Translations under genes and position numbers: made by a program
The notes under the pieces: generated by a model
Database searches by the model: none
The model's input: the letters and a program-made list of their open reading frames with translations, nothing else
Told to the model about the DNA's origin: nothing
NCBI GenBank assembly: GCA_963557965.1
Contig: CAUWEX010000005.1
Location: 1,062-65,061 of the forward strand
DNA length: 64,000 nucleotides
Direction of reading: 5' to 3'
Origin: an uncultured Clostridia bacterium
GTDB taxonomy: Bacteria > Bacillota > Clostridia > TANB77 > CAG-508
Shown: positions 1-64,000 of the stretch, piece after piece
Layout of the letters: every line of letters starts with the position of its first letter
How positions within the stretch are numbered: position 1 is the first letter of the stretch

Positions 1-3000
1 CTACAGTTGAAGCAGCTAGAAGTTTATTCACAGGATTACTATTTGATGAAAGAAGATATGACTTAGCAAAAGTAGGTAGATACAAATATAATAAAAAATT
101 AAATTTAGCAAATAGAATTACTGGATATGTTGCTTTTGATGATATCATGGATCCATCTACTGGAGAAGTTTTAGTAGAAAAAGATAATATCATTACAGAA
201 GAGATTGCCAATGAAATTCAAAATTCAGGAATTAACATTGTAGATATCAAAGTAAATGATAAAAAAGTAAGAATTATAGGAAATGGAACAGTAAATATAC
301 ACAATGTAGTAACAAACATTGATATTTCTGATTTACATTTTAAAGAAGAAGTAAACTATGCAGTATTACAATCAATACTAGAATCAACAGAAGAAAAAGA
401 CTTACATAAAGTATTAAAAGAAAGAAAAGGGGAATTAATTCCAAAACACGTAACAAACGAAGATATAATTGCATCAATAAACTACTTATTTAACTTAGAC
501 CATGGAATTGGTGTAATGGAAGACATAGACCATTTAGGAAATAGACGTATTAGATGTGTTGGAGAATTATTACAAAATCAATTTAGAATTGGTTTAACAA
601 GACTTGAAAGAGTAGTTCGTGAAAGAATGACAATACAAGACTTAGATGTTGTAACACCTCAAACATTAATAAACACAAAACCAATAACATCTGCAATTCG
701 TGAATTCTTTGGAAGCTCACAATTATCACAATTCATGGATCAAACAAACCCACTTTCAGAATTAACACATAAAAGAAGAATTTCAGCATTAGGACCAGGT
801 GGATTAACAAGAGAAAGAGCTGGATTCGAAGTACGTGATGTTCACTATACACACTATGGTAGACTTTGCCCTATCGAATCACCAGAAGGACCAAACATCG
901 GTCTTATATCTGCACTTTCTTGTTTTTCACAAATCAATGAATATGGATTTATAGAAACACCATATAGAAAAATTGATCCAGAAACACATCAATTAACAGA
1001 TGAAGTTGAATACATGAGTGCTGATGTAGAAGATAATTACATAATAGCTCAAGCATCAGAACCAGTAGATAAAGATGGAAGATTTATAAATCAAAGGGTT
1101 AGAGTAAGAAACAGAAATGAAGTTATAGAAGTTGACAGAGATAGAGTTCAATATGTAGACGTATCTCCAAAACAATTAGTTTCTGTAGCAGCAGCAATGA
1201 TACCTTTCTTAGAGCATGACGACGCAAAAAGAGCTCTTATGGGTGCCAACATGCAACGTCAAGCGGTACCTTTAATGGTAACAGAGAGTCCAATCGTTGG
1301 AACAGGTATGGAATATAGAGCTGCAAAAGACTCTGGAATTCTAATCTTAGCAGAAGACGATGGTGTAATTGAAAAAGTTACAGGTGATTATATTACTGTA
1401 AAATACAACAATGGAAAAACAGTAGTACATAAATTACGTAAATTCAAAAGAACAAATGGTGGAACATGTATTAACCAAAAACCAATTGTTAAAAAAGGTG
1501 AAATCGTTAAAAAAGGTGATGCAATAGCAGATGGACCATCAACTAAAAATGGAGAAATGGCACTTGGTAAAAACGTATTAGTTGCTTTCTCTACATGGGA
1601 AGGTTACAACTACGAAGATGCTATCTTAATTAACGAAAAACTTGTAAAAGAAGATGTATTTACATCAATTCATATCGAAGAATATGACTGCGAATGTCGT
1701 GATACAAAACTAGGAGCAGAAGAAATCACAAGAGATATACCAAATATTGGTGATGACTCATTAAAAGACTTAGACGAAAATGGAATTATCAGAATTGGTG
1801 CAGAAGTAAGGCCAGGGGATATCTTAGTTGGAAAAGTTACACCAAAAGGTGAAACAGAACTAACAGCTGAAGAAAGATTATTAAGAGCTATCTTCGGTGA
1901 AAAGGCTAGAGAAGTAAGAGATACATCATTAAGAGTACCACATGGAGAAGCTGGAACAATAGTAGATGTTAAAATATTTACTAGAGAAAATTCAGATGAA
2001 TTAGGACCTGGTGTAAATCAAATTATTAGATGTTACATTGCAACAAAAAGAAAAATATCAGTTGGAGATAAAATGGCTGGACGTCATGGTAACAAAGGTG
2101 TTATCTCAAGAGTATTACCAGAAGAAGATATGCCATTTATGCCAGACGGTACACCAATAGACATCTTATTAAACCCATTAGGTGTTCCTTCTCGTATGAA
2201 CTTAGGTCAAGTTTTAGAGGTTCACTTAGGTGGAGCTGCAAAAGCATTAGGATGGAAAATTTCTACTCCAGTATTTGATGGAGCTACAGAACAAGACGTA
2301 AGAGATTTACTAAAAGAAGCTGGAATGAGTGAAGATGGAAAAACTACATTATATGATGGTAGAACAGGAGATCCATTTGATAAACCAATTACGGTTGGTG
2401 TTATGTATATGTTAAAACTTCACCACTTAGTTGATGATAAAATACATGCTCGTTCAACAGGACCATACTCACTAGTAACACAACAACCACTTGGTGGTAA
2501 AGCACAATTTGGTGGACAACGTTTTGGAGAGATGGAAGTTTGGGCATTAGAAGCATATGGAGCAGCATACACATTACAAGAAATGCTAACAGTAAAATCA
2601 GATGACGTTGTAGGACGTGTTAAAACTTATGAAGCAATTGTTAAGGGAGAAAACATCCCAGAACCAGGAGTTCCAGAAAGCTTTAAAGTATTAGTTAAAG
2701 AACTTCAATCTTTAGGATTAGATGTACGTTTATATTCTGAAGATAACCAAGAATTAGAATTAAAAGAAAATATCGAAGAAGGTATAGAGTACGATCCTGA
2801 AAAAGATAAAAAAATCTTATCAGAAGATGAGGTTGTTGCAGAAGAGGACCTAAATGACGGATATGGCGAAGAAGTTGAAAACGACGTTTTATTAGAAAGT
2901 TCAGAACCTGAAAGTGATGAGTTATTTGAGGACTTAGACGATGAAGGAGAAGAATTTTTATACGGAAATGATTTAGCACAAGACAATATCGATAATGATG

Positions 3001-3014
3001 AAGATAATTTATAG
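1..3014 (+). CDS. rpoB: DNA-directed RNA polymerase subunit beta (5'-truncated by window edge)
   Basis: Frame is open from the window start (TVEAARSLF...[11 protein letters not shown]). Motifs [37 protein letters not shown] and [18 protein letters not shown] are present. Confidence 0.99.
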
Positions 3015-3142
3015 AAAGAAAACTAACTGAATAAATTTTAAAAAGGAAAGAGGCGACAGGAAGGAATTGCAAGAGCGGTGGTTAGTCCTCTTAACCTGTT
3101 TTAAAATTACCAAAACAAATTCGTACGAAGGGAGAATAATAA

Positions 3143-6100
3143 GTGGACGAATTAGATGTTTTTGATAAAATAAAAATTGGAGTTGCATCAGACGAAAAAA
3201 TAAGAGAATGGTCAAAAGGTGAAGTTAAAAAACCTGAAACTATAAACTATAGAACATTAAAACCAGAAAAAGATGGTTTATTCTGTGAAAGAATATTTGG
3301 ACCAACAAAAGACTGGGAATGCCACTGTGGAAAATATAAAAGAATTCGTTATAAAGGAATCGTTTGCGACAGATGTGGTGTTGAAGTAACAAAAGCTAAG
3401 GTTAGACGTGAAAGAATGGGACATATCGAACTTGCTGCACCAGTTGCACATATTTGGTATTTTAAAGGAATTCCAAGTAGAATTGCTTTAATGCTTGATA
3501 TTTCACCAAGAAACTTAGAAAAAGTTATATATTTTGCATCATATGTTGTAACAGACAAAGGAACTAGTGGTTTGGATAAATGCCAAATTTTAAATGAAAA
3601 AGAATATCACGAAGCACAAGAAAAATATGGTAGAGGTTCTTTTACAGCTAAAATGGGAGCAGAGGCTATTAGAGAGTTATTAGAACAAATTGATGTAGAA
3701 AAATTATCAGAAGAAATTAAAAAAGATTTAGAAACAGCAAGTGAACAAAGAAAAGTAAAATTAATAAAAAGATTAGATACAGTAGAAGCATTTAGACTTT
3801 CAGAAAACAAACCTGAATGGATGGTTATGAATGTTGTACCAGTTATTCCACCAGAATTAAGACCAATGGTACAATTAGATGGTGGTAGATTTGCAACATC
3901 AGACTTAAATGACTTATATAGAAGAGTTATAAACAGAAATAATCGTTTAAAAAGACTATTAGAATTAGGAGCACCTGAAATAATAGTAAGAAACGAAAAA
4001 AGAATGTTACAAGAATCAGTAGATGCTTTAATTGATAATGGTAGACGTGGTAGACCAGTAACAGGAGCTGGAAACAGACCATTAAAATCATTATCAGATA
4101 TGTTAAAAGGAAAACAAGGACGTTTCCGTCAAAACTTACTTGGAAAACGTGTTGACTATTCAGGACGTTCAGTTATCGTTGTTGGACCTGAACTTAAAAT
4201 ATATCAATGTGGTTTACCAAAAGAAATGGCAGTAGAACTATTTAAACCATTTGTTATGAAAGAATTAGTAGGTAGAGGAATTGCCCAAAACATTAAAAAT
4301 GCAAAAAGAATGGTAGAAAGATTAAGACCAGAAGTATGGGAAATATTAGAAGATGTTATAAAAGATCATCCAGTAATGTTAAACCGTGCTCCAACACTAC
4401 ATAGACTTGGTATTCAAAGCTTTGAACCAGTATTAGTAGAAGGTAGAGCTATAAAACTTCACCCATTAGTTTGTGAAGCGTTTAATGCTGACTTCGATGG
4501 AGATCAAATGGCCGTTCACTTACCATTATCACCAGAAGCACAAGCAGAATCAAGATATTTAATGTTATCTACAAACAACTTATTAAAACCACAAGATGGT
4601 AAACCAGTTGCAACACCTAGACTTGACATGATTTTAGGTTCATACTATTTAACAATGGTATTAGACGGAGAAAAAGGCGAAAATAAATACTTCAAAGACC
4701 CTGAAGAAGCAATTATGGCCTTTGAAAACCATGATGTAGGTATCCATGCTAAAATCTTTGTAAGAATTACAAAGGAAATAGACGGAGAAATGAAATCTAA
4801 AAAAATAGAGACAAGTGTTGGAAGAATTATCTTCAACCAAGGAATACCACAAGATCTAGGATTTATTGATAGAAATGAAGACCCATTCCAATATGAAATT
4901 AATTTCCCTGTTATGAAAAAATCAATGGGAACAATTATAGAAAAAGTAATTAGAACACACGGATTAACAGAATCTGCAAAAGTTATAGACTATATCAAAG
5001 CATTAGGCTTTAAGTATTCTACACTTGCTGGTATCACATTCTCAATGGATGACGTAAAAGTACCACCAGCTAAAAAAGACATATTAGCTCAAGCGGATGA
5101 ACAAGTAGAAACTGTTAGAAAACAATATGTACGTGGTTTAATAACTAACGAAGAAAGATACAATGCAGTTATTAACATTTGGGAGAAAACAACAAATGAA
5201 GTTAGTAAGGCAATGGAAGATAACTTCGATGAATTAAACCCAATATACATGATGGTTAAATCAGGAGCCCGTGGTAACATGAACCAATTACGTCAAATTG
5301 CAGGTATTCGTGGACTTATGGCTAGTACAACAGGTAAAGCCGTAGAAATTCCTATCAAATCATCATTTGCAGAAGGATTAGATGCATTAGAGTACTTTAT
5401 TTCTGCCCATGGTGCTCGTAAAGGACTTTCAGATACAGCTTTAAGAACAGCCGATTCAGGATACTTAACAAGAAGATTAGTTGATGTATCACAAGATATA
5501 ATTGTTAGAGAACATGATTGTGGAACAGATGAAGGTTATGTTGTATATGACATTAAAGATGGAAATCAAATTATTGAAAAAATGCAAGAAAGATTAGTTG
5601 GAAGATATGCTGTAAATAATGTATATCATCCAGAAACAAAAGAATTAATTGTTGATACAGATACAATGATTAATGAAAAAATTGCTGATGATATCGTTGC
5701 AGCTGGAATTGACAAATTAGAAGTACGTTCAGTACTAGGATGCCACTCAAAACGTGGTGTATGTCAAAAATGTTATGGTATGGGATTAGCAAGAAGAGAC
5801 TTAGTTTCAATAGGAGAATCAGTAGGTATAGTTGCTGCACAATCAATTGGTGAGCCTGGTACACAGCTTACAATGAGAACTATCCACTCAGGTGGTGTTG
5901 CAGGTGTAGCAGATATTACACAAGGTCTTCCTAGAGTTGAGGAATTATTTGAAGCTAGAAAACCAAAGGGATTAGCAATAATCACAGAAATAGCTGGTAA
6001 AGTAAAAATAAAAGAAACTAAGAAGAAAAAAGAAGTTATTGTAACATCTGGAGATGATTCAAGAACTTATACAATACCATTTGGTTCAAAAATGAAAGTA

Positions 6101-6664
6101 AAAGATGGAGACATGGTAGAAGTAGCACAACCACTTATTGAAGGTTCTGTAAATCCAGGAGAATTACTAGAAATCAAAGGACCAGAAGGAGTATTTGAAT
6201 ACTTGATTTCTGAGGTACAAAAAGTATATAGAAATCAAGGTGTTGATATCAATGATAAACACGTTGAAGTAATTGCAAGACAAATGCTTAAGAAAATCAG
6301 AGTAGAAGACAATGCAGATACGGATATGTTCCCAGGAGCATTAATCGATATGTATGAATTCGAAGCAAAAAATAAACAAGCAATAGAAAATGGCAAAAGA
6401 CCAGCAACAGGAAAAAGAGTACTACTTGGAATTACAAAAGCATCACTTGCTACAGATAGCTTCTTATCTGCTGCATCATTCCAAGAAACAACTAGAGTAT
6501 TAACAGAAGCAGCTGTTAAAGGTAAAGTGGATGACCTAGTAGGATTAAAAGAAAATGTTATCATTGGTAAATTAATCCCAGCAGGAACAGGTATGCAAAA
6601 ATACCAAAATATTCATATTGATACAGAAAAAGAAGAAGAACCAGTTGCTGAAACTGAAGAATAA
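3143..6664 (+). CDS. rpoC: DNA-directed RNA polymerase subunit beta'
   Basis: Catalytic NADFDGD motif, N-terminal Cys4 zinc finger, GTG start after AAGGGAG RBS. Confidence 0.99.
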
Positions 6665-6786
6665 TTTCGAGAGCTGAGGAAAAACATTTTAATATAATTT
6701 AATAAAAAATCTAGTGTAATATTTTTAATATAGCACTAGATTTTTTTAAAATTAAAAGGATTTTTTCTTCAGACCTCAAAATCATT
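6660..6786. repeat. REP-like imperfect inverted repeat pair enclosing the rpoC terminator
   Basis: Left arm AATAATTTCGAGAGCTGAGGAAAAACATTTTAAT vs reverse complement of right arm AATGATTTTGAGGTCTGAAGAAAAAATCCTTTTAAT. Similar to the arms at 16735/16957. Confidence 0.65.
6704..6747 (+). terminator. Intrinsic terminator after rpoC
   Basis: AAAAAATCTAGTG...CACTAGATTTTTTT hairpin plus T-run. Confidence 0.8.
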
Positions 6787-6846
6787 TTGTTGACAAACTG
6801 TGCTTTTATTAGTAAAATATAATAGAATAAATAGAAGGAGATTATT

Positions 6847-8874
6847 ATGCAAAATAATAATAGAAAAGTATTTGAAACAATAGTATCAAGAACTAAGATA
6901 TATTTAGCCATTATTTTAGTTTTATTAATCATAGTTAGTATAGAAAATGTGCACATGTTAATTCCTGCAATAATAACATATGCTGTTGTTGTAGGATATA
7001 CTTATTATGCCAATAAAAAAAGAAAAAGCGAAATTTCAGAAACTCTTCAAGACTTGACTTTAACTGTAGACACAGCAGCTAAAACAAGTTTAATAAATTC
7101 GCCATTTCCACTAATTATATTAGAAACAGATGGAAATGTAATTTGGAGAAGTACAAAGTTTGCTACAGAATTTGCTAATATAGATATAAACACATATATG
7201 AGTGAATTAACAGAAGAATTAAAAAATAAAATAGACCAAGGAACAGAAGTAGACAAAAACAAAGACATAATAAAAGAAAGCAAAATAGGAAATAAAACGT
7301 ATAAGATAATAGGTAGATGTGTTAATTTTAGAAACAAGGCTAAAGACAGAAAGAGCAAAAAAGAATACATGATTATTTTATATTTTATTGATATTACTGA
7401 AAGTATTAAATTACAAAAAGAATATATGGACTCTAAATCATGTGTTGGAATTATCATGATAGATAATTACGAAGATAATATGCAAAGATTAGATGCAAGT
7501 GAAAAACCACAGATTTTGGCAGAAATTGATAAGGAAATGTATGACTGGGCTAATAAAGCAAATGGAGTTTTAATAAAATCTGATAGAGATAGATATGTGT
7601 TCTTATTTGAACAACGTTATTTAGAAGATATCAAAGAAGACAAATTTAGTATTTTAGATAAAATAAAAGATATTGACACAAAAGAAAAAGTACAATTTAC
7701 AGTAAGTATTGCTTTATCAAATGAAGGAAAAACAGATAAAGAAAAATATAAATCTGCACAAGCTGCAATGGATGTAGTACTAGGCCGAGGCGGAGATCAA
7801 GCTGTAATTAGAGAAAATGAAATATATAAGTTCTTCGGTGGCAGAGTAGAAGAAGTAGAAAAAAGAACTAAGGTAAAGGCAAGAGTAGTTGCACATGCTT
7901 TAGAAAATTTAATAGAAGAATCTAGCAAAGTAATGGTTATGGGACATGTTAATGCGGACATGGATAGTATAGGTTCTTGTATGGGAATTTATAGATTAGC
8001 CAAAACATTGAATACAAACGCATATATAGTTGCTAGTGAGGATTCTCCTTCGCTAGAAACATTTATGAAAGAAATAAAAAAAGATGCAGAATATGAAGAT
8101 GTTATAATTAATAAAGAAGTTGCATTGGAAAATATAGATGAAGATACTTTGTTAGTTGTAGTAGATACTCACAAAATAAACTATGTAGATAGTCCGGAGT
8201 TATTAGAAAAAGTAGCAAAAATAGTTGTGGTAGATCATCATAGAAGAAGTACAGATTTCATAGAGAATGCAACATTAATGTTCCAAGAAGTATATGCTTC
8301 ATCTGCAGCAGAATTAGTTACAGAATTACTACAATATGCAGAAGTGAAAATAGATCTTAAAAGAACAGAAGCAGAAAGTTTATATGCTGGAATTATGATG
8401 GATACAAAAAACTTTACATTCAAAACAGGTGTAAGAACTTTTGAAGCAGCTGCATATTTACGAAGATGTGGTGTAGATATAATAAGAGTTAAAAAATGGT
8501 TCCAAAGTGATTTCGAAAGCTTTAATACGGTTGCAGATATCGTTAAAAAAGCCGAATTATTAGGAAATGGAATAGCAATATCAACATATGATGAAATAAC
8601 AAAAGATGCAAGTCTAATTTGCGCAAAAGCAGCAGATGAATTACTTACAATTAGTGATATAACAGCATCATTTGTATTGGGAAATACAGGGGATAAAATT
8701 TGTATAAGTGGACGCTCAATAGGAGATATAAATGTACAAATTATACTTGAAAAACTTGGTGGTGGAGGTCATATAACTTTAGCAGGTGCACAAGTTGAAG
8801 ATATGACAATGGAAGAAACTATACAAGAATTAAAAAATAGAATAAATGAGTACTTCTCAGAGGTTGAAGCGTAA
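6847..8874 (+). CDS. gdpP: c-di-AMP phosphodiesterase GdpP (TM-PAS-degenerate GGDEF-DHH/DHHA1)
   Basis: Two N-terminal TM segments, GGDQA, DHH motif (VVDHHRR), GGGH in DHHA1. Upstream of rplI-dnaB as is typical in Firmicutes. Confidence 0.93.
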   Translation: MQNNNRKVFETIVSRTKIYLAIILVLLIIVSIENVHMLIPAIITYAVVVGYTYYANKKRKSEISETLQDLTLTVDTAAKTSLINSPFPLIILETDGNVIWRSTKFATEFANIDINTYMSELTEELKNKIDQGTEVDKNKDIIKESKIGNKTYKIIGRCVNFRNKAKDRKSKKEYMIILYFIDITESIKLQKEYMDSKSCVGIIMIDNYEDNMQRLDASEKPQILAEIDKEMYDWANKANGVLIKSDRDRYVFLFEQRYLEDIKEDKFSILDKIKDIDTKEKVQFTVSIALSNEGKTDKEKYKSAQAAMDVVLGRGGDQAVIRENEIYKFFGGRVEEVEKRTKVKARVVAHALENLIEESSKVMVMGHVNADMDSIGSCMGIYRLAKTLNTNAYIVASEDSPSLETFMKEIKKDAEYEDVIINKEVALENIDEDTLLVVVDTHKINYVDSPELLEKVAKIVVVDHHRRSTDFIENATLMFQEVYASSAAELVTELLQYAEVKIDLKRTEAESLYAGIMMDTKNFTFKTGVRTFEAAAYLRRCGVDIIRVKKWFQSDFESFNTVADIVKKAELLGNGIAISTYDEITKDASLICAKAADELLTISDITASFVLGNTGDKICISGRSIGDINVQIILEKLGGGGHITLAGAQVEDMTMEETIQELKNRINEYFSEVEA

Positions 8875-8895
8875 AACAAAAGATGGGAGAAAACA

Positions 8896-10008
8896 ATGGG
8901 AGTTTTGAAGAAGATGAAAAATAGTGAAAGAGGTTCAGTAACAGTATATGTGTTATCTACATTATTAGTTCTTATTTTGATTGCAATAACGGTATATGTT
9001 AATATGGCTAATAAAGTAACCTCTCAAGAAAAACAAGTTAATAAGATACAAGATGGATATAGCGTAAGTGAAGATGAAATGGATGAGGAGTATAATAATG
9101 GAACCAAAGGAGATTTGGAAATTGGAGATACTGTAACATATACACCAAGTGGGACATATAATTGGCAAGGAAAATATTATTCAGCAACTACAAATCAAGA
9201 TATGATACTAAATAGTGGGAATGCAGAATTTAAAATAATCGAGTGGAAAGTATTAGAAATAAAAAATGAAACAGTTACATTGCTTCCAATAGCTCCGACA
9301 GATGGAAGAATAATATTGTCTGAAGCGCCAGGATATAATAATGCCGTCAAATTATTAAATGATGCATGTAATAATTTGTATGCAAATCCTTCAAAAGGAA
9401 TAAGTGCAAGAAGTATAAAAATAGATGATATAAACGACAAATTAAATAATTTAGCATGGAATGAAATTTATGGGCCAAATTCTAATTATAATACACAACC
9501 ACCAAACGAATTTACTGGAGAGAATAGCACATATCCGATTATATATCCAGAGGAAAAAAATGCAGTAGTAAGTAATGCTCCAAATGATGGAAATTTGGGA
9601 GAGAGTGAACAACCAACTTTGTTAGAAAGAGACTATATGGGAGCATATGATGGAAGGCTAATATTACCTACTGCTAGAATTAGACCATATAATACATATT
9701 GGACAAAAGAAAATGATTATTTAATGACTGCTTTTAAAAAAGCTGATAATGGAGTAAATTATTATGATTTATTTTTCCCAAAAGGAAATACTACCAATTA
9801 TGTTATAGCCACAAGATGCATTTCAAATGGTCCAATGAATGCGATATTTGCCATCAGACATATTTATAATGGAACAATGAGTGGAATGGGAATGTACGAT
9901 TCTAATGATGGAACACATGGCGCAAAAGAGGCCCCATTGTTTCCTGTGTTGACGTTAAACCGAAATTCGATTATAGGAAATAAAACAGAGGGATATTTTG
10001 TAAAATAA
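8896..10008 (+). CDS. Pilin-like/exported protein with prepilin-type N-terminus
   Basis: KMKNSERG|SVTVYVLSTLLVLILIAI resembles a class III signal (no Glu+5), followed by an Asn/Gly/Tyr-rich extracellular domain. Confidence 0.55.
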   Translation: MGVLKKMKNSERGSVTVYVLSTLLVLILIAITVYVNMANKVTSQEKQVNKIQDGYSVSEDEMDEEYNNGTKGDLEIGDTVTYTPSGTYNWQGKYYSATTNQDMILNSGNAEFKIIEWKVLEIKNETVTLLPIAPTDGRIILSEAPGYNNAVKLLNDACNNLYANPSKGISARSIKIDDINDKLNNLAWNEIYGPNSNYNTQPPNEFTGENSTYPIIYPEEKNAVVSNAPNDGNLGESEQPTLLERDYMGAYDGRLILPTARIRPYNTYWTKENDYLMTAFKKADNGVNYYDLFFPKGNTTNYVIATRCISNGPMNAIFAIRHIYNGTMSGMGMYDSNDGTHGAKEAPLFPVLTLNRNSIIGNKTEGYFVK

Positions 10009-10011
10009 AGC

Positions 10012-10039
10012 AAAAAAGCACATTTAAATGTGCTTTTTT
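10012..10039. terminator. Bidirectional terminator
   Basis: AAAAAAGCACATTTAAATGTGCTTTTTT is a perfect palindrome between convergent genes. Confidence 0.85.
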
Positions 10040-10145
10040 ACGTATTAAAATTATTTTTCCTTTAAAAATCTTTTCAATAAAAATTCTAAGAAATAAGGGA
10101 AAGTATAAAACTTGCTATTAAGATTATACAAAAATAGTCGTAAAA

Positions 10146-10526
10146 TCACAATTTACTATTTATTTTATCTATCCATTTATCGTCATCACTTTCAAAGTTT
10201 TCTAAAAATTTCAAAATATTAGTACTTGAAATATCTTTATCATTATTGGATAAGTTTTTTATATTATTTTTCATAGTTTCATAATTAGCTCTGTTTATTT
10301 TACTAAATAATTCTTCTCTTTGTTCTTGTGATGCTTTATAATGGGATATGCCTGTAAATTGTTCAATATATTTTGAGTTTATAGTTTTGCTTTGACTAGT
10401 CAATTTTACCTTGCCAAAATGAGAAAGTATTATTTGCATTGTACAAGGATTTCCAAATATAACGATATCGTTGGAAACATCAGCATCGTGAAAAGCATCT
10501 ATTTTTCCTTTAATCTGTCTTGTCAT
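10146..10526 (-). CDS. RloB-like partner of the AAA ATPase, probably N-terminally deleted
   Basis: Overlaps the ATPase 3' end. GNPCTMQIILSHF resembles the RloB-family SNPCxExWxLxH motif; no N-terminal TOPRIM CEG/DxD region is visible. Confidence 0.5.
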   Translation of the reverse strand: MTRQIKGKIDAFHDADVSNDIVIFGNPCTMQIILSHFGKVKLTSQSKTINSKYIEQFTGISHYKASQEQREELFSKINRANYETMKNNIKNLSNNDKDISSTNILKFLENFESDDDKWIDKINSKL

Positions 10527-11769
10527 TCATATCCACCTCCAACAGCGTAGATATTAAGTCTGGGTCAGGGATAGCTCCAAAAGCACCTTTGCTATACCTG
10601 TCTTGTATATCTGTAGTATCTGTTCTTACACCACTTTGCTCGTAACTAAAATCTTTCAATGAGTATAACTCTGTGTGTTCTTCATTTTTATCTGTAAACC
10701 ATATTTGCTCTTTTCTAAACATTTTTTTACAATCTAATAAGCTAACATGATGAAGAGTTGCTATTAATTGTGCACTTTCGTTTAAATCACTGTTAAACAT
10801 AATAATAATAGCTCTAGTAATTTTAAAATGCAAACTACTATCCAATTCGTCAATTATTAGTGTTTTCCCATTCTCAATTGCTGTTATAACATAACTAGCT
10901 AAAGCAGCAATTTTTCTTGTTCCAAGAGAATCAAAAATTATACTAGGAACAGGCCTTCCCTTATATACTGATACTATTCTCATTTGGTCCATTATATCTT
11001 GATTTTTTAATATTTTTTCTTCTGCTTCTTTATCATCAACTTTTAATTTCATTTTTTCATCATATCTATAGTCATCTAAATATATATCTGCACTTTTTAT
11101 AAAGTCTACAATTTTTTTAGTTTCTTCATCTTTATTTTTTAATATTTCGATAGTTTTAGCATTAGGAATATTATTCATATCAACAATTTCAATGCTTTGA
11201 GAAATACCTGTCAATATATCCTTAATTGTCTTTAAAATATCAAACTTTTCAACTTGAACGGTATATATTAAAATATTGTTTGTTGAAGCGATATTCAAAA
11301 CTTCTTGCAACTTTGTATCTGATGGACACTCATAATGTTCATTTAAGGTGTCTTTTATAAAAAGTATCTTTTCACCTTCATTATTATATTTATCTCTTAT
11401 TATTTCAACCATTTTTTCATAAACATATGAACCATTATTACAGTCAAATTTATACTCATAATTATATTCTCTATCATTATATATAAAAGAAAATGATGCG
11501 GAAGCGATTGGATTATTAGCGAATATATTAGCTGAAAGATTAATTGGCTGATTTTCCAAAGTTCTTTTTAATATACTGATACACCTTAGTAAGCTGGTCT
11601 TTCCTGTATTATTGGGACCATATATTGCAATTGATTTTAAGATATTTAAATTTTGATTTAAGGTAATTACATTTGAAGAAAACTTTTTGGTTCTCATATC
11701 TGCTCGTAAAACCATTTCAACAGGTTTATTAAAAGCAAAGCAATTATCAAATTTAAAACTTGTTATCAT
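10510..11769 (-). CDS. AAA_21/AbiEii-like (RloA-type) ATP-binding protein
   Basis: Walker A GPNNTGKT, SLGT signature, Walker B LIIDELDSSLH, ATLH H-loop, C-terminal KEQIWF...YSL...GAFGAIP. Confidence 0.88.
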   Translation of the reverse strand: MITSFKFDNCFAFNKPVEMVLRADMRTKKFSSNVITLNQNLNILKSIAIYGPNNTGKTSLLRCISILKRTLENQPINLSANIFANNPIASASFSFIYNDREYNYEYKFDCNNGSYVYEKMVEIIRDKYNNEGEKILFIKDTLNEHYECPSDTKLQEVLNIASTNNILIYTVQVEKFDILKTIKDILTGISQSIEIVDMNNIPNAKTIEILKNKDEETKKIVDFIKSADIYLDDYRYDEKMKLKVDDKEAEEKILKNQDIMDQMRIVSVYKGRPVPSIIFDSLGTRKIAALASYVITAIENGKTLIIDELDSSLHFKITRAIIIMFNSDLNESAQLIATLHHVSLLDCKKMFRKEQIWFTDKNEEHTELYSLKDFSYEQSGVRTDTTDIQDRYSKGAFGAIPDPDLISTLLEVDMNDKTD

Positions 11770-11815
11770 AATAAATTCCTCCTAGTCAATATGCTATCCA
11801 AATTCTTCTTTCTAC

Positions 11816-11844
11816 TTGAAAATTCACCCAAAATAGTGTACAAT
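11816..11844 (+). promoter_or_regulatory. sigma-A-type promoter for rplI
   Basis: TTGAAA-17-TACAAT. Confidence 0.55.
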
Positions 11845-11870
11845 AGAGCGGTATAGAAAGGCGTGATAAT

Positions 11871-12317
11871 ATGAAAGTAATATTAAAAGCAGATATAAAA
11901 GGAGTAGGAAAAAAAGACCAAGTAATAAATGCATCAGATGGATATGTAAGAAATTTCTTATTCCCCAAAAAATTAGCTGTAGAAGCTAATGCAGAAAATA
12001 TGAGTAAACTACAAGCTCAAGAAAATTCAAAAGCATATAAAAAAGGACAAGAAAAAGAAGAAGCAAAAAAAGTAGCAGAAAAGATTGCGGGAATTCAATT
12101 AAAAGTACCTGTAAAATCAGGAGAAAATGGAAAAATTTTTGGTGGAGTTTCAGCAAAAGAGATTGCAGATCTATTAAAAACAAATTATAAAATAGAAGTT
12201 GATAAAAAGAAAATTGACTTAAAAGAGACAATAAAAACGTTAGGACTAAGAACCATAGAAATAAAACTATATGAAGGTGTGGTTGCAAAATTAAAAGTAG
12301 ATGTTATTAGCAAATAA
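11871..12317 (+). CDS. rplI: 50S ribosomal protein L9
   Basis: MKVILKADIKGVGKK...DGYVRNFLFPK, GKIFGGV. Confidence 0.98.
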   Translation: MKVILKADIKGVGKKDQVINASDGYVRNFLFPKKLAVEANAENMSKLQAQENSKAYKKGQEKEEAKKVAEKIAGIQLKVPVKSGENGKIFGGVSAKEIADLLKTNYKIEVDKKKIDLKETIKTLGLRTIEIKLYEGVVAKLKVDVISK

Positions 12318-12395
12318 AAATGTTTTATTGATAGCAAGTTCAAAGTACAGGAGTGATGTTTTTGAACCTGCTTTTTAAAACTTAGGAGGATAAAA

Positions 12396-13730
12396 ATGGA
12401 GTTAGGAAAAGTACCACCACATGACATAGAAGCAGAACAAGCTATTATAGGTAGTATGTTAACTGATAGAGATGCAGTAATTTCTGCTGTTGAAGTATTA
12501 AAAGAAGAAGATTTTTACAGAGAAGACAACAAAGCCATATATGAGGCAATTCTAAATTTATACAATCGTTCAGAGCCAATAGATATTATAACTGTAAAAT
12601 CTGAATTAGAGAGCATGGGAAAATTTGATCAAGTTGGGGGATTGGAATATTTAGCGGAATTACCTGAAAAGGTACCAACAACAGCAAATGCCATGAAATA
12701 TGTAAAAATAGTTGAAGAAAAGTCAACATTAAGACAATTAATAAAAACTGCAAATGAAATTATAGAATTAGGATATAACCCAACAGAAGATGTAGAAGAC
12801 ATAATGGAAGGTGCTGAAAAGAAAATTTTCAACGTCATGCAAGATAAAAACCAAAAAGGGTATGAGCCAATTAAGGATGTTTTGGTAGAGTCTTTTACAA
12901 AATTAGAAGAACTATATAATAGAAAACAACATATTACAGGTGTGCCATCTGGATTTATAGGATTAGATTATAGAACTTCAGGATTTCATGGTTCAGAATT
13001 AATACTAATTGCAGCAAGACCTGCTATGGGAAAAACGGCATTTGCACTAAACATAGCAACAAATGCAGCAGTAAGAGCGAATGTACCAGTTGCAATATTT
13101 AGCTTGGAGATGTCAAAAGAACAATTAGTAAACAGGGTTTTATGCAGTGAAGCAATGGTTGATAGCAATAAAGTTAGAACAGGAAAGCTAGAAGAAGACG
13201 ACTGGACAAAATTAGCAGGAGCAATTGGTCCACTTTCAGAAGCGGAAATATATATTGATGATACCCCAGGTATAAATATTACTGAAATAAGGGCAAAATG
13301 TAGAAAGTTAAAATTAGAAAAGAACATTGGAATGGTGGTAATAGATTACTTACAATTAATTCAAGGTAGCGGAAAAAGAAATGGAAGTCGTGAACAAGAG
13401 ATTTCAGAGATAAGCCGTTCTTTAAAAATACTTGCAAAAGAACTTGATGTGCCTGTAATTGCTTTATCACAGCTATCAAGAGCTGCTGAACAAAGACCAG
13501 ACCATAGACCAATGCTTTCAGACTTAAGAGAATCTGGAGCGATAGAGCAAGATGCCGATATTGTTATGTTCTTATATAGAGATGACTATTATAATGAAGA
13601 TAGCGAAAAGAAAGGCATAGCCGAAGTTATACTTGCAAAACATAGAGGAGGTTCAACAGGAACCGAAGAATTGTTATGGTTAGGAAGCTATACAAAATTT
13701 GTTAATATAGAAAAACGTTTTGATGACTGA
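12396..13730 (+). CDS. dnaB: Replicative DNA helicase
   Basis: PPHDIEAEQ, ARPAMGKT, IDYLQL, SQLSR, LRESGAIEQDAD. Confidence 0.98.
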   Translation: MELGKVPPHDIEAEQAIIGSMLTDRDAVISAVEVLKEEDFYREDNKAIYEAILNLYNRSEPIDIITVKSELESMGKFDQVGGLEYLAELPEKVPTTANAMKYVKIVEEKSTLRQLIKTANEIIELGYNPTEDVEDIMEGAEKKIFNVMQDKNQKGYEPIKDVLVESFTKLEELYNRKQHITGVPSGFIGLDYRTSGFHGSELILIAARPAMGKTAFALNIATNAAVRANVPVAIFSLEMSKEQLVNRVLCSEAMVDSNKVRTGKLEEDDWTKLAGAIGPLSEAEIYIDDTPGINITEIRAKCRKLKLEKNIGMVVIDYLQLIQGSGKRNGSREQEISEISRSLKILAKELDVPVIALSQLSRAAEQRPDHRPMLSDLRESGAIEQDADIVMFLYRDDYYNEDSEKKGIAEVILAKHRGGSTGTEELLWLGSYTKFVNIEKRFDD

Positions 13731-13802
13731 GACGAGAGGAAGTAAGTTTCCTTTGTCTCAAATTTATTTATGAGAAAAAAAGACCCAGACCCAAAATTCT
13801 CA
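13728..13802. repeat. Two REP-like hairpins after the dnaB stop
   Basis: TGAGACGAGAGGAA...TTCCTTTGTCTCA and TGAGAA...GACCCAGACCCAAAATTCTCA. Confidence 0.5.
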
Positions 13803-13810
13803 AGAAAGAG

Positions 13811-14803
13811 ATGTTAAATATGAAAGAAAAAGTTTTAGAAACAATAAAAAAATTTAATTTGATAGAAAATAGAGATATTGTAGTTGCTGCTGTATCAGGA
13901 GGACCTGACTCTATTGCAATGTTAGATATTTTAATTAAACTTCAAGAAAAGATGAAGTTTAAAATTGTTGTAGCACATATTAATCATATGATTAGAGAAG
14001 AAGCAATATCAGATATGGAATTTGTTAAGCAATATTGTAAAAAATATGGTATTGATTTTTATTCTAAAAGTATAGATGTGCAAAAATTGGCTAATAATAA
14101 TAAAATAGGAACAGAAGAAGCCGGAAGATTAGTACGATATCAATTTTTTGATGAAATTTTAGAAAAGGTTGGAGGAAATAAAATTGCAATAGCACATAAT
14201 AAAAATGATAGAGCAGAAACAATTATAATGAATACTTTAAGAGGTAGCGGAATATCAGGATTAAAGGGAATTGAAGCTAAAAGAGAAAAATATATTAGAC
14301 CACTAATTGAATGTGAAAGGGCAGAAATTGAAAGCTATTGTAAAAGCAATGGAATAGATGCAAGGATAGATAAAACCAATTTAGATAATACATATACAAG
14401 AAATAAAATACGAAATGTTGTAATTCCGTATATAAAGAAAGAATTTAATCCTAATATAATAAATACTTTAGAAAGATTATCTGTGTTAGTTTGCGAAGAA
14501 GAAGAGTATATCGAAAAGCAAGTAGAAAAAATTTACAACGAAATTCTTATAGAAGAAAGCATTCCAAACGAAATAATCTTAAATCTAAAACTGTTTAATA
14601 ACCAAGAAAAAGTCATAAAATCAAGAGTTGTGTTATATACTATAACGAGACTTTTTAATTCAAGTAAAGGAATTGAAAAAGTTCATATAGATGATGTAAT
14701 AAAACTATGTGAAAAAAATATAGGTAATAAATATTTAACACCTAATAAAAAAATTAAAATATTAGTGAAAAATCATAAAATTTATTTTTTAAAGCAAGTA
14801 TAA
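13811..14803 (+). CDS. tilS: tRNA(Ile)-lysidine synthetase
   Basis: PP-loop SGGPDS, HINHMIR, AHNKND, IRPL, RNKIR. Confidence 0.96.
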   Translation: MLNMKEKVLETIKKFNLIENRDIVVAAVSGGPDSIAMLDILIKLQEKMKFKIVVAHINHMIREEAISDMEFVKQYCKKYGIDFYSKSIDVQKLANNNKIGTEEAGRLVRYQFFDEILEKVGGNKIAIAHNKNDRAETIIMNTLRGSGISGLKGIEAKREKYIRPLIECERAEIESYCKSNGIDARIDKTNLDNTYTRNKIRNVVIPYIKKEFNPNIINTLERLSVLVCEEEEYIEKQVEKIYNEILIEESIPNEIILNLKLFNNQEKVIKSRVVLYTITRLFNSSKGIEKVHIDDVIKLCEKNIGNKYLTPNKKIKILVKNHKIYFLKQV

Positions 14804-14935
14804 GTATCCGTAGATATAAGCTGAAAGTGGCTTTATATGTAATAAAAAAGACACAAAAAAATTATTTACAAAAAAAAATTAATATGTTATAAATCAATAT
14901 GATAAAAATAAGGGGAACAAGAGGAGGAAATTATT

Positions 14936-16741
14936 TTGAAAAATGGAATTAAAACATTAGCAATGTGGCTAATAATAGCTGTTATATTTTTAGTATTATT
15001 ATCAGCATTAGTAGAAAACAGCAATTCAAATTTAAAATATTCAGAGCTGATAGCTGATATAAACAGTGGAAAAGTAGAAAGTATTGAGCTAGATTCAAAT
15101 GCGAAAACAGCTACAGTTACGCTAAAAGATGACAAAATAAAAAAAGAAGTAAACATACCAAGTGTGGACAATTTTATGGCGTCAACAGAAGAATATTTAA
15201 AAGAAGGAGCATTTACATTAACTCAGAAATCAGAGTCAATTTTTATTGCAATTCTTAGTTTATTAACACCATTTGGTCTATTAATAATATTCTTTGTATT
15301 CTGGTTCTTAATGATGGGCGGAGCTGGAAATGGTAATGCAGGTGGAAAAACAATGACATTTGGAAAAAGCAAAGCTAAAATGATGACTCCAGCTGATAAA
15401 AACAGAATTACATTTGAAGATGTTGCTGGTGTTGATGAAGAAAAAGAAGAATTAGAAGAAATAGTAGAATTTTTAAAAAATCCTAAAAAATATACAGATA
15501 TGGGAGCAAGAATTCCTAAAGGAGTTCTACTTGTAGGGCAACCAGGAACAGGTAAAACATTACTTGCAAAAGCTGTTGCTGGAGAAGCAGGAGTACCATT
15601 CTTTATTATAAGTGGTTCAGACTTTGTTGAAATGTTTGTTGGTGTTGGAGCATCACGTGTAAGAGATTTGTTTGATCAAGCGAAAAAGAATTCACCATGT
15701 ATTATATTTATAGACGAAATTGACGCTGTAGGACGTCAAAGAGGTGCAGGACTTGGAGGAGGACACGATGAAAGAGAACAAACATTAAACCAACTATTAG
15801 TAGAAATGGATGGATTTGCTGCTAATGAAGGCGTAATAGTACTTGCAGCAACAAACAGACCAGACGTACTAGACAAAGCTTTACTTAGAGCAGGAAGATT
15901 TGATAGACAAATAGTTGTAGGAATGCCAGATGTTAAAGCAAGAGAACAAATATTAGAAGTTCACTCAAGAAAGAAAAGATTAGCAGATGATGTGGACTTA
16001 AAAACAATAGCTAAAAATACATCAGGATTTGCAGGAGCAGACCTTGAGAATGTATTAAATGAAGCAGCACTTTTAGCTGCAAGAAGAAATTTAAACGAAA
16101 TAAGTATGAGAGAAATCGAAGATGCTATGGTTAAAGTAACAATGGGACCTGAAAAGAAAACAAAAGTAAGAAGTGATAAAGAAAATAGATTAGTTGCATA
16201 TCATGAAGCTGGTCATGCAGTAGTAAGTCATTTCTTATCTACACAAGACCCAGTTCATCAAATATCAATAGTACCAAGAGGCATGGCTGGAGGATATACA
16301 ATGTATCGTCCAACAGAAGATAAATCATTTATGTCAAAAACAGAAATGGAAGAAAATATAGTATCACTATTAGGTGGTAGAGTAGCAGAAGCTCTTATAT
16401 TAAATGATATATCAACAGGAGCAAGTAATGACATTGAAAGAGCTACGAAAATTGCAAGGAGCATGGTTACACAATATGGTATGAGCGAAAGAATAGGAAC
16501 AATAACACTTGGTCAAGGTCAAGAAGAAGTATTTTTGGGTAGAGACCTAGCTCATGCAAAGGAATATTCAGAAGAAACAGCTGCAGTTATTGATGAAGAA
16601 ACAAAAAGAATTGTGGATACTGGATATAATAGAGCAAAACAAATTCTAACAGAAAATATTGATAAATTACATCAAGTTGCAGGAATATTACTAGAAAAAG
16701 AGAAAATCGAAGCTGACGAATTTGAAGAAATCTTTAGATGA
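14936..16741 (+). CDS. ftsH: ATP-dependent zinc metalloprotease FtsH
   Basis: Two TM segments, Walker [20 protein letters not shown] zinc motif. Confidence 0.98.
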
Positions 16742-16990
16742 TTTTGGGGTCGGAGGAAAAAATCATTTTCATTTTTAGATTATAGATATAAGCACGTAAA
16801 TATTATTTTTTAATACTTTGGTGTCGCAACCATACAAATTAATATTATGGTTAGTTGCTCCAATTCGCACTCGCGCTTGCCAGTGCTCGTTTGATCGCTT
16901 ACGCAGTATTAAAAATATAATATTTGCGTGCTTTAAATTTTATAAAGTATTTGGTTAAATGATTTTTTCCTCTGTCCCCAAAATCATCTA
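16735..16990. mobile_element. 256-bp MITE/REPIN-like element with nested inverted repeats
   Basis: Outer 34-bp IR (16735-16768 / 16957-16990, 32/34 match), inner ~28-bp IR (16790-16817 / 16905-16933), GC-rich hairpin core, no ORF. Confidence 0.7.
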
Positions 16991-17060
16991 TTGATATTTT
17001 ATATTTTTTAGTATAGAATATATAACAGATAAACAAAAACAAAAGAATTGAGGAATATAT

Positions 17061-17627
17061 ATGAAAAATTATTATGATTTATTAGAAGTAACACCTAAAG
17101 CTTCAAATGAAGTAATAGAAAAAGCATATAAAGTATTAATCAAACAATGCCACCCTGATTTATATGTAGGAGAGGAAAAAATATATGCAGAAGAAAGAAC
17201 AAGACAACTAAATGAAGCTTATCATGTACTATCAGATTCTTTTTTAAGAAGCCAATATGATATCGAATTAAAACGAGAGCAAGAATTAAAGAGAAGTATG
17301 AAGCAAAGAAATAATGGCGTGGAAAATAAATACAACAATGCAACCAATAATGTTAATCATAATAAATCAAGAAATATGAATAGACAATATGATGCTGAGC
17401 AACCACAACAAGTGAAAACGCATAAAGTAGGTTCTTTTATGGGGGTTGTAGATGTATTTAATGCTGTTTTCAAAAAAAGAAAAATCAGTTCAGGCGAGCC
17501 TAAAAAGTTAGTACGTGAGGATTGGATAGCAGGAATTTTAACCTTAGTAATTGTTGTAGTATTAGGAATAATACTATGGTTTGTACCAGCAACGAATGGG
17601 TTTATCAGAAGCTTGATTCCATTTTAA
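17061..17627 (+). CDS. J-domain (DnaJ-like) protein with C-terminal TM anchor
   Basis: NYYDLLEV...IEKAYK...HPD...LNEAYHVLSD; hydrophobic C-terminus. Confidence 0.88.
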   Translation: MKNYYDLLEVTPKASNEVIEKAYKVLIKQCHPDLYVGEEKIYAEERTRQLNEAYHVLSDSFLRSQYDIELKREQELKRSMKQRNNGVENKYNNATNNVNHNKSRNMNRQYDAEQPQQVKTHKVGSFMGVVDVFNAVFKKRKISSGEPKKLVREDWIAGILTLVIVVVLGIILWFVPATNGFIRSLIPF

Positions 17628-17647
17628 ACTTATTTAGAGTGTAAGTA

Positions 17648-17677
17648 TTGACAAATTGTGCTATTTTAGGTTATAAT
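17648..17677 (+). promoter_or_regulatory. sigma-A promoter of rpsU
   Basis: TTGACA-18-TATAAT. Confidence 0.75.
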
Positions 17678-17739
17678 GGATATCGTTATAAGGGTTATCC
17701 CACATACCGTTTTGTATGGACCGGAAGGAGGGGAAATAA

Positions 17740-17913
17740 ATGTCAGAGATAAAAGTTAATAATGGTAATATAGAAGATGCTTTAAAGAGATTTAAAAGAC
17801 AATGTGCACGTAATGGAGTACTTCAAGAAGTACGTAAAAGAGAACATTATGAAAAACCTAGCGTAAAAAGAAAGAAAAAATCAGAGGCAGCTAGAAAAAG
17901 AAAATTTAATTAG
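17740..17913 (+). CDS. rpsU: 30S ribosomal protein S21 (57 aa, missing from ORF track)
   Basis: Translated by hand: [57 protein letters not shown]; RBS AAGGAGG. Confidence 0.97.
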
Positions 17914-17921
17914 TAAACAAT

Positions 17922-17957
17922 AAAAAGGGGAATTAGTATTAAACTAATTTCCCTTTT
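17922..17957. terminator. Bidirectional terminator
   Basis: AAAAAGGGGAATTAGT...ACTAATTTCCCTTTT between convergent genes. Confidence 0.8.
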
Positions 17958-17974
17958 AACAGTTTATTTAAATA

Positions 17975-19051
17975 TTATTTAACATATTCATTTAAAGGTT
18001 TTACCTTGAAATTTAATTCTCCAAATTCGCAAGTTGGAACATATCCAGGTTTTGAATTTATAACATCAGGAATTCTATTTACAACTGACCCACAAGTTAG
18101 CTCAACAGTTGCAGGTTTAGCAACAACAATTGAAGTATTAGGTTCTCCGTAAACAGTCCATTCGTTTTTATCAAACTCATCAGGAGCATAGACTTTTCCA
18201 ATACATTCGCTTTCTATGGTAATTCCTTCTTCGGTTTCAGTAGTAACAACGGCACTCATACCAGTTGCATCTCCTGATTTTATAGTCATACCTAAAGTTG
18301 ATGAATATAAATCTTCTTTATATGTTTGAGGTACGCATTTTTGAGTTTGAGATTTAACAGTTAAACCTAATTTCTCACATAGCCAACCATTAACATTCCA
18401 CATGTACGAAGGTAAATAATTACCTGAATTAATGATTTTTTGTCTTTCCTCATCACTTATTTTATCTACAGAAGCAACCTCTTTATCAAAATTGTCCAAA
18501 GTAAGACCTGCACCATGAGCTTTGGCAAGTGCAATTCCATATTCTTCAACATTGTAACTTGAAGAACCTTTTATTTTTGTGATTTTTTGTGTTGAACCAG
18601 CAATAGAAGAAATTAATTGTCCCCAGTAAATATCTTGATATCCACTACCAGTAATAGTACAATTATTAGCTTTAGCTAGCTCATCTATTTTATCGGTTAA
18701 AGTAGGATTAGAATTGCTAGGATAAAATGCTTCTTCACATGTTGTAATAGCATTAATACCTAATTTAGCACATAGAAGCAAAGCATCTTCAACATCTTTT
18801 AATAAACTCATAGTTGTAACAATTGCAATATCAGGTTTTAATTGTTTTAGCATTTCTTCTGCTTCATTAGTAGATATAACTTTAACACCTTTCTTTCCAG
18901 TATTCAATATTTCTCCGATATCTTTTCCGATAACATCTGGATTTACATCAACTGCTCCTACTATTTCTGCACCTTTTTCATATACATATCTCATAGTATA
19001 TAAACTCATTTTGCCTACACCATATTGTACAACTTTAATTTTTCTATCCAT
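17975..19051 (-). CDS. NAD(P)-dependent amine/2,4-diaminopentanoate dehydrogenase-like (DapB_N Rossmann) protein
   Basis: VVQYGVGKM dinucleotide fold, ITTCEEAFYP, TITGSG, VNRIPDVINSKPG typical of the Ord/amine dehydrogenase family. Confidence 0.75.
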   Translation of the reverse strand: MDRKIKVVQYGVGKMSLYTMRYVYEKGAEIVGAVDVNPDVIGKDIGEILNTGKKGVKVISTNEAEEMLKQLKPDIAIVTTMSLLKDVEDALLLCAKLGINAITTCEEAFYPSNSNPTLTDKIDELAKANNCTITGSGYQDIYWGQLISSIAGSTQKITKIKGSSSYNVEEYGIALAKAHGAGLTLDNFDKEVASVDKISDEERQKIINSGNYLPSYMWNVNGWLCEKLGLTVKSQTQKCVPQTYKEDLYSSTLGMTIKSGDATGMSAVVTTETEEGITIESECIGKVYAPDEFDKNEWTVYGEPNTSIVVAKPATVELTCGSVVNRIPDVINSKPGYVPTCEFGELNFKVKPLNEYVK

Positions 19052-19244
19052 AGAAAACCTCCAATTCCGCCAATTTGGCTATATAAATTTTCATTTAGCT
19101 AGATATATTTTGATAGCCTCATTCTAACAATATTATTTCCAAATTTCAAGTTTTTATAAGTTTTATGTGATAGAATAAAGAAAAAAGTTAATAAAACTTA
19201 AATTATAGTGTATAATAGATAACAGTGAACGAGGAGGAATATTA

Positions 19245-20510
19245 ATGAATTATAAAAATGTAAAAATAAAAGAAGGCATTAGCATGCATATAATAAATAC
19301 TGATAAATTTAAAACAAATCTGATGGCTGTATTTTTAACAACAAAATTAACTAGAGAAAATGTAACTAAAAATGCCTTAATACCCATGGTATTAAGACAA
19401 GGAAGCGTTGGAATGAGAACTCAAGAAGAAATCAGCAAGCAAATGGAAGAATTATATGGAACAATTTTTGACAGTGGATTAGACAAAACAGGCGACAATC
19501 AGGTTATTAAGTTATATATGGAGACAATAAATGATAAGTATATACCAAAACCAAGTAATAAAATGATACAAACATTAGTTGAAAAGCTACTTGAAATATC
19601 TTTTAAGCCATATGTGGAAGATGGTGGATTTTCAGAAAAATATGTAGAGCAAGAAAAAAACACATTAAGAAAAATAATAGAATCTAAAATAGATAATAAA
19701 GCAAGATATGCTCAAGAAAAATGTATAGAAGAAATGTATAAAAATGAACCATTTGGATTATATAAATTTGGATATGTAGAAGATTTAGACAAAATAAATG
19801 CTAAAAATTTATACGAATATTATAAAGAATTATTAAACACATGTAAAATTGATATATTTTTATCAGGAGATGTAGATGAGAATGCAGAAAGCATTATATC
19901 GAATAATGGAAATATTGTAAAACTACAATCAAGGGAACCAAATTATAATGTTCCTATAATAGTTAAGAAAAATACAGAAGAAAAGATTGTAACTGAAAGT
20001 ATGGATATATCTCAAGGAAAGCTAGTTTTAGGTCTTGATATTGATATAAATAACAATGATGAGAAATATGAAGTATTAATGTTTAACACAATGCTTGGTG
20101 GTTCGGCAAATTCTAAATTATTTCAAAATGTACGCGAAAAGGCTCATTTAGCATATGTTGCATCATCAAACTATTATAGGTTTAAAAATAACATTATTAT
20201 AAATTGTGGAATTGAAATAGCAAACTTTGAAAAAACCTTAAAAATAGTTAAACAACAATTAGAAGATTTTAAAAATGGAAAATTTTCAGAAGAAGATTTA
20301 CAAGACTGTAAAAAAATAGTAGAAGAAACAGTAAATGCAATTGAAGATGAACAAGATACAGGTATAACTTACTGGTTTTCACAAGAATTGGCCGATACGC
20401 ATGTGGGCCTTAAGGAATATATTGAAAAAGTAAATAAAATAAATAAAAACGACATTATTAAAATAGCCAAAAAAGTAAAGGTAAATACAATATATTTTTT
20501 AAAAAACTAG
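19245..20510 (+). CDS. M16 family peptidase, non-catalytic subunit (YmfF-like)
   Basis: TDKFKT N-terminus, SKLFQNVREK, no HxxEH motif; paired with the downstream M16 gene. Confidence 0.88.
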   Translation: MNYKNVKIKEGISMHIINTDKFKTNLMAVFLTTKLTRENVTKNALIPMVLRQGSVGMRTQEEISKQMEELYGTIFDSGLDKTGDNQVIKLYMETINDKYIPKPSNKMIQTLVEKLLEISFKPYVEDGGFSEKYVEQEKNTLRKIIESKIDNKARYAQEKCIEEMYKNEPFGLYKFGYVEDLDKINAKNLYEYYKELLNTCKIDIFLSGDVDENAESIISNNGNIVKLQSREPNYNVPIIVKKNTEEKIVTESMDISQGKLVLGLDIDINNNDEKYEVLMFNTMLGGSANSKLFQNVREKAHLAYVASSNYYRFKNNIIINCGIEIANFEKTLKIVKQQLEDFKNGKFSEEDLQDCKKIVEETVNAIEDEQDTGITYWFSQELADTHVGLKEYIEKVNKINKNDIIKIAKKVKVNTIYFLKN

Positions 20511-20544
20511 ATTTAGCTAAAAATAAAGTTAAAGGAGAAACGTA

Positions 20545-21816
20545 ATGAAAATAATTGAAAACTCAAAAATTAGAGAAAAATTATGTATTGAAAAGCTGGA
20601 TAATGGGTTAACTGTAATTATTGTTCCAAAACCTGGTATACAAAAAAAGTACATGATATGGGGAACAAACTATGGTTCAAACGATAATAAATTTATTGTG
20701 CCGGGAGAAACTGAAATTACTGAAGTTCCAAATGGAGTAGCTCATTTTTTAGAACATAAGTTATTTGAACAAGAAAATGGGACTAATAGTTTAGACACAT
20801 TAACTGCTTTAGGAGTGAATGCAAATGCGTATACTACAAACGACCATACAGCATATTTATTTGAATGCATAAATAATTTTTACCCTGCAATGGATGAACT
20901 TATGGACTATGTTCAAAAGCCATATTTTACAGATGAAAATGTGGAAAAGGAAAAAGGTATTATAGGGCAAGAAATCAGAATGTATGATGATTCACCAGAA
21001 TGGTGTGTATATTTAAATGCCCTAAGAGCTATGTATGCTACTAATCCAGTTAAAATAGATATTACGGGAACAATTGAGTCAATAAATAAAATAGATAAGG
21101 ACATTTTATATAAATGCTATAAAACATTTTACCACCCATCTAATATGACAATGGTAATAGTAGGAGATTTCGAACCAGAAGATTTATTAAAAGAAGTAAA
21201 GAAAAGACTTATAAATAAAAATAACGAAAAAGCGATAGCAAGAATAACTGAAAAAGAAGAAGAAGGAATTGTAAGACCATATATAGAACAAAAACTAGAA
21301 GTGAGTTTGCCACTATACACAATAGGAATAAAGATGGATGCAGAAGATATACAGGAAAAAGTAAAAAGGGAAATTGGAATTGAAATTTTGCTGAATTTAA
21401 TATTGGGTAAAAGTTCAAAATGGTATAAAAAATTATATAGAGAAGGTATAATTTTTTCTGAACAAAACTTTGGATATGAATATGGTAGAAAATATGCACA
21501 TATTTTAATAAATGGGCAATCACCAGAACCTAAAATAGTATATCAAGAATTTGTAAATACAGTAAATCAACTAAAAGAACAGGGAATTAAGAGAGAAGAT
21601 TTTGAAAGAGTTAAAAAGAAAATCTATGGTGAATATATAAGAGAATATAATGATGTTGCAAGTATTGCTCGAATGGTTTTAACAGATTATTTAAGAGGAA
21701 TTTGTAGTTTTGACTATTTAGATAAAATAAATGAAGTAAAAGTAGAATATTTGTATGAATTGTTAGAAACTGTATTTAAAGAAGAGAAAATGGTACTTTC
21801 TATTGTGAAAAATTAA
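20545..21816 (+). CDS. M16 family zinc peptidase (YmfH-like)
   Basis: GVAHFLEHKLF (HxxEH), NAYT, EKEKGIIGQEI. Confidence 0.92.
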   Translation: MKIIENSKIREKLCIEKLDNGLTVIIVPKPGIQKKYMIWGTNYGSNDNKFIVPGETEITEVPNGVAHFLEHKLFEQENGTNSLDTLTALGVNANAYTTNDHTAYLFECINNFYPAMDELMDYVQKPYFTDENVEKEKGIIGQEIRMYDDSPEWCVYLNALRAMYATNPVKIDITGTIESINKIDKDILYKCYKTFYHPSNMTMVIVGDFEPEDLLKEVKKRLINKNNEKAIARITEKEEEGIVRPYIEQKLEVSLPLYTIGIKMDAEDIQEKVKREIGIEILLNLILGKSSKWYKKLYREGIIFSEQNFGYEYGRKYAHILINGQSPEPKIVYQEFVNTVNQLKEQGIKREDFERVKKKIYGEYIREYNDVASIARMVLTDYLRGICSFDYLDKINEVKVEYLYELLETVFKEEKMVLSIVKN

Positions 21817-21908
21817 AAGAAAATGTATAAAAAAGTAAAAATAAAAAATGTAGTAAAAACGGTATTTATAAAATAAAAAAAATGATACCGTTTTTTGCTG
21901 TCTAAAAA

Positions 21909-21933
21909 TGTCGAAAAATGAGATAATTCGTCA
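21909..21933. promoter_or_regulatory. Two Spo0A boxes upstream of the Spo0E-like gene
   Basis: TGTCGAA at 21909-21915 and TTCGTCA (reverse complement TGACGAA) at 21927-21933 match TGNCGAA. Confidence 0.5.
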
Positions 21934-22037
21934 TACGAAAGTTGCTTAAAACCCTTGAAAATACTTGACTTATAAAAAACGATATGTTAATTTATAAATA
22001 TACAAAAGAAAAGAAAAAAGAAAAAGGAGAGATTAGT

Positions 22038-22172
22038 ATGTTAAATGATGAAATTTGTAAACTAAGAGATAAATTAAACAAAAGTATAGAACAGGGAGAA
22101 GAATATAATGTTATTTACAAAATCAGCATAGAACTTGACGAACTTATTGCGCAATATTACAAAGACTGTTAA
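22038..22172 (+). CDS. Spo0E-family aspartyl-phosphate phosphatase (44 aa)
   Basis: MLNDEICKLRDKLNK...KISIELDELIAQYY carries an SQELD-like motif. ATG 22038 follows AAAGGAG. Confidence 0.85.
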   Translation: MLNDEICKLRDKLNKSIEQGEEYNVIYKISIELDELIAQYYKDC

Positions 22173-22348
22173 TGCATATTATGTGTTAATGGTCTTTTTT
22201 ATGTGAATAGTAATGTTATTATATTTAAAAAACAAATTATAATATATGTATTACTTGAAAAGTAGAATAATATATATTATAATAACAAAATAGAAAAGCA
22301 TTATCTATAATTAGATTTCGCTTATGTAAAAATAAAGGTTGTGACAAT

Positions 22349-23542
22349 ATGGACACAAAAAATAAAATAATAGTATTAAAATTTGGAGGGAGCTCAGTAG
22401 CTGACAACATAAAATTAAATGTTGTAGCTGAAAAAATTATTAGTTTAAAAGAAAATGAAGCAGAAAATATAGTAGTGGTAGTTTCTGCACAAGGAAAAAC
22501 AACAGATAGACTAATAAAAGAGGCACAAGAATTATCAGCTGTGCCACAAGAAAGAGAAATGGATATGTTACTTTCAACAGGAGAACAAGTAACAATATCT
22601 AAATTAAGTATTTTGTTAAATAGAAAAGGATACAAAACAGTTTCTTTAACAGGATGGCAAGCAGGAATTAGGACAAATGTTGTCCATGGTAGTGCCAAAA
22701 TAAAAGGAATTTATACAAATAGAATTGAAGAAGAATTAAAAAGTGGAAACATTGTAATAGTAGCAGGTTTTCAAGGGATAAATGAAAATGGGGATATAAC
22801 TACTTTAGGCAGAGGTGGTTCTGACACTACAGCAGTAGCTTTACAAGCAGCATTACATGCTGACAAATGCTACATTTTTTCAGATGTAGACGGTATATAT
22901 TCTGCAGATCCCAATGTGGTTACCATGACTAAAAAATTAGATGAGATATCTTTTGACGAGATGCAAGAAATTGCAGATGCAGGAGCAAAGGTGCTACATA
23001 ATAGATGTATTCAAATTGGTAAAAAGTTCGGAATTGATATTATAGCAAAATCTACGTTTGAAAGTGATGGAGGAACTAGAGTTTGTGAAGGAATTGAAAC
23101 AAGGGAGGTAAAAAGCATCGTAAAAAACGAGGCTTTATTGACGATTTCTTTAGAAAACAAAAAGGTAGAGAATAAAGAAGAATATAGACTATATGAAGAC
23201 TTATTAGATAGAAATGTAATAGTAGAATGGTTTGAAAAAAGACCAAATGGATTTAGCTTTAGAATAAAAAAAGCAGAATTAAACAAAGTACAAGAATTAT
23301 TAGACGATAAATATTCGGATTATGAAATTTCACAAAAACAATTAGTCAAATTATCAATAATAGGATATGGAATTGTACAGGATAATAAAGTGTTAAATCA
23401 AACAGTTAAAATTTTAAAAGAACACAACATTGAAATCGAAAATGTGAATTTAACACAATCAAAAATAGAAATTGTCTTAGACAATATTGAAGATGAACTT
23501 ATAGACCTATTACATAAAAATTTAATAAGAAAGGAAGCGTGA
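22349..23542 (+). CDS. Aspartate kinase
   Basis: KFGGSS, VVSAQG, TTLGRGGSD, DVDGIYSADP; degenerate ACT region. Confidence 0.95.
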   Translation: MDTKNKIIVLKFGGSSVADNIKLNVVAEKIISLKENEAENIVVVVSAQGKTTDRLIKEAQELSAVPQEREMDMLLSTGEQVTISKLSILLNRKGYKTVSLTGWQAGIRTNVVHGSAKIKGIYTNRIEEELKSGNIVIVAGFQGINENGDITTLGRGGSDTTAVALQAALHADKCYIFSDVDGIYSADPNVVTMTKKLDEISFDEMQEIADAGAKVLHNRCIQIGKKFGIDIIAKSTFESDGGTRVCEGIETREVKSIVKNEALLTISLENKKVENKEEYRLYEDLLDRNVIVEWFEKRPNGFSFRIKKAELNKVQELLDDKYSDYEISQKQLVKLSIIGYGIVQDNKVLNQTVKILKEHNIEIENVNLTQSKIEIVLDNIEDELIDLLHKNLIRKEA

Positions 23543-24432
23543 AGAATATGAAAAATACAATATTCAAAGGCTGTGGAACAGCAATTTCAACACCATTTAC
23601 AGAGGACGGAGTTAATTTTGAAGAGTTTAAAAGATTACTAGAAGAACAAGTAAAAAACAATGTGGATGCAATAATAGTTTGTGGAACAACAGGAGAATCA
23701 GCAACTATGACTGAGCAAGAAAGAAAAGATACGATTAAATGTGCAATTGATACTGTTGCAGGGAGAGTAAAAGTAATCGCTGGAACAGGTGCCAATAACA
23801 CAAAAGCTGCAGTAGAGATGTCAAAATATGCTGAAGAAGTTGGCGCAGATGGTTTGCTAGTTGTAACTCCTTATTATAATAAAACTACTCAAGCTGGATT
23901 GATTGCTCATTATAGGGTTATTGCAGAAGCGGTAAAATTACCAATTATCATGTATTCTGTACCAAGTAGAACAGGGGTAAATATAAATCCGGAAACATGT
24001 TTGGAACTTTCAAAAATAGAAAATATTGTTGCTATAAAAGAAGCTAGTGGAAATATTTCACAGGTAGCAAAAATTGTCGCATTATGTGGAGACAATTTAG
24101 ACATTTATTCAGGAAATGATGATCAAATTATACCAATATTATCTTTAGGAGGAAAAGGTGTAATATCAGTTTTATCAAATGTTATGCCTAAATATACTCA
24201 TGACATGACAGATAAATATTTTAATGGAGAGGTTGAAGAAGCTGCAAAAATGCAATTACGAGTAATAGATTTAATTGATGCACTATTTGCAGAAGTAAAT
24301 CCGATACCAGTAAAATATGCATTAAATTTAATGGGATATGACTTTGGAAAACCACGTTTACCACTAATAGAATTATCAGAAAAAAATCAAGAAAAAATGA
24401 AAGAAGTTATGAAAAAACATAATTTGATATAG
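23539..24432 (+). CDS. dapA: 4-hydroxy-tetrahydrodipicolinate synthase
   Basis: GTTGE, TPYYNK, IKEASG (Schiff-base Lys), NPIPVK. Confidence 0.97.
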   Translation: MKNMKNTIFKGCGTAISTPFTEDGVNFEEFKRLLEEQVKNNVDAIIVCGTTGESATMTEQERKDTIKCAIDTVAGRVKVIAGTGANNTKAAVEMSKYAEEVGADGLLVVTPYYNKTTQAGLIAHYRVIAEAVKLPIIMYSVPSRTGVNINPETCLELSKIENIVAIKEASGNISQVAKIVALCGDNLDIYSGNDDQIIPILSLGGKGVISVLSNVMPKYTHDMTDKYFNGEVEEAAKMQLRVIDLIDALFAEVNPIPVKYALNLMGYDFGKPRLPLIELSEKNQEKMKEVMKKHNLI

Positions 24433-24442
24433 AGGTGGAAGT

Positions 24443-25186
24443 ATGAAAGTATTAATAAATGGAGCAAATGGAAAAATGGGAGAAGAGGTGTTAAAAGCAA
24501 TAAAACAACAACCTGAATTTGAAGTTGTATGTGGATTTGATTGTAACACAGAGACAAAAAAAGAGTTTCCTATTTATTCTGATATTGAAGAAATACAAGA
24601 AAAAGTGGATGTAATAATAGATTTTTCAGTACCGAAAGCGACATTTGCAATTTTAAAATATGCCGTAAAAACTAATACACCAATAGTAATTGCAACAACA
24701 GGATTTACTGCAGAGGAAATTAAACAAATTGAAGAAATATCTAAACACGTTCCTGTTTTTAGAAGCTCAAATATGGCATTTGATATTAACTTAATGGCAA
24801 GCTTAGTACAAGAGATTGCAAAAGTATTAAAAGATGCAGACATTGAAATTGTAGAGACACATCACAATAGAAAAGTAGACAGCCCAAGTGGAACGGCAAT
24901 TTTATTAGCAAATGCTATTAATGAGGTTTTAGAAAACAAGAAAACCTACGAATTTGATAGAATGCAAAAAAGAGAAGCTCGTAAAAAAGAGGAAATTGGA
25001 TTTTCATCAATAAGAGGTGGAAATGTTGTAGGTGAGCATACTGTTAAATTTTTTGGAGAAAATGAAACATTAGAATTAAAACATACAGCATATTCAAGAC
25101 AAGTATTTGCAGAAGGAGCATTACGTGCTGCTAAGTTTATAGTAAAACAAGAACCAGGTTTATATGATATGAAAAATTTGGTGTAA
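24443..25186 (+). CDS. dapB: 4-hydroxy-tetrahydrodipicolinate reductase
   Basis: GANGKMG, IDFS, ETHHNRKVDSPSGTA. Confidence 0.97.
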   Translation: MKVLINGANGKMGEEVLKAIKQQPEFEVVCGFDCNTETKKEFPIYSDIEEIQEKVDVIIDFSVPKATFAILKYAVKTNTPIVIATTGFTAEEIKQIEEISKHVPVFRSSNMAFDINLMASLVQEIAKVLKDADIEIVETHHNRKVDSPSGTAILLANAINEVLENKKTYEFDRMQKREARKKEEIGFSSIRGGNVVGEHTVKFFGENETLELKHTAYSRQVFAEGALRAAKFIVKQEPGLYDMKNLV

Positions 25187-25235
25187 TAATAAATTATTTA
25201 GTTATTAAAAAATATATAAAATTAGTATTAAATAA

Positions 25236-25291
25236 TAAAAAAAGGACTTTTGAACTTTACTTTTTAAGTGTAGTTCATTAAAGTCCTTTTT
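25236..25291. terminator. Bidirectional terminator dapB/asd
   Basis: AAAAAGGACTTT...AAAGTCCTTTTT. Confidence 0.75.
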
Positions 25292-25334
25292 GTGTATAAA
25301 AAATGGTACAAAGGTTTATTTTGTAACCTTATGT

Positions 25335-26330
25335 TTAAGATAATTTTTCAATTAATTTTTCCATAATTTGAACAGCATTACTTGATGCACCTTTTCTGAT
25401 ATTATCAGCAACAACCCAAAGGTTAACTCCTGAAGGTACACTATAATCTCTACGAATTCTACCAACAAAAACGTCGTCATGCCCTGTAGCATTGATAGCC
25501 ATAGGATATTCATTGTTTTGAGGATTATCAACTACGACTAAGTTTGGAAAATCTTTCAAAACTTGCACTAACTCGTTTAATTCGAAATCTTTTTCAAACT
25601 CAAGATTTATTGATTCAGAGTGAGAATTACTAACTGGAACTCTAACAGTTGTTGCTGTAATTCTTAAATTTTGATTGTGCAAAATCTTTCTGGTTTCATT
25701 TATCATTTTTAATTCTTCTTTGGTATAACCGTTTTCTGTAAATGAGTCAATATGTGGTAAACAGTTATCATATATAGGATGAGGAAATTTCTTTAATGGC
25801 ATAGAACCATCAGTGTTGTTTAAATCCTCTAAAGCTGATTTTCCGGCTCCTGAAACTGCTTGATATGTAGAGTAAACAATTCTCTTTATTTTATATTTAT
25901 CATTTAAAGCTTTTAATGGCAACATTGCTTGAATTGTAGAACAGTTAGGATTAGCTATAATTCCCGCATTACTGTAAGCATCTTCAATATTTACTTCAGG
26001 GACTACTAAAGGAACATTTTCGTCCATACGAAAATAGCTACTATTATCAATAACAGTACAACCTTTTGAAGCTGCTATAGGAGCAAATTTTTTTGAAATT
26101 TCTCCGCCTGCTGAAAATAATGCAAAATCAAAACCACTATCAAAAGATGTTTCGGTTAGTTCTTGAATTGTATATTCTTTCCCTAAAAATGTAACTTTTT
26201 TTCCAGCTGAGTTTTTGCTTGCAAATAAAGTATAATTTTTGATTGGTAATTTTTTTTCTTCTAATACTGTTAGAAAAGACCTACCAACAAGGCCTGTTGC
26301 ACCTACAATGGCTACTTTTAAATCTTTCAA
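25335..26330 (-). CDS. asd: Aspartate-semialdehyde dehydrogenase
   Basis: GATGLVG, NPNCST, YQAVSGAG, DNIRKGA; TTG start after GGAGG. Confidence 0.97.
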   Translation of the reverse strand: MKDLKVAIVGATGLVGRSFLTVLEEKKLPIKNYTLFASKNSAGKKVTFLGKEYTIQELTETSFDSGFDFALFSAGGEISKKFAPIAASKGCTVIDNSSYFRMDENVPLVVPEVNIEDAYSNAGIIANPNCSTIQAMLPLKALNDKYKIKRIVYSTYQAVSGAGKSALEDLNNTDGSMPLKKFPHPIYDNCLPHIDSFTENGYTKEELKMINETRKILHNQNLRITATTVRVPVSNSHSESINLEFEKDFELNELVQVLKDFPNLVVVDNPQNNEYPMAINATGHDDVFVGRIRRDYSVPSGVNLWVVADNIRKGASSNAVQIMEKLIEKLS

Positions 26331-26550
26331 TTTAATACCTCCTAATTAGGCAATTAGTATAAAATGAATTTTAATTAAAATTCATTTACATTATCGTATT
26401 ACATTGTACTACATTATGTGTAAAAAATAAAGTAAATATTATATAAATTTAAAAGAAGGATGTGTTTTTATGAGTGAAAAAAGAAATATACTAACCTTGA
26501 TTTTTAAGCAAAAATAGGATATAATATTTTGCCAGGTGGAGGGGAAAAAT

Positions 26551-29500
26551 ATGCTTGTAAATCCTATGATTTTAGAGGACTTATATAACGACAGTGGAAT
26601 GACACGAAAGGAAAAGGCAATCAAATATCAAAAAGAGAAAAAAGTAGAAATAAAAAATTTTGAATATGAAAATGCTAATAACTTTGAAGTAAGTGCTACT
26701 GTATATGGAAATAAACCATATAGAACATATGTAAATATAAAAGATGGAATTTTAGAAGATGTAACTTGTACATGTGAAGATTATTATAACCATTACAGCA
26801 TTTGTAAACATGCGCTAGCTACAGTACTAGAAATAAACAATAATCCACAACATATAGGACAAAAAGTGGATAATAGGCAAGAATTAGACAAAATAAAAGA
26901 AATTAATATGGAAACATCAAAAGACCAAACATATAGAAACTTTAAACAAATTGTAAATTTGCTATATCAAGAAGAAATGGAAAATATAGCGGAAGATACA
27001 GAAGAATTAAAAATAAATGGAAATATAAAGCTAGAACCAATTATTTACTATGACAAATTTCAAGGAGATATGAAAGTAGAAATGAAAATTGGAACTAGTA
27101 AAAGAATGTATAAGTTAAAGAATTTGCCAGAATTTTATACAAGGATGATGGAAAAAGATTACTATAAATATGGAGAAAAATTAGAATTTGTACACACAAA
27201 AGAAGCTTTTAATGAAGATAGTCAAAAAATATTAGAATTTATTATGAAATATGCTGAAATAATAAAATATGCAAATTCAAATTCTAATAGTAATTATAGA
27301 TATTATGGAAAAGCTTTAAGCGAAGGAAATATAATTGTAGGAAATAGTGGAATAGATGATTTATTTGAAACATTAAATGGCAAAGAAGTAAATTTTAAAA
27401 GAGATTTTGTAAATGGAAAAATAATATTTACAGAAGAACAGCCCGATATAAAATTTATCATGAAGAAAAAAGAAGATGGAAAATTTAGATTATATCCGAA
27501 TGTTAAAATCTATGAAGAAATAATATTAAAAGGTAGAAAATATAAATATGTTTTAGATGATAAAAAAATATACAGATGTTCAAAAGAATTTGAAATATCT
27601 ACTCTTAAACTTCTAGAAATATTTAAACAAAATTATTTAACAGAGATAGAATTTGGCGAAAATGAGCTTCCAGACTTTTACTCAATTATTATGCCGAAAG
27701 TAAAAAACTCAATTATGATGAAAAATGTTAAAGACGAAGAAGTGGAAAAATACAAACCAAAAGAGTTAATAGTAAAAATGTTCTTAGATTTTAATAAAAA
27801 TAATTATTTAGTTGCTGATGTAAAATTTTGTTACGACAAAGATGAAGTAAATCCGCTATTAGATGACATTAATGCTAATATTTCAAGAAATAAGATAAAA
27901 GAAACGAAGGCATTAAATATGTTGAGAAAAACAGGATTTATGTTAGATACTAAAAATGCAAGATTTATATTACCAGACGACGAAGATATTTATAGATTTT
28001 TAACACAAGATATTAATTATTATATGAAATATTTCGAGGTGATGGTAACTGACAATTTTAAATCTAAACAAATTAGGATGCCTAAAATAAAAGAATTAGG
28101 TGTGCGAGTAGAAAATGATTTGTTAACAATCGATATTAGTAAAATAGATATCGATATTAAAGAACTAAAAGATATAATGGAAAAATATGTACTTAAGAAA
28201 AAGTATTATAGACTTAAAGATGGTAGCTTTATTAATTTAGAAGAAAATAAAGAAATTGAATTTTTAGACAAACTATCAACAGGCATGGATATTAATTATG
28301 ATGAACTAAAAAATGGGGAAATTCGATTACCGGTGAATAGAAGCTTATATTTAAACCAGCTATTAAATGGATTAAAAGGAACGGAGTTAATAAAAAATTC
28401 AGAATATAAAAATATTATTGGAGGGCTAAATAAAGAACGCTTAGAAGAAAACATTGATATACCCAATAATTTAAGTGGAACATTAAGATATTACCAAAAA
28501 ACAGGATATCAATGGTTAAAAACATTGGATAAATACCACTTTGGTGGAATTTTAGCAGATGACATGGGACTGGGAAAAACGGTTCAAATGTTATCTGTAA
28601 TAGTAGATTATGCTGAAAATATTGGTGGGCGTGCAAGTTTAGTTGTATCACCAAGCTCATTAACATTAAACTGGTTAAATGAAGTGGGAAAATTCACACA
28701 AAATTTAAAAACATGTGTAATAAGGGGAACTCTAACAGAAAGAAAAAAAGCGATAGAAGATATAGATAAATATGATTTAATAATTACATCATATGATTTA
28801 TTAAAAAGAGATATTGAATTGTATAGAGAAAAAGACTATAAATTTAGATATATAATAGCCGATGAGGCTCAATATTTAAAAAATAGTACAACACAAAATG
28901 CAAAAGCAATAAAACAAATAAAAGCAGATACTAGATATGCACTAACAGGAACGCCAATAGAAAATTCGTTGTCAGAATTATGGTCAATTTTTGATTTTAT
29001 AATGCCAGGATACTTATTTTCATACAGAAAATTTAAAAGTACATACGAACTTCCAATTGTAAAAAAAGAAGATGACAGGGCAATGCAAAAATTAAAAATG
29101 TTAATAGAACCATTTGTGTTAAGAAGGAACAAAAAAGAAGTATTAACAGAACTTCCAGATAAAACTGTTACGGTTTTAAATAACGAGATGAATGATGAAC
29201 AACAAAAAATATATTTAAATTATTTAGCACAAGCTAAGCAAGAATTAAAAGAACAGATAGAGTTAAACGGATATGAGCATTCTCATATGCAAATATTAGC
29301 AGCATTAACGCGTTTGAGACAAATATGTTGCCACCCTAGTTTATTTATAAAAGATTATAAAGAAGGAAGTAGTAAATTAGACCAATGCATAGAAATTATA
29401 CAAGATGCAATAAATGGGGGACACAAAATTTTACTATTTTCAGGTTACACGTCTATGTTTGAAATAATAGAAAAGGAATTAAAAATAAGAGGTATAACAT

Positions 29501-29880
29501 ATTTTAAATTAACTGGATCTACAAAAGTAGAAGATAGAATACAACTAGTAGATGAGTTTAATGATAATTCTGATGTGAAAGTATTTTTAATATCGTTAAA
29601 GGCTGGTGGAACTGGTTTGAATTTAACAGGAGCAGATATGGTTATACACTATGACCCATGGTGGAATATATCAACTGAAAACCAAGCGACAGATAGAGCA
29701 TATAGAATTGGACAGAAAAATAATGTACAAGTATATAAACTAATTACCAAAAATTCTATTGAAGAAAAAATTTATGAACTTCAAGAAAGGAAAGCTCAAT
29801 TAGCTGATAATATGTTAGATACTAAGACTAAATTTATAAGTAAATTGTCTAAAGATGAAATAATGGATTTGTTTGAATGA
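26551..29880 (+). CDS. SWIM zinc finger-SNF2 family helicase
   Basis: CTC...CKH SWIM motif, [35 protein letters not shown] 26551 follows GGAGGGG (the track gives GTG 26536). Confidence 0.95.
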
Positions 29881-29893
29881 TTTTGGAGGAGAA

Positions 29894-31261
29894 ATGAGAG
29901 ATTATATAACAGTTATAGGTGGAGGCTTGGCAGGATGTGAAGCCGCCTATCAAATTGCCAAGCAAGGAATAAAAGTAAAATTATATGAGATGAAACCTAA
30001 AAAGTTTTCACCAGCACATAGTAACAAGGATTTAGCAGAAATTGTATGTAGCAATTCGTTTAAATCCAATTTATTAACAAATGCATGTGGTTTATTAAAA
30101 GAAGAATTGAGAAGATTGGATTCATTGCTTATAAAAATTGCAGATAATACAAGTGTGGCTGCAGGGCAAGCACTGGCTGTTGATAGAGATGTATTTGCGA
30201 AAAAGGTTACAGAAGAAATTAAAAACAATCTATTAATAGAAGTTGTTAATAAAGAAGTAACAGAAATAGGGGAAATAGCCGAAGATGGGATTGTTATTAT
30301 AGCGACAGGACCTTTGACTTCTGATGGACTAGCAGAACAAATTTCAAAGATTACAGGACAAGATAAATTATATTTTTATGATGCAGCTGCACCAATAGTT
30401 AGCAAAGCTAGCATAAATTTTGATATAGCATTTTATGGAGATAGATATAAGCAAGAAAAGAAAAAGGAAGAAGAGATAGACGAATGGAAAGAAAGAATAC
30501 AAAGTCAAGAAGGAAAAGAACAAAGCTATATAAATCTTCCATTGTCGCAAGAAGAATACGAATTGTTTTGGAATGAGCTTGTTAATGCTGAAGTAGTTAC
30601 ATTACATGATTTTGAAAAAAGAGAAATCTTTGAAGGCTGTATGCCGATTGAAATTATGGCTAAAAGGGGAATTGATACATTGCGTTTTGGTCCGTTGAAA
30701 CCAGTTGGGTTTGATGACCCAAGAACAGGTAAAAGACCTTATGCGCTTGTTCAATTAAGGCAAGATGATAAGCAGGCGAGTATGTATAATTTAGTTGGAT
30801 TTCAAACTAACCTAAAATTTGGGGAACAAAAAAGAGTGTTTTCTATGATACCTGGATTAGAAAATGCTGAATTTATGAAATATGGAGTAATGCATAGGAA
30901 TACGTATATCAATTCTAGCAACTTACTAGATGAAACATATAATTTAAAAACTAATAAAAATATATATTTTGCTGGACAAATAACAGGTGTAGAAGGATAT
31001 GTAGAATCAATATCATCAGGATTGGTTGCAGCTCTAAATGCGTGTGAAAGATTTAAAGGGATAGATAACGTGGGAAAAGTTACTTTCCATGACGAAACAG
31101 TAATTGGTGCTTTGGCTAAATATATTTCGACTCCAAATTCAAAATTCCAGCCAATGAATGCAAATTTTGGGATATTACCAGAACTTGAAGGAAAGAAAAT
31201 AAAGGATAAAAAAGAAAGATATATGAACTTAGCAAGAAGAAGTCTGAAACATTTCGAATAA
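29894..31261 (+). CDS. trmFO: FAD-dependent tRNA (uracil-5)-methyltransferase TrmFO
   Basis: [41 protein letters not shown]. Start 29894 follows GGAGGAG. Confidence 0.96.
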
Positions 31262-31292
31262 CAATACGACAAAGAATTTAATATAAAAGTAA

Positions 31293-31330
31293 TAAAAAGT
31301 GCAACTATTTTAAAGAAGGTTGCACTTTTT
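31293..31330 (+). terminator. Intrinsic terminator
   Basis: AAAAAGTGCAAC...GTTGCACTTTTT. Confidence 0.8.
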
Positions 31331-31461
31331 ATATTACAAATATTACTAAAATATGACAATTTAGTTAAAATGCTTCAAAAACACCTGAAAATAATTGCAA
31401 AATAAATAATTTATGGTATAATTTAAATTAGTGATATACTATGGATAAAAGGAGGTTAAGC

Positions 31462-31590
31462 ATGGACGAATTAACCAATTTGGGGATTAACAAAGAAAAT
31501 TTAAAAGGAATGTCTACAGAAGAATTAGCAGATCTAAAAATTGAATTAGAAGATTTGATAATGAAATGTGATGAACTATTAAATAGTTAG
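31462..31590 (+). CDS. Small acidic helical protein (42 aa, missing from ORF track)
   Basis: MDELTNLGINKENLKGMSTEELADLKIELEDLIMKCDELLNS; strong RBS AAAGGAGG; promoter TTGCAA-16-TATAAT with TG at 31395-31422. Confidence 0.75.
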   Translation: MDELTNLGINKENLKGMSTEELADLKIELEDLIMKCDELLNS

Positions 31591-31602
31591 GAGAGGAATA
31601 AA

Positions 31603-32790
31603 ATGGAATTAAATGACAAAGTAAATGAAGAATACAAACAAGATAAGGTTGCATACAATAAAATGCAAAAAGCTAAATCAATTGTTGAAAAACTGGCTAA
31701 AGACTTAAAAATGACACAAAGAGAAGAACAAGATGCAGCAATAAGCGAAATAAGGGCAAAAGAAGATAATGACAAAGAGGGCGAAAAAGAAGCAAAATTA
31801 GCAAAAGAAGCGGCTCAAAAAAAAGTAGAACAAATAAAAACTAAAATCGAAAAATTACAAGGAAAATTACAAGAAAGTCATGACAAAGTGGACAGCTATA
31901 TAAATGAATTGAAAAAAGACCCAGAATTTGAAAATCATTTGAATTCAATATTAGAAAAAAGATATAACAGAAAATTAAAAGCTGCAACACAAGAAAAAGC
32001 TCAAGTCGAAAATATTATTGCTCTATGTAAAGCACATCCAACATTAAGTAATAATTTAAAAGGAATGATACGCGCTCAAGAAGAGTTAGAAAAATTGAAA
32101 GAAGAATTAGAACCATTAGATATAGAAAAAGACAAAGTTAAAATAGAAAAAATTTCCGGAGAAATAAGAGCAATGGTTACTAAAAAAGAGAACAATTCTA
32201 ACTTGTTTATAGCATATTGTGAGAAAAACAATGTAAATGTCAGTAAAGAGTTTTTAGAAAAGTTAGTGGAAGAAAAAGGTTTTGCTCGTGATAAACAAGG
32301 TAATATTAAATTAGAATCTACACTAAATAACATTTCTAAAGGTTATACTAAGCAAATAAAATCATATCAAAAAGCAATTGAAAAAGTTCCGAATGCTAAG
32401 GTCTTTGCTGATAACAGAGTTGTAAAGGAAGAAATTCAAACACCATTATCTGTTATTAGTGGAGGAGATTTAGAAAAAGAAGAAACTTCTGAGTTACCTG
32501 TACCTAAGTTTAAATGGTATGAATTTAGAAAAAGATTTAATGCTTGGAGAGAAAGAAAAGCGGCAGAAAAACAAGATAAAAAAGTTGAAGAAGAAAGTAA
32601 AGATGAAGCTGCAGAAACTAAAGTTCTTCCAATAGAAGAAGTAAAACAAAAAGCTTCTGATAAATTTAGAGAAGCATATAAATATGATATCGTAAAAGAT
32701 TACGTAGATGCACAAGAAAAGAATATATATAAAGAGGCTAGTAAAGAAGTAAGAAAAGAAAAATCAAATGAAGATAGTCAAGAAAGATAA
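31603..32790 (+). CDS. Hypothetical coiled-coil protein
   Basis: 395-aa K/E-rich ORF with host-like codon usage, RBS GGAGAGG, and an aromatic-basic segment KFKWYEFRKRFNAWRERK. Confidence 0.8.
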   Translation: MELNDKVNEEYKQDKVAYNKMQKAKSIVEKLAKDLKMTQREEQDAAISEIRAKEDNDKEGEKEAKLAKEAAQKKVEQIKTKIEKLQGKLQESHDKVDSYINELKKDPEFENHLNSILEKRYNRKLKAATQEKAQVENIIALCKAHPTLSNNLKGMIRAQEELEKLKEELEPLDIEKDKVKIEKISGEIRAMVTKKENNSNLFIAYCEKNNVNVSKEFLEKLVEEKGFARDKQGNIKLESTLNNISKGYTKQIKSYQKAIEKVPNAKVFADNRVVKEEIQTPLSVISGGDLEKEETSELPVPKFKWYEFRKRFNAWRERKAAEKQDKKVEEESKDEAAETKVLPIEEVKQKASDKFREAYKYDIVKDYVDAQEKNIYKEASKEVRKEKSNEDSQER

Positions 32791-32796
32791 ACGTTG

Positions 32797-32824
32797 AAAA
32801 ACTTGGATTTTATTCCAAGTTTTT
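32797..32824 (+). terminator. Intrinsic terminator
   Basis: AAAAACTTGGA-TTTTAT-TCCAAGTTTTT. Confidence 0.8.
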
Positions 32825-32943
32825 CTTGACTTATACAGTATAACGTGATAAAATAATAAACGTTATAATAAATTGCATGAAATGTGCAATTCCGTAACAA
32901 TATAACAGATTTAGTAAAATTAAAAATAGGAGGTGAAATTTAA

Positions 32944-33357
32944 GTGCCAACAATTAATCAATTAGTAAGAAAAGGAAGAAAAGACAAAGTAGCTAAAGTT
33001 ACAGCACCAGCTCTTCGTCATGGTTACAACTCAAGAAACAAAAAATTAACAAATAGTAGATCACCACAAAAAAGAGGAGTATGTACAGTTGTAAAAACAG
33101 TTACACCTAAAAAGCCAAACTCAGCTTTAAGAAAAGTTGCCAGAGTTAGACTTTCAAATGGTTATGAAGTTATATCATATATTCCTGGTATAGGACATAA
33201 CCTACAAGAACACAGTGTTGTATTAATTAGAGGTGGTAGGGTAAAAGACCTTCCAGGTGTTAGATACCACATCATCAGAGGAACATTAGATACAGCAGGT
33301 GTTAAAGATAGAATGCAAGCTCGTTCTAAGTATGGAGCTAAAAAACCTAAAAAATAG
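32944..33357 (+). CDS. rpsL: 30S ribosomal protein S12
   Basis: [30 protein letters not shown]. Confidence 0.99.
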
Positions 33358-33359
33358 AT

Positions 33360-33484
33360 AAAACAAATTGAAAGCGGTAACTTGCACATTTTAACTAAAT
33401 AATTCAAACTTCGACGTACCCACGTACGCATTTAGCTTGTATTATTTATCAAAAATGCACAATTTACTACTTTGAATTCGTTTT
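33360..33484. repeat. 125-bp imperfect inverted repeat (MITE/REP-like) in the rpsL-rpsG spacer
   Basis: 48-nt arms 33360-33407 / 33437-33484 enclosing a CGTAC-CCAC-GTACG hairpin. Confidence 0.65.
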
Positions 33485-33662
33485 AAATAAACTAGACTAG
33501 GAATTTAGCAAATAAATTAGTGCTTGTAATTCTTACTAAACTTAAGGTACTTAAATTTAGAATAGATTTATTAGCGCTATACGGAAAAGTAAAAAACTTT
33601 TCAGAGTACCTAGATGCTTTCAAAATAAAGCATCAAACATAAAATTCAAGGAGGGAAGAATA

Positions 33663-34133
33663 GTGCCAAGAAAAGGATATATAGCAAAAAGAGATGTATT
33701 ACCAGATCCAATGTATAATAGCAAAGTTGTTAGTAAATTAGTAAACAACATAATGTTAGATGGTAAAAAATCAGTTGCTCAAAAAATAGTATATGATGCA
33801 TTTGACATCATAAAAGAAAAAGAAGGAAAAGATCCTTTAGAAGTTTTTGAAGCAGCATTAGAAAATATCATGCCAGTTCTAGAAGTTAAAGCTAGAAGAG
33901 TTGGTGGAGCTACATACCAAGTTCCATTAGAAATTAGACCAGAAAGAAGACAAACTTTAGGGCTAAGATGGTTAGTAAACTATGCTAGAAACAGACATGA
34001 AAAAACAATGGCTGAGAAATTAGCTGGAGAAATCATGGATGCAGTAGCTGGAAATGGTGGAGCATTCAAGAAAAAAGAAGATACACACAGAATGGCAGAA
34101 GCTAACAAAGCTTTCGCTCATTACAAATGGTAA
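33663..34133 (+). CDS. rpsG: 30S ribosomal protein S7
   Basis: MPRKG...[11 protein letters not shown]...[12 protein letters not shown]. Confidence 0.99.
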
Positions 34134-34220
34134 AATTTTATGGCAAACAGTATGTATATACTTTTGTTTAAAATTAAACCAAAATATATTAATAAAAACC
34201 TAGAAAGGGGGATTTTATAA

Positions 34221-36302
34221 ATGGCAGGTAGAGAATACCCACTAGAAAGAACTAGAAATATAGGAATTATGGCCCATATAGACGCGGGAAAAACTACAAC
34301 AACAGAAAGAATTTTGTTCTATACAGGTAAAGTTCACAAAATAGGAGAAACACACGAAGGTGCAGCAACTATGGACTGGATGGCTCAAGAACAAGAAAGA
34401 GGTATTACAATTACTTCAGCTGCTACAACATGTTTCTGGAATAACAATAGAATTAACATTATTGATACTCCTGGACACGTTGACTTTACAGTAGAAGTTC
34501 AAAGATCTCTAAGAGTATTAGACGGTTCTGTTACAGTATTAGCTGCAAGAGGTGGAGTTCAACCACAAACAGAAACAGTTTGGAGACAAGCTGATAAATA
34601 CAATGTACCAAGAATGGTATATGTAAATAAAATGGATATCACAGGAGCAAACTTTATGCTTTGTGTTGACCAATTAAAGAATAGACTTCATGCAAATGCT
34701 ATTCCTATTCAATTACCAATAGGTGCTGAAGATAATTTCCAAGGAATTGTCGATTTAATCAAAATGAAAGCATTTATTCACAAAGATGATTTAGGAAAAG
34801 ATGTTGAAGAATGCGATATCCCAGCAGACATGAAGGAAGATGCAGAAAAATTTAGAACTCAAATGATTGAAGCCGTTGCTGAACAAGATGAAGAATTAAT
34901 GATGAAATATCTTGAAGGGGAAGAATTAACAGAGGAAGAAATCAAAAAAGGACTACGTAGAGGAACAATTGCCAATACAATAGTACCTGTAACATGTGGT
35001 TCTTCTTACAAAAACAAAGGTGTTCAAGAATTATTAGATGCAATCGTTGACTTTATGCCATCACCAATAGACATACCTCACATTAAAGGTACTGACTTAG
35101 ATGGAAACGAAGTAGAAGTTAAAACTTCTGACAAAGAACCATTTGCAGCTTTAGCATTTAAAATTGCAACAGACCCATTTGTTGGAAAATTATGCTTCTT
35201 TAGAGTATATTCAGGAACATTAGAAACAGGTTCAACTGTATTAAACTCTAACAAAGATAAAAAAGAAAGAATTGGTAGAATTCTACAAATGCATTCAAAT
35301 CACAGACAAGATATTGAAAAAGTATATGCAGGAGATATTGCTGCAGCTGTTGGTATAAAAAATGTTACAACAGGAGATACTTTATGTGATATGGATCACC
35401 CGGTTGTATTAGAACAAATGGAATTCCCAGATCCAGTTATAGATATAGCTATTGAGCCAAAAGACAAAGTAGCTCAAGAAAAAATGGGAATCGCATTAAG
35501 CAAATTAGCTGAAGAAGATCCAACATTTAAAGTTCACACAAATCATGAAACAGGACAAACAATTATAGCAGGTATGGGTGAATTACACTTAGATATAATT
35601 GTTGACCGTTTAAAAAGAGAATTTAAAGTTGAATGTAATGTAGGTAAACCACAAGTTGCTTACAAAGAAACAATTAGAGAAAAAGTAAGAGTTCAAGGTA
35701 AATTTATTCGTCAATCTGGTGGTAAAGGACAATATGGTGATGTTTGGTTTGAAATGGAACCATTAGAACCAGGTAAAGGAATTGAATTCGAAAGCAAAAT
35801 TGTTGGAGGAGCTGTTCCTAAAGAATATGTTAAACCAATTGAACAAGGTATGAGAGAAGCTGCTGAAACAGGTATCTTAGCTGGTTACCCAGTTACAGAC
35901 TTCAAAGTTTCATTAGTTGATGGTTCATACCACGAAGTTGACTCTTCAGAAATGGCCTTCAAAATAGCTGCTGCTATGGCATTTAAAGAAGGTATGAAAC
36001 AAGGTAAAGCAGTTATATTAGAGCCAATTATGAAAGTTGAAATCGTAGTACCAGAAGAATATATGGGAGACGTTATAGGAGATGTAAACTCAAGACGTGG
36101 TAGACTAGAAGGAATGGAAAATGTAGATGGAACACAAGAAATTCATTCATTTATCCCACTTTCTGAAATGTTTGGTTATGCAACTGAACTTCGTTCTAGA
36201 ACACAAGGTAGAGGAACATACTCTATGGAACCTTCTCATTATGAAGAAGTTCCAAAATCAGTATTTGAAGCTATAGTTGCTTCAAGAACTAAAAAAGACT
36301 AA
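34221..36302 (+). CDS. fusA: Elongation factor G
   Basis: [30 protein letters not shown]. Confidence 0.99.
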
Positions 36303-36437
36303 TATCATTTACAGGAATTTCACTGTAAAAGCTTGCATTTTTTACAGAAATGTTATAAAATGCTAGTGCAACAAAGTTATTAAATTTAATTATATAAATA
36401 GCTAACTAGAAGCTAGAAAAAAAGGAGGAATTTAAAA

Positions 36438-37640
36438 ATGGCAAAAGCAAAATTTGAAAGAACAAAGCCACACGTTAATATCGGAACAATTGGTCATGTT
36501 GACCACGGTAAAACAACAACAACAGCTGCTATTACAAAATATTTATCATTATTAGGAAAAGCTAAATTTGAAGCATACGATCAAATCGACGGTGCTCCAG
36601 AAGAAAAAGCTAGAGGTATTACAATTAATACAGCTCACGTTGAATATGAAACAGACAACAGACACTATGCACACGTTGACTGTCCAGGACACGCTGACTA
36701 TGTTAAAAACATGATCACAGGTGCTGCACAAATGGATGGTGCTATCTTAGTTGTTTCAGCAGCTGATGGACCAATGCCACAAACAAGAGAACATATCTTA
36801 CTTGCTAGACAAGTTGGTGTTAAATATATTGTTGTATATTTAAACAAATGTGATATGGTTGACGATCCAGAACTATTAGAATTAGTAGAAATGGAAGTTA
36901 GAGATTTATTATCAGAATATGGATTCCCAGGAGATGAAATTCCAATTATAAAAGGATCTTCATTAAAAGTATTAGAATCAACATCAACAGATCCTAATGA
37001 TCCAGTATATGCACCAATCAAAGAATTAATGGCTGAAGTTGATAGTTATATTCCAACACCAGAAAGACCAGTTGACCAACCATTCTTAATGCCAGTTGAA
37101 GACGTATTCACAATCACAGGTCGTGGTACAGTTGCAACAGGTAGAGTAGAAAGAGGAGAAATCAAATTACAAGACGAAGTTGAAATCATTGGTTTAACAA
37201 CAGAAAGAAAGAAAACTGTTGTAACAGGAGTAGAAATGTTTAGAAAACTATTAGACCAAGCAGAAGCAGGAGATAACATCGGAGTACTTCTACGTGGTAT
37301 TGATAGAAAAGAAATAGAAAGAGGTCAAGTTCTTTGTAAACCAGGAACAATTAATCCACATACAAAATTCACATCTGAAGTTTATGTATTAACTAAAGAT
37401 GAAGGTGGACGTCATACACCATTCTTTAATGGATACAGACCACAATTCTACTTCAGAACAACAGACGTTACAGGAGTTATCGAATTACCAGCAGGAACAG
37501 AAATGGTTATGCCTGGAGATAACGTATCTATGACAATCGAATTAATTACACCTATCGCTATCGAAAAAGGATTAAGATTTGCTATCCGTGAAGGTGGTAG
37601 AACAGTTGGTTCAGGAGTTGTAGCTGATATTATCGAATAA
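36438..37640 (+). CDS. tuf: Elongation factor Tu
   Basis: [26 protein letters not shown]. Confidence 0.99.
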
Positions 37641-37651
37641 TATTAGAATAA

Positions 37652-37690
37652 TAGTAAAAAGAAACACTTAAATGGTGTTTCTTTTTTACT
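37652..37690 (+). terminator. Terminator of the str operon
   Basis: AGTAAAAAGAAACAC-TTAAATG-GTGTTTCTTTTTTACT. Confidence 0.85.
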
Positions 37691-37714
37691 ATGGAATAAT
37701 AAAGAGCGTTATTG

Positions 37715-37743
37715 TTTACAATTATGTAAATTTGTGGTATAAT
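37715..37743 (+). promoter_or_regulatory. sigma-A promoter of GC-rich orphan 1, with overlapping palindrome
   Basis: TTTACA-17-TATAAT with extended TG; TTTACA-N4-TGTAAA inverted repeat. Confidence 0.7.
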
Positions 37744-37788
37744 ATTATTATGCTGCAATAAGGCAGCTGTTAGTAGAAAGGCAGAACA

Positions 37789-38298
37789 ATGCTAGAAAAA
37801 GACTACGAACAGACAGAACTTGTGGTTCTGTTGCTCGACAGGCTCGTTGAGAAGCGAGCAGAGGAGTTGTGCAAAGAGCACTACAAGTGGGAGGCTATCG
37901 ATCAGGTGTATGGACAGCTACACATGGAAGAGCGGTGCGGAGCAGAGAAAGCGTTGGGAGAACAGAACAAAGCTCACGCCGACGAATATCGGAAGATGGC
38001 AGACCTGCTACTTCGGATTCCATACGGAAAGGCTGCTTTATCTAAGCGAGATGTTGAGACTTTTGACAAGCTGATTACATTCTATGTTGATGACTTCTCT
38101 CGTCTCAGAGATGAAGAGACGGCTCGGATTAGAGCTCTTAAGCTTGTAAATGCGGACGAAAATTTTAGCAAGGTCCAAGCTTCAAAAAACATCTACCTTG
38201 AGACCAGGCAAGAACTCGGAGAGAAAGAGCAATACTTCCGAGCAGGTGTGAGCTGGCTCTCTAGTTTGAAGCTCGAACTTGAGAGTTCTGAGGAATAA
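37789..38298 (+). CDS. GC-rich orphan helical protein (169 aa)
   Basis: Open frame with RBS GAAAGG. Hand-counted 60-nt lines are 42-52% GC, far above the flanks. Has its own promoter and terminator. Confidence 0.75.
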   Translation: MLEKDYEQTELVVLLLDRLVEKRAEELCKEHYKWEAIDQVYGQLHMEERCGAEKALGEQNKAHADEYRKMADLLLRIPYGKAALSKRDVETFDKLITFYVDDFSRLRDEETARIRALKLVNADENFSKVQASKNIYLETRQELGEKEQYFRAGVSWLSSLKLELESSEE

Positions 38299-38330
38299 CG
38301 AAGAGCTTGCCTCTTGAAAGCGATTCTGCC

Positions 38331-38366
38331 AAGGTACCAGTTTTATTTAGACTGGTACCTTTTTTT
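38331..38366 (+). terminator. Intrinsic terminator of orphan 1
   Basis: AAGGTACCAGT...ACTGGTACCTTTTTTT. Confidence 0.88.
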
Positions 38367-38496
38367 GTGAAATATAATTAAGAGACCTTTTTTATTATTT
38401 TAAAGCCAAAAACACTTGCAATTTTAATAAAAGCATAATAAAATAAGTATATTATAAATAAAATTAAATAATACCAATAAAAATGGAGGAATCAAC

Positions 38497-39543
38497 ATGA
38501 AAATTATACTAGATGCCATGGGGGGAGATAACGCGCCAGATGCTAATATCAAAGGGGCAGTAAATGCTATAAATAAAGTAAAAGCTGAAGTTGTATTAGT
38601 TGGAAAAGAAGAAATAATAAGAAGCAAAGTCAAAGAATTCTATGGAAAAGAAATTGAAGAGATATCAGATAGATTAAAAATAAAAAATGCTACTGAGACA
38701 ATAGAGATGGAAGATACTCCAACAGTTGCAATAAAACACAAAAAAGATTCATCAATGGTAGTAGGGTTTAAAATGCTTAAAGAGGATGAAGGAGATGTAT
38801 TTATTTCCGCTGGAAATTCAGGAGCATTACTTACAGGAGCAACTTTAATTGTTGGAAGAATTAAAGGAATAGATAGACCTGCGTTAGCAGGGATACTACC
38901 AGCATACAAAAGTCAATTACTACTAATTGATGCAGGTTCTAATACAAACTGTAAACCAATTAATTTACTACAATTTGCACAAATGTCTAGTATTTATTTA
39001 AAAAATACATATGGAATAGAAAAACCTGCAATAGGCTTGCTAAATATAGGGACAGAAGAAACTAAAGGGAATGAATTAGTTAGAGAAAGCTATCAATTAT
39101 TAAAAGAAAAATCAGAAGAACTAGGGATAAATTTTGTAGGAAATGTGGAAGGAAGAGATGCATTTTCAGGAAAAATACATGCAATTGTAACAGACGGTTT
39201 TACAGGAAATGTATTTTTAAAAACTACAGAAGGACTAGGAAAATTTGTGAAAAAATCTTTAACAGAAAGTTTTACTAAAAATATTTTGGCAAAGATTTTA
39301 TCTATTCCTGCATTACCAGCATTAAAAAGATTTACAAAAGTAATGGACTATAAATCATATGGAGGAGCACTATTCTTAGGAGTAAAAAAACCAGTGGTAA
39401 AAGCTCATGGAAGTAGTGATGCATTGCTTTTCGAATATACAATAATTCAAGCAGAAAAATTTGTAGAAAATAAAGCAGTAGACAAAATGAAAGAAGAATT
39501 TGAAAAACAAAGAGAAAAAGAGAAAAAACAAGAAAATAAATAG
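38497..39543 (+). CDS. plsX: Phosphate acyltransferase PlsX
   Basis: DAMGGDNAP, SAGNSGA, DGFTGNVFLK, KAHGSS. Confidence 0.97.
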   Translation: MKIILDAMGGDNAPDANIKGAVNAINKVKAEVVLVGKEEIIRSKVKEFYGKEIEEISDRLKIKNATETIEMEDTPTVAIKHKKDSSMVVGFKMLKEDEGDVFISAGNSGALLTGATLIVGRIKGIDRPALAGILPAYKSQLLLIDAGSNTNCKPINLLQFAQMSSIYLKNTYGIEKPAIGLLNIGTEETKGNELVRESYQLLKEKSEELGINFVGNVEGRDAFSGKIHAIVTDGFTGNVFLKTTEGLGKFVKKSLTESFTKNILAKILSIPALPALKRFTKVMDYKSYGGALFLGVKKPVVKAHGSSDALLFEYTIIQAEKFVENKAVDKMKEEFEKQREKEKKQENK

Positions 39544-39701
39544 AGTATAAATTGGAAAAGTGCTAATATTAATAATTCTGACCTGATAGTATAAATTTAT
39601 AAAAAAACATCATTAAGGCTTGACAAAAATCAAAACATATAATATAAATGTGATAGCAAATATAACATTTGTAAACTTGAGAGGAGGTGAACTCAAAGGC
39701 A

Positions 39702-39944
39702 ATGAGTTCAGAAGAAGTTTTAGAAAAAGTAAAAGGAATAATTGTTGAACAATTAGGAGTTTCAGAAAGTGCTGTTACCATGGAAGCATCTTTTATAGAT
39801 GATTTAGGAGCTGATTCACTAGATATCGTTGAATTAGTTATGGCATTGGAGGAAGAATTTGATATAGAAATTCCTGACAGCGATGCTGAAAAAGTTGTAA
39901 CAGTAGGAGACGTAGTAGACTACATAAAGGAAAATGTAAAATAA
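39702..39944 (+). CDS. acpP: Acyl carrier protein
   Basis: [12 protein letters not shown] phosphopantetheine site; start 39702 (or GTG 39687). Confidence 0.97.
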
Positions 39945-40018
39945 TTAGATTACCTATGACACTATAAAAGTGCATAGGTTTTTTCTATATATAAATAAAC
40001 CCCAAGAAAGGGGTTTGC

Positions 40019-41218
40019 TCATATAAAATCATTTAATATATAACAATAGTTTTTAAAGAAATTAGTAAAATAAAATATAATATCTTTTTTTTGAATTTCA
40101 TTAATTGAAACTAAATTACCACCAGAAATTACAATATCTCCAGCACATACTTCATAACTACCCAAAATAGTATCAGCCACAATAGGTGCTGGAACAGATT
40201 GAGAGATATTAAATTTTATATTAAGAAAAGAAATATCATTTTTGTTTATAGGAATAATAGGATAGTTAATGGGGGCATATGTAATATTTAAGTTATTAGA
40301 TTTACCTTTTATAATATCAAATGTATTTTTATCACTTTTTTTCCATTCTAAAAGACTTTTTTCTATAATCTCTTCAATATTAACATATTGAAAATTATCA
40401 AAGCAGTAATTTATAAGATTGATACTATCTTGCCCTCTAAATTTTTTCGTGTCGCATCCAAGTACTACACAAATTACATCCATTCCATTACGCTTGCATG
40501 CGGTTACTAAACATCTATTAGCTCCATTTGTAAAGCCGGTTTTAACGCCATATAGCCCATCTACAATACCTAGTAGTTCATTAGTATTAGTTATAGCTTT
40601 GGGATATCCATTAATAGTTACAGTATATACTTTTGTGTTTACAATTTTACGAAATTGTTCATTTTGGAGGGCATAATCTGTAATCAATGCTAATTCATAA
40701 GCAGTTGTATAATGACCATCAGAATCTAGCCCATGAGGCGTTTCAAAATGGGTATTATTTAAGCCTAGTTCTTTTGCTTTTTCATTCATGCAATTACAAA
40801 ATTCGTGTATACTACCTGATAGATATTCAGCCAAAGCAACAGCGGCGTCATTGCCTGAGCAAAGTAATAAACCATAGAGTAGGTCGTGAACAGTAATCTT
40901 ATCATTTATCTTTAATCCTAATCGAGAACCGCCGGTATTTGCCGCTTTTTTAGAAATATTGACAATATCATTTAAATTACAATGTTCTAAAATAACAATG
41001 GCGCTCATTATTTTAGTGGTTGATGCCATTTTTACTTTTGAATATTCATTTTTTCCAATTAAAACTTTTTTACTTTTTCTATCTAAAACAATATATGAAC
41101 GAGCATTAATATTAAGTTTTTTATTAGAAGCATAGGTGTTGTTGTGTATGTTCAAACAAAAAATTAAACATAGACATATTAAAAGGAAGTTTTTTAGTTT
41201 TAAAAAATTTTTAAACAT
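40019..41218 (-). CDS. D-alanyl-D-alanine carboxypeptidase (peptidase S11)
   Basis: Signal peptide, ASTTK (SxxK), SGN, KTG; start codon uncertain (41218 or 41251). Confidence 0.93.
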   Translation of the reverse strand: MFKNFLKLKNFLLICLCLIFCLNIHNNTYASNKKLNINARSYIVLDRKSKKVLIGKNEYSKVKMASTTKIMSAIVILEHCNLNDIVNISKKAANTGGSRLGLKINDKITVHDLLYGLLLCSGNDAAVALAEYLSGSIHEFCNCMNEKAKELGLNNTHFETPHGLDSDGHYTTAYELALITDYALQNEQFRKIVNTKVYTVTINGYPKAITNTNELLGIVDGLYGVKTGFTNGANRCLVTACKRNGMDVICVVLGCDTKKFRGQDSINLINYCFDNFQYVNIEEIIEKSLLEWKKSDKNTFDIIKGKSNNLNITYAPINYPIIPINKNDISFLNIKFNISQSVPAPIVADTILGSYEVCAGDIVISGGNLVSINEIQKKDIIFYFTNFFKNYCYILNDFI

Positions 41219-41518
41219 AATATCACCATTAAAAATATATGAAAAATACATTAGAAATATGAAAAAAACTCTAAATATACGGCGATAAGGAATACAGCTA
41301 CAAATTCACATAAAATATTGATTTTGTAGTAAAAATGTAATATAATTGTAATGTGGGGTAAAAATTCTATTAAAAATTGTAAAGCCTACTTCCGTAGGGG
41401 GATTAGAGGACAAATAATAAAAGCTTTAAATATAGAAAAAATATCCTGTTGACTAATACGCAAAATATAGTAAAATATAGACAGTAAGACTATTTAAAAA
41501 AGTAAAGGAGAGAAAAAA

Positions 41519-44500
41519 ATGAAACAGAAAAAAATCTTAGTCTCAATAGTAATACTAGTATCAATGCTATTATTATCTATAATAGCTCCAAGTGTATATG
41601 CTGCAACAGCTACAACACCATTGTATTTAGGTATTACTGAACTTAGGAAAAACGATACTCCTAATTTTGGATATGCTATAGGTGATCCAAATACAAACGG
41701 AGAAACAGGAAATGCCGCTAAACTTTGGAATATATTAGAATATACAAGTGCGGCAGAAGATGCACAAGAAAAAGCAAATGGAAGTAAAAATATTTACTGT
41801 GTTAAAGCAGGTGTAGGATTTAGTAACACACATAGACGTGCAACTTATAATGTCTTTTTTGATATGAAAACAGAAAGAGAACAAATTAAGGCACAAAACG
41901 AAACATTAAAAAGTATTGTAGAAGGAACAATATCTGTTGATGGAGGAAAAACTATAAGTAAATATGATGCTTTACTTGCATTATCAGATAGACTATATCT
42001 TATTGATGATAAAAATGACAATGCAGTGAAGGTTGAATTCTTGAAAAATGCAGGAATTACAGAGGAAGCATATGACTATCTATTAACTAGAGACGATATT
42101 GCTGCTGTTCAGCAAGCTGCGATTTGGTATTTCACTAATTACGGAGAAGAAAATAATAAATACGACAAAACAGGAAATACAGGTTGGCTAAACTACACAA
42201 CAGATGGAGTTAAATATACAAGTTTAGGCGATTATAATTTAGGAACGAACGAAGGTCGTCAAAGACAAGAACAAGCCGAAATACTATATAATTATTTAAT
42301 TAAAACTGCAAAAGACAATGCCAATAATTATTCAAATTCAACAACTTCAACAGGAGCTCCAGTAAAATTGACAACAAAAACATTAAATTATGAAGAAGCT
42401 GAAGGAAAATATATAGTAGGACCAATTCATATTGACAAAACAGAAGGAAATTCTAATCCATATACAATTGATTTTGCTGTAAAAAATGGAGATTTAGCAA
42501 TAAACGATTATAAATTATTGAATAGCAATAAAGTAGAAGTAATGCAAGGCACGACAGTTAAAGACCTTGTAGGTCAAGATTTCTATGTTTCAGTGCCAAA
42601 AGATGGCGTAACGCAAATTTCTGTTTCAATTAAAATAAATTATGACGATACAAAACTTACTTTGTGGGCGTCAACAACTAACAACAAAGAACAACCCGTT
42701 ATGATACCTGAAAAGAAACCGGAATCAGAAGAAGTAACATTAACTGTAAAGCCAAATGAAAAAGCATTTGATTTAGCTTTAAGAAAATATATAACAAAAT
42801 TAAATGGAAAAGAATTAACAGGAGCAAATGCTAGAGTTCCTAACATAGATGAGGCAACATTAAATGGTGGAACAACAGCAACATATAAACATAAAAAAGA
42901 CCCTGTAATAGTAAAAACAGGCGATACAGTTACATATAAACTTACAATATATAATGAAGGTAATGCTCAAGGACGAGCTACAAAACTTGTAGACCAATTG
43001 CCAACAGGATTAAAATTTAGCAAAGTAGTCAGTGGAAATTTTGAACTAGACACATATGTTGAAAATACAAATACATTAAACTTAAAAAGAAAAGCTGGAA
43101 ATATAGATAACCTAGCTGGATATACAACAGGAAACTTAGCATCAGAAACTATAGAAATTGAGTGTACAGTTGAAGCAAAACCAGATACAACGAATAGTAA
43201 GATACTAACTAATGTTGCATGGATAGCAGAAGAAGTAAATGCAGAAACAAATGTAACAATAACAAATCAAAAAGGTTTAGATAGAGATTCAGAACCATCA
43301 ACAAAGCCAGCTGTAGATAAAGACAATATGTCAAATTATACAGGAAATGGTAATAAAGAAGACTTAAGTGATAAAGATTATTATTATAAAGGACAACAAG
43401 ATGATGATGACTTTGAAAAATTAATTTTAATGCCAGAATCTTTTGACTTGAAATTAATAAAAAGGATTGTTGCGGTAAATGACCAAAATGTACCAGAAAG
43501 AATTGAAAAAGTAGATGTTAGTAAGTTAAACACTTTAGACGAAAAAGGAAATTTAATTACAACAGGTAATTACACATTAAACAAAGAACCTGTTGGAGTA
43601 AAAAAAGGTGATATAGTAACATATACATTTAGAATTTATAACGAAGGTACAATAGATGGATATGCTTCAGAAATAACAGAAGATGTTCCAGATGGCTTGG
43701 AATTTATGTGGTCTGAAAAAGAAGGCGAAGAACTTAAAAATGACAAAAACTTAACAGACGAAGAAAAAGAAGCTATAGAATTTAACCAAAAATATTTATG
43801 GAGTAAATTTAAATATAATGACAGTAAAGATAAAATAGTACAAATATCTTCAAGTTATTTATCAAAAGAAAACGAAACAACAATTGGAGGAAACTTAATT
43901 CCTGCATTTGGAAGTAATGATGGAACAAAAACTGAGAAAGATATTCATTACAAAGAAATCTCAGTAAAATTTAAAGTAACATCAGAAAATATAGGAACAG
44001 TAATAAGAAACGAAGCATGTATATCAGCAGATACTGATGCAAATGGAAAAGATGTAACAGATAGAGATTCAGATCCTGATAAATGGGTTAAATATGAAGA
44101 TGACGAAGACTTTGATAATATCATATTACAATCATTTGACTTAGCTTTAAGAAAATTCATTGTAGCAGTAAGTAGTGATGAGAAAATAGAAAATTCAGAA
44201 TATTTAAAAAATGCTGACGGTTCATATAAAAGAGCACCAGTTGTTGATACATCAAAATTAAATACAAATGATGAAACCGGAAAACTAATAACAACAGCTA
44301 TATATAACCATACAAAAGAGCCAGTACTAGTAAAACAAAATGACATGGTAGTGTATATGCTAAGAGTTTACAATGAGGGAGATGTAAATGGTTATGCATC
44401 AGAAATAAAAGACCACTTACCTCCATACTTAGAATTTGTAGACAATGAATATAACAAAAAATATGGATGGGAAGTATCAGAAGATGGTAGAACAGTAACA

Positions 44501-45433
44501 ACCAAATATTTAGCAGATAGTCTAGTAAAAAAAGCAGAAAAAGATAAAGATGGAAAATATGTATTATCATATGTAGAAGTTCCAATCATGTGCAGAGTAT
44601 CTGAAAAGGCAAAAACAAGTGAAAATATTACTAATATAGCAGATATAACAGAATACAAAGATGAAAACAAAAACATTGCTACAGATAGAGATTCACAGTC
44701 AAACAATGTTAAATTACCATCAGATGATAAGTTACCAACATACAAAGATGACGAAAAAGGAGAATATGTTCCAGGTCAACAAGATGATGATGACTTTGAA
44801 AAAGTGATTGTAAAAATATTCGACTTAAGCTTAAGAAAATGGGTAACACAAGCAATAGTAACAGATAAAAATGGTACAGTAATTACAGAAACAGGACATC
44901 AACCATATGATGACCCAGAAGAAATAGTAAAAGTAGACTTACATAGGAAAAATATTAAAGATGTAACAGTTAAATTTAGATATTCAATTCGTGTAACAAA
45001 TGAAGGAGAAATTGCAGGATATGCAAAAGAAGTAACAGACTATATTCCAGAAGGATTAAAATTCTTAGCAAAAGATAATCCAGGATGGACAGATGAAGGA
45101 AACAATGTGATTTCAACAACATTATTAGCAGATAAACTATTACAACCAGGAGAATATGCAGAAGTAGAAGTTGTATTAACATGGATAAATAGTGAAGACA
45201 ATATGGGACTAAAAGTAAATACAGCGGAAATATCAAAAGATTACAACGACTATGATGTACCAGATATAGATTCAACACCAGACAATAAAAAACCAGGAGA
45301 AGATGATATAGATGACGCACCAGTTATGCTATCAGTTGCAACAGGTGCAGCTAAGACATATTTTACATTAGGAGGAATTATACTAATTACATTAGCAGGA
45401 GGAATAATCTTAATTAAAAAATACATCTTATAA
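41519..45433 (+). CDS. Cell-surface adhesin with Cys-Gln thioester domain and four Ig-like repeats
   Basis: Signal peptide; IYCVKAG and VQQAAIWYFT thioester motifs; four repeats beginning FDLxL(R/K); C-terminal VATG + TM + KK. Confidence 0.8.
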   Translation: MKQKKILVSIVILVSMLLLSIIAPSVYAATATTPLYLGITELRKNDTPNFGYAIGDPNTNGETGNAAKLWNILEYTSAAEDAQEKANGSKNIYCVKAGVGFSNTHRRATYNVFFDMKTEREQIKAQNETLKSIVEGTISVDGGKTISKYDALLALSDRLYLIDDKNDNAVKVEFLKNAGITEEAYDYLLTRDDIAAVQQAAIWYFTNYGEENNKYDKTGNTGWLNYTTDGVKYTSLGDYNLGTNEGRQRQEQAEILYNYLIKTAKDNANNYSNSTTSTGAPVKLTTKTLNYEEAEGKYIVGPIHIDKTEGNSNPYTIDFAVKNGDLAINDYKLLNSNKVEVMQGTTVKDLVGQDFYVSVPKDGVTQISVSIKINYDDTKLTLWASTTNNKEQPVMIPEKKPESEEVTLTVKPNEKAFDLALRKYITKLNGKELTGANARVPNIDEATLNGGTTATYKHKKDPVIVKTGDTVTYKLTIYNEGNAQGRATKLVDQLPTGLKFSKVVSGNFELDTYVENTNTLNLKRKAGNIDNLAGYTTGNLASETIEIECTVEAKPDTTNSKILTNVAWIAEEVNAETNVTITNQKGLDRDSEPSTKPAVDKDNMSNYTGNGNKEDLSDKDYYYKGQQDDDDFEKLILMPESFDLKLIKRIVAVNDQNVPERIEKVDVSKLNTLDEKGNLITTGNYTLNKEPVGVKKGDIVTYTFRIYNEGTIDGYASEITEDVPDGLEFMWSEKEGEELKNDKNLTDEEKEAIEFNQKYLWSKFKYNDSKDKIVQISSSYLSKENETTIGGNLIPAFGSNDGTKTEKDIHYKEISVKFKVTSENIGTVIRNEACISADTDANGKDVTDRDSDPDKWVKYEDDEDFDNIILQSFDLALRKFIVAVSSDEKIENSEYLKNADGSYKRAPVVDTSKLNTNDETGKLITTAIYNHTKEPVLVKQNDMVVYMLRVYNEGDVNGYASEIKDHLPPYLEFVDNEYNKKYGWEVSEDGRTVTTKYLADSLVKKAEKDKDGKYVLSYVEVPIMCRVSEKAKTSENITNIADITEYKDENKNIATDRDSQSNNVKLPSDDKLPTYKDDEKGEYVPGQQDDDDFEKVIVKIFDLSLRKWVTQAIVTDKNGTVITETGHQPYDDPEEIVKVDLHRKNIKDVTVKFRYSIRVTNEGEIAGYAKEVTDYIPEGLKFLAKDNPGWTDEGNNVISTTLLADKLLQPGEYAEVEVVLTWINSEDNMGLKVNTAEISKDYNDYDVPDIDSTPDNKKPGEDDIDDAPVMLSVATGAAKTYFTLGGIILITLAGGIILIKKYIL

Positions 45434-45443
45434 TAGATAAATG

Positions 45444-45480
45444 ATGAGACAATGAGGGATATCAACCCCTTGTCTCATTT
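45444..45480 (+). terminator. Hairpin (REP-like/terminator) after the adhesin
   Basis: ATGAGACAA...TTGTCTCATTTTT. Confidence 0.6.
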
Positions 45481-45550
45481 TTATGAAATAAAGTTGATAA
45501 ATTTTTAATCTTGTAGTAAAATATAAGTGCTTAAGGAAGGAAGGATATAG

Positions 45551-46786
45551 ATGCAAGAAAATTTATTTAAATTAGCAGAAGAAGTAGAAAAAGAGCTAGA
45601 GCTACAATTTAAAGAGTTAGACAGACTATGTGAAAAAAACAGTCAAAAAGTTTTAAATGCATTTCAAGAGTGTGATTTACAAGAATCGCATTTAAATTCT
45701 TCAACAGGATATGGTATAGATGAACCAGGAAGAAATAAAATTGAAGAAATTTATGCAAAAGTATTTAAAGCAGAAGATGCATTGGTAAGAACTCAATTAA
45801 TTTCAGGGACACATGCATTAACGGTAACATTGTTTGGAATTTTGAGACCTGGAGACACAATGCTTAGTATATCAGGTGAACCATATGATACATTGCAAAC
45901 TGTAATAGGGACAAGTTCAGAACAAAGTAATAGTTCATTGAAATCATTTGGAGTAAAATATGAACAAATTGATTTAGTAGACAATGAATTTGATAAAGAA
46001 AAAATACAAGAAAGATTATCTAAAAAAGATATTAAACTTGTAGAAATTCAAAAATCAAGAGGATATTCAACAAGAGAGAGTATAAATATTAGTAAAATAG
46101 AGAACATAATAAAAGCAATTAGGGAAGTAAATGACGAAGTTATAATAATGGTTGATAATTGCTATGGTGAATTTGTAGAAGAAAAGGAACCAATAGAAGC
46201 AGGAGCTGATATTGCAGTAGGTTCGCTTATGAAAAATTTAGGTGCAGGAATTGCAACATCTGGAGCATATATAGTAGGAAGAAAAGATTTAATACATTTA
46301 TGTGCAGAAAGACTAACATCACCAGGAATAGGAAAAGAAATAGGACCATCATTAAATCAAAATGCATTATTGCTAAAGGGATTATTTTTTGCACCAACAG
46401 TTGTAAGAAGTAGTGTAAAAACAGCCATTTTTGCAAGTAGAATGTTAGAAAAACTAGGGTACAATGTAGAACCAAAATCAAATTGTAAAAGAGCAGATAT
46501 TGTGCAAACATTGATTTTAAATTCAGAAGATAAATTAATAAAATTCTGCCAAGGAATTCAAAAAGGCTCACCAATTGATTCAAATGTTCTTCCATATCCA
46601 GGAGATATGGGAGGATATGAAGACCAAGTAATAATGGCAGCAGGGACATTTACACAAGGGTCAACAATAGAATTGAGTTGTGATGGACCAATACGTGCTC
46701 CATATATAGCATATATGCAAGGTGGACTTACATATGAATATGGAAAATTAGGAATTCTAAAAGCGATAGAATTTATGGAAAATTAG
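45551..46786 (+). CDS. Methionine gamma-lyase family/aluminium-resistance protein (YnbB-like, PLP-dependent)
   Basis: SGTHAL, VDNCYGEFVE, GSLMKNLG, MAAGTFTQGSTIELSCDGP. Confidence 0.92.
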   Translation: MQENLFKLAEEVEKELELQFKELDRLCEKNSQKVLNAFQECDLQESHLNSSTGYGIDEPGRNKIEEIYAKVFKAEDALVRTQLISGTHALTVTLFGILRPGDTMLSISGEPYDTLQTVIGTSSEQSNSSLKSFGVKYEQIDLVDNEFDKEKIQERLSKKDIKLVEIQKSRGYSTRESINISKIENIIKAIREVNDEVIIMVDNCYGEFVEEKEPIEAGADIAVGSLMKNLGAGIATSGAYIVGRKDLIHLCAERLTSPGIGKEIGPSLNQNALLLKGLFFAPTVVRSSVKTAIFASRMLEKLGYNVEPKSNCKRADIVQTLILNSEDKLIKFCQGIQKGSPIDSNVLPYPGDMGGYEDQVIMAAGTFTQGSTIELSCDGPIRAPYIAYMQGGLTYEYGKLGILKAIEFMEN

Positions 46787-46796
46787 GAGGATAAAA

Positions 46797-47468
46797 ATGG
46801 TAGTAGTAGTGATTTTATTAGTATTAATTGTTTTAATTACAGCAATTTTAATATTTGGGGGAAGTGCTGCGAGAAAAGAACAAAGAAATATTGAAAAAGA
46901 GAGAAAAGAAGCACAAAAAAAAGCCAAAAAAGAAATACAAGAAAAGAAAACAGAGACAAAAAAATCGAATTCGGAATATGTTGATTTATTTAAATTAGTT
47001 GAAGAAACAGAAGCTAAAGAAGATAGTTTATCAACAAACACAGAAGAAATTGTGGATAATGTAGAAAATTTAAATAGCGAGATTGAAAAAGTAGAAGAAA
47101 AGCAAGAAAAAGCTAAAGAAGCTGGAGAAAAGGAAAATAGCGGAATTGAATGGTTAATGCCAAATGTAACAGAAACAAATGTAACAGAAGAATTAGATAA
47201 ACTTGAACAAGAAGCTAAAAGTTCGCATAAAGGATATTTAAATGATGATGATGAGCCAGAAGAAGAAAAAACAACAAAAACAACAACTAAAAAAGCTTCT
47301 AGCAAAACTGGAACAAAGAAAAAAACTGGCACGTCAACTGCAAAAAAATCGCCATCTAAAACAGCAAGTAAAACAACAAAGAAAACAACAACTAAAAAAG
47401 CAGCAGATAAAAAAGAAGAAGTAAAAACAACTACCAGAAAAAGAGCAACAAAAAAAGAAGAAAACTAA
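46797..47468 (+). CDS. Membrane-anchored protein with acidic middle and Lys/Thr-rich tail
   Basis: N-terminal TM, E-rich centre, KTTKK-type low-complexity C-terminus; RBS AGGAGG. Confidence 0.75.
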   Translation: MVVVVILLVLIVLITAILIFGGSAARKEQRNIEKERKEAQKKAKKEIQEKKTETKKSNSEYVDLFKLVEETEAKEDSLSTNTEEIVDNVENLNSEIEKVEEKQEKAKEAGEKENSGIEWLMPNVTETNVTEELDKLEQEAKSSHKGYLNDDDEPEEEKTTKTTTKKASSKTGTKKKTGTSTAKKSPSKTASKTTKKTTTKKAADKKEEVKTTTRKRATKKEEN

Positions 47469-47488
47469 TAAAAGGGAAGGCTAACTAA

Positions 47489-48769
47489 ATGAAAACTATA
47501 GTAATAGGTGGAGGACCAGCGGGAATGATGGCAGCAATAGAAGCTAGCAAAAACGCTGATAATCATGTTATATTATTAGAAAAGATGACATCATTAGGAC
47601 GAAAATTATTAATAACGGGGAAAGGGAGGTGCAATATAACCTCCTCTTTACCTATGGAAGAGTTTATAAAAAATACTCCAGGAAATGGAAGGTTTTTATA
47701 TAGCTCTTATATGCAATATACTAATAATGATATAATAAAATTTTTAAAAGAGCAGGGGTTACAAGTAAAGGAAGAAAGAGGAAATAGGATATTTCCTGTA
47801 ACAGACCATTCACAAGATGTTTTAAAATGTTTTACAAAAAAATTAAAAGAGAATCATGTAGAAATAATGTATAATGCAGCTGTAAAAGAGATATGTGTTA
47901 AAGAAGAAAATGGTCAAAAAGTAGCAATGGGGGTAAAAACAGAAAATCAAACCATTTGGGCAGATAATATAATATTGGCTACTGGAGGAAAAAGTTATCC
48001 ATTAACAGGTTCAACAGGAGATGGATATAAAATGGTAGAAAAGTTGGGGCATAAAATAGTAGAGCCAAAGCCATCTTTGGTACCATTAGAAATTTATGAA
48101 AATAATTTAGCAAAAGAACTACAAGGTCTAAGTCTTAGAAATGTTTCAATAAAGGTAATAGATGAAGAAAAAAACAAAAATATATATGATGACTTCGGAG
48201 AAATGATATTTACTCATTTTGGAGTATCAGGCCCAATAATTTTAAGTGCTTCAGCTCATATGGTAAGATATAAAAATATCGGAGATAAATGTAATAATAG
48301 AAAAATAAAAATTTTAATAGATTTGAAACCAGCTTTATCAGAGCAAAAGTTAGAAGCGCGAATTTTAAGAGATTTTGAAGAGTTAAAAAACAAACAATTT
48401 AAAAACAGTTTAGATAAATTATTGCCACAAAAGCTAATTCCAGCAGTAATAGAGAAAAGCGGGATTAATCCTAATAAAAAAGTAAATGAAATTACAAAAG
48501 AAGAAAGAAAAAGAGTAGTACAAATATTAAAAAAATTTGAAGTAACAATAAAAAAGACGAGACCTATAGATGAAGGAATAATAACAAGTGGAGGAATACA
48601 AATATCGCAGATAAATCCTAAAACTATGGAATCAAAAATAATTAGAAATTTATACTTTGCAGGAGAAATAATAGATGTAGATAGCTATACAGGGGGCTTT
48701 AATCTACAAATTGCGTATTCAACTGGATATGTAGCAGGAAATTCTGTAAATCAAAATAGAGATATGTAA
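47489..48769 (+). CDS. HI0933/YhiN-family flavoprotein
   Basis: GGGPAG, TGKGRCN, ATGG, FTHFGVSGP, GEIIDVD..TGGFNLQ. Confidence 0.93.
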   Translation: MKTIVIGGGPAGMMAAIEASKNADNHVILLEKMTSLGRKLLITGKGRCNITSSLPMEEFIKNTPGNGRFLYSSYMQYTNNDIIKFLKEQGLQVKEERGNRIFPVTDHSQDVLKCFTKKLKENHVEIMYNAAVKEICVKEENGQKVAMGVKTENQTIWADNIILATGGKSYPLTGSTGDGYKMVEKLGHKIVEPKPSLVPLEIYENNLAKELQGLSLRNVSIKVIDEEKNKNIYDDFGEMIFTHFGVSGPIILSASAHMVRYKNIGDKCNNRKIKILIDLKPALSEQKLEARILRDFEELKNKQFKNSLDKLLPQKLIPAVIEKSGINPNKKVNEITKEERKRVVQILKKFEVTIKKTRPIDEGIITSGGIQISQINPKTMESKIIRNLYFAGEIIDVDSYTGGFNLQIAYSTGYVAGNSVNQNRDM

Positions 48770-48825
48770 GAAAGGAAAAAGGAGTGATAATAATCAGTCC
48801 TTTTTAAGGTAAAGGAAGAACAATT

Positions 48826-49473
48826 TTGAAAGAAAATGAAATAAAAGAATTTATAACAATAAAAGAAAACATTCAGGCCGAGCTAGTTGAAAAAAAATCA
48901 AAATTTATTGCAAATTTAATTTATGTGGAAAATACTAACGAGGCTGAAAAAATAATACGAGAGACTAAGAAAAAATATTTTGACGCACGTCATAATTGCA
49001 TAGCATATAGAGTTATAGAAAAGGGACAAATAGTAGAAAGATTTAGCGATAATGGAGAGCCATCAGGAACAGCAGGAGCACCAATGCTAAACATATTACA
49101 AAAGAATGGATATGTAAATGTATTAATAATAGTAACAAGGTATTTTGGAGGAATATTATTAGGGACAGGTGGTTTAGTTAGAGCATATTCAAATAGTTTA
49201 ATGCTGGCAATAGAAAAAAGTCAAAAAATAAAAAAAGTCTTTGGCGAGATTGATGAAGTAGTACTTGAATATAGTGAGATGGAGAATTTTAAGTATTATT
49301 GTAAAAATAATGAAATTAATATAGTAGAAATTGAATATCAGGAGAAAATTGCATGTAAAATAGAATTGGAAACTGACAAAAAGGAAAAATTGCTGAAAGA
49401 TTATGAAACAAAAAAAATAAAAATAATAAAATCTAGGGAATTACGTAAAAAATATATTACGAAATGTATATGA
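48826..49473 (+). CDS. YigZ/IMPACT family protein
   Basis: KKSKFIA, ARHNC, DNGEPSGTAG, VTRYFGGILLGTGGLVRAY. Confidence 0.94.
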   Translation: MKENEIKEFITIKENIQAELVEKKSKFIANLIYVENTNEAEKIIRETKKKYFDARHNCIAYRVIEKGQIVERFSDNGEPSGTAGAPMLNILQKNGYVNVLIIVTRYFGGILLGTGGLVRAYSNSLMLAIEKSQKIKKVFGEIDEVVLEYSEMENFKYYCKNNEINIVEIEYQEKIACKIELETDKKEKLLKDYETKKIKIIKSRELRKKYITKCI

Positions 49474-49592
49474 TTTTGGCACTTTCGTAAAATAAATGGT
49501 AAAAAATTCCACAAAAACTTGAAATATAGCTTCTAAAGTAATATAATTTTCGATGTAAAAAATTTACATTAAATTATTTTAGGAGGATGAAT

Positions 49593-50408
49593 ATGAAAGA
49601 AAAAATTACAATTTTAATTGCGGATGACAATCAAGATTTTACACATACATTATCTAGCTATATAAATAGCCAAGATGATATGGAAGTGATTGGAATAGCT
49701 AAGGATGGAAATGAAGCGGTTAGTTTAATTCCTAATATAAACCCTGATATAGTGCTACTAGATGTAATAATGCCACAATTAGATGGATTAGGAGTACTTG
49801 AAAAAATGAGTTCTATGAGCTGTAAGAAACCAATATTTATAATGCTATCAGCTGTAGGACAAGATAAGATTACACAAAAAGCTATTAATTTAGGAGCTGA
49901 ATACTATGTCGTAAAACCTTTTGATATAGAATTATTAATAAAAAGAATAAGAGATATTAAGTTCTTTAAGCCTGAACGCAGGAATAATACTTTTATAACA
50001 AGAGACAGTAATAAAATGTACATAGATGTAGATACATCAAAGATAGGTTCGGATAAAAGCTTAGAAGCTTTGGTTACAAATCTTATTCATGAAGTTGGAG
50101 TTCCAGCACATATAAAAGGATATCAATATTTAAGAGAAGCAATAATTATGGTAGTAAAGGATATTGATGTTATAAATCAGATAACAAAAAGCTTATATCC
50201 TAAAATTGCATATAAATATGAAACAACACCAAGTCGCGTAGAACGTGCAATTCGCCATGCTATAGAAGTAGCATGGGGAAGAGGAGACCAAATTATTGTT
50301 GAGAAGATATTTGGATATACTATTTCAGCAGCAAAAGGAAAGCCAACTAATAGTGAATTTATAGCAATGATTGCTGATAAATTACGTTTAGAGTTAAAGA
50401 GTGCATAA
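49593..50408 (+). CDS. spo0A: Sporulation master regulator Spo0A
   Basis: Receiver domain plus [40 protein letters not shown]. Start 49593 fits AGGAGG spacing. Confidence 0.98.
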
Positions 50409-50557
50409 AAACATTTGGATATTGGCATTATCAAGAATACAAAGATGTTGCTATATTGCAAGAAATCTTTGATCACTCATCTTCATCAGTTACATTAAGA
50501 TACATAGGAATAAATCAAGATGTAATTGATAAATCATATATGAATTTTAGTTTGTAA
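50408..50557 (+). pseudogene. C-terminal remnant of a phage-type tyrosine recombinase/integrase
   Basis: Hand translation [49 protein letters not shown] matches integrase box II (RKTFG...HS...T.RY). It has no start and no 5' part. Confidence 0.85.
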
Positions 50558-50584
50558 AATTTTGGTTTGTAAAATTTTGGTTTG
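50543..50584. repeat. 15-bp tandem repeat (~2.8 copies)
   Basis: AATTTTAGTTTGTAA AATTTTGGTTTGTAA AATTTTGGTTTG. Confidence 0.8.
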
Positions 50585-50589
50585 CTCGC

Positions 50590-50618
50590 TTGATTTTTGC
50601 AAACAAATGTTGTATAGT
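50590..50618 (+). promoter_or_regulatory. Promoter of the putative toxin mRNA
   Basis: TTGATT-17-TATAGT. Confidence 0.6.
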
Positions 50619-50704
50619 ATTGAACATAGGAAATGAGAATAAGCAGATGTGGTTTCCACTTTACATATAACAGAGGTCAACTCTGGGAAAGTGAGGTGGT
50701 GCTT

Positions 50705-50809
50705 ATGATAGAATTTCTAATGTTTCTAATTATAGGACTAATGATTTCAACAACCATAAACGTAACCTTATTAGCAATTATATTTATACAGTGGACAAAT
50801 AAGGAATAA
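50705..50809 (+). CDS. Putative type I toxin, 34-aa single-TM peptide (missing from ORF track)
   Basis: MIEFLMFLIIGLMISTTINVTLLAIIFIQWTNKE; RBS GAGGTGGTG; structured 5' leader; convergent antisense promoter. Confidence 0.75.
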   Translation: MIEFLMFLIIGLMISTTINVTLLAIIFIQWTNKE

Positions 50810-50896
50810 ATAAAAAACACATCTGTGATTTGACCGTTATAGATGTGTTTTTACCCTATATCGTGGCAAACCACGTTTGTGGTTTCTCCATTTCAT
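50806..50896 (-). ncRNA. Putative antisense antitoxin RNA (~85-90 nt)
   Basis: Lies between the minus-strand promoter and the bidirectional hairpin 50812-50852, which has a U-run on the minus strand. Ends are estimated. Confidence 0.65.
50812..50852. terminator. Bidirectional terminator hairpin of the TA module
   Basis: AAAAAACACATCTGTGA-TTTGACCG-TTATAGATGTGTTTTT. Confidence 0.8.
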
Positions 50897-50902
50897 ATAA
50901 TT

Positions 50903-50931
50903 ATTATACACAGATTGGTATAAAAAGTCAA
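50903..50931 (-). promoter_or_regulatory. Near-consensus sigma-A promoter for the antisense RNA
   Basis: Reverse complement reads TTGACT-17-TATAAT; no minus-strand ORF follows. Confidence 0.8.
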
Positions 50932-50961
50932 GTAAATAATAATTTTAGGATACTTGAAAAT

Positions 50962-50990
50962 TTGCAAAAATTGTAAATATATGTTATAAT
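50962..50990 (+). promoter_or_regulatory. sigma-A promoter of GC-rich orphan 2
   Basis: TTGCAA-17-TATAAT with extended TG; spacer contains TGTAAAT. Confidence 0.7.
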
Positions 50991-51048
50991 TATATATGTA
51001 TTATATTAATAAGGCTTGAGCATATCAAGCCTACAATTAAGGAGAGAC

Positions 51049-51234
51049 ATGCAAGACCCTCAAAAAACTGAAAGTTACAATCCGAAAGAGCTTGAGTCTA
51101 TGTATGCGGCTATCAAACGCGCACAGGAAGAAGCAGAAAATATTATCTGTGCCGGATTTGATGGTCGCGATAACGCATATGTAGAGATGCAGATAATGGA
51201 AGATCAGGTTTTTGCCATTATCTATCCCTGCTAA
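51049..51234 (+). CDS. GC-elevated orphan small protein (61 aa)
   Basis: ATG 51049 follows AAGGAG; a hand-counted line is 43% GC; has its own promoter and terminator. Confidence 0.65.
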   Translation: MQDPQKTESYNPKELESMYAAIKRAQEEAENIICAGFDGRDNAYVEMQIMEDQVFAIIYPC

Positions 51235-51247
51235 GACTCTCCGAGCA

Positions 51248-51289
51248 CCCCTCACTTTTACACTTTAGTAAGAGTGAGGGGGATTTTTT
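51248..51289 (+). terminator. Intrinsic terminator of orphan 2
   Basis: CCCCTCACTTTTAC...GTAAGAGTGAGGGG then ATTTTTT. Confidence 0.85.
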
Positions 51290-51349
51290 GTATAGACTAA
51301 AACAAATTGGAAAAAATAATATTAATACATAAAATAAAGGAGGGCATAT

Positions 51350-51688
51350 ATGGAAGAGATAAATTTTAAAAATACAATTACTATTAAAAATTTACCATCG
51401 AATTTGATAGAAAAAGCTGTTATAGTATTTAAAGATAAAAAAACAGTTAAAGAGATTCAAAAAATAGAACAACAGTACAATAAAAAAGGGAAACAAATAT
51501 CAAAGAACACAAATTGCTACGCAATAAAAGAAGCGGAGTTAATTGTTACAAATTATTTAAAAGAAATAAATAACAAGAAAAGAAATAAAATAGTCAAAAA
51601 TAAAAGCAATAAAAAAATTAAAATTTATTCAGTTGTGGTAACTATTTTATTGCTTATCCAAACAATTATATTTATGGCTACTATATAA
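51350..51688 (+). CDS. Hypothetical protein with C-terminal TM
   Basis: RBS AAAGGAGG; KNLPSNLIEKAVIVFK N-terminus; hydrophobic C-terminus. Confidence 0.75.
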   Translation: MEEINFKNTITIKNLPSNLIEKAVIVFKDKKTVKEIQKIEQQYNKKGKQISKNTNCYAIKEAELIVTNYLKEINNKKRNKIVKNKSNKKIKIYSVVVTILLLIQTIIFMATI

Positions 51689-51751
51689 GTTATAAAACAC
51701 CAAATCCTATCATATAGTTTATAAAGAAACTAAGGAAGAGGTGTATTTTTT

Positions 51752-52633
51752 ATGGAAAGAGTAATGACTGTAGAAGAAAAGATAAGAAGAGCCGAGGAAA
51801 GATATGAAAAAAAGATGCAAGGATTAGAAATGCCAAGTACTAAAATAAGAAGCGAACAAGATAAAAAAGACCTAAAATTACTAAAAAAGATGATAGTTCA
51901 AATTTTAATTTGTAGTACAATTGCTACATCTATATATATCATACAAAACAGTAATAGCACTTTTGCAACTAGCATTATAGAAAAAATAAGTTTGATATTA
52001 TCTAATGATACAAATTTTGGAGCTATAATAAATGAAAGCAAAAATAAAACACAAGAAATATTTAGAAATATGCCATCAATGACAGTAAAGAATAAAGAAG
52101 AAAATAAGACTACAGAAGAAAATCAGACTCAAAATGAGACACCAGTAGAAGGAATTGGAGGGGCAGAAGAAGAAAATCCAAGTCAAGTTAATGAGGTAGA
52201 ACAAAAATTATCAGAACAAGAATTAGAGATAGAAGCAATACATAAAACGACATCATTTATAAAACCAGTTGAGGGTGTAATAACGTCAAAATTTGGACAA
52301 AGAGATACTGCAACAGGCAATGTTCCTAAAAATCATACAGGAGTGGATATCGCAGCAAATACAGGTACAAAAATAATAGCTGCTACAGATGGAGAAGTTG
52401 TTCTTGCATCAGAAGAAGGAGACTATGGAAAACATTTAAAAATTCAAGTGGGAGATGTTAGTGTTATTTATGCTCATTGTAACAACTTATATGTAAAACA
52501 GGGGGACATAGTAAAACAAGGACAAGAGGTTGCAGAAGTGGGCTCGACAGGAAACTCTACAGGACCACACTTACATTTTGAAATTCGATATAAAGAAAAG
52601 ATGATAAATCCACAAAATATTTTAGAGCTATAG
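51752..52633 (+). CDS. M23 peptidase, SpoIVFA-like by position
   Basis: Single TM, HTGVD (HxxxD), HLH; directly upstream of the M50 protease. Confidence 0.85.
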   Translation: MERVMTVEEKIRRAEERYEKKMQGLEMPSTKIRSEQDKKDLKLLKKMIVQILICSTIATSIYIIQNSNSTFATSIIEKISLILSNDTNFGAIINESKNKTQEIFRNMPSMTVKNKEENKTTEENQTQNETPVEGIGGAEEENPSQVNEVEQKLSEQELEIEAIHKTTSFIKPVEGVITSKFGQRDTATGNVPKNHTGVDIAANTGTKIIAATDGEVVLASEEGDYGKHLKIQVGDVSVIYAHCNNLYVKQGDIVKQGQEVAEVGSTGNSTGPHLHFEIRYKEKMINPQNILEL

Positions 52634-52644
52634 GAGAGGAAAAT

Positions 52645-53310
52645 ATGTATTTTAAAATAGATTTAAAAATCTTCTTGTTTTTAGTATTGTTTTATTTTAC
52701 CGGACAAATTAGAACCTATGCATTAATTTTGGTTTTTGCTTTAATTCATGAGCTTGGACATTTAGTTGCAGGGTTAATGCTTGGAATGAAACCGAATAAA
52801 CTAGAAATAAAGCCATATGGAGTTTCAATATCATTTGATATTTTACCAAAAGATTACAACAAAAAAATGATGAGAGGAAATATTTTGGAACTGAAAAAAG
52901 CAGTTGTTGCAACAGCAGGACCACTTACAAATTTGTTAATCATATGTATAGCTGCTAATTTAGAAATTAGTGTCGTTACTAGTTTGATGATAATATATTC
53001 GAATTTAATATTAATTATCTTTAATTTAATACCAATATATCCTTTAGATGGCGGGAGAATTTTTAAAAGCTTATCATACATAATTTTTGGGAAGAAGAAA
53101 TCTGAAACATATACTAATAATTTTTCATTTGTAGTCTTAATAATAACAACCTTTATAGGGAGTATTGCAACTTTTTACTTGGAAAATATAGCAATATTTT
53201 TAATAATTATATTTTTATGGATAATATATATAAAAGAAGATTTACAATATAAGAAAAAGACTGAAATTTATAATTTAATAGAAAAAACTATTGAAAATAA
53301 AGCTAATTAA
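52645..53310 (+). CDS. Site-2 (M50) intramembrane protease, SpoIVFB-like
   Basis: HELGH, AGP, FNLIPIYPLDGGR. Confidence 0.88.
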   Translation: MYFKIDLKIFLFLVLFYFTGQIRTYALILVFALIHELGHLVAGLMLGMKPNKLEIKPYGVSISFDILPKDYNKKMMRGNILELKKAVVATAGPLTNLLIICIAANLEISVVTSLMIIYSNLILIIFNLIPIYPLDGGRIFKSLSYIIFGKKKSETYTNNFSFVVLIITTFIGSIATFYLENIAIFLIIIFLWIIYIKEDLQYKKKTEIYNLIEKTIENKAN

Positions 53311-53355
53311 TAGTAAACTAATACTAATGATAAATTGATAAGGAGAATGCAAAAG

Positions 53356-53901
53356 ATGAAAAATTTTATCAAAAGTGAAAAAGGAGTAAGCCTTGTTTCT
53401 TTAGCGGTTGCCGTAATGGTGCTTATGATATTAACAGGTATTATCCTATATAATGCCAAAAATAATATCAAGATATCTAAAGTAAAAGCAATGGAAGCAG
53501 ATGTAGAAAATCTAACAGATAAAGTTGCTAGCTATTATGCTCAATATGGAATGATACCTGCTGATACCAGTATAGAATATACAAACTTAATGGAATTAAG
53601 AAATGCTAAAATCATAAGTTCTGCAACTGATACAGGTAAGTTTTATGTTATAGATTTATCAGCCATGGAAAATATAACATTAAATTATGGACAAGATTAT
53701 GAAAAAATAAGAAATGGATCAGCTACAACTCCTGAACAGATAAACCAACTAAAGGATTTATATATTATAAACGAAACAAGCCATAATATATTCTATGTAG
53801 CAGGTATAACTATGGATAATTACACATATTATACTAATTATGATGTGGATGAGGTAGATAAGGTACCTGTAACTTTAAGATATGAAAATGTGGCTTTATA
53901 G
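53356..53901 (+). CDS. Type IV pilin-like protein
   Basis: KSEKG|VSLVSLAVAVMVLMILTGII prepilin-like signal without Glu+5; start codon uncertain (53335, 53347 or 53356). Confidence 0.65.
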   Translation: MKNFIKSEKGVSLVSLAVAVMVLMILTGIILYNAKNNIKISKVKAMEADVENLTDKVASYYAQYGMIPADTSIEYTNLMELRNAKIISSATDTGKFYVIDLSAMENITLNYGQDYEKIRNGSATTPEQINQLKDLYIINETSHNIFYVAGITMDNYTYYTNYDVDEVDKVPVTLRYENVAL

Positions 53902-53912
53902 TAATATATATT

Positions 53913-53946
53913 AAAAAGGACATACATTAACTTGTATGTCCTTTTT
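53913..53946 (+). terminator. Intrinsic terminator
   Basis: AAAAAGGACATACA...TGTATGTCCTTTTT. Confidence 0.85.
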
Positions 53947-54149
53947 GGTGCTATTTAACACAAAATTTTATAAAATTTATTTTTGATATCATCAAAACCC
54001 AAGTCTCCCTAGAAAAAGTTTTGTAAAGATTTTGTAACATTTTAGAAATATTTTTGTTATTTTAGCTCAAAATCAATTGACTTTTTAGCGTTTTCGTTAT
54101 ATCATATAGCTATTGAAAATGTGTTTTTAAAATCCTAAGGAGGAAAATT

Positions 54150-54944
54150 ATGGGAGAAGTAATTGTTATTACATCAGGTAAAGGTGGAGTCGGAAAAACA
54201 ACAACAACAGCAAATTTAGGTTCAAGTTTAGCGTTAGAAGGTAAAAAAGTAGTATTAATAGATACTGATATTGGTTTGCGTAATCTTGACGTAGTAATGG
54301 GGCTAGAAAATAGAATTGTTTATGATATAGTTGATGTTGTAGAAGAAAAATGCAAATTAAGGCAAGCTCTAATAAAAGATAAAAGATTTAAAGAACTATA
54401 CCTATTACCAGCAGCTCAAACTAGAGATAAAAGCGCAGTTAATGAAGAACAAATGAGAAAGTTAGTAGAAAAATTAAAAGAAGAATTTGATTATATACTA
54501 ATAGACTGCCCAGCAGGAATTGAACAAGGATTTAAAAATGCTATTGCAGGAGCTGATAGAGCAATTGTGGTAACAACAGCAGAAATATCAGCAATTAGAG
54601 ATGCAGATAGAATTATAGGACTTTTAGAATCATCAGAAATTAAAAATCCAGAGTTAGTTATAAATAGAATTAGACCTAATATGGTAAAAAAAGGAGAAAT
54701 GATGGATGTTGATGACATAGTAGATTTGTTATCAATAGATTTAGTTGGTGTTGTTCCAGATGATGAATACATTATTACACAAACAAATAAAGGAGAACCA
54801 GTTATTCAAAACAAAAAAGCTCCATCAGGCAAAGCATATATAGAAATAGCTAAAAGAGTATTAGGAGAAAAAATAGAAGTAACTATTCCAGGAAGGGAAA
54901 AAGGATTTTTTGCAAGATTAAAAAGACTATTCGGAAAACAATAA
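54150..54944 (+). CDS. minD: Septum site-determining ATPase MinD
   Basis: SGKGGVGKTT, DIGLRNLD, DCPAGIE, C-terminal GFFARLKRLFG membrane-targeting helix. Confidence 0.98.
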   Translation: MGEVIVITSGKGGVGKTTTTANLGSSLALEGKKVVLIDTDIGLRNLDVVMGLENRIVYDIVDVVEEKCKLRQALIKDKRFKELYLLPAAQTRDKSAVNEEQMRKLVEKLKEEFDYILIDCPAGIEQGFKNAIAGADRAIVVTTAEISAIRDADRIIGLLESSEIKNPELVINRIRPNMVKKGEMMDVDDIVDLLSIDLVGVVPDDEYIITQTNKGEPVIQNKKAPSGKAYIEIAKRVLGEKIEVTIPGREKGFFARLKRLFGKQ

Positions 54945-54969
54945 AAAATGTAAGGAGTAGGAAAAAATA

Positions 54970-55527
54970 ATGTTTGAGAACATAATGAATTTTTTAAAAA
55001 ACTGGAATAAAAAGGGAGATAAAGCGGCAGTAAATTCTAAAAATGCTGCAAAAGAAAGATTACACTTAGTATTAATGCAAGACAGAGCAAATGTTTCGGC
55101 AGACTTTTTGGAACTAATGAAGCAAGAAATTATTGAAGTAATAAAAAAATACATCGACGTAGACGAAAGTGCAATAGATGTTCGATTAACTAACAAAGAA
55201 AATGGGGATGGCACAAATGGAGCTCCTGCTTTATATGCCAACATACCTATTGTAAATATAAAAAATGAAACTAGACAAATTGAAGTAAAAGAAAAAAGCG
55301 AAACAAAAAATCAAAATACTGTTCAGGAAAGTAAAAAAGAAGCGAATAATGAAGTTGCTCAAAAAGTAGAACAAGCTGAAGAAATTATAGAAGAAGTAAA
55401 AGGCAACGAGAAAAAGGAAGAGCAAGCTTCTAAAAAGGAAGGAACAGAAAAAAAAGAAATTAAAAAAAGTGAGAAGAAAAAAACAGAAACTAAAGTAAAA
55501 GAAAAAATTAAATCAGAAAAAGAATAG
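54970..55527 (+). CDS. minE: Cell division topological specificity factor MinE with long charged tail
   Basis: SKNAAKERLHLVLMQDR, EIIEVIKKY, ALYANIPI, followed by ~85 E/K-rich residues. Confidence 0.9.
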   Translation: MFENIMNFLKNWNKKGDKAAVNSKNAAKERLHLVLMQDRANVSADFLELMKQEIIEVIKKYIDVDESAIDVRLTNKENGDGTNGAPALYANIPIVNIKNETRQIEVKEKSETKNQNTVQESKKEANNEVAQKVEQAEEIIEEVKGNEKKEEQASKKEGTEKKEIKKSEKKKTETKVKEKIKSEKE

Positions 55528-55543
55528 GAAAAAGAGTGGTTTA

Positions 55544-56650
55544 ATGAGAAAAAGAGAATTAAAAAATATTGAGTGGAGCATTTTGATAATTGTTCTTCTA
55601 TTGAGTGTTATAGGATTAGTCGCATTATTTTCTGCGACTCAAAGTGCAGATCATGACGAGTTTTATAAACAATGTATATGGCTTGCCGTAAGCTTGGTAA
55701 TAATGGTAGGTGTAATGCTAATTGATTATGAAACTTTAATAAAAATATCCCCAATATTATATGGTTTGTTTATAGTATTATTAATAGGAGTATTATTTAC
55801 GCCAGCAATAAATGGGGCTACAAGTTGGTTTGATATAGGTTTCTTTTCATTTCAACCAGGAGAATTTGCAAAGATATTCGTAATTTTATTTTTAGCTATG
55901 GCAATAACAAGAATACAAGAAAGAGGAAAAGCAGAAATTAATAGACCAACAAAATTGTTAATATTATTAGCAATATTGGGAGTTCCGATATTATTAATAG
56001 TTAAGCAGCCAGACTACGGAACAGCAATGGCGTTTATAGTAGCAGCAGCTCTTATGGTAATGGCAGCAGGATTAGATAAAAGATATATCATAGGAACTAT
56101 TATATTAATATGTATTGCATTGCCGCTAATGTATAAATTTGTATTACCTGAACATGCTAAAAATAGAATAGACATATTTTTAAATCCAGAATCAGATCCA
56201 CGTGGTTCGGGTTATAATATTATACAATCAAAACTAGCAATCGGAGCTGGCGGGTTAACAGGAATGGGATTACTTAAAGGAAACCAAACGCAATTAGGCT
56301 TTTTATATCCTAAAACTACAGACTTTATATATGCCGTAATTGGGGAGGAAATGGGATTTGTTGTAGCAGGTGCCATCATTATATTATATGTAGTTCTGAT
56401 AACTAAATGCTTGTATGTTGCAAAAACTGCTAAAGATGAAGCAGGCTCGCTAATAGTTACAGGAATAACGGGAATATTTATTTTTCATATGATAGAAAAT
56501 ACAGGAATGGTAATGGGCTTGTTGCCAATTACTGGGGTACCACTTCCATTTATCAGTTATGGAGGAAGTTCATTAATTACAAACTTTATATGTATAGGAA
56601 TAATTTTAAACATAAGTAGTAAAAGACAAAAAACAATATTTATAAAATAA
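55544..56650 (+). CDS. rodA: SEDS family protein RodA
   Basis: FQPGEFAK, QPDYGT, TDFIYAVIGEE, PITGVPLPFISYGGSS; follows minDE. Confidence 0.9.
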   Translation: MRKRELKNIEWSILIIVLLLSVIGLVALFSATQSADHDEFYKQCIWLAVSLVIMVGVMLIDYETLIKISPILYGLFIVLLIGVLFTPAINGATSWFDIGFFSFQPGEFAKIFVILFLAMAITRIQERGKAEINRPTKLLILLAILGVPILLIVKQPDYGTAMAFIVAAALMVMAAGLDKRYIIGTIILICIALPLMYKFVLPEHAKNRIDIFLNPESDPRGSGYNIIQSKLAIGAGGLTGMGLLKGNQTQLGFLYPKTTDFIYAVIGEEMGFVVAGAIIILYVVLITKCLYVAKTAKDEAGSLIVTGITGIFIFHMIENTGMVMGLLPITGVPLPFISYGGSSLITNFICIGIILNISSKRQKTIFIK

Positions 56651-56654
56651 CACT

Positions 56655-56704
56655 TGGGGACAGTTCTATTTTGCATTGAAACAATCAAAATGAAATTGTT
56701 CCCG
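56655..56704. repeat. REP-like hairpin after the rodA stop
   Basis: GGGGACAGTTCTATTTTG...CAAAATGAAATTGTTCCC. Confidence 0.5.
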
Positions 56705-56734
56705 TATTTTATTATAAGATAATAGAGGTAAAAT

Positions 56735-57706
56735 ATGTATATACACAAATTAAAAATAGGAAACGTAGAATTAGAAAACAACTTAATATTAGCTCCTATG
56801 GCAGGAGTAACAAATTTAGCCTTTAGGACAGTATGCAAAGAATGTGGAGCAGGTATGGTGTGTACAGAGATGGCAAGTGCTAGAGCAATGTTTCATAATG
56901 ATGAAAAGACAAAAAGGTTATTTAATACAGAGGGAGAAGAAAGACCTATTAGTTTTCAGGTTTTTGGAAGTGATGAAGAAAGTCTAGCATATGCTACTAC
57001 ATATATGAACAATTTTGCCGATATAATCGACATAAATATGGGATGTCCAGCACCTAAAGTTGTGAAAAATGGAGACGGAAGTAAATTACTACTAGATTTA
57101 AACAAGGCACAAAGTCTAATAGAAACAGTTGCGAAAAATGCAGAAGTTCCAGTAACAGTAAAATTTAGAAAAGGATGGGATAAAAACAATATAGTAGCAA
57201 CAGAAATTGCACAAATTGCAGAACAAGCAGGAGCTTCAGCAATTACGATACATGGAAGAACACGTAGTGAATTTTATAGTGGAAAAGCAGACTGGGAAAT
57301 TATAAAAAAAGTAAAAGAAAGTGTAAAAATTCCTGTGATTGGAAATGGGGATGTAGTAGACGAAGAGACAGCAAAGCAAATGTTTGAGACAACAGGGGTA
57401 GATGGAATTATGGTAGGAAGAGCTAGTTTTGGAAATCCATGGATATTTAGAAATATTATTCATTTCTTAAAAACAGGAGAGAAATTGGCAGGACCAACAA
57501 TTGATGAAAGGCTTGAAGTTATGAAAAAACATATTGATTTGGCAGTAGAAGAAAAAGGCGAAATTGCAATTAAGGAACTTAGAAAACATATTGCTTGGTA
57601 TACTAAAAATTTAAAAAATTCAAGCGAATTTAGAAATTCAATAAACAAGATAGAAACCAAAGAAGAACTTATGAATAAACTAAATGAATATTTTAGAACT
57701 TTATAG
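56735..57706 (+). CDS. dusB: tRNA-dihydrouridine synthase B
   Basis: LAPMAGVT, DINMGCP, IHGRTR, GNGDV. Confidence 0.95.
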   Translation: MYIHKLKIGNVELENNLILAPMAGVTNLAFRTVCKECGAGMVCTEMASARAMFHNDEKTKRLFNTEGEERPISFQVFGSDEESLAYATTYMNNFADIIDINMGCPAPKVVKNGDGSKLLLDLNKAQSLIETVAKNAEVPVTVKFRKGWDKNNIVATEIAQIAEQAGASAITIHGRTRSEFYSGKADWEIIKKVKESVKIPVIGNGDVVDEETAKQMFETTGVDGIMVGRASFGNPWIFRNIIHFLKTGEKLAGPTIDERLEVMKKHIDLAVEEKGEIAIKELRKHIAWYTKNLKNSSEFRNSINKIETKEELMNKLNEYFRTL

Positions 57707-57755
57707 AATAAAAATGTAGTGAATTATATTAATAATTCACTATTTTTTATGGGAG

Positions 57756-58349
57756 ATGAATAATTTGGACAAAAATAAAAAAAATATCATTGTAAGCACA
57801 ATTATTATTTTTATTGTCATGTTAATAATTTTTTTATTATATATGGCTAAAAAAAATAATTTTGGAAATAATATTACTAGTCAAGAAATGGTAAATAAGA
57901 TTGTTGAGGTGAAATCATACCAAGCAAAAGTAGAAGTAGAAATAATAAGCAATAAAAATACTAATAAATATATAATTATGCAAAAATATGAAGAACCCAA
58001 TTACTTAAAGCAACAAGTTATTGAACCTAATAATATATCAGGAGTAACTATAATAAATAATGATGGAAATGTAATTATAGAAAATACAGAGTTAAATTTG
58101 AAAAATATATATGAAAATTATCAAGGTCTTTTAGGAAATGATTTAGATTTAATCAGCTTTATACAAGAATACAAAAACAATAAAAGTGCAAAATATAGTG
58201 AAAGAGCAAATGAAATAATAATGGAAACGAAAAATAAAAATTTATACATAGACAAAAAAACAGGAAAACCAAGCAAAATGGAAGTTAGATATGCTAACAA
58301 AAATTTAGCTGTTTACATATTATATAGAGAAGTAAATGTAAATAGTTAG
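57756..58349 (+). CDS. GerS/LolA-like membrane-anchored protein
   Basis: N-terminal TM; [19 protein letters not shown]...EP pattern; gerS normally precedes alr-ndoAI-ndoA in Clostridia. Confidence 0.6.
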
Positions 58350-58410
58350 AAATCTTTACTTCGCAGAATTAACCATACTTGACAATCTAGTAATATTAGG
58401 AGTGAAGAAC

Positions 58411-58755
58411 ATGCAGATAAAAAGAGGCGATATGTTTTATGCAGATTTAAGTCCGGTAGTTGGTTCAGAACAAGGCGGAATACGCCCAGTTTTAATTATT
58501 CAAAATGACTTAGGAAATAAATATAGTCCAACAGTTATAGCTGCAGCAATAACGTCTCAAACAGGAAAAACTAAATTGCCAACACATATTGCAATTGATT
58601 CAGAAACATGTGGTTTGAAAAATAATTCTATAGTTTTGGCAGAACAGATACGTACAATAGATAAAAGTAGACTAAAAGAAAAGATAGGTCATATTGATGA
58701 TGACAAAATTATTGATCAAGTAAATAATGCGCTTGGTGTTAGTTTTGGACTATAA
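58411..58755 (+). CDS. mazF: MazF/PemK endoribonuclease (NdoA/EndoA type)
   Basis: [46 protein letters not shown]. Confidence 0.95.
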
Positions 58756-58778
58756 CGGGCTATTTTATAAGAAAATAA

Positions 58779-58814
58779 TAAGCTAGTATGTTTGTAAAAT
58801 ACATACTAGCTTTA
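58779..58814. terminator. Hairpin between convergent genes
   Basis: AAGCTAGTATGT...ACATACTAGCTT. Confidence 0.75.
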
Positions 58815-58818
58815 TAGG

Positions 58819-59745
58819 TTATACTTTTAATTTTTTTAAGATTTTTATTTCGTTATATAAATTATTAATTATTGCCTTTCGCGTTTCAAAAGCTTCCTGA
58901 TATTCTAAATAGCGTTCTTTATAATTTTCAGGAGTTTCATCATTTATTAAAAGTTGCTTCATCCCTTCTAAATAATATGCTTTATTCTTTTCAGTTTTTG
59001 CTTTGTTCATAGCTATTTCATATTTTTCAACTTGAGACAATCTTTTCAATTCTGATTTCAATTCAGATAGATAGCTTTGAGTAAGAAAGATTTCATATTC
59101 AGTATCTTCAATGACAACCTTAATTAACTTTTTTACGATAAGGGGGTTGTTTTTACCTACTTTGTGATTTTTCGATTTAGGATTATCTGGATTTGGATTA
59201 GAATTTTCAATTAAAATTTTTATGGTGTCAGAAATACCAATGTGGGTCTTATATTGGCGTTTGCTACTAATTGCATCATATTCATCTGCAACCCTAATAA
59301 TTTGAGCTTCGTAGGGAATGTCTTTTTTTTCTAAACCTTGAGGGTAGCCACTTCCATCTAATGCTTCATGGTGATAATATGTCCCTGCGGCATAAGGTCT
59401 AAGTTTTAAGTCATTCATACACATCTTATATCCAATTGTTGTATGAGTTTTCATGATAGCAAATTCATCTTCCGTTAATTTTCCAGGCTTTTGTAAAACA
59501 TTAGAAGGTATAAATTGCTTGCCAATATCATGTAAATATGCACAAATGGCACAATATTCTGTAAAACTTTTTGAACAATGTAATTTTTGACATAGTCTAC
59601 AAGTTAAATCACCAACATTTTCTGAATGTTTTCTTGTAAAGACATCCAACTTATCTAACATATTTAATTGATATCTCATACTTTCATCTAAATTATAGGA
59701 CTTTAAACTAGTCCTGTCGTAAAAATCAAAAGTCTGACTGTTCAT
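58819..59745 (-). CDS. HD-GYP domain phosphohydrolase
   Basis: HSENV, LHDIGK, HHEALDGSGYP, VADEYDA, RQYK. Confidence 0.92.
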   Translation of the reverse strand: MNSQTFDFYDRTSLKSYNLDESMRYQLNMLDKLDVFTRKHSENVGDLTCRLCQKLHCSKSFTEYCAICAYLHDIGKQFIPSNVLQKPGKLTEDEFAIMKTHTTIGYKMCMNDLKLRPYAAGTYYHHEALDGSGYPQGLEKKDIPYEAQIIRVADEYDAISSKRQYKTHIGISDTIKILIENSNPNPDNPKSKNHKVGKNNPLIVKKLIKVVIEDTEYEIFLTQSYLSELKSELKRLSQVEKYEIAMNKAKTEKNKAYYLEGMKQLLINDETPENYKERYLEYQEAFETRKAIINNLYNEIKILKKLKV

Positions 59746-59913
59746 AAGTGTTTTGACCTCCTAAAGATAAAAATTTCAACTAAATAATAACATTAAAAAT
59801 CTAAAAATTCAAGGGCTAAAACAAATGAATTAATGAGCAAAAAACATTGATATTTCGCAAAGAGTGTGATATCATATAATGGCTAGAATTAAAGAAGCAA
59901 AAGGAGAAAAAAG

Positions 59914-61650
59914 ATGTATAGAACAAAAACATGTGGAGAATTAAGTATAAAAAATATTAATGAAGAAGTAACCTTAAGTGGATGGATACAAAAGGTAAGA
60001 AACTTAGGTGGAATGATTTTTATTGATTTAAGAGATGAATTTGGAATTACACAAATTGTTGTAAATGATGATAAGTTGGAAGAACAAATTAAAACATATT
60101 CTACAGAAAGTTGTATACAAGTAATTGGAAAAGTTGTAGAAAGAAGTAGCAAAAACAACAAAATTTCAACTGGAGAGATTGAAGTTGTTGCAAGTAAAAT
60201 TGAAATGCTTGGAAAATGTAAAAACATTTTACCATTTGAAATCAATACTGACCAAGAAGTTAGAGAAGACTTAAGATTAGAATATAGATTTTTAGATTTA
60301 AGAAATGAAAAATTACACAATAATATTTTACTTCGTTCAAAAATATTAAAAACATTGAGAGATAAGATGGATGAATTAGGTTTTACAGAAATTCAAACAC
60401 CAATACTTGCTAATTCTTCACCAGAAGGAGCAAGAGATTATCTGGTACCAAGCAGGTTAAATCCAGGAGAATTTTACGCATTACCACAAGCACCACAACA
60501 ATTCAAACAATTGTTAATGCTTTCAGGTTTCAATAAATATTATCAAATAGCTCCATGTTTTAGAGATGAAGATCCAAGAGCAGATAGAGCACCGGGAGAA
60601 TTTTATCAATTAGACTATGAAATGAGCTTTGCGGAGCAAGATGATGTATTAGCAGTAATGGAAGAAGTAATACCATATACATTTAAAAAATTCACAAATT
60701 GGGAAGTAGATGAAGGACCATTTATACGTATTCCATATAGAGAGGCTATGGAAAAATACGGGATAGATAAACCAGACTTAAGAAATCCATTAATAATTCA
60801 AGATGCAACAGAAATATTTAAAAACTCTGATTTTAAAGCATTTGACAATAAAACAATCAAAATAATAGTAGTTCCAGAAGGAAGTAATCAAGGAAGAAAA
60901 TTCTTTGACAAGATGACAGAATTTGCTACTACAGAAGAAGTTGGTGCAAAAGGCCTTGCTTGGACAAAGGTTGAAAATAATGAAGCACAAGGCGGAATAG
61001 CTAAATTTATTTCTGAAGAAATGCTAAGAGAGTTAATGAATAAATATGGAGCAAAAGATAAAGATGCAATATTTTTTATTGCAGATGAATTTAAAAAAGC
61101 TCAAAAAATAGCAGGATTAGTAAGAATAGAACTAGGGAAAAGACTAGAATTAATAGAAAAAAATAAATATAAATTCTGTTTTATAGTAGATTTTCCAATG
61201 TATGAATTATCAGATGAAGGGACTATAGATTTTAACCATAATCCGTTTTCAATGCCACAAGGTGGATTAGAAGCCTTAGAAACAAAAGATCCATTAGATA
61301 TTTTGGCATATCAATTTGACTTAGTATGTAATGGTTATGAAATGGCATCAGGAGCAGTAAGAAACCACAATCCTGAAACAATGGTTAAAGCATTTGAAAT
61401 CGCAGGATATAAAGAAGATGATGTAAAAGAAAGATTTGGAGCATTATATAATGCGTTTCAATATGGAGCACCACCACATGCGGGAGCTGCACCAGGAGTA
61501 GATAGAATGGTAATGTTAATTGCAGATTCTCAAAATATAAGAGAAATAATAGCATTTCCAAAAAATAAAAAAGCAAGAGATTTATTAATGAGGGCTCCTT
61601 CAGCTGTTAGTGAATCTCAATTAAATGATGTACACATAAAATTAAAATAA
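59914..61650 (+). CDS. aspS: Aspartate--tRNA ligase
   Basis: FIDLRD, PEGARDY, LPQAPQQFKQ, CFRDED, GAPPHAG. Confidence 0.97.
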   Translation: MYRTKTCGELSIKNINEEVTLSGWIQKVRNLGGMIFIDLRDEFGITQIVVNDDKLEEQIKTYSTESCIQVIGKVVERSSKNNKISTGEIEVVASKIEMLGKCKNILPFEINTDQEVREDLRLEYRFLDLRNEKLHNNILLRSKILKTLRDKMDELGFTEIQTPILANSSPEGARDYLVPSRLNPGEFYALPQAPQQFKQLLMLSGFNKYYQIAPCFRDEDPRADRAPGEFYQLDYEMSFAEQDDVLAVMEEVIPYTFKKFTNWEVDEGPFIRIPYREAMEKYGIDKPDLRNPLIIQDATEIFKNSDFKAFDNKTIKIIVVPEGSNQGRKFFDKMTEFATTEEVGAKGLAWTKVENNEAQGGIAKFISEEMLRELMNKYGAKDKDAIFFIADEFKKAQKIAGLVRIELGKRLELIEKNKYKFCFIVDFPMYELSDEGTIDFNHNPFSMPQGGLEALETKDPLDILAYQFDLVCNGYEMASGAVRNHNPETMVKAFEIAGYKEDDVKERFGALYNAFQYGAPPHAGAAPGVDRMVMLIADSQNIREIIAFPKNKKARDLLMRAPSAVSESQLNDVHIKLK

Positions 61651-61768
61651 AAGGTAAAAGCTTTATAGCTTAGGGGATTATTTTACAAGAAAATACTTGT
61701 ATTCATACTCTAATTATGATATAAATATACTATAAAAATAAAGCTACCAAAAGAAAGGCGGAATTTTT

Positions 61769-62506
61769 GTGGAACAAGAATTAGAAAATGATGCAAAAAC
61801 TATCTTAATTGTTGATGATGAGCAACCAATTTTAGATATTTTAGTATATAATTTACAAAAGGAAGGATATAAAACAATCGAAGCAAGTGATGGTATAACT
61901 GCTGTTGAATTAGCAACAGAAAAAAGACCTGACTTAATATTATTAGATATAATGCTTCCGAGACTAGATGGATTGTCAGTATGTAAAAGAATAAAAAATT
62001 CTTTTAATGTACCAATTATCATGCTAACAGCAAAAGACGGAGAGATTGATAAAATTTTAGGTCTTGAATTAGGTGCTGATGATTATATTACTAAGCCATT
62101 TAGTGTAAGAGAGTTAGTTGCTAGAGTAAAAGCTAATTTAAGAAAAGTTGAAGTTGTATCTAGTAATATGACAAACGTATTAAAAGAGGACAAAAAAAAG
62201 GATAGTAAAATAATAGTTGGAGATTTAGAACTTGATTTGGATAAATTCGAGGTTAAAGTTAGAGGTGAAATAATTGATTTAACTTTAAGAGAATTTGAAG
62301 TGTTAAAATTCTTAGCATTGCAACCAGAACAAGTTATAACTAGAGAGACACTTTTAGAAAAAGTGTGGGGATATGAATATTATGGAGATATAAGAACTGT
62401 AGATGTAACTGTAAGAAGAATAAGAGAAAAAATAGAACAAGATACTTCAACACCTAAAATTTTAATAACCAAAAGAGGAGTAGGGTATTATATTGCTTCA
62501 AAATAA
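61769..62506 (+). CDS. OmpR/PhoB-family response regulator (WalR/YycF-like)
   Basis: ILIVDDE, LLDIMLP, GADDYITKPF, VWGYEYYGDIRTVDVTVRRIREKIE. Confidence 0.92.
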   Translation: MEQELENDAKTILIVDDEQPILDILVYNLQKEGYKTIEASDGITAVELATEKRPDLILLDIMLPRLDGLSVCKRIKNSFNVPIIMLTAKDGEIDKILGLELGADDYITKPFSVRELVARVKANLRKVEVVSSNMTNVLKEDKKKDSKIIVGDLELDLDKFEVKVRGEIIDLTLREFEVLKFLALQPEQVITRETLLEKVWGYEYYGDIRTVDVTVRRIREKIEQDTSTPKILITKRGVGYYIASK

Positions 62507-62596
62507 TATGAATTTGCAATAAATAAAGATGTCGCAATGGAATAAAATCTATTTGCGGCATTTTATCATATAAAATATATAAGGAATGATATAAAT

Positions 62597-63655
62597 ATGA
62601 AAAGAATAAATACTAGAAAAATAATGGTAAGAGATGTACAAATTGGAGGACAAGATAAAGTAGTAATACAATCGATGTGTAATACAAAAACAAAAAATAT
62701 AAAAGAAACAGTTAGACAAATTTTAGAATTAGAAAAAGCAGGATGTGAAATTATAAGAGTAGCATGTCTTGATTTAGAAGATGCAAAAGCAATTAAAGAA
62801 ATAAAGAAAAGTATACATATTCCAATTGTAGCAGATATACATTTTGATTATAGAATTGCATTGCAAGCAATAGAATCTGGAGTAGATAAAGTACGTATAA
62901 ATCCAGGAAACATAGGTACTAAAGATAGAGTAAAAGCCGTAGTTGACAAATGCAAAGAAAAACAGATTCCAATTAGAATTGGAGTAAACGCAGGGTCATT
63001 AGAAAAAGATTTGTTAGAAAAATATGGTAAACCTACAGCTAAAGCAATGATAGAAAGTGCAAAAAGACATATAGATATTTTAGAAGAATTAGATTTTAAA
63101 GATTATTTGTTATCACTTAAAGCAAGTAACTTGGATTTGTGTATAGAAGCTTATGAAGAAGCGGCTAAGACATTTGATTGTCCATTACATTTGGGAATAA
63201 CAGAAAGCGGAACGGAATTTAGTGGAACAATAAAATCAAGTATAGGATTGGGGTACATGTTAAGGAATGGAATAGGAGATACATTAAGAGTATCGCTATC
63301 AGATGATCCTATAAAAGAAATAAAAGTAGCCAAAGAAATTTTAAAAGATTGTAATTTATATAAAAACGTACCAACATTAGTAGCATGCCCAACTTGTGGA
63401 CGAACTCAGATAGATTTAATACCAATTGCAAAAGAGGTAGAGAAGTTTTTAGAAAATATAAATTCTGATATTACTGTTGCAGTTATGGGATGTGCAGTTA
63501 ATGGACCAGGTGAGGCAAGAGAAGCAGACATAGGAATTGCAGGAGGAATAAAAGAAGGTCTATTATTTAAAAAAGGAGAAATAATTAAAAAAATACCACA
63601 AAATGAAATTGTAGAGGAATTAAAAAAAGAGATTATAAAAATGGTGGAGGAATAA
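62597..63655 (+). CDS. ispG: HMBPP synthase
   Basis: [34 protein letters not shown]. Confidence 0.97.
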
Positions 63656-64000
63656 TGGAAATTATATTAGGTAAAACTGCAGGTTTTTGTTATGGAGTAA
63701 GAAATGCGGTAGAAGGAGCACGTAAAGAATTACAAAACGCAAAAGAAAATTTATATTGTTTAGGAGAAATTGTACACAATAAGCAAGTAGTTGAAGACTT
63801 GAAACAAAGAGGATTAGTTGTAATAAATAATATTGAAGAGGCACATGATAAAGTTATTATACGAGCACATGGAGTTGCAAAAAAGATATATGAAACAGCT
63901 AAGCAAAATAATATAGAAATTAAAGACTTTACATGCCCAAATGTTCTAAAAATTCATAAAATAGCTGAGGAATATCAAAAACAAGGTTATTATATAATGC
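63655..64000 (+). CDS. ispH: HMBPP reductase (3'-truncated by window edge)
   Basis: [15 protein letters not shown]...GEIVHN...IRAHGV...DFTCPNV; the start overlaps the ispG stop (TAATG). Confidence 0.93.
   Translation, partial: MEIILGKTAGFCYGVRNAVEGARKELQNAKENLYCLGEIVHNKQVVEDLKQRGLVVINNIEEAHDKVIIRAHGVAKKIYETAKQNNIEIKDFTCPNVLKIHKIAEEYQKQGYYIM

Follow-up and report, generated by a model that had tools for sequence, protein, structure and literature searches.

A probable moron-like GC-rich orphan unit between tuf and plsX behind a lineage-native promoter class in an uncultured gut Clostridia bacterium

Phage morons are extra stretches of DNA with their own promoter, their own terminator and a GC content far from that of their neighbours, found at positions that are empty in relatives and leaving the conserved flanking genes undisturbed. 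The chromosomal unit described here, which we call cassette 1, has all of these properties. It differs from a moron in that it lies in a chromosome, between tuf and plsX and without a nearby phage gene, and in that its promoter belongs to a class native to the host's order rather than having been imported with the gene. A second described system, the species-specific orphan genes (SSOGs) of gut bacteria, resembles the 169-aa ORF of cassette 1 (ORF169) in being restricted to a single species cluster of a gut bacterium, in the absence of relatives and in the signs of conservation. In the passages drawn on here, the survey of Vakirlis and Kupczok (2024, PMC11293555) places the GC content of SSOGs close to that of conserved genes, and lower in virus-like orphans; unlike the orphans so described, ORF169 stands 18 points in GC and 34 points in GC3 above its own genome. 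We regard cassette 1 as a moron-like chromosomal accessory unit in a tuf–plsX hot spot, in which a foreign-looking ORF sits behind an order-native promoter, and assign this reading a probability of roughly 0.6.

The window (the whole stretch of DNA analysed, 64,000 nucleotides) comes from a member of a spore-forming Clostridia lineage whose genome measures 1.34 Mb and has a GC content of 28.5%. Cassette 1 occupies positions 37715–38367, with fusA–tuf on one side and plsX–acpP on the other. The unit and the edges of the surrounding spacer consist of the following features.

37656..37692, + strand: tuf terminator, a 12-bp perfect inverted repeat (37656–37667 / 37675–37686) and a T run; bounds the variable spacer on the left
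37715..37743, + strand: sigma-A-type promoter of cassette 1, with -35 TTTACA (37715–37720), box TTATGTAAAT (37722–37731), TGTG (37733–37736) and -10 TATAAT (37738–37743)
37752..37767, + strand: 5' leader stem-loop of cassette 1, GCUGC-AAUAAG-GCAGC, in the centroid fold
37771..37781, + strand: RBS word TAGTAGAAAGG of cassette 1, a same-frame pair of stop codons and then a Shine-Dalgarno sequence; the ATG lies 7 nt downstream
37789..38298, + strand: ORF169, the 169-aa orphan ORF, pI 5.05, predicted four-helix bundle
38331..38367, + strand: intrinsic terminator of cassette 1, a 13-pair stem (38331–38361) and a T run
38416..38444, + strand: plsX promoter (TTGCAA, 17 nt, TAAAAT), conserved in congeners; right edge of the variable spacer

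A sequence-only reading of this DNA had described a complete stand-alone unit with a GC-rich ORF in host-like surroundings, and both parts of that description hold, every element sitting where it had been placed. ORF169 has a GC content of 0.469 and a GC3 of 0.506, compared with means of 0.287 and 0.171 (sd 0.058 for GC3) among 1295 crudely called ORFs of the genome. In 300-nt windows, GC ranges from 0.43 to 0.49 inside the ORF and from 0.27 to 0.37 around it; the neighbouring genes have about 0.30–0.35 against 0.47 in the cassette. The promoter matches the consensus at 11 of 12 positions, with a 17-nt spacer and TG at 37735–37736, and by its sequence belongs to the sigma-A extended -10 class (-35 TTGACA-like, 16–18-nt spacer, TGn, TATAAT), with transcription probably starting near 37750. 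The leader hairpin is weak (centroid -8.2 kcal/mol, z = -0.87), as 38 of 200 shuffles fold equally well. For the 77-nt stretch 38296–38372, which holds the terminator, none of 200 shuffles does so (z = -4.96). The only hint of transcription comes from contigs assembled out of RNA libraries, in which DNA may also be present; one of these contigs ends at 38353, within the terminator stem. The contigs of RNA-library run X16 have no cover over 37657–37860, an observation that carries no evidential weight.

The tuf–plsX spacer is a chromosomal hot spot. Both genes were visible in 17 congener loci, and in 13 of these the spacer is only 131–270 nt long and holds the tuf terminator and the plsX promoter alone. 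One further spacer measures 353 nt, and three carry other inserts, with lengths of 749–995 nt; at nine additional congener loci, other genes were found within 1.5 kb upstream of plsX. By eye, all congener spacers inspected open with a hairpin and T run directly after tuf, and in all of them an ACTTGC...AATAATAAAAT block precedes plsX. The comparison with related genomes that had been proposed for this locus thus shows a site that is empty or differently filled. Since the 13 short spacers also lack any promoter of the box class described below, the ORF is gained or lost along with its promoter. Two observations on contigs were set aside. Metagenome contig L033 carries 870 nt with 99.9% identity to positions 37599–38468 of the window, set in unrelated AT-rich flanks; we take it for a likely co-assembly chimera because its left junction coincides with a region in which contigs of independent assemblies break off (37587–37611). 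A contig from run X12 skips 37630–38497 with ambiguous letters between, and is too weak to serve as evidence of an empty site.

ORF169 is a protein-coding gene. Its length of 169 aa is kept, without indels, in three further forms with identities of 98, 89 and 82%, and the substitutions among the four known forms, which span 82–98% identity, are by eye mostly conservative. Codon periodicity is present, with G at 38% of first and A at 43% of second codon positions. From the four-row alignment, AF2 models the protein as a bundle of four long helices (pLDDT 79.6, pTM 0.70); the single-sequence model is poor (pLDDT 46). Overprinting was considered and rejected, the four alternative-frame ORFs having no Pfam match.

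The protein is also an orphan. Among 1.84 billion representative proteins ORF169 matches a single one, which represents its own cluster. Searches of Pfam, PHROGs, PADLOC and NCBIfam assigned it to no family, the best PHROG match being non-significant at E 0.028, and neither phage records, IMG/VR nor PDB sequences gave a match; Foldseek searches against PDB and BFVD gave no fold match (best E 0.68 and 0.21, respectively), and a search of the ESM Atlas returned generic helical rows only. No real match was present in 40 relatives, where the lone hit, at 28% identity (E = 0.002), lies within a 558-aa frame. Searches of cassette 1 against its own genome by blastn, tblastn and tblastx recovered only the cassette itself. 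An ordinary transfer would have been indicated by a near-identical gene from a donor of about 48% GC, and no relative of ORF169 was found among GTDB species genomes, IMG/VR or phage records. With neither a donor nor a transfer mechanism found, it is composition by itself that argues for horizontal acquisition. The homologs at 82% identity imply some age, and GC3 is nevertheless still far above the host value of 0.17, which is awkward for a simple recent transfer. Nothing points to hypermutation, which had been offered as another source of the unusual composition.

A second unit in the window, cassette 2, had been noted as having a closely similar promoter. Its features are as follows.

50962..50990, + strand: cassette 2 promoter, TTGCAA, AAAT, TGTAAAT, ATA, TG, T, TATAAT
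51013..51033, + strand: cassette 2 5' leader stem-loop, 8 pairs
51049..51234, + strand: cassette 2 orphan ORF, 61 aa, GC 0.41, GC3 about 0.40, pI 4.2
51248..51289, + strand: cassette 2 intrinsic terminator, 14-pair stem

The 60-nt leader of cassette 2 folds at -16.2 kcal/mol (z = -4.19; none of 200 shuffles folds equally well), and the 64-nt stretch 51232–51295 that holds its terminator has z = -4.69. Pfam, PHROGs, PADLOC and NCBIfam contain no family for its ORF, and no homolog was found in the 29 congener loci searched. The site is empty in congeners G021 and G011, and congener G010 has a different promoter–ORF–terminator unit at the same backbone point. The word AATAAGGC is indeed present in the leaders of both cassettes, as the sequence-only reading had observed, but we leave it out of any shared architecture because it has 34 copies genome-wide and none was seen by eye in the other leaders inspected. 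The promoter likeness, on the other hand, does extend beyond the sigma-A consensus. The 29-nt pattern originally derived from the two promoters has two matches in the 1.34-Mb genome, which are cassettes 1 and 2 themselves, and the TGTAAAT common to both falls within a longer conserved box in the spacer, TTATGTAAAW.

Promoters with this box have the layout TTGnnn, 2–3 nt, TTATGTAAAW, 2–3 nt, TGnTATAAT, with the box at -27 to -18, directly before TRTGnTATAAT. They resemble extended -10 sigma-A promoters in the -35 TTGnnn, the 17-nt spacer, the TG at -15/-14 and the TATAAT, and differ from them by the additional conserved element in the spacer. The box was found 166 times in the genus (40 of 41 genomes; 9 matches to the reversed-pattern control) and 294 times in the order (95 of 121 genomes; 1 reversed match, an excess of about 300-fold). 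Other Clostridia gave 8 matches in 8 of 193 genomes, with 2 for the reversed control; this lower count is partly expected, as those genomes are GC-richer and the pattern is an AT-rich 21-mer, and the reversed control, being near zero both in and outside the order, cannot calibrate the effect of GC content on the counts. The TTA preceding TGTAAA is 82–87% conserved although the search pattern left it free. Leaders behind box promoters fold better than their shuffles (mean z -1.21; z < -1 in 22 of 44). A phage origin of the box was rejected, as only 20 single matches occur in 2.9 million IMG/VR contigs, and a literature search on the box word together with "promoter" found no bacterial promoter study describing it. 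The box promoter class is native to the order and stands before AT-normal genes as well, coaD and a helicase among them, so that the notion of an expression chassis special to the cassettes does not survive.

Similar sequences before genes that are not homologous, both in a single genome and in different species, are also characteristic of the putative mobile promoters of Matus-Garcia, Nijveen and van Passel (PMC3575422), described in the part of that work drawn on here as homologous non-coding stretches, some of them identical over 100 bp. Box promoters have no such long homologous stretch; they share only a core of about 30 nt (about -35 to -7), outside of which information is low and flanks are unrelated, and the best-matching pair (C9/C5) has, by eye, about 24 of 25 nt in common. 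A short shared core with unrelated flanks is the picture expected of a motif under selection, and not of a single sequence that has been copied.

The genome contains about 22 GC-rich units, curated by eye from the output of a crude ORF caller, which are scattered along it and whose ORFs are unrelated to each other (no paralogy found among their proteins, best E 0.06). Some are ordinary enzymes, namely purA, a DapH-like acyltransferase, GH13 and NUDIX; no close relative of the DapH-like gene was present in the genome collection. Of two other members of the set, the orphan C16 matches only its own clusters and C12 only unnamed relatives at 32–37%. The box precedes 5 of the 22 units compared with 1 of 1116 background ORFs (p = 1e-8 by Fisher's exact test), and the four strict matches genome-wide, found among 326 TGnTATAAT sites, all head GC-rich orphans. 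The simpler TGnTATAAT precedes 9 of the 22 stand-alone GC-rich units and 63 of the 1116 background ORFs. In relatives, box-driven ORFs have a median GC3 of 0.264 (n = 33) compared with 0.147 in their neighbours (n = 122; Mann–Whitney p = 1.6e-7). These p-values overstate the significance, as related genomes are non-independent samples, and the association is statistical rather than a rule, since the box also heads AT-normal genes and is carried by 5–7 of the 22 units. The genome-wide check ties the box to GC-rich stand-alone ORFs, as anticipated. The proposed dispersed family of single-gene cassettes stands insofar as the units exist and their ORFs are unrelated, and falls insofar as only a minority carry the box; co-regulation is not supported. 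The genome of one relative, G007, has four single-gene units in tandem, with GC3 from 0.19 to 0.38; a box promoter precedes each unit except the last, and by eye their N-termini look similar.

The RBS word TAGTAGAAAGG was also considered as a mark of the cassettes. It has four copies in the genome, and each is followed after 6–8 nt by the start codon (ATG) of a GC-rich ORF. Across the order there are 33 matches compared with 15 for controls, and in relatives the word heads native AT-rich genes (for example rplR, rplS and dnaJ), which identifies it as a host-type RBS and removes it as a cassette mark.

These results lead us to propose the following course of expression for cassette 1. By its sequence, the near-consensus sigma-A promoter would drive the unit, and the 5' stem-loop may protect the 5' end of its mRNA, as 5' stem-loops shield mRNA 5' ends in Bacillota. 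The host-type RBS would then start translation of an acidic, cytoplasmic 169-aa protein, a predicted four-helix bundle restricted to the species cluster, and the strong intrinsic terminator probably insulates plsX. The expression signals are native to the order, in which the box subclass preferentially heads stand-alone, compositionally atypical accessory genes. The box most likely binds a putative regulator or adds a contact for RNA polymerase, as it is conserved in a spacer that normally varies freely. The ORF itself most likely comes from an unsampled source and travels or persists with order-type signals, and promoter, ORF and terminator come and go as a single unit. The protein's role is a matter of guesswork; a dispensable niche or conflict factor is our guess.

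A serious, albeit unlikely, alternative is that the GC-rich orphans are not imported at all and represent lineage-native, hypervariable small genes at fixed intergenic sites, their GC content being kept either by selection, acting on the mRNA or on the protein, or by gene conversion with a GC bias where recombination is frequent. The missing donor of ORF169 and the narrow match lists of C16 and C12 are what such a class would leave, as are the order-native promoter and RBS, the re-use of the same sites with different contents in congeners, the constant length of ORF169 down to 82% identity and the GC3 gradation in the G007 tandem. However, no mechanism is known by which a GC3 of 0.5 could be maintained against a genomic value of 0.17, no frame of the DNA of cassette 1 can be traced to a source elsewhere in the genome, and the enzymes among the GC-rich units resemble ordinary xenologs. 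ORF169 would also be an exception among gut SSOGs as far as their GC content is characterised in the cited portion of PMC11293555.

It is doubtful, though conceivable, that box promoter and 5' stem-loop leader together form a lineage-wide regulon or expression platform, with a putative regulator, for hypervariable and persistently GC-rich orphans in fixed intergenic slots of reduced, AT-rich genomes.

We consider it improbable that the promoter and hairpin serve as a dedicated platform on which ORFs are placed or swapped by specific recombination, in the manner of integrons or Xer-dependent modules. Unrelated ORFs do stand behind one promoter class, and G000 and G010 have different units at one backbone point. 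The -35/box stretch of cassette 2 and its right flank both resemble the same 19 nt in G021, where the site is empty, the left copy at about 15 of 19 positions by eye. In addition, the word TTATGTAAA is identical to the arm on the XerD side of the dif site of B. subtilis, as given in the section of PMC4845504 drawn on here. This likeness is limited to 9 nt, a partner arm is missing, the 3' end has no copy of the word, and outside promoters the word has 40 copies compared with 106 for its reverse, hence no enrichment; a dif/Xer interpretation of the box was rejected, and cassette 1 lacks the full 28-nt XerC/XerD-type flanking sites of an Xer-dependent module. The promoter is, moreover, missing wherever the ORF is missing, and promoter similarity ends outside the core. 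Flanking direct repeats are at chance level (10–15 nt in 17 units, compared with an average of 11.8 in mismatched-flank controls, 54% of which reach at least 12), and the 12-nt repeat CTTTTTTAYTAT flanking cassette 1 was discarded as a target-site duplication on this ground. No tyrosine recombinase is encoded on the window's contig, the 10 matches in the genome (some of them broken-gene fragments) being all on other contigs, and no serine recombinase was found in the genome. As the sequence-only reading had noted, cassette 1 shows no transposase ORF, no att-like site and no target duplication, and no recombinase was found for it either. It thus lacks the transposase, terminal inverted repeats and target-site duplication of transposon or insertion sequence cargo, as well as the integrase, attI and cassette array of an integron; it stands alone and has its own promoter, whereas integron gene cassettes usually have none, and the hairpin at its 3' end has the form of an ordinary terminator, T run included.

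Very improbable is the suggestion that the likeness of the two cassette promoters reflects no more than their strength as sigma-A promoters and the AT-richness of the DNA. Low-GC Gram-positives commonly have the extended -10 pattern TRTGnTATAAT, both promoters fit it, and TGnTATAAT is enriched before GC-rich units; this account is already contradicted by the excess of the box over its reversed control across the order, by the conserved TTA beyond the searched pattern and by the rarity of the box (4 of 326) among TGnTATAAT sites, always before GC-rich orphans. Hardly to be entertained is a structured non-coding RNA with an incidental open frame, for although stable RNAs often account for GC-rich islands in genomes that are otherwise AT-rich, and although promoter and terminator make the unit self-sufficient, Rfam has no match at gathering score across the 64-kb window (only weak, chance-level matches with E up to 10), and the indel-free frame of 169 codons, its periodicity, the RBS 7 nt before the ATG and the confident predicted helical bundle speak for a protein.

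If the favoured reading of cassette 1 as an accessory unit behind a native promoter is correct, the box would be an apparently undescribed promoter element, conserved across an order of uncultured gut Clostridia in a spacer that is normally unconstrained, and could be used to find its regulator and the regulon, as well as to build expression parts that work in these organisms. A foreign-looking coding sequence behind lineage-native signals would bear on how newly arrived genes come to be expressed, and also on whether such orphans are imported at all. Should the more doubtful regulon or platform interpretation turn out to be true, it would point to a general, undescribed way for small AT-rich genomes to hold and turn over novel genes. 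The tuf–plsX and spo0A–orf112 slots, which are empty, filled or alternatively filled in congeners, offer material for studies of gene turnover in small genomes.

The GC-rich orphan unit between tuf and plsX (cassette 1, 37715-38367) contains all of the elements that the sequence-only reading assigned to it, in the order promoter, hairpin, RBS, ORF and terminator, and the second orphan unit, located in the gap between spo0A and orf112 (cassette 2), is likewise as described, with a promoter, leader hairpin (8-pair), ORF and terminator.

Elements of the two cassettes
37715 onward, + strand: cassette 1 promoter, TTTACA, 17 nt, TATAAT with TG; 11 of 12 consensus positions
37752-37767, + strand: cassette 1 5' hairpin, GCTGC-AATAAG-GCAGC, from sequence and folding
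37789-38298, + strand: ORF169, 169 codons with ATG start, from ORF calling
38331-38367, + strand: cassette 1 terminator, 13-pair stem and T run; 77-nt stretch folded, z = -5.0
50962-50990, + strand: cassette 2 promoter
51049-51234, + strand: cassette 2 ORF, 61 aa

The cassette 1 hairpin taken alone is unremarkable (z = -0.87; 38 of 200 shuffles fold equally well). The ORF had been described as GC-rich, and its GC of 0.469 and GC3 of 0.506 bear this out, compared with a genome GC content of 28.5% and a host mean GC3 of 0.171 (sd 0.058, 1295 crudely called ORFs). The RBS word, TAGTAGAAAGG, has four copies in the genome, each with the ATG of a GC-rich ORF 6-8 nt downstream; it also precedes native genes in relatives and is just twofold above control (33 vs 15). 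As both the promoter and the RBS are of host type, the foreign-looking portion of the cassette is essentially ORF169.

ORF169 is both a genuine gene and a true orphan. When 5.8 billion proteins were searched by word index, three homologue clusters were returned, at 98, 89 and 82% identity and each 169 aa long, and the sole match among 1.84 billion representatives scanned in full with HMMER was the one standing for its own cluster. No indels separate the four forms, their changes are mostly conservative by eye, and coding periodicity is visible across the codon positions. AlphaFold modeling from the 4-row alignment yielded four helices of 34-40 residues each (pLDDT 79.6, pTM 0.70), compared with a pLDDT of 46 from the single sequence. 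Family libraries and structure searches by sequence and fold gave no significant family, solved-sequence or fold match. The protein is acidic (pI 5.05), and no signal peptide or membrane span was seen by eye in its sequence.

Near-identical tuf-cassette-plsX sequence recurs in other data: 16 runs contain at least half of its words, and 20 runs, spread over 13 studies that sampled animal gut or related material, contain some part of it. Contigs from three runs extend from the 3' end of tuf (37587-37611) through cassette 1 to 38800, the end of the compared stretch, with 2-3 differences. One metatranscriptomic library contains a 478-nt contig that corresponds exactly to 37876-38353; its end falls within the terminator stem, and depth is lower in the contig that follows. 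Transcription and termination are hinted at only weakly by this, since DNA can be present in libraries of this kind and contigs give no measure of how strongly a gene is expressed.

The tuf-plsX synteny is kept within the genus, and the locus is a hot spot. Both genes were seen at 17 congener loci. At 13 of these the spacer is short, 131-270 nt, and consists of just the tuf terminator and the plsX promoter, which is conserved; at one locus it measures 353 nt. The spacers of the remaining three are filled differently: G016 has an insert of 749 nt containing an AT-rich ORF, G043 (L022) one of 995 nt in which a small ORF behind a box-like promoter adjoins an XRE-type gene, and G021 (L032) one of 929 nt with a frameshifted pilin-like gene. 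Other genes lie within 1.5 kb upstream of plsX at nine additional loci. All 13 short spacers lack the box promoter described below, which argues that the unit is either wholly present or wholly absent, promoter, ORF and terminator together. A search of 40 relatives gave no real match to ORF169, just one at E = 0.002 and 28% identity within a frame of 558 aa. In G006 (L004) the slot upstream of plsX holds a reverse-transcriptase-like gene, named by eye from its N-terminus. In a metagenome co-assembly contig, 870 nt (L033:636-1505) match 37599-38468 (tuf 3' end, cassette 1 and plsX promoter) at 99.9% identity and are set between AT-rich flanks absent from this genome, with glnS downstream; no glnS was found in this genome, just a 26%-identity match elsewhere in it. 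The contig is probably a co-assembly chimera, because the position of its left junction is one at which contigs recurrently break in other assemblies; a true transfer of a host fragment is the less likely alternative.

The cassette 2 locus behaves in the same way. The orf112 gene and an M23-peptidase gene are syntenic throughout the genus, and the spo0A-orf112 gap measures ~180 nt in G011, ~265 nt in G021 and 942 nt in this genome. Past a common backbone point shared with G010 and G021, this genome carries cassette 2, G021 reaches orf112 after 87 nt, and the occupant in G010 is another unit, comprising a promoter of its own, a lipoprotein-like ORF of 88 aa, and a terminator. In the empty site of G021 (L186), 19 nt (TTGGAAAAACTTTTAATA-like) are similar both to the -35/box portion of the promoter of cassette 2 (50962-50980, ~15/19 by eye) and to the right flank of that cassette (51310-51330); this could reflect target duplication, a promoter built from native sequence, or low-complexity chance. 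The interval between spo0A and cassette 2 also holds a tandem repeat at 50520-50565, seen by eye as about three gtttgtaaaattttg-like copies, the last partial, and a small unit at 50633-50852, in which a terminator of its own follows a hydrophobic ORF of 58 aa.

No signs of mobility had been noted at cassette 1. Flanking direct repeats of 17 units (10-15 nt) are at the level of the mismatched-flank control (mean 11.8; 54% at least 12), giving no indication of target duplication, and the 10 tyrosine-recombinase matches in the genome, some of them fragments of broken genes, are all on contigs other than that of the window; no serine recombinase was found in the genome. The word TTATGTAAA is the XerD-side arm of the B. 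subtilis dif site as presented in PMC4845504; a dif/Xer reading was rejected, as the word shows no enrichment (40 copies; its reversal has 106) and lacks a partner arm.

The promoter likeness of the two cassettes is real and extends far past them. The exact pattern originally proposed has two matches in the genome, cassettes 1 and 2 themselves. A loose pattern, TGTAAA[AT]-N5-6-TATAAT within 160 nt upstream, precedes 5 of 22 GC-rich units compared with 1 of 1116 background ORFs (at least 100 aa, GC3 < 0.30; p = 1e-8 by Fisher's exact test), in agreement with the suggested enrichment. The strict form TGTAAAW-N2-3-TG-N-TATAAT has four matches (C3:69761, C5:38850, C5:52110 and C7:59622), all heading GC-rich orphans.

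Matches to the box pattern beyond this genome
Genus, TGTAAAW form: 40/41 genomes, 166 matches, reversed-pattern control 9
Order, TTA added in front: 95/121 genomes, 294 matches, reversed-pattern control 1
Other genomes of the class, order pattern: 8/193 genomes, 8 matches, reversed-pattern control 2
IMG/VR (2.9 million contigs), narrower form: 20 contigs with one match each, 20 matches

The other Clostridia sampled are probably less AT-rich, and near-zero controls cannot calibrate the effect of composition on these counts. In 45 aligned instances the -35 TTGnnn sits 4-5 nt upstream of the box TTATGTAAAW, the TTA ahead of TGTAAA is 82-87% conserved even though the pattern did not require it, and conservation is low beyond the promoter core. 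Judged from these counts and alignments, the element is an order-specific subclass of predicted sigma-A promoters, TTGnnn, N2-3, TTATGTAAAW, N2-3, TG, N, TATAAT. Since the box is conserved where promoters normally vary freely, it may be bound by a factor or provide the polymerase with a further contact. A literature search limited to the box word and 'promoter' found no bacterial promoter study describing it, so the box is apparently undescribed.

Box promoters in relatives mostly precede small stand-alone genes; those printed are mostly unfamiliar by eye, with some normal-looking ones (coaD, helicase). Median GC3 behind box promoters is 0.264 (n = 33) compared to 0.147 for neighbours at the same loci (n = 122; p = 1.6e-7 by the Mann-Whitney test), and GC3 is at least 0.25 in 17 of 33 box-driven ORFs and 19 of 122 neighbours, values that come from a crude ORF caller and non-independent samples of related genomes. 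Leaders (45 nt starting 6 nt past the -10) are more stably folded than their shuffles (mean z = -1.21; z < -1 in 22 of 44; Wilcoxon p = 9e-6), the generic-promoter control of 4 cases being uninformative. At L111 (G007:C16:27000-34500, ~1680-4671), four tandem single-gene units of 191-214 aa, with N-termini alike by eye, lie between aldolase-like and cysK-like genes, both named by eye from N-termini; the three upstream units stand behind box promoters, and GC3 along the array is 0.22, 0.19, 0.30 and 0.38. If paralogs, the units may be copies differing in age or origin.

GC-rich units are dispersed in this genome, as had been proposed. GC3 is at least 0.35 in 31 of 1295 crude ORFs; after frames that looked spurious or overlapped tRNA were dropped and three were added from a GC-island list, the set, curated by eye, comprises 22 transcription units with 23 proteins, most stand-alone with a consensus-like promoter, short leader hairpin and terminator. 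Families were found for five units (purA, DapH-like acyltransferase, GH13, NUDIX and beta-flower), plus a weak C39-like match; the remaining units have no family match in the libraries searched, two of the set that were searched more deeply are orphans or nearly so, and the proteins show no relatedness to one another (best blastp E = 0.06). The stand-alone purA unit (C15:5339-6655, GC 0.43, above the NCBIfam cut-off) and the stand-alone DapH-like unit (C9:6059-6751, GC 0.42) look like xenologs that have replaced, or been added to, metabolic genes. The acyltransferase promoter is box-like, with ~24/25 nt in common with that of cassette 1 by eye, TA replacing TG. A type IV pilin-like multigene family with N-terminus KGITLIALVITIIVLLILAGVSIAMLTGENGI has GC-rich 3' ends, several at contig ends (C7:62173-62645, C22:23843-24388, C14:1-320, C25:14447-14830, C1:113282-113663 and C17:30483-31016). 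No Rfam family reached gathering score anywhere in the 64-kb window (1-64000), which seemed unusually bare for its size and gene content.

It is possible that ORF169 is a member of a native class of genes with fast turnover and a persistently high GC content. The order-native expression signals, the reuse of sites and the lack of a donor among billions of proteins favour this notion more strongly than is usual. ORF169 may also have been imported from an unsampled source, as suggested by the ordinary enzymes among the GC-rich set and by the lack of a known mechanism that could maintain GC3.

The box promoters differ from the putative mobile promoters presented in PMC3575422, with only a short core in common. 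PMC11293555 reports that orphans of gut bacteria are close to conserved genes in GC content, a rule from which cassette 1 departs. Cassette 1 fits the definition of a moron taken from PMC3594210, except that it is not in a phage. The best-supported reading is that cassette 1 would be a moron-like accessory unit of the chromosome, in which expression signals native to the order drive a compositionally foreign ORF without known relatives.

Follow-up and report, generated by a model that had tools for sequence, protein, structure and literature searches.

In bsrG/SR4, a type I toxin-antitoxin module of the Bacillus subtilis prophage SPbeta (RF01412), the helix that sequesters the Shine-Dalgarno (SD) sequence is reported to extend from 4 bp in the free toxin mRNA to 8 bp in the mRNA bound by the antitoxin (Jahn and Brantl, PMC3834814). 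In the available part of a 2019 review (PMC6562991), SR4 is reported to have a dual action, which is not reported there for RatA or SR5. The mRNAs of type I toxins are described as 150–400 nt long, with encoded proteins of 20–60 aa (PMC8594479), and the accessible portion of another review reports few homologs of the known type I toxins in Clostridia (PMC6563280).

Here, an element located downstream of spo0A in the genome of an uncultured Clostridia bacterium was analyzed. The predicted mRNA of ~270 nt and the ORF of 29–40 aa lie within the size ranges given above. The encoded peptide combines a predicted hydrophobic membrane helix with a charged C-terminus, the SD is sequestered in the computed structure of the toxin mRNA, and, at the sequence level, a gene is present for a cis antisense RNA within the 60–200 nt range of type I systems, with its own promoter and terminator. 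Judged from its sequence, the element is very probably a type I toxin-antitoxin module. That this conserved multicopy cassette is a type I module with a switch like that of BsrG/SR4 is the reading toward which we lean, based on RNA folding models.

Layout of the element downstream of spo0A

The element (~340 bases) is located between spo0A (49587–50408; product domains PF08769 and PF00072) and, at 51350, a conserved gene that encodes 112 aa. All coordinates refer to the window, i.e., the whole 64,000-nt stretch of DNA that was analyzed. The source genome comprises 1.34 Mb (28.5% G+C, 42 contigs), and the sequencing runs that contain the element were mostly from gut samples. Counts out of 53 refer to the parsed full-length copies of the family, as described in the next section.

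A σA-type sense promoter, TTGATT-17-TATAGT, was found at 50590–50618 on the plus strand (9/12; family mean 8.9/12, at least 9/12 in 32/53 copies), and the convergent antisense promoter TTGACT-17-TATAAT was found at 50931–50903 on the minus strand (11/12). Both had been proposed in a first-pass annotation of this DNA. Its additional statement that no ORF lies behind the antisense promoter needs correction, as a mechanically called 47-aa minus-strand ORF exists at 50820–50677, with its start inside the hairpin. Taken alone, a promoter match is weak (11 sites compared with 7.4 ± 2.8 in shuffles). Three tandem 15-bp units (50543–50584) lie immediately 5′ of the sense −35 box; the last of them corresponds to the motif ~TGYAAAATTTT-N4/5-TGTTCGC, which is found upstream of −35 in many copies and is not a full LexA box. 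The LexA box GAAC-N4-GTTC was found upstream of 0/53 copies.

The predicted toxin mRNA extends over 50625–50897 (+); we infer both of its ends, and the 3′ end was assumed because a search beyond the 3′ arm revealed no terminator conserved on the sense strand. Folding of 50625–50900, which had been named as a check of the original proposal, gave −78.8 kcal/mol (z = −5.7), with 0/200 shuffles as good. The fold included a helix that joins the 5′ end to the 3′ end, corresponding to the complementarity noted earlier, a leader hairpin, and a hairpin at 50813–50852. In a sample of 14/53 copies, z-scores of the predicted mRNA fold ranged from −3.9 to −11.6.

Along the plus strand, the 5′ arm of the long-distance helix (50630–50659) is followed by an anti-SD segment that overlaps its end (50656–50664), the leader hairpin (50671–50685), the SD region (50691–50699), the ORF of the 34-aa hydrophobic peptide (50705–50809), the hairpin (50813–50852), and the 3′ arm (50863–50894). 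The ORF, the leader hairpin, and the SD were located where the first-pass annotation had placed them, and its CACTTT/AAAGTG anti-SD stem formed when the nascent 5′ part was folded. The leader hairpin showed two-sided changes at all 5 consensus pairs and was missing from 8 short-leader copies among the 54 aligned; the SD region was conserved in alignment A1. A 58-aa in-frame extension from 50633, a frequent choice of gene callers, was ruled out because a conserved SD precedes 50705 and indels occur in the leader.

Family members, peptide classes, and genomic surroundings

DNA matches to the element were detected by BLASTN in 43/61 genomes, including 33/36 of the genus, with up to 10 matches per genome (matches, not copy numbers). 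An iterated DNA profile, built from 70 loci (30 from the BLASTN search and 40 hand-chosen from the hit list) and the copy on contig C23 of the source genome, yielded 82 hits. Of these, 56 were full-length, and 55 of the full copies had an intact ORF. The parser covered 53 of the 56, skipping two copies with ORFs and one without a start codon. The source genome contains four copies, namely the one described here, a class A copy on C23, a class B copy on C4 that is interrupted by an insertion sequence, and a remnant on C1 that corresponds to the 3′ half. The closest within-genome copies were 79% identical, i.e., diverged. The finding of paralogs, together with conservation of the ORF and of the pairing in homologous loci, raises the element far above chance.

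Among 301 genomes of the class, strong peptide matches occurred only in the taxonomic family of the window (6 genomes). Weak matches in 7 genomes outside this family (E 6e-5 to 8e-3) were taken as chance because the module is absent there. Class B was present in 20/121 genomes of the order, 18 of them within the taxonomic family. When 1.84 billion representative proteins were searched with a profile, 72 hits were obtained at E up to 0.001; the 14 hits that were inspected all contained the same peptide, several within mis-called or chimeric longer frames. Phage and plasmid collections contained no match to the module. In IMG/VR, an exact 30-mer search found 0 loci, and a degenerate motif found 20 loci, of which 1 carried the module. 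Two or three modules, in some cases differing in peptide class, were found clustered beside the tRNA-Gly/tRNA-Cys pair (L051, G025:C9:1-4100; L002; L007).

The peptide was 29–40 aa long in 53/53 parsed copies, its best 19-residue Kyte-Doolittle window was at least 2.19 in 53/53, and Lys or Arg was present within the last 6 residues in 52/53. AlphaFold predicted a single helix spanning residues 2–33 (pLDDT 96). The peptide is a putative single-pass membrane toxin. Two classes were distinguished: class A (34 copies, including this one), in which Ser15, Asn19, and Leu22 are invariant, and class B (19 copies). The two classes occupy the same RNA frame and showed no convincing match to each other (hhalign probability 8.8%). 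Over all pairs, pN/pS was 0.27/0.51 in class A and 0.25/0.51 in class B. When close pairs were pooled, the values were 0.094/0.235 in class A (99 pairs) and 0.077/0.257 in class B (10 pairs); these ratios are biased downward because "close" was defined by pN < 0.15.

The peptide family had not been recognized in the first-pass annotation, and it matched nothing in the libraries searched, where the short peptide length limits the sensitivity of family searches. In Pfam, 30 peptides of class A and 19 of class B hit no catalogued type I family at E up to 1, and the class A peptides gave no catalogued type I family or solved toxin structure in NCBIfam and PDB at the same threshold. The best family match, DUF6535 (E 0.005 in 5/30), is not credible. 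No credible match of class A was found in PHROGs (best E 0.02), and the ESM Atlas returned only unnamed clusters, under 0.9.

The codons directly after the spo0A stop (50411–50557, +) correspond to the last 48 codons of a tyrosine recombinase. This relic is 60–71% identical to the ends of three open frames of 187–194 aa in relatives; one of these frames matched PF00589 with E 6e-24, and the relic itself with E 0.031. It is a remnant of the element that likely delivered the module. The module was found just downstream of spo0A at 8/25 spo0A loci, this one included (4 full, 4 partial). Two relatives (L164, G035:C37; L167, G003:C21) carry integrase-bearing islands between duplicated spo0A 3′ ends, where the integrase adjoins spo0A and the spo0A 3′ end recurs 6 and 15 kb downstream; one of the two relatives has a partial module after this second end. 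A tRNA or tmRNA gene was present in 17/60 loci examined, seven of which share the same Gly/Cys pair, compared with 4.3% of random 2.8-kb stretches of the source genome. In a 41-kb IMG/VR contig, a module of class B adjoins a gene for a serine recombinase. The remaining neighbors were mostly unrelated housekeeping genes, and no functional tie of the module to Spo0A was found. We infer that integrative elements carry the module and that it outlasts their decay.

Two other genes in the surroundings were noted. An orphan 61-aa acidic gene (51049–51234, +; 41% G+C) has its own promoter (50962–50990, extended −10), RBS, and terminator (51248–51281). It had no DNA match in 100 genus genomes and one near-identical database protein only, and it was rejected as a component of the module. 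Upstream of the spo0A region, 41519–45433 (+) encodes a 1,304-aa secreted repeat protein that is probably anchored to the cell wall.

Among the partial hits, 18 retained the 3′ (antisense) half, two of them cut by locus ends. By eye, the ORF start, its RBS, or its promoter was absent from most of the others, although one of them, the second L035 hit, could be an intact copy that has diverged. None of the four 5′-only hits had an intact ORF, also by eye. This asymmetry of decay is suggestive only because the loci came from BLAST hits. Internal deletions that removed most or all of the ORF and kept both promoters were observed in L014, L042, L043, L045, L049, and L131; such copies would give a short sense RNA opposite an intact antisense gene.

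The C4 copy contains a 1,474-bp IS3 element (NF033516) with a 4-bp duplication in the hairpin loop. The promoter and a 40-aa ORF of this copy are intact but severed from the 3′ arm by the insertion, and its SD is predicted to be locked (11.0 kcal/mol). In run X19, the same IS end is joined to the loop of the present copy (50829–50832). These interrupted copies fit a toxin with a silent truncated mRNA, and a harmless peptide explains them equally. The IS3 (L161, G000:C4:33122–34595) may favor this hairpin loop, as two paralogs are concerned; three other IS ends in the genome lie at contig ends with unrelated flanks.

Competing helices in the mRNA and the antisense gene

A 5′–3′ helix of at least 15 pairs was predicted in 51/53 copies. 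Duplexes of cognate arms were more stable than those of non-cognate arms (−38.0 vs −29.4 kcal/mol), with 0/10,000 permutations as good, compared with 7,768/10,000 for a control segment of the ORF. These and the other permutation p-values overstate significance because the copies are kin. Non-Watson-Crick positions in the arms, read on the sense strand, comprised 160 G-U and 21 A-C, and G-U exceeded A-C in 52/53 copies. This excess on the sense strand indicates that the helix is formed by RNA, and DNA terminal repeats were therefore rejected.

Column-based counts on an alignment gave 68.8% paired positions, with 0/500 shuffles as good for both pairing and covariation score, and 333/500 for further pair types. 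RNAalifold on the MAFFT alignment recovered the leader hairpin only. In the unfitted MAFFT alignment, taken in the register of this copy, no co-variation of anti-SD and SD was detected beyond controls (52/500 shuffles), and a slid register paired better. In view of these alignment-based results, per-copy folding was relied upon.

The end of the 5′ arm doubles as the anti-SD segment. The predicted number of anti-SD:SD pairs had a median of 7.7 in the nascent RNA and 3.6 in the full-length RNA (8.0 and 4.1 in this copy) and was lower in the full-length RNA by more than 1 bp in 43/53 copies. At least 4 such pairs were computed for the nascent fold in 49/53. The anti-SD donates ~4 bp to the 3′ arm; at least 3 bp are donated in 39/53 copies and fewer than 3 bp in 14/53. 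Per copy, anti-SD and SD co-varied, with 0/10,000 permutations as good. Two mutually overlapping helices of the sense strand are thus shown, at the level of sequence, to co-vary.

The median cost of opening the SD was 8.9 kcal/mol in the nascent RNA, 8.6 kcal/mol in the RNA cut after the hairpin, and 5.5 kcal/mol in the full-length RNA, and it was 8.3 kcal/mol when the 3′ UTR was blocked as by the antisense RNA. The full-length value was lower than the blocked one in 46/53 copies and higher in 4; by this energy, the switch was weak or reversed in 7/53. The metric is not validated because it failed to tell the two bsrG states apart (10.0 vs 9.9 kcal/mol), yet the predicted SD helix of bsrG grew from 5 to 9 bp in the same control.

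The antisense promoter (50903–50931, −) scored at least 11/12 in 53/53 copies and outscored the sense promoter in 52/53, a uniformity that was favored because the profile that selected the full copies included the promoter region. At least 6 U within 8 nt after the hairpin stem were present on the minus strand in 51/53 copies and on the plus strand in 9/53. The hairpin, which had been taken for a bidirectional one, therefore reads mainly as a terminator of the antisense RNA, with the mRNA running through it. The predicted antisense RNA, the candidate antitoxin (50810–50897, −; ~87 nt; fold z = −4.2), had a median length of 87 nt in the family; it spans the 3′ UTR and not the peptide ORF, and its 5′ half would target the 3′ arm. 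It begins with a hairpin of at least 4 bp in 50/53 copies, whose stems varied but remained paired. In the main hairpin, the sense loop is an IS3 target and also the likely site of kissing; it contained a YUNR motif in 44/53 copies (25 expected from shuffled loops), and the antisense loop in 20/53. A second near-consensus minus-strand promoter, TTGATA-17-TATAAT (51028–51000, 11/12), points at the module and could yield a longer antisense RNA of ~180 nt.

Contigs with the module were found in the RNA libraries X2 and X5, and a close relative in X8; strand and ends are not readable from these contigs, which may include DNA. An X2 contig that spans exactly 50626–50894 was rejected as a source of transcript ends. 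Its ends were assigned to branch points of the assembly graph because the same contig is present in X15, whose library type is not on record and whose coverage (29/30 bins) is DNA-like. A coverage gap over 50732–50962 in X1 has no evidential value.

In the mechanism suggested by the folding models, the anti-SD would lock the ribosome-binding site by ~8 bp while the mRNA is being synthesized. Upon read-through of the hairpin, the 3′ arm would pair with the 5′ end and take half of the anti-SD, and the SD, left with ~4 pairs, would allow low translation. The 87-nt antisense RNA, which may be the more abundant one, would kiss the hairpin loop, cover the whole 3′ UTR, and release the 5′ arm, upon which the 8-bp lock would re-form; the antisense:mRNA duplex would be a substrate for RNase III. 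If the supply of antisense RNA stopped (element loss, stress), the full-length mRNA would give rise to the single-pass membrane peptide, which may arrest growth and help retain the module and the surrounding island remnants.

Alternative explanations and comparison with described systems

The type I reading of the first-pass annotation is supported by an ORF with pN < pS, a stronger convergent promoter, and co-varying helices, and further by the many copies per genome and the antisense half retained in decayed copies; its comparison with BsrG/SR4 holds on comparative evidence. It did not include the competition between helix and SD lock, the one-directional hairpin, the two peptide classes, or the upstream integrase relic. 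The same layout evidence would be expected of a RatA/SR5-type module, in which the antisense RNA only triggers mRNA decay, the SD stem acts as a constant brake, and the 5′–3′ helix protects the ends. According to the available part of PMC6562991, RatA and SR5 leave the RBS unchanged; the opening-energy control on bsrG was uninformative, and no clear switch was seen in 7/53 copies. We nevertheless consider decay alone rather unlikely, given that the anti-SD and the 5′ arm overlap in most copies, with the anti-SD giving at least 3 bp to the 3′ arm in 39/53. Moreover, an intact ORF that an IS has severed from its antisense target is tolerated, and a toxin controlled by decay only would not easily survive this.

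The presence of IS-interrupted copies in viable strains would also suit a small membrane regulator under antisense control (e.g., an accessory factor of a mobile element or a transporter) that was selected for a benign role. Toxicity is only putative, and the three invariant class A residues could mark a partner-binding face. Such a role is improbable in view of the patchy multicopy occurrence beside unrelated genes, the use of one RNA frame by two peptide classes that do not match (hhalign 8.8%), the several layers of translational repression, and the antisense half kept in decayed copies. It is very improbable that the element is a miniature transposable element, with the paired ends serving as DNA terminal inverted repeats and the ORF as a passenger. 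Inverted repeats at both ends, many copies, and scattered sites agree with this explanation, but it is largely refuted by the strand bias of arm mismatches toward G-U (160 vs 21); in addition, the promoters, both conserved, are located outside the repeats, the ORF has pN < pS, and the within-genome copies are diverged (closest 79%).

The reading that we prefer is therefore a type I module with an SR4-like switch. As a plausible but tentative extension of it, the family may represent lineage-wide fail-safe toxin cassettes. Only the complete mRNA would activate itself, with the 3′ end as an obligatory translation activator, and the minimal 87-nt antisense RNA would mainly mask this end. The portable RNA frame would have acquired two or more unrelated peptides, and IS3 in the kissing loop would disarm the cassette. 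If this were true, the family would constitute an independent second origin of the dual-action SR4 mechanism, supported by co-variation. It is difficult to detect type I systems through homology, and the family adds dozens of natural variants from a common uncultured gut lineage, in which compensatory changes map the RNA switch and thus make an SR4-type mechanism testable family-wide. Predicted cross-talk between paralogs was low (−153 vs −36 kcal/mol); together with the short antisense RNA, this could provide compact orthogonal RNA switches or counter-selection markers.

The proposed mechanism resembles that of bsrG/SR4, without membership in that family. As described in the available part of PMC3834814, bsrG/SR4 likewise has a convergent 3′-end antisense RNA with a stronger promoter and a hydrophobic peptide (BsrG, 38 aa). 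The first ~35 nt of bsrG pair with a 3′ segment (helix P1), and first contact is made through a loop complementary to the antitoxin terminator. When the present family was folded, the predicted SD helix changed from 4 to 8 bp, although the energy metric failed on bsrG itself. In contrast, SR4 is ~180 nt long compared with ~87 nt for the antisense RNA here, bsrG has its own terminator after P1 whereas here the antisense promoter directly follows the 3′ arm, and two peptide classes and several copies per genome are found here. The RF01412 model scored 210 bits on bsrG and had no match in the window or in 14 homologous loci, the DNA profile of the module had no match on bsrG, and the BsrG peptide showed no homology to either class (hhalign probability 2.4% for class A and 0.5% for class B).

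Rfam gave nothing credible on the window (best E 2.1), and no match to TxpA/RatA, Fst/Ldr, SprG/SprF, holin-like toxins, or other catalogued type I systems was found in Rfam or Pfam. The module shares with txpA/RatA and bsrE/SR5 the (here predicted) convergent 3′-overlapping antisense RNA, the SD in a stem, the small membrane toxin (here putative), and the location in prophage-like DNA; those antitoxins differ in that they are described as leaving the RBS structure unchanged and as having 100–140 bp of complementarity (available parts of PMC6562991 and PMC8167048). Similarly to CD2517.1-RCd8 and CD0956.3 of C. difficile, the module is clostridial and unannotated; those peptides are 34–53 aa long with a hydrophobic N-terminal part and a charged tail, and the C. 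difficile modules also have a convergent antisense RNA, many copies, and a link to mobile DNA. The tails here are short and less lysine-rich, and the accessible parts of PMC7699646 and PMC6563280 describe no 5′–3′ switch. A blastn/tblastn search of a collection of 50,697 phage records gave no match to the module.

A long-distance 5′–3′ helix is also present in the toxin mRNAs of aapA/IsoA (Helicobacter pylori) and hok/Sok. In the available descriptions of these systems (PMC8167048, PMC3834814), full-length mRNA is kept silent by the helix and becomes active through 3′ trimming, and the 5′ region is the binding site of the antitoxin. In the present family, the folding models predict a different arrangement, with the helix loosening the lock and the antisense RNA binding the 3′ UTR. 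No paper on this cassette family was found in the literature covered, which excludes most subscription journals; T1TAdb and the >2,000 predicted toxins in Table S8 of Fozo et al. 2010 (as cited in the available part of PMC8594479) could bear on novelty. By all of these sequence comparisons, the cassettes appear to be a new family within a kind of system that is already known.
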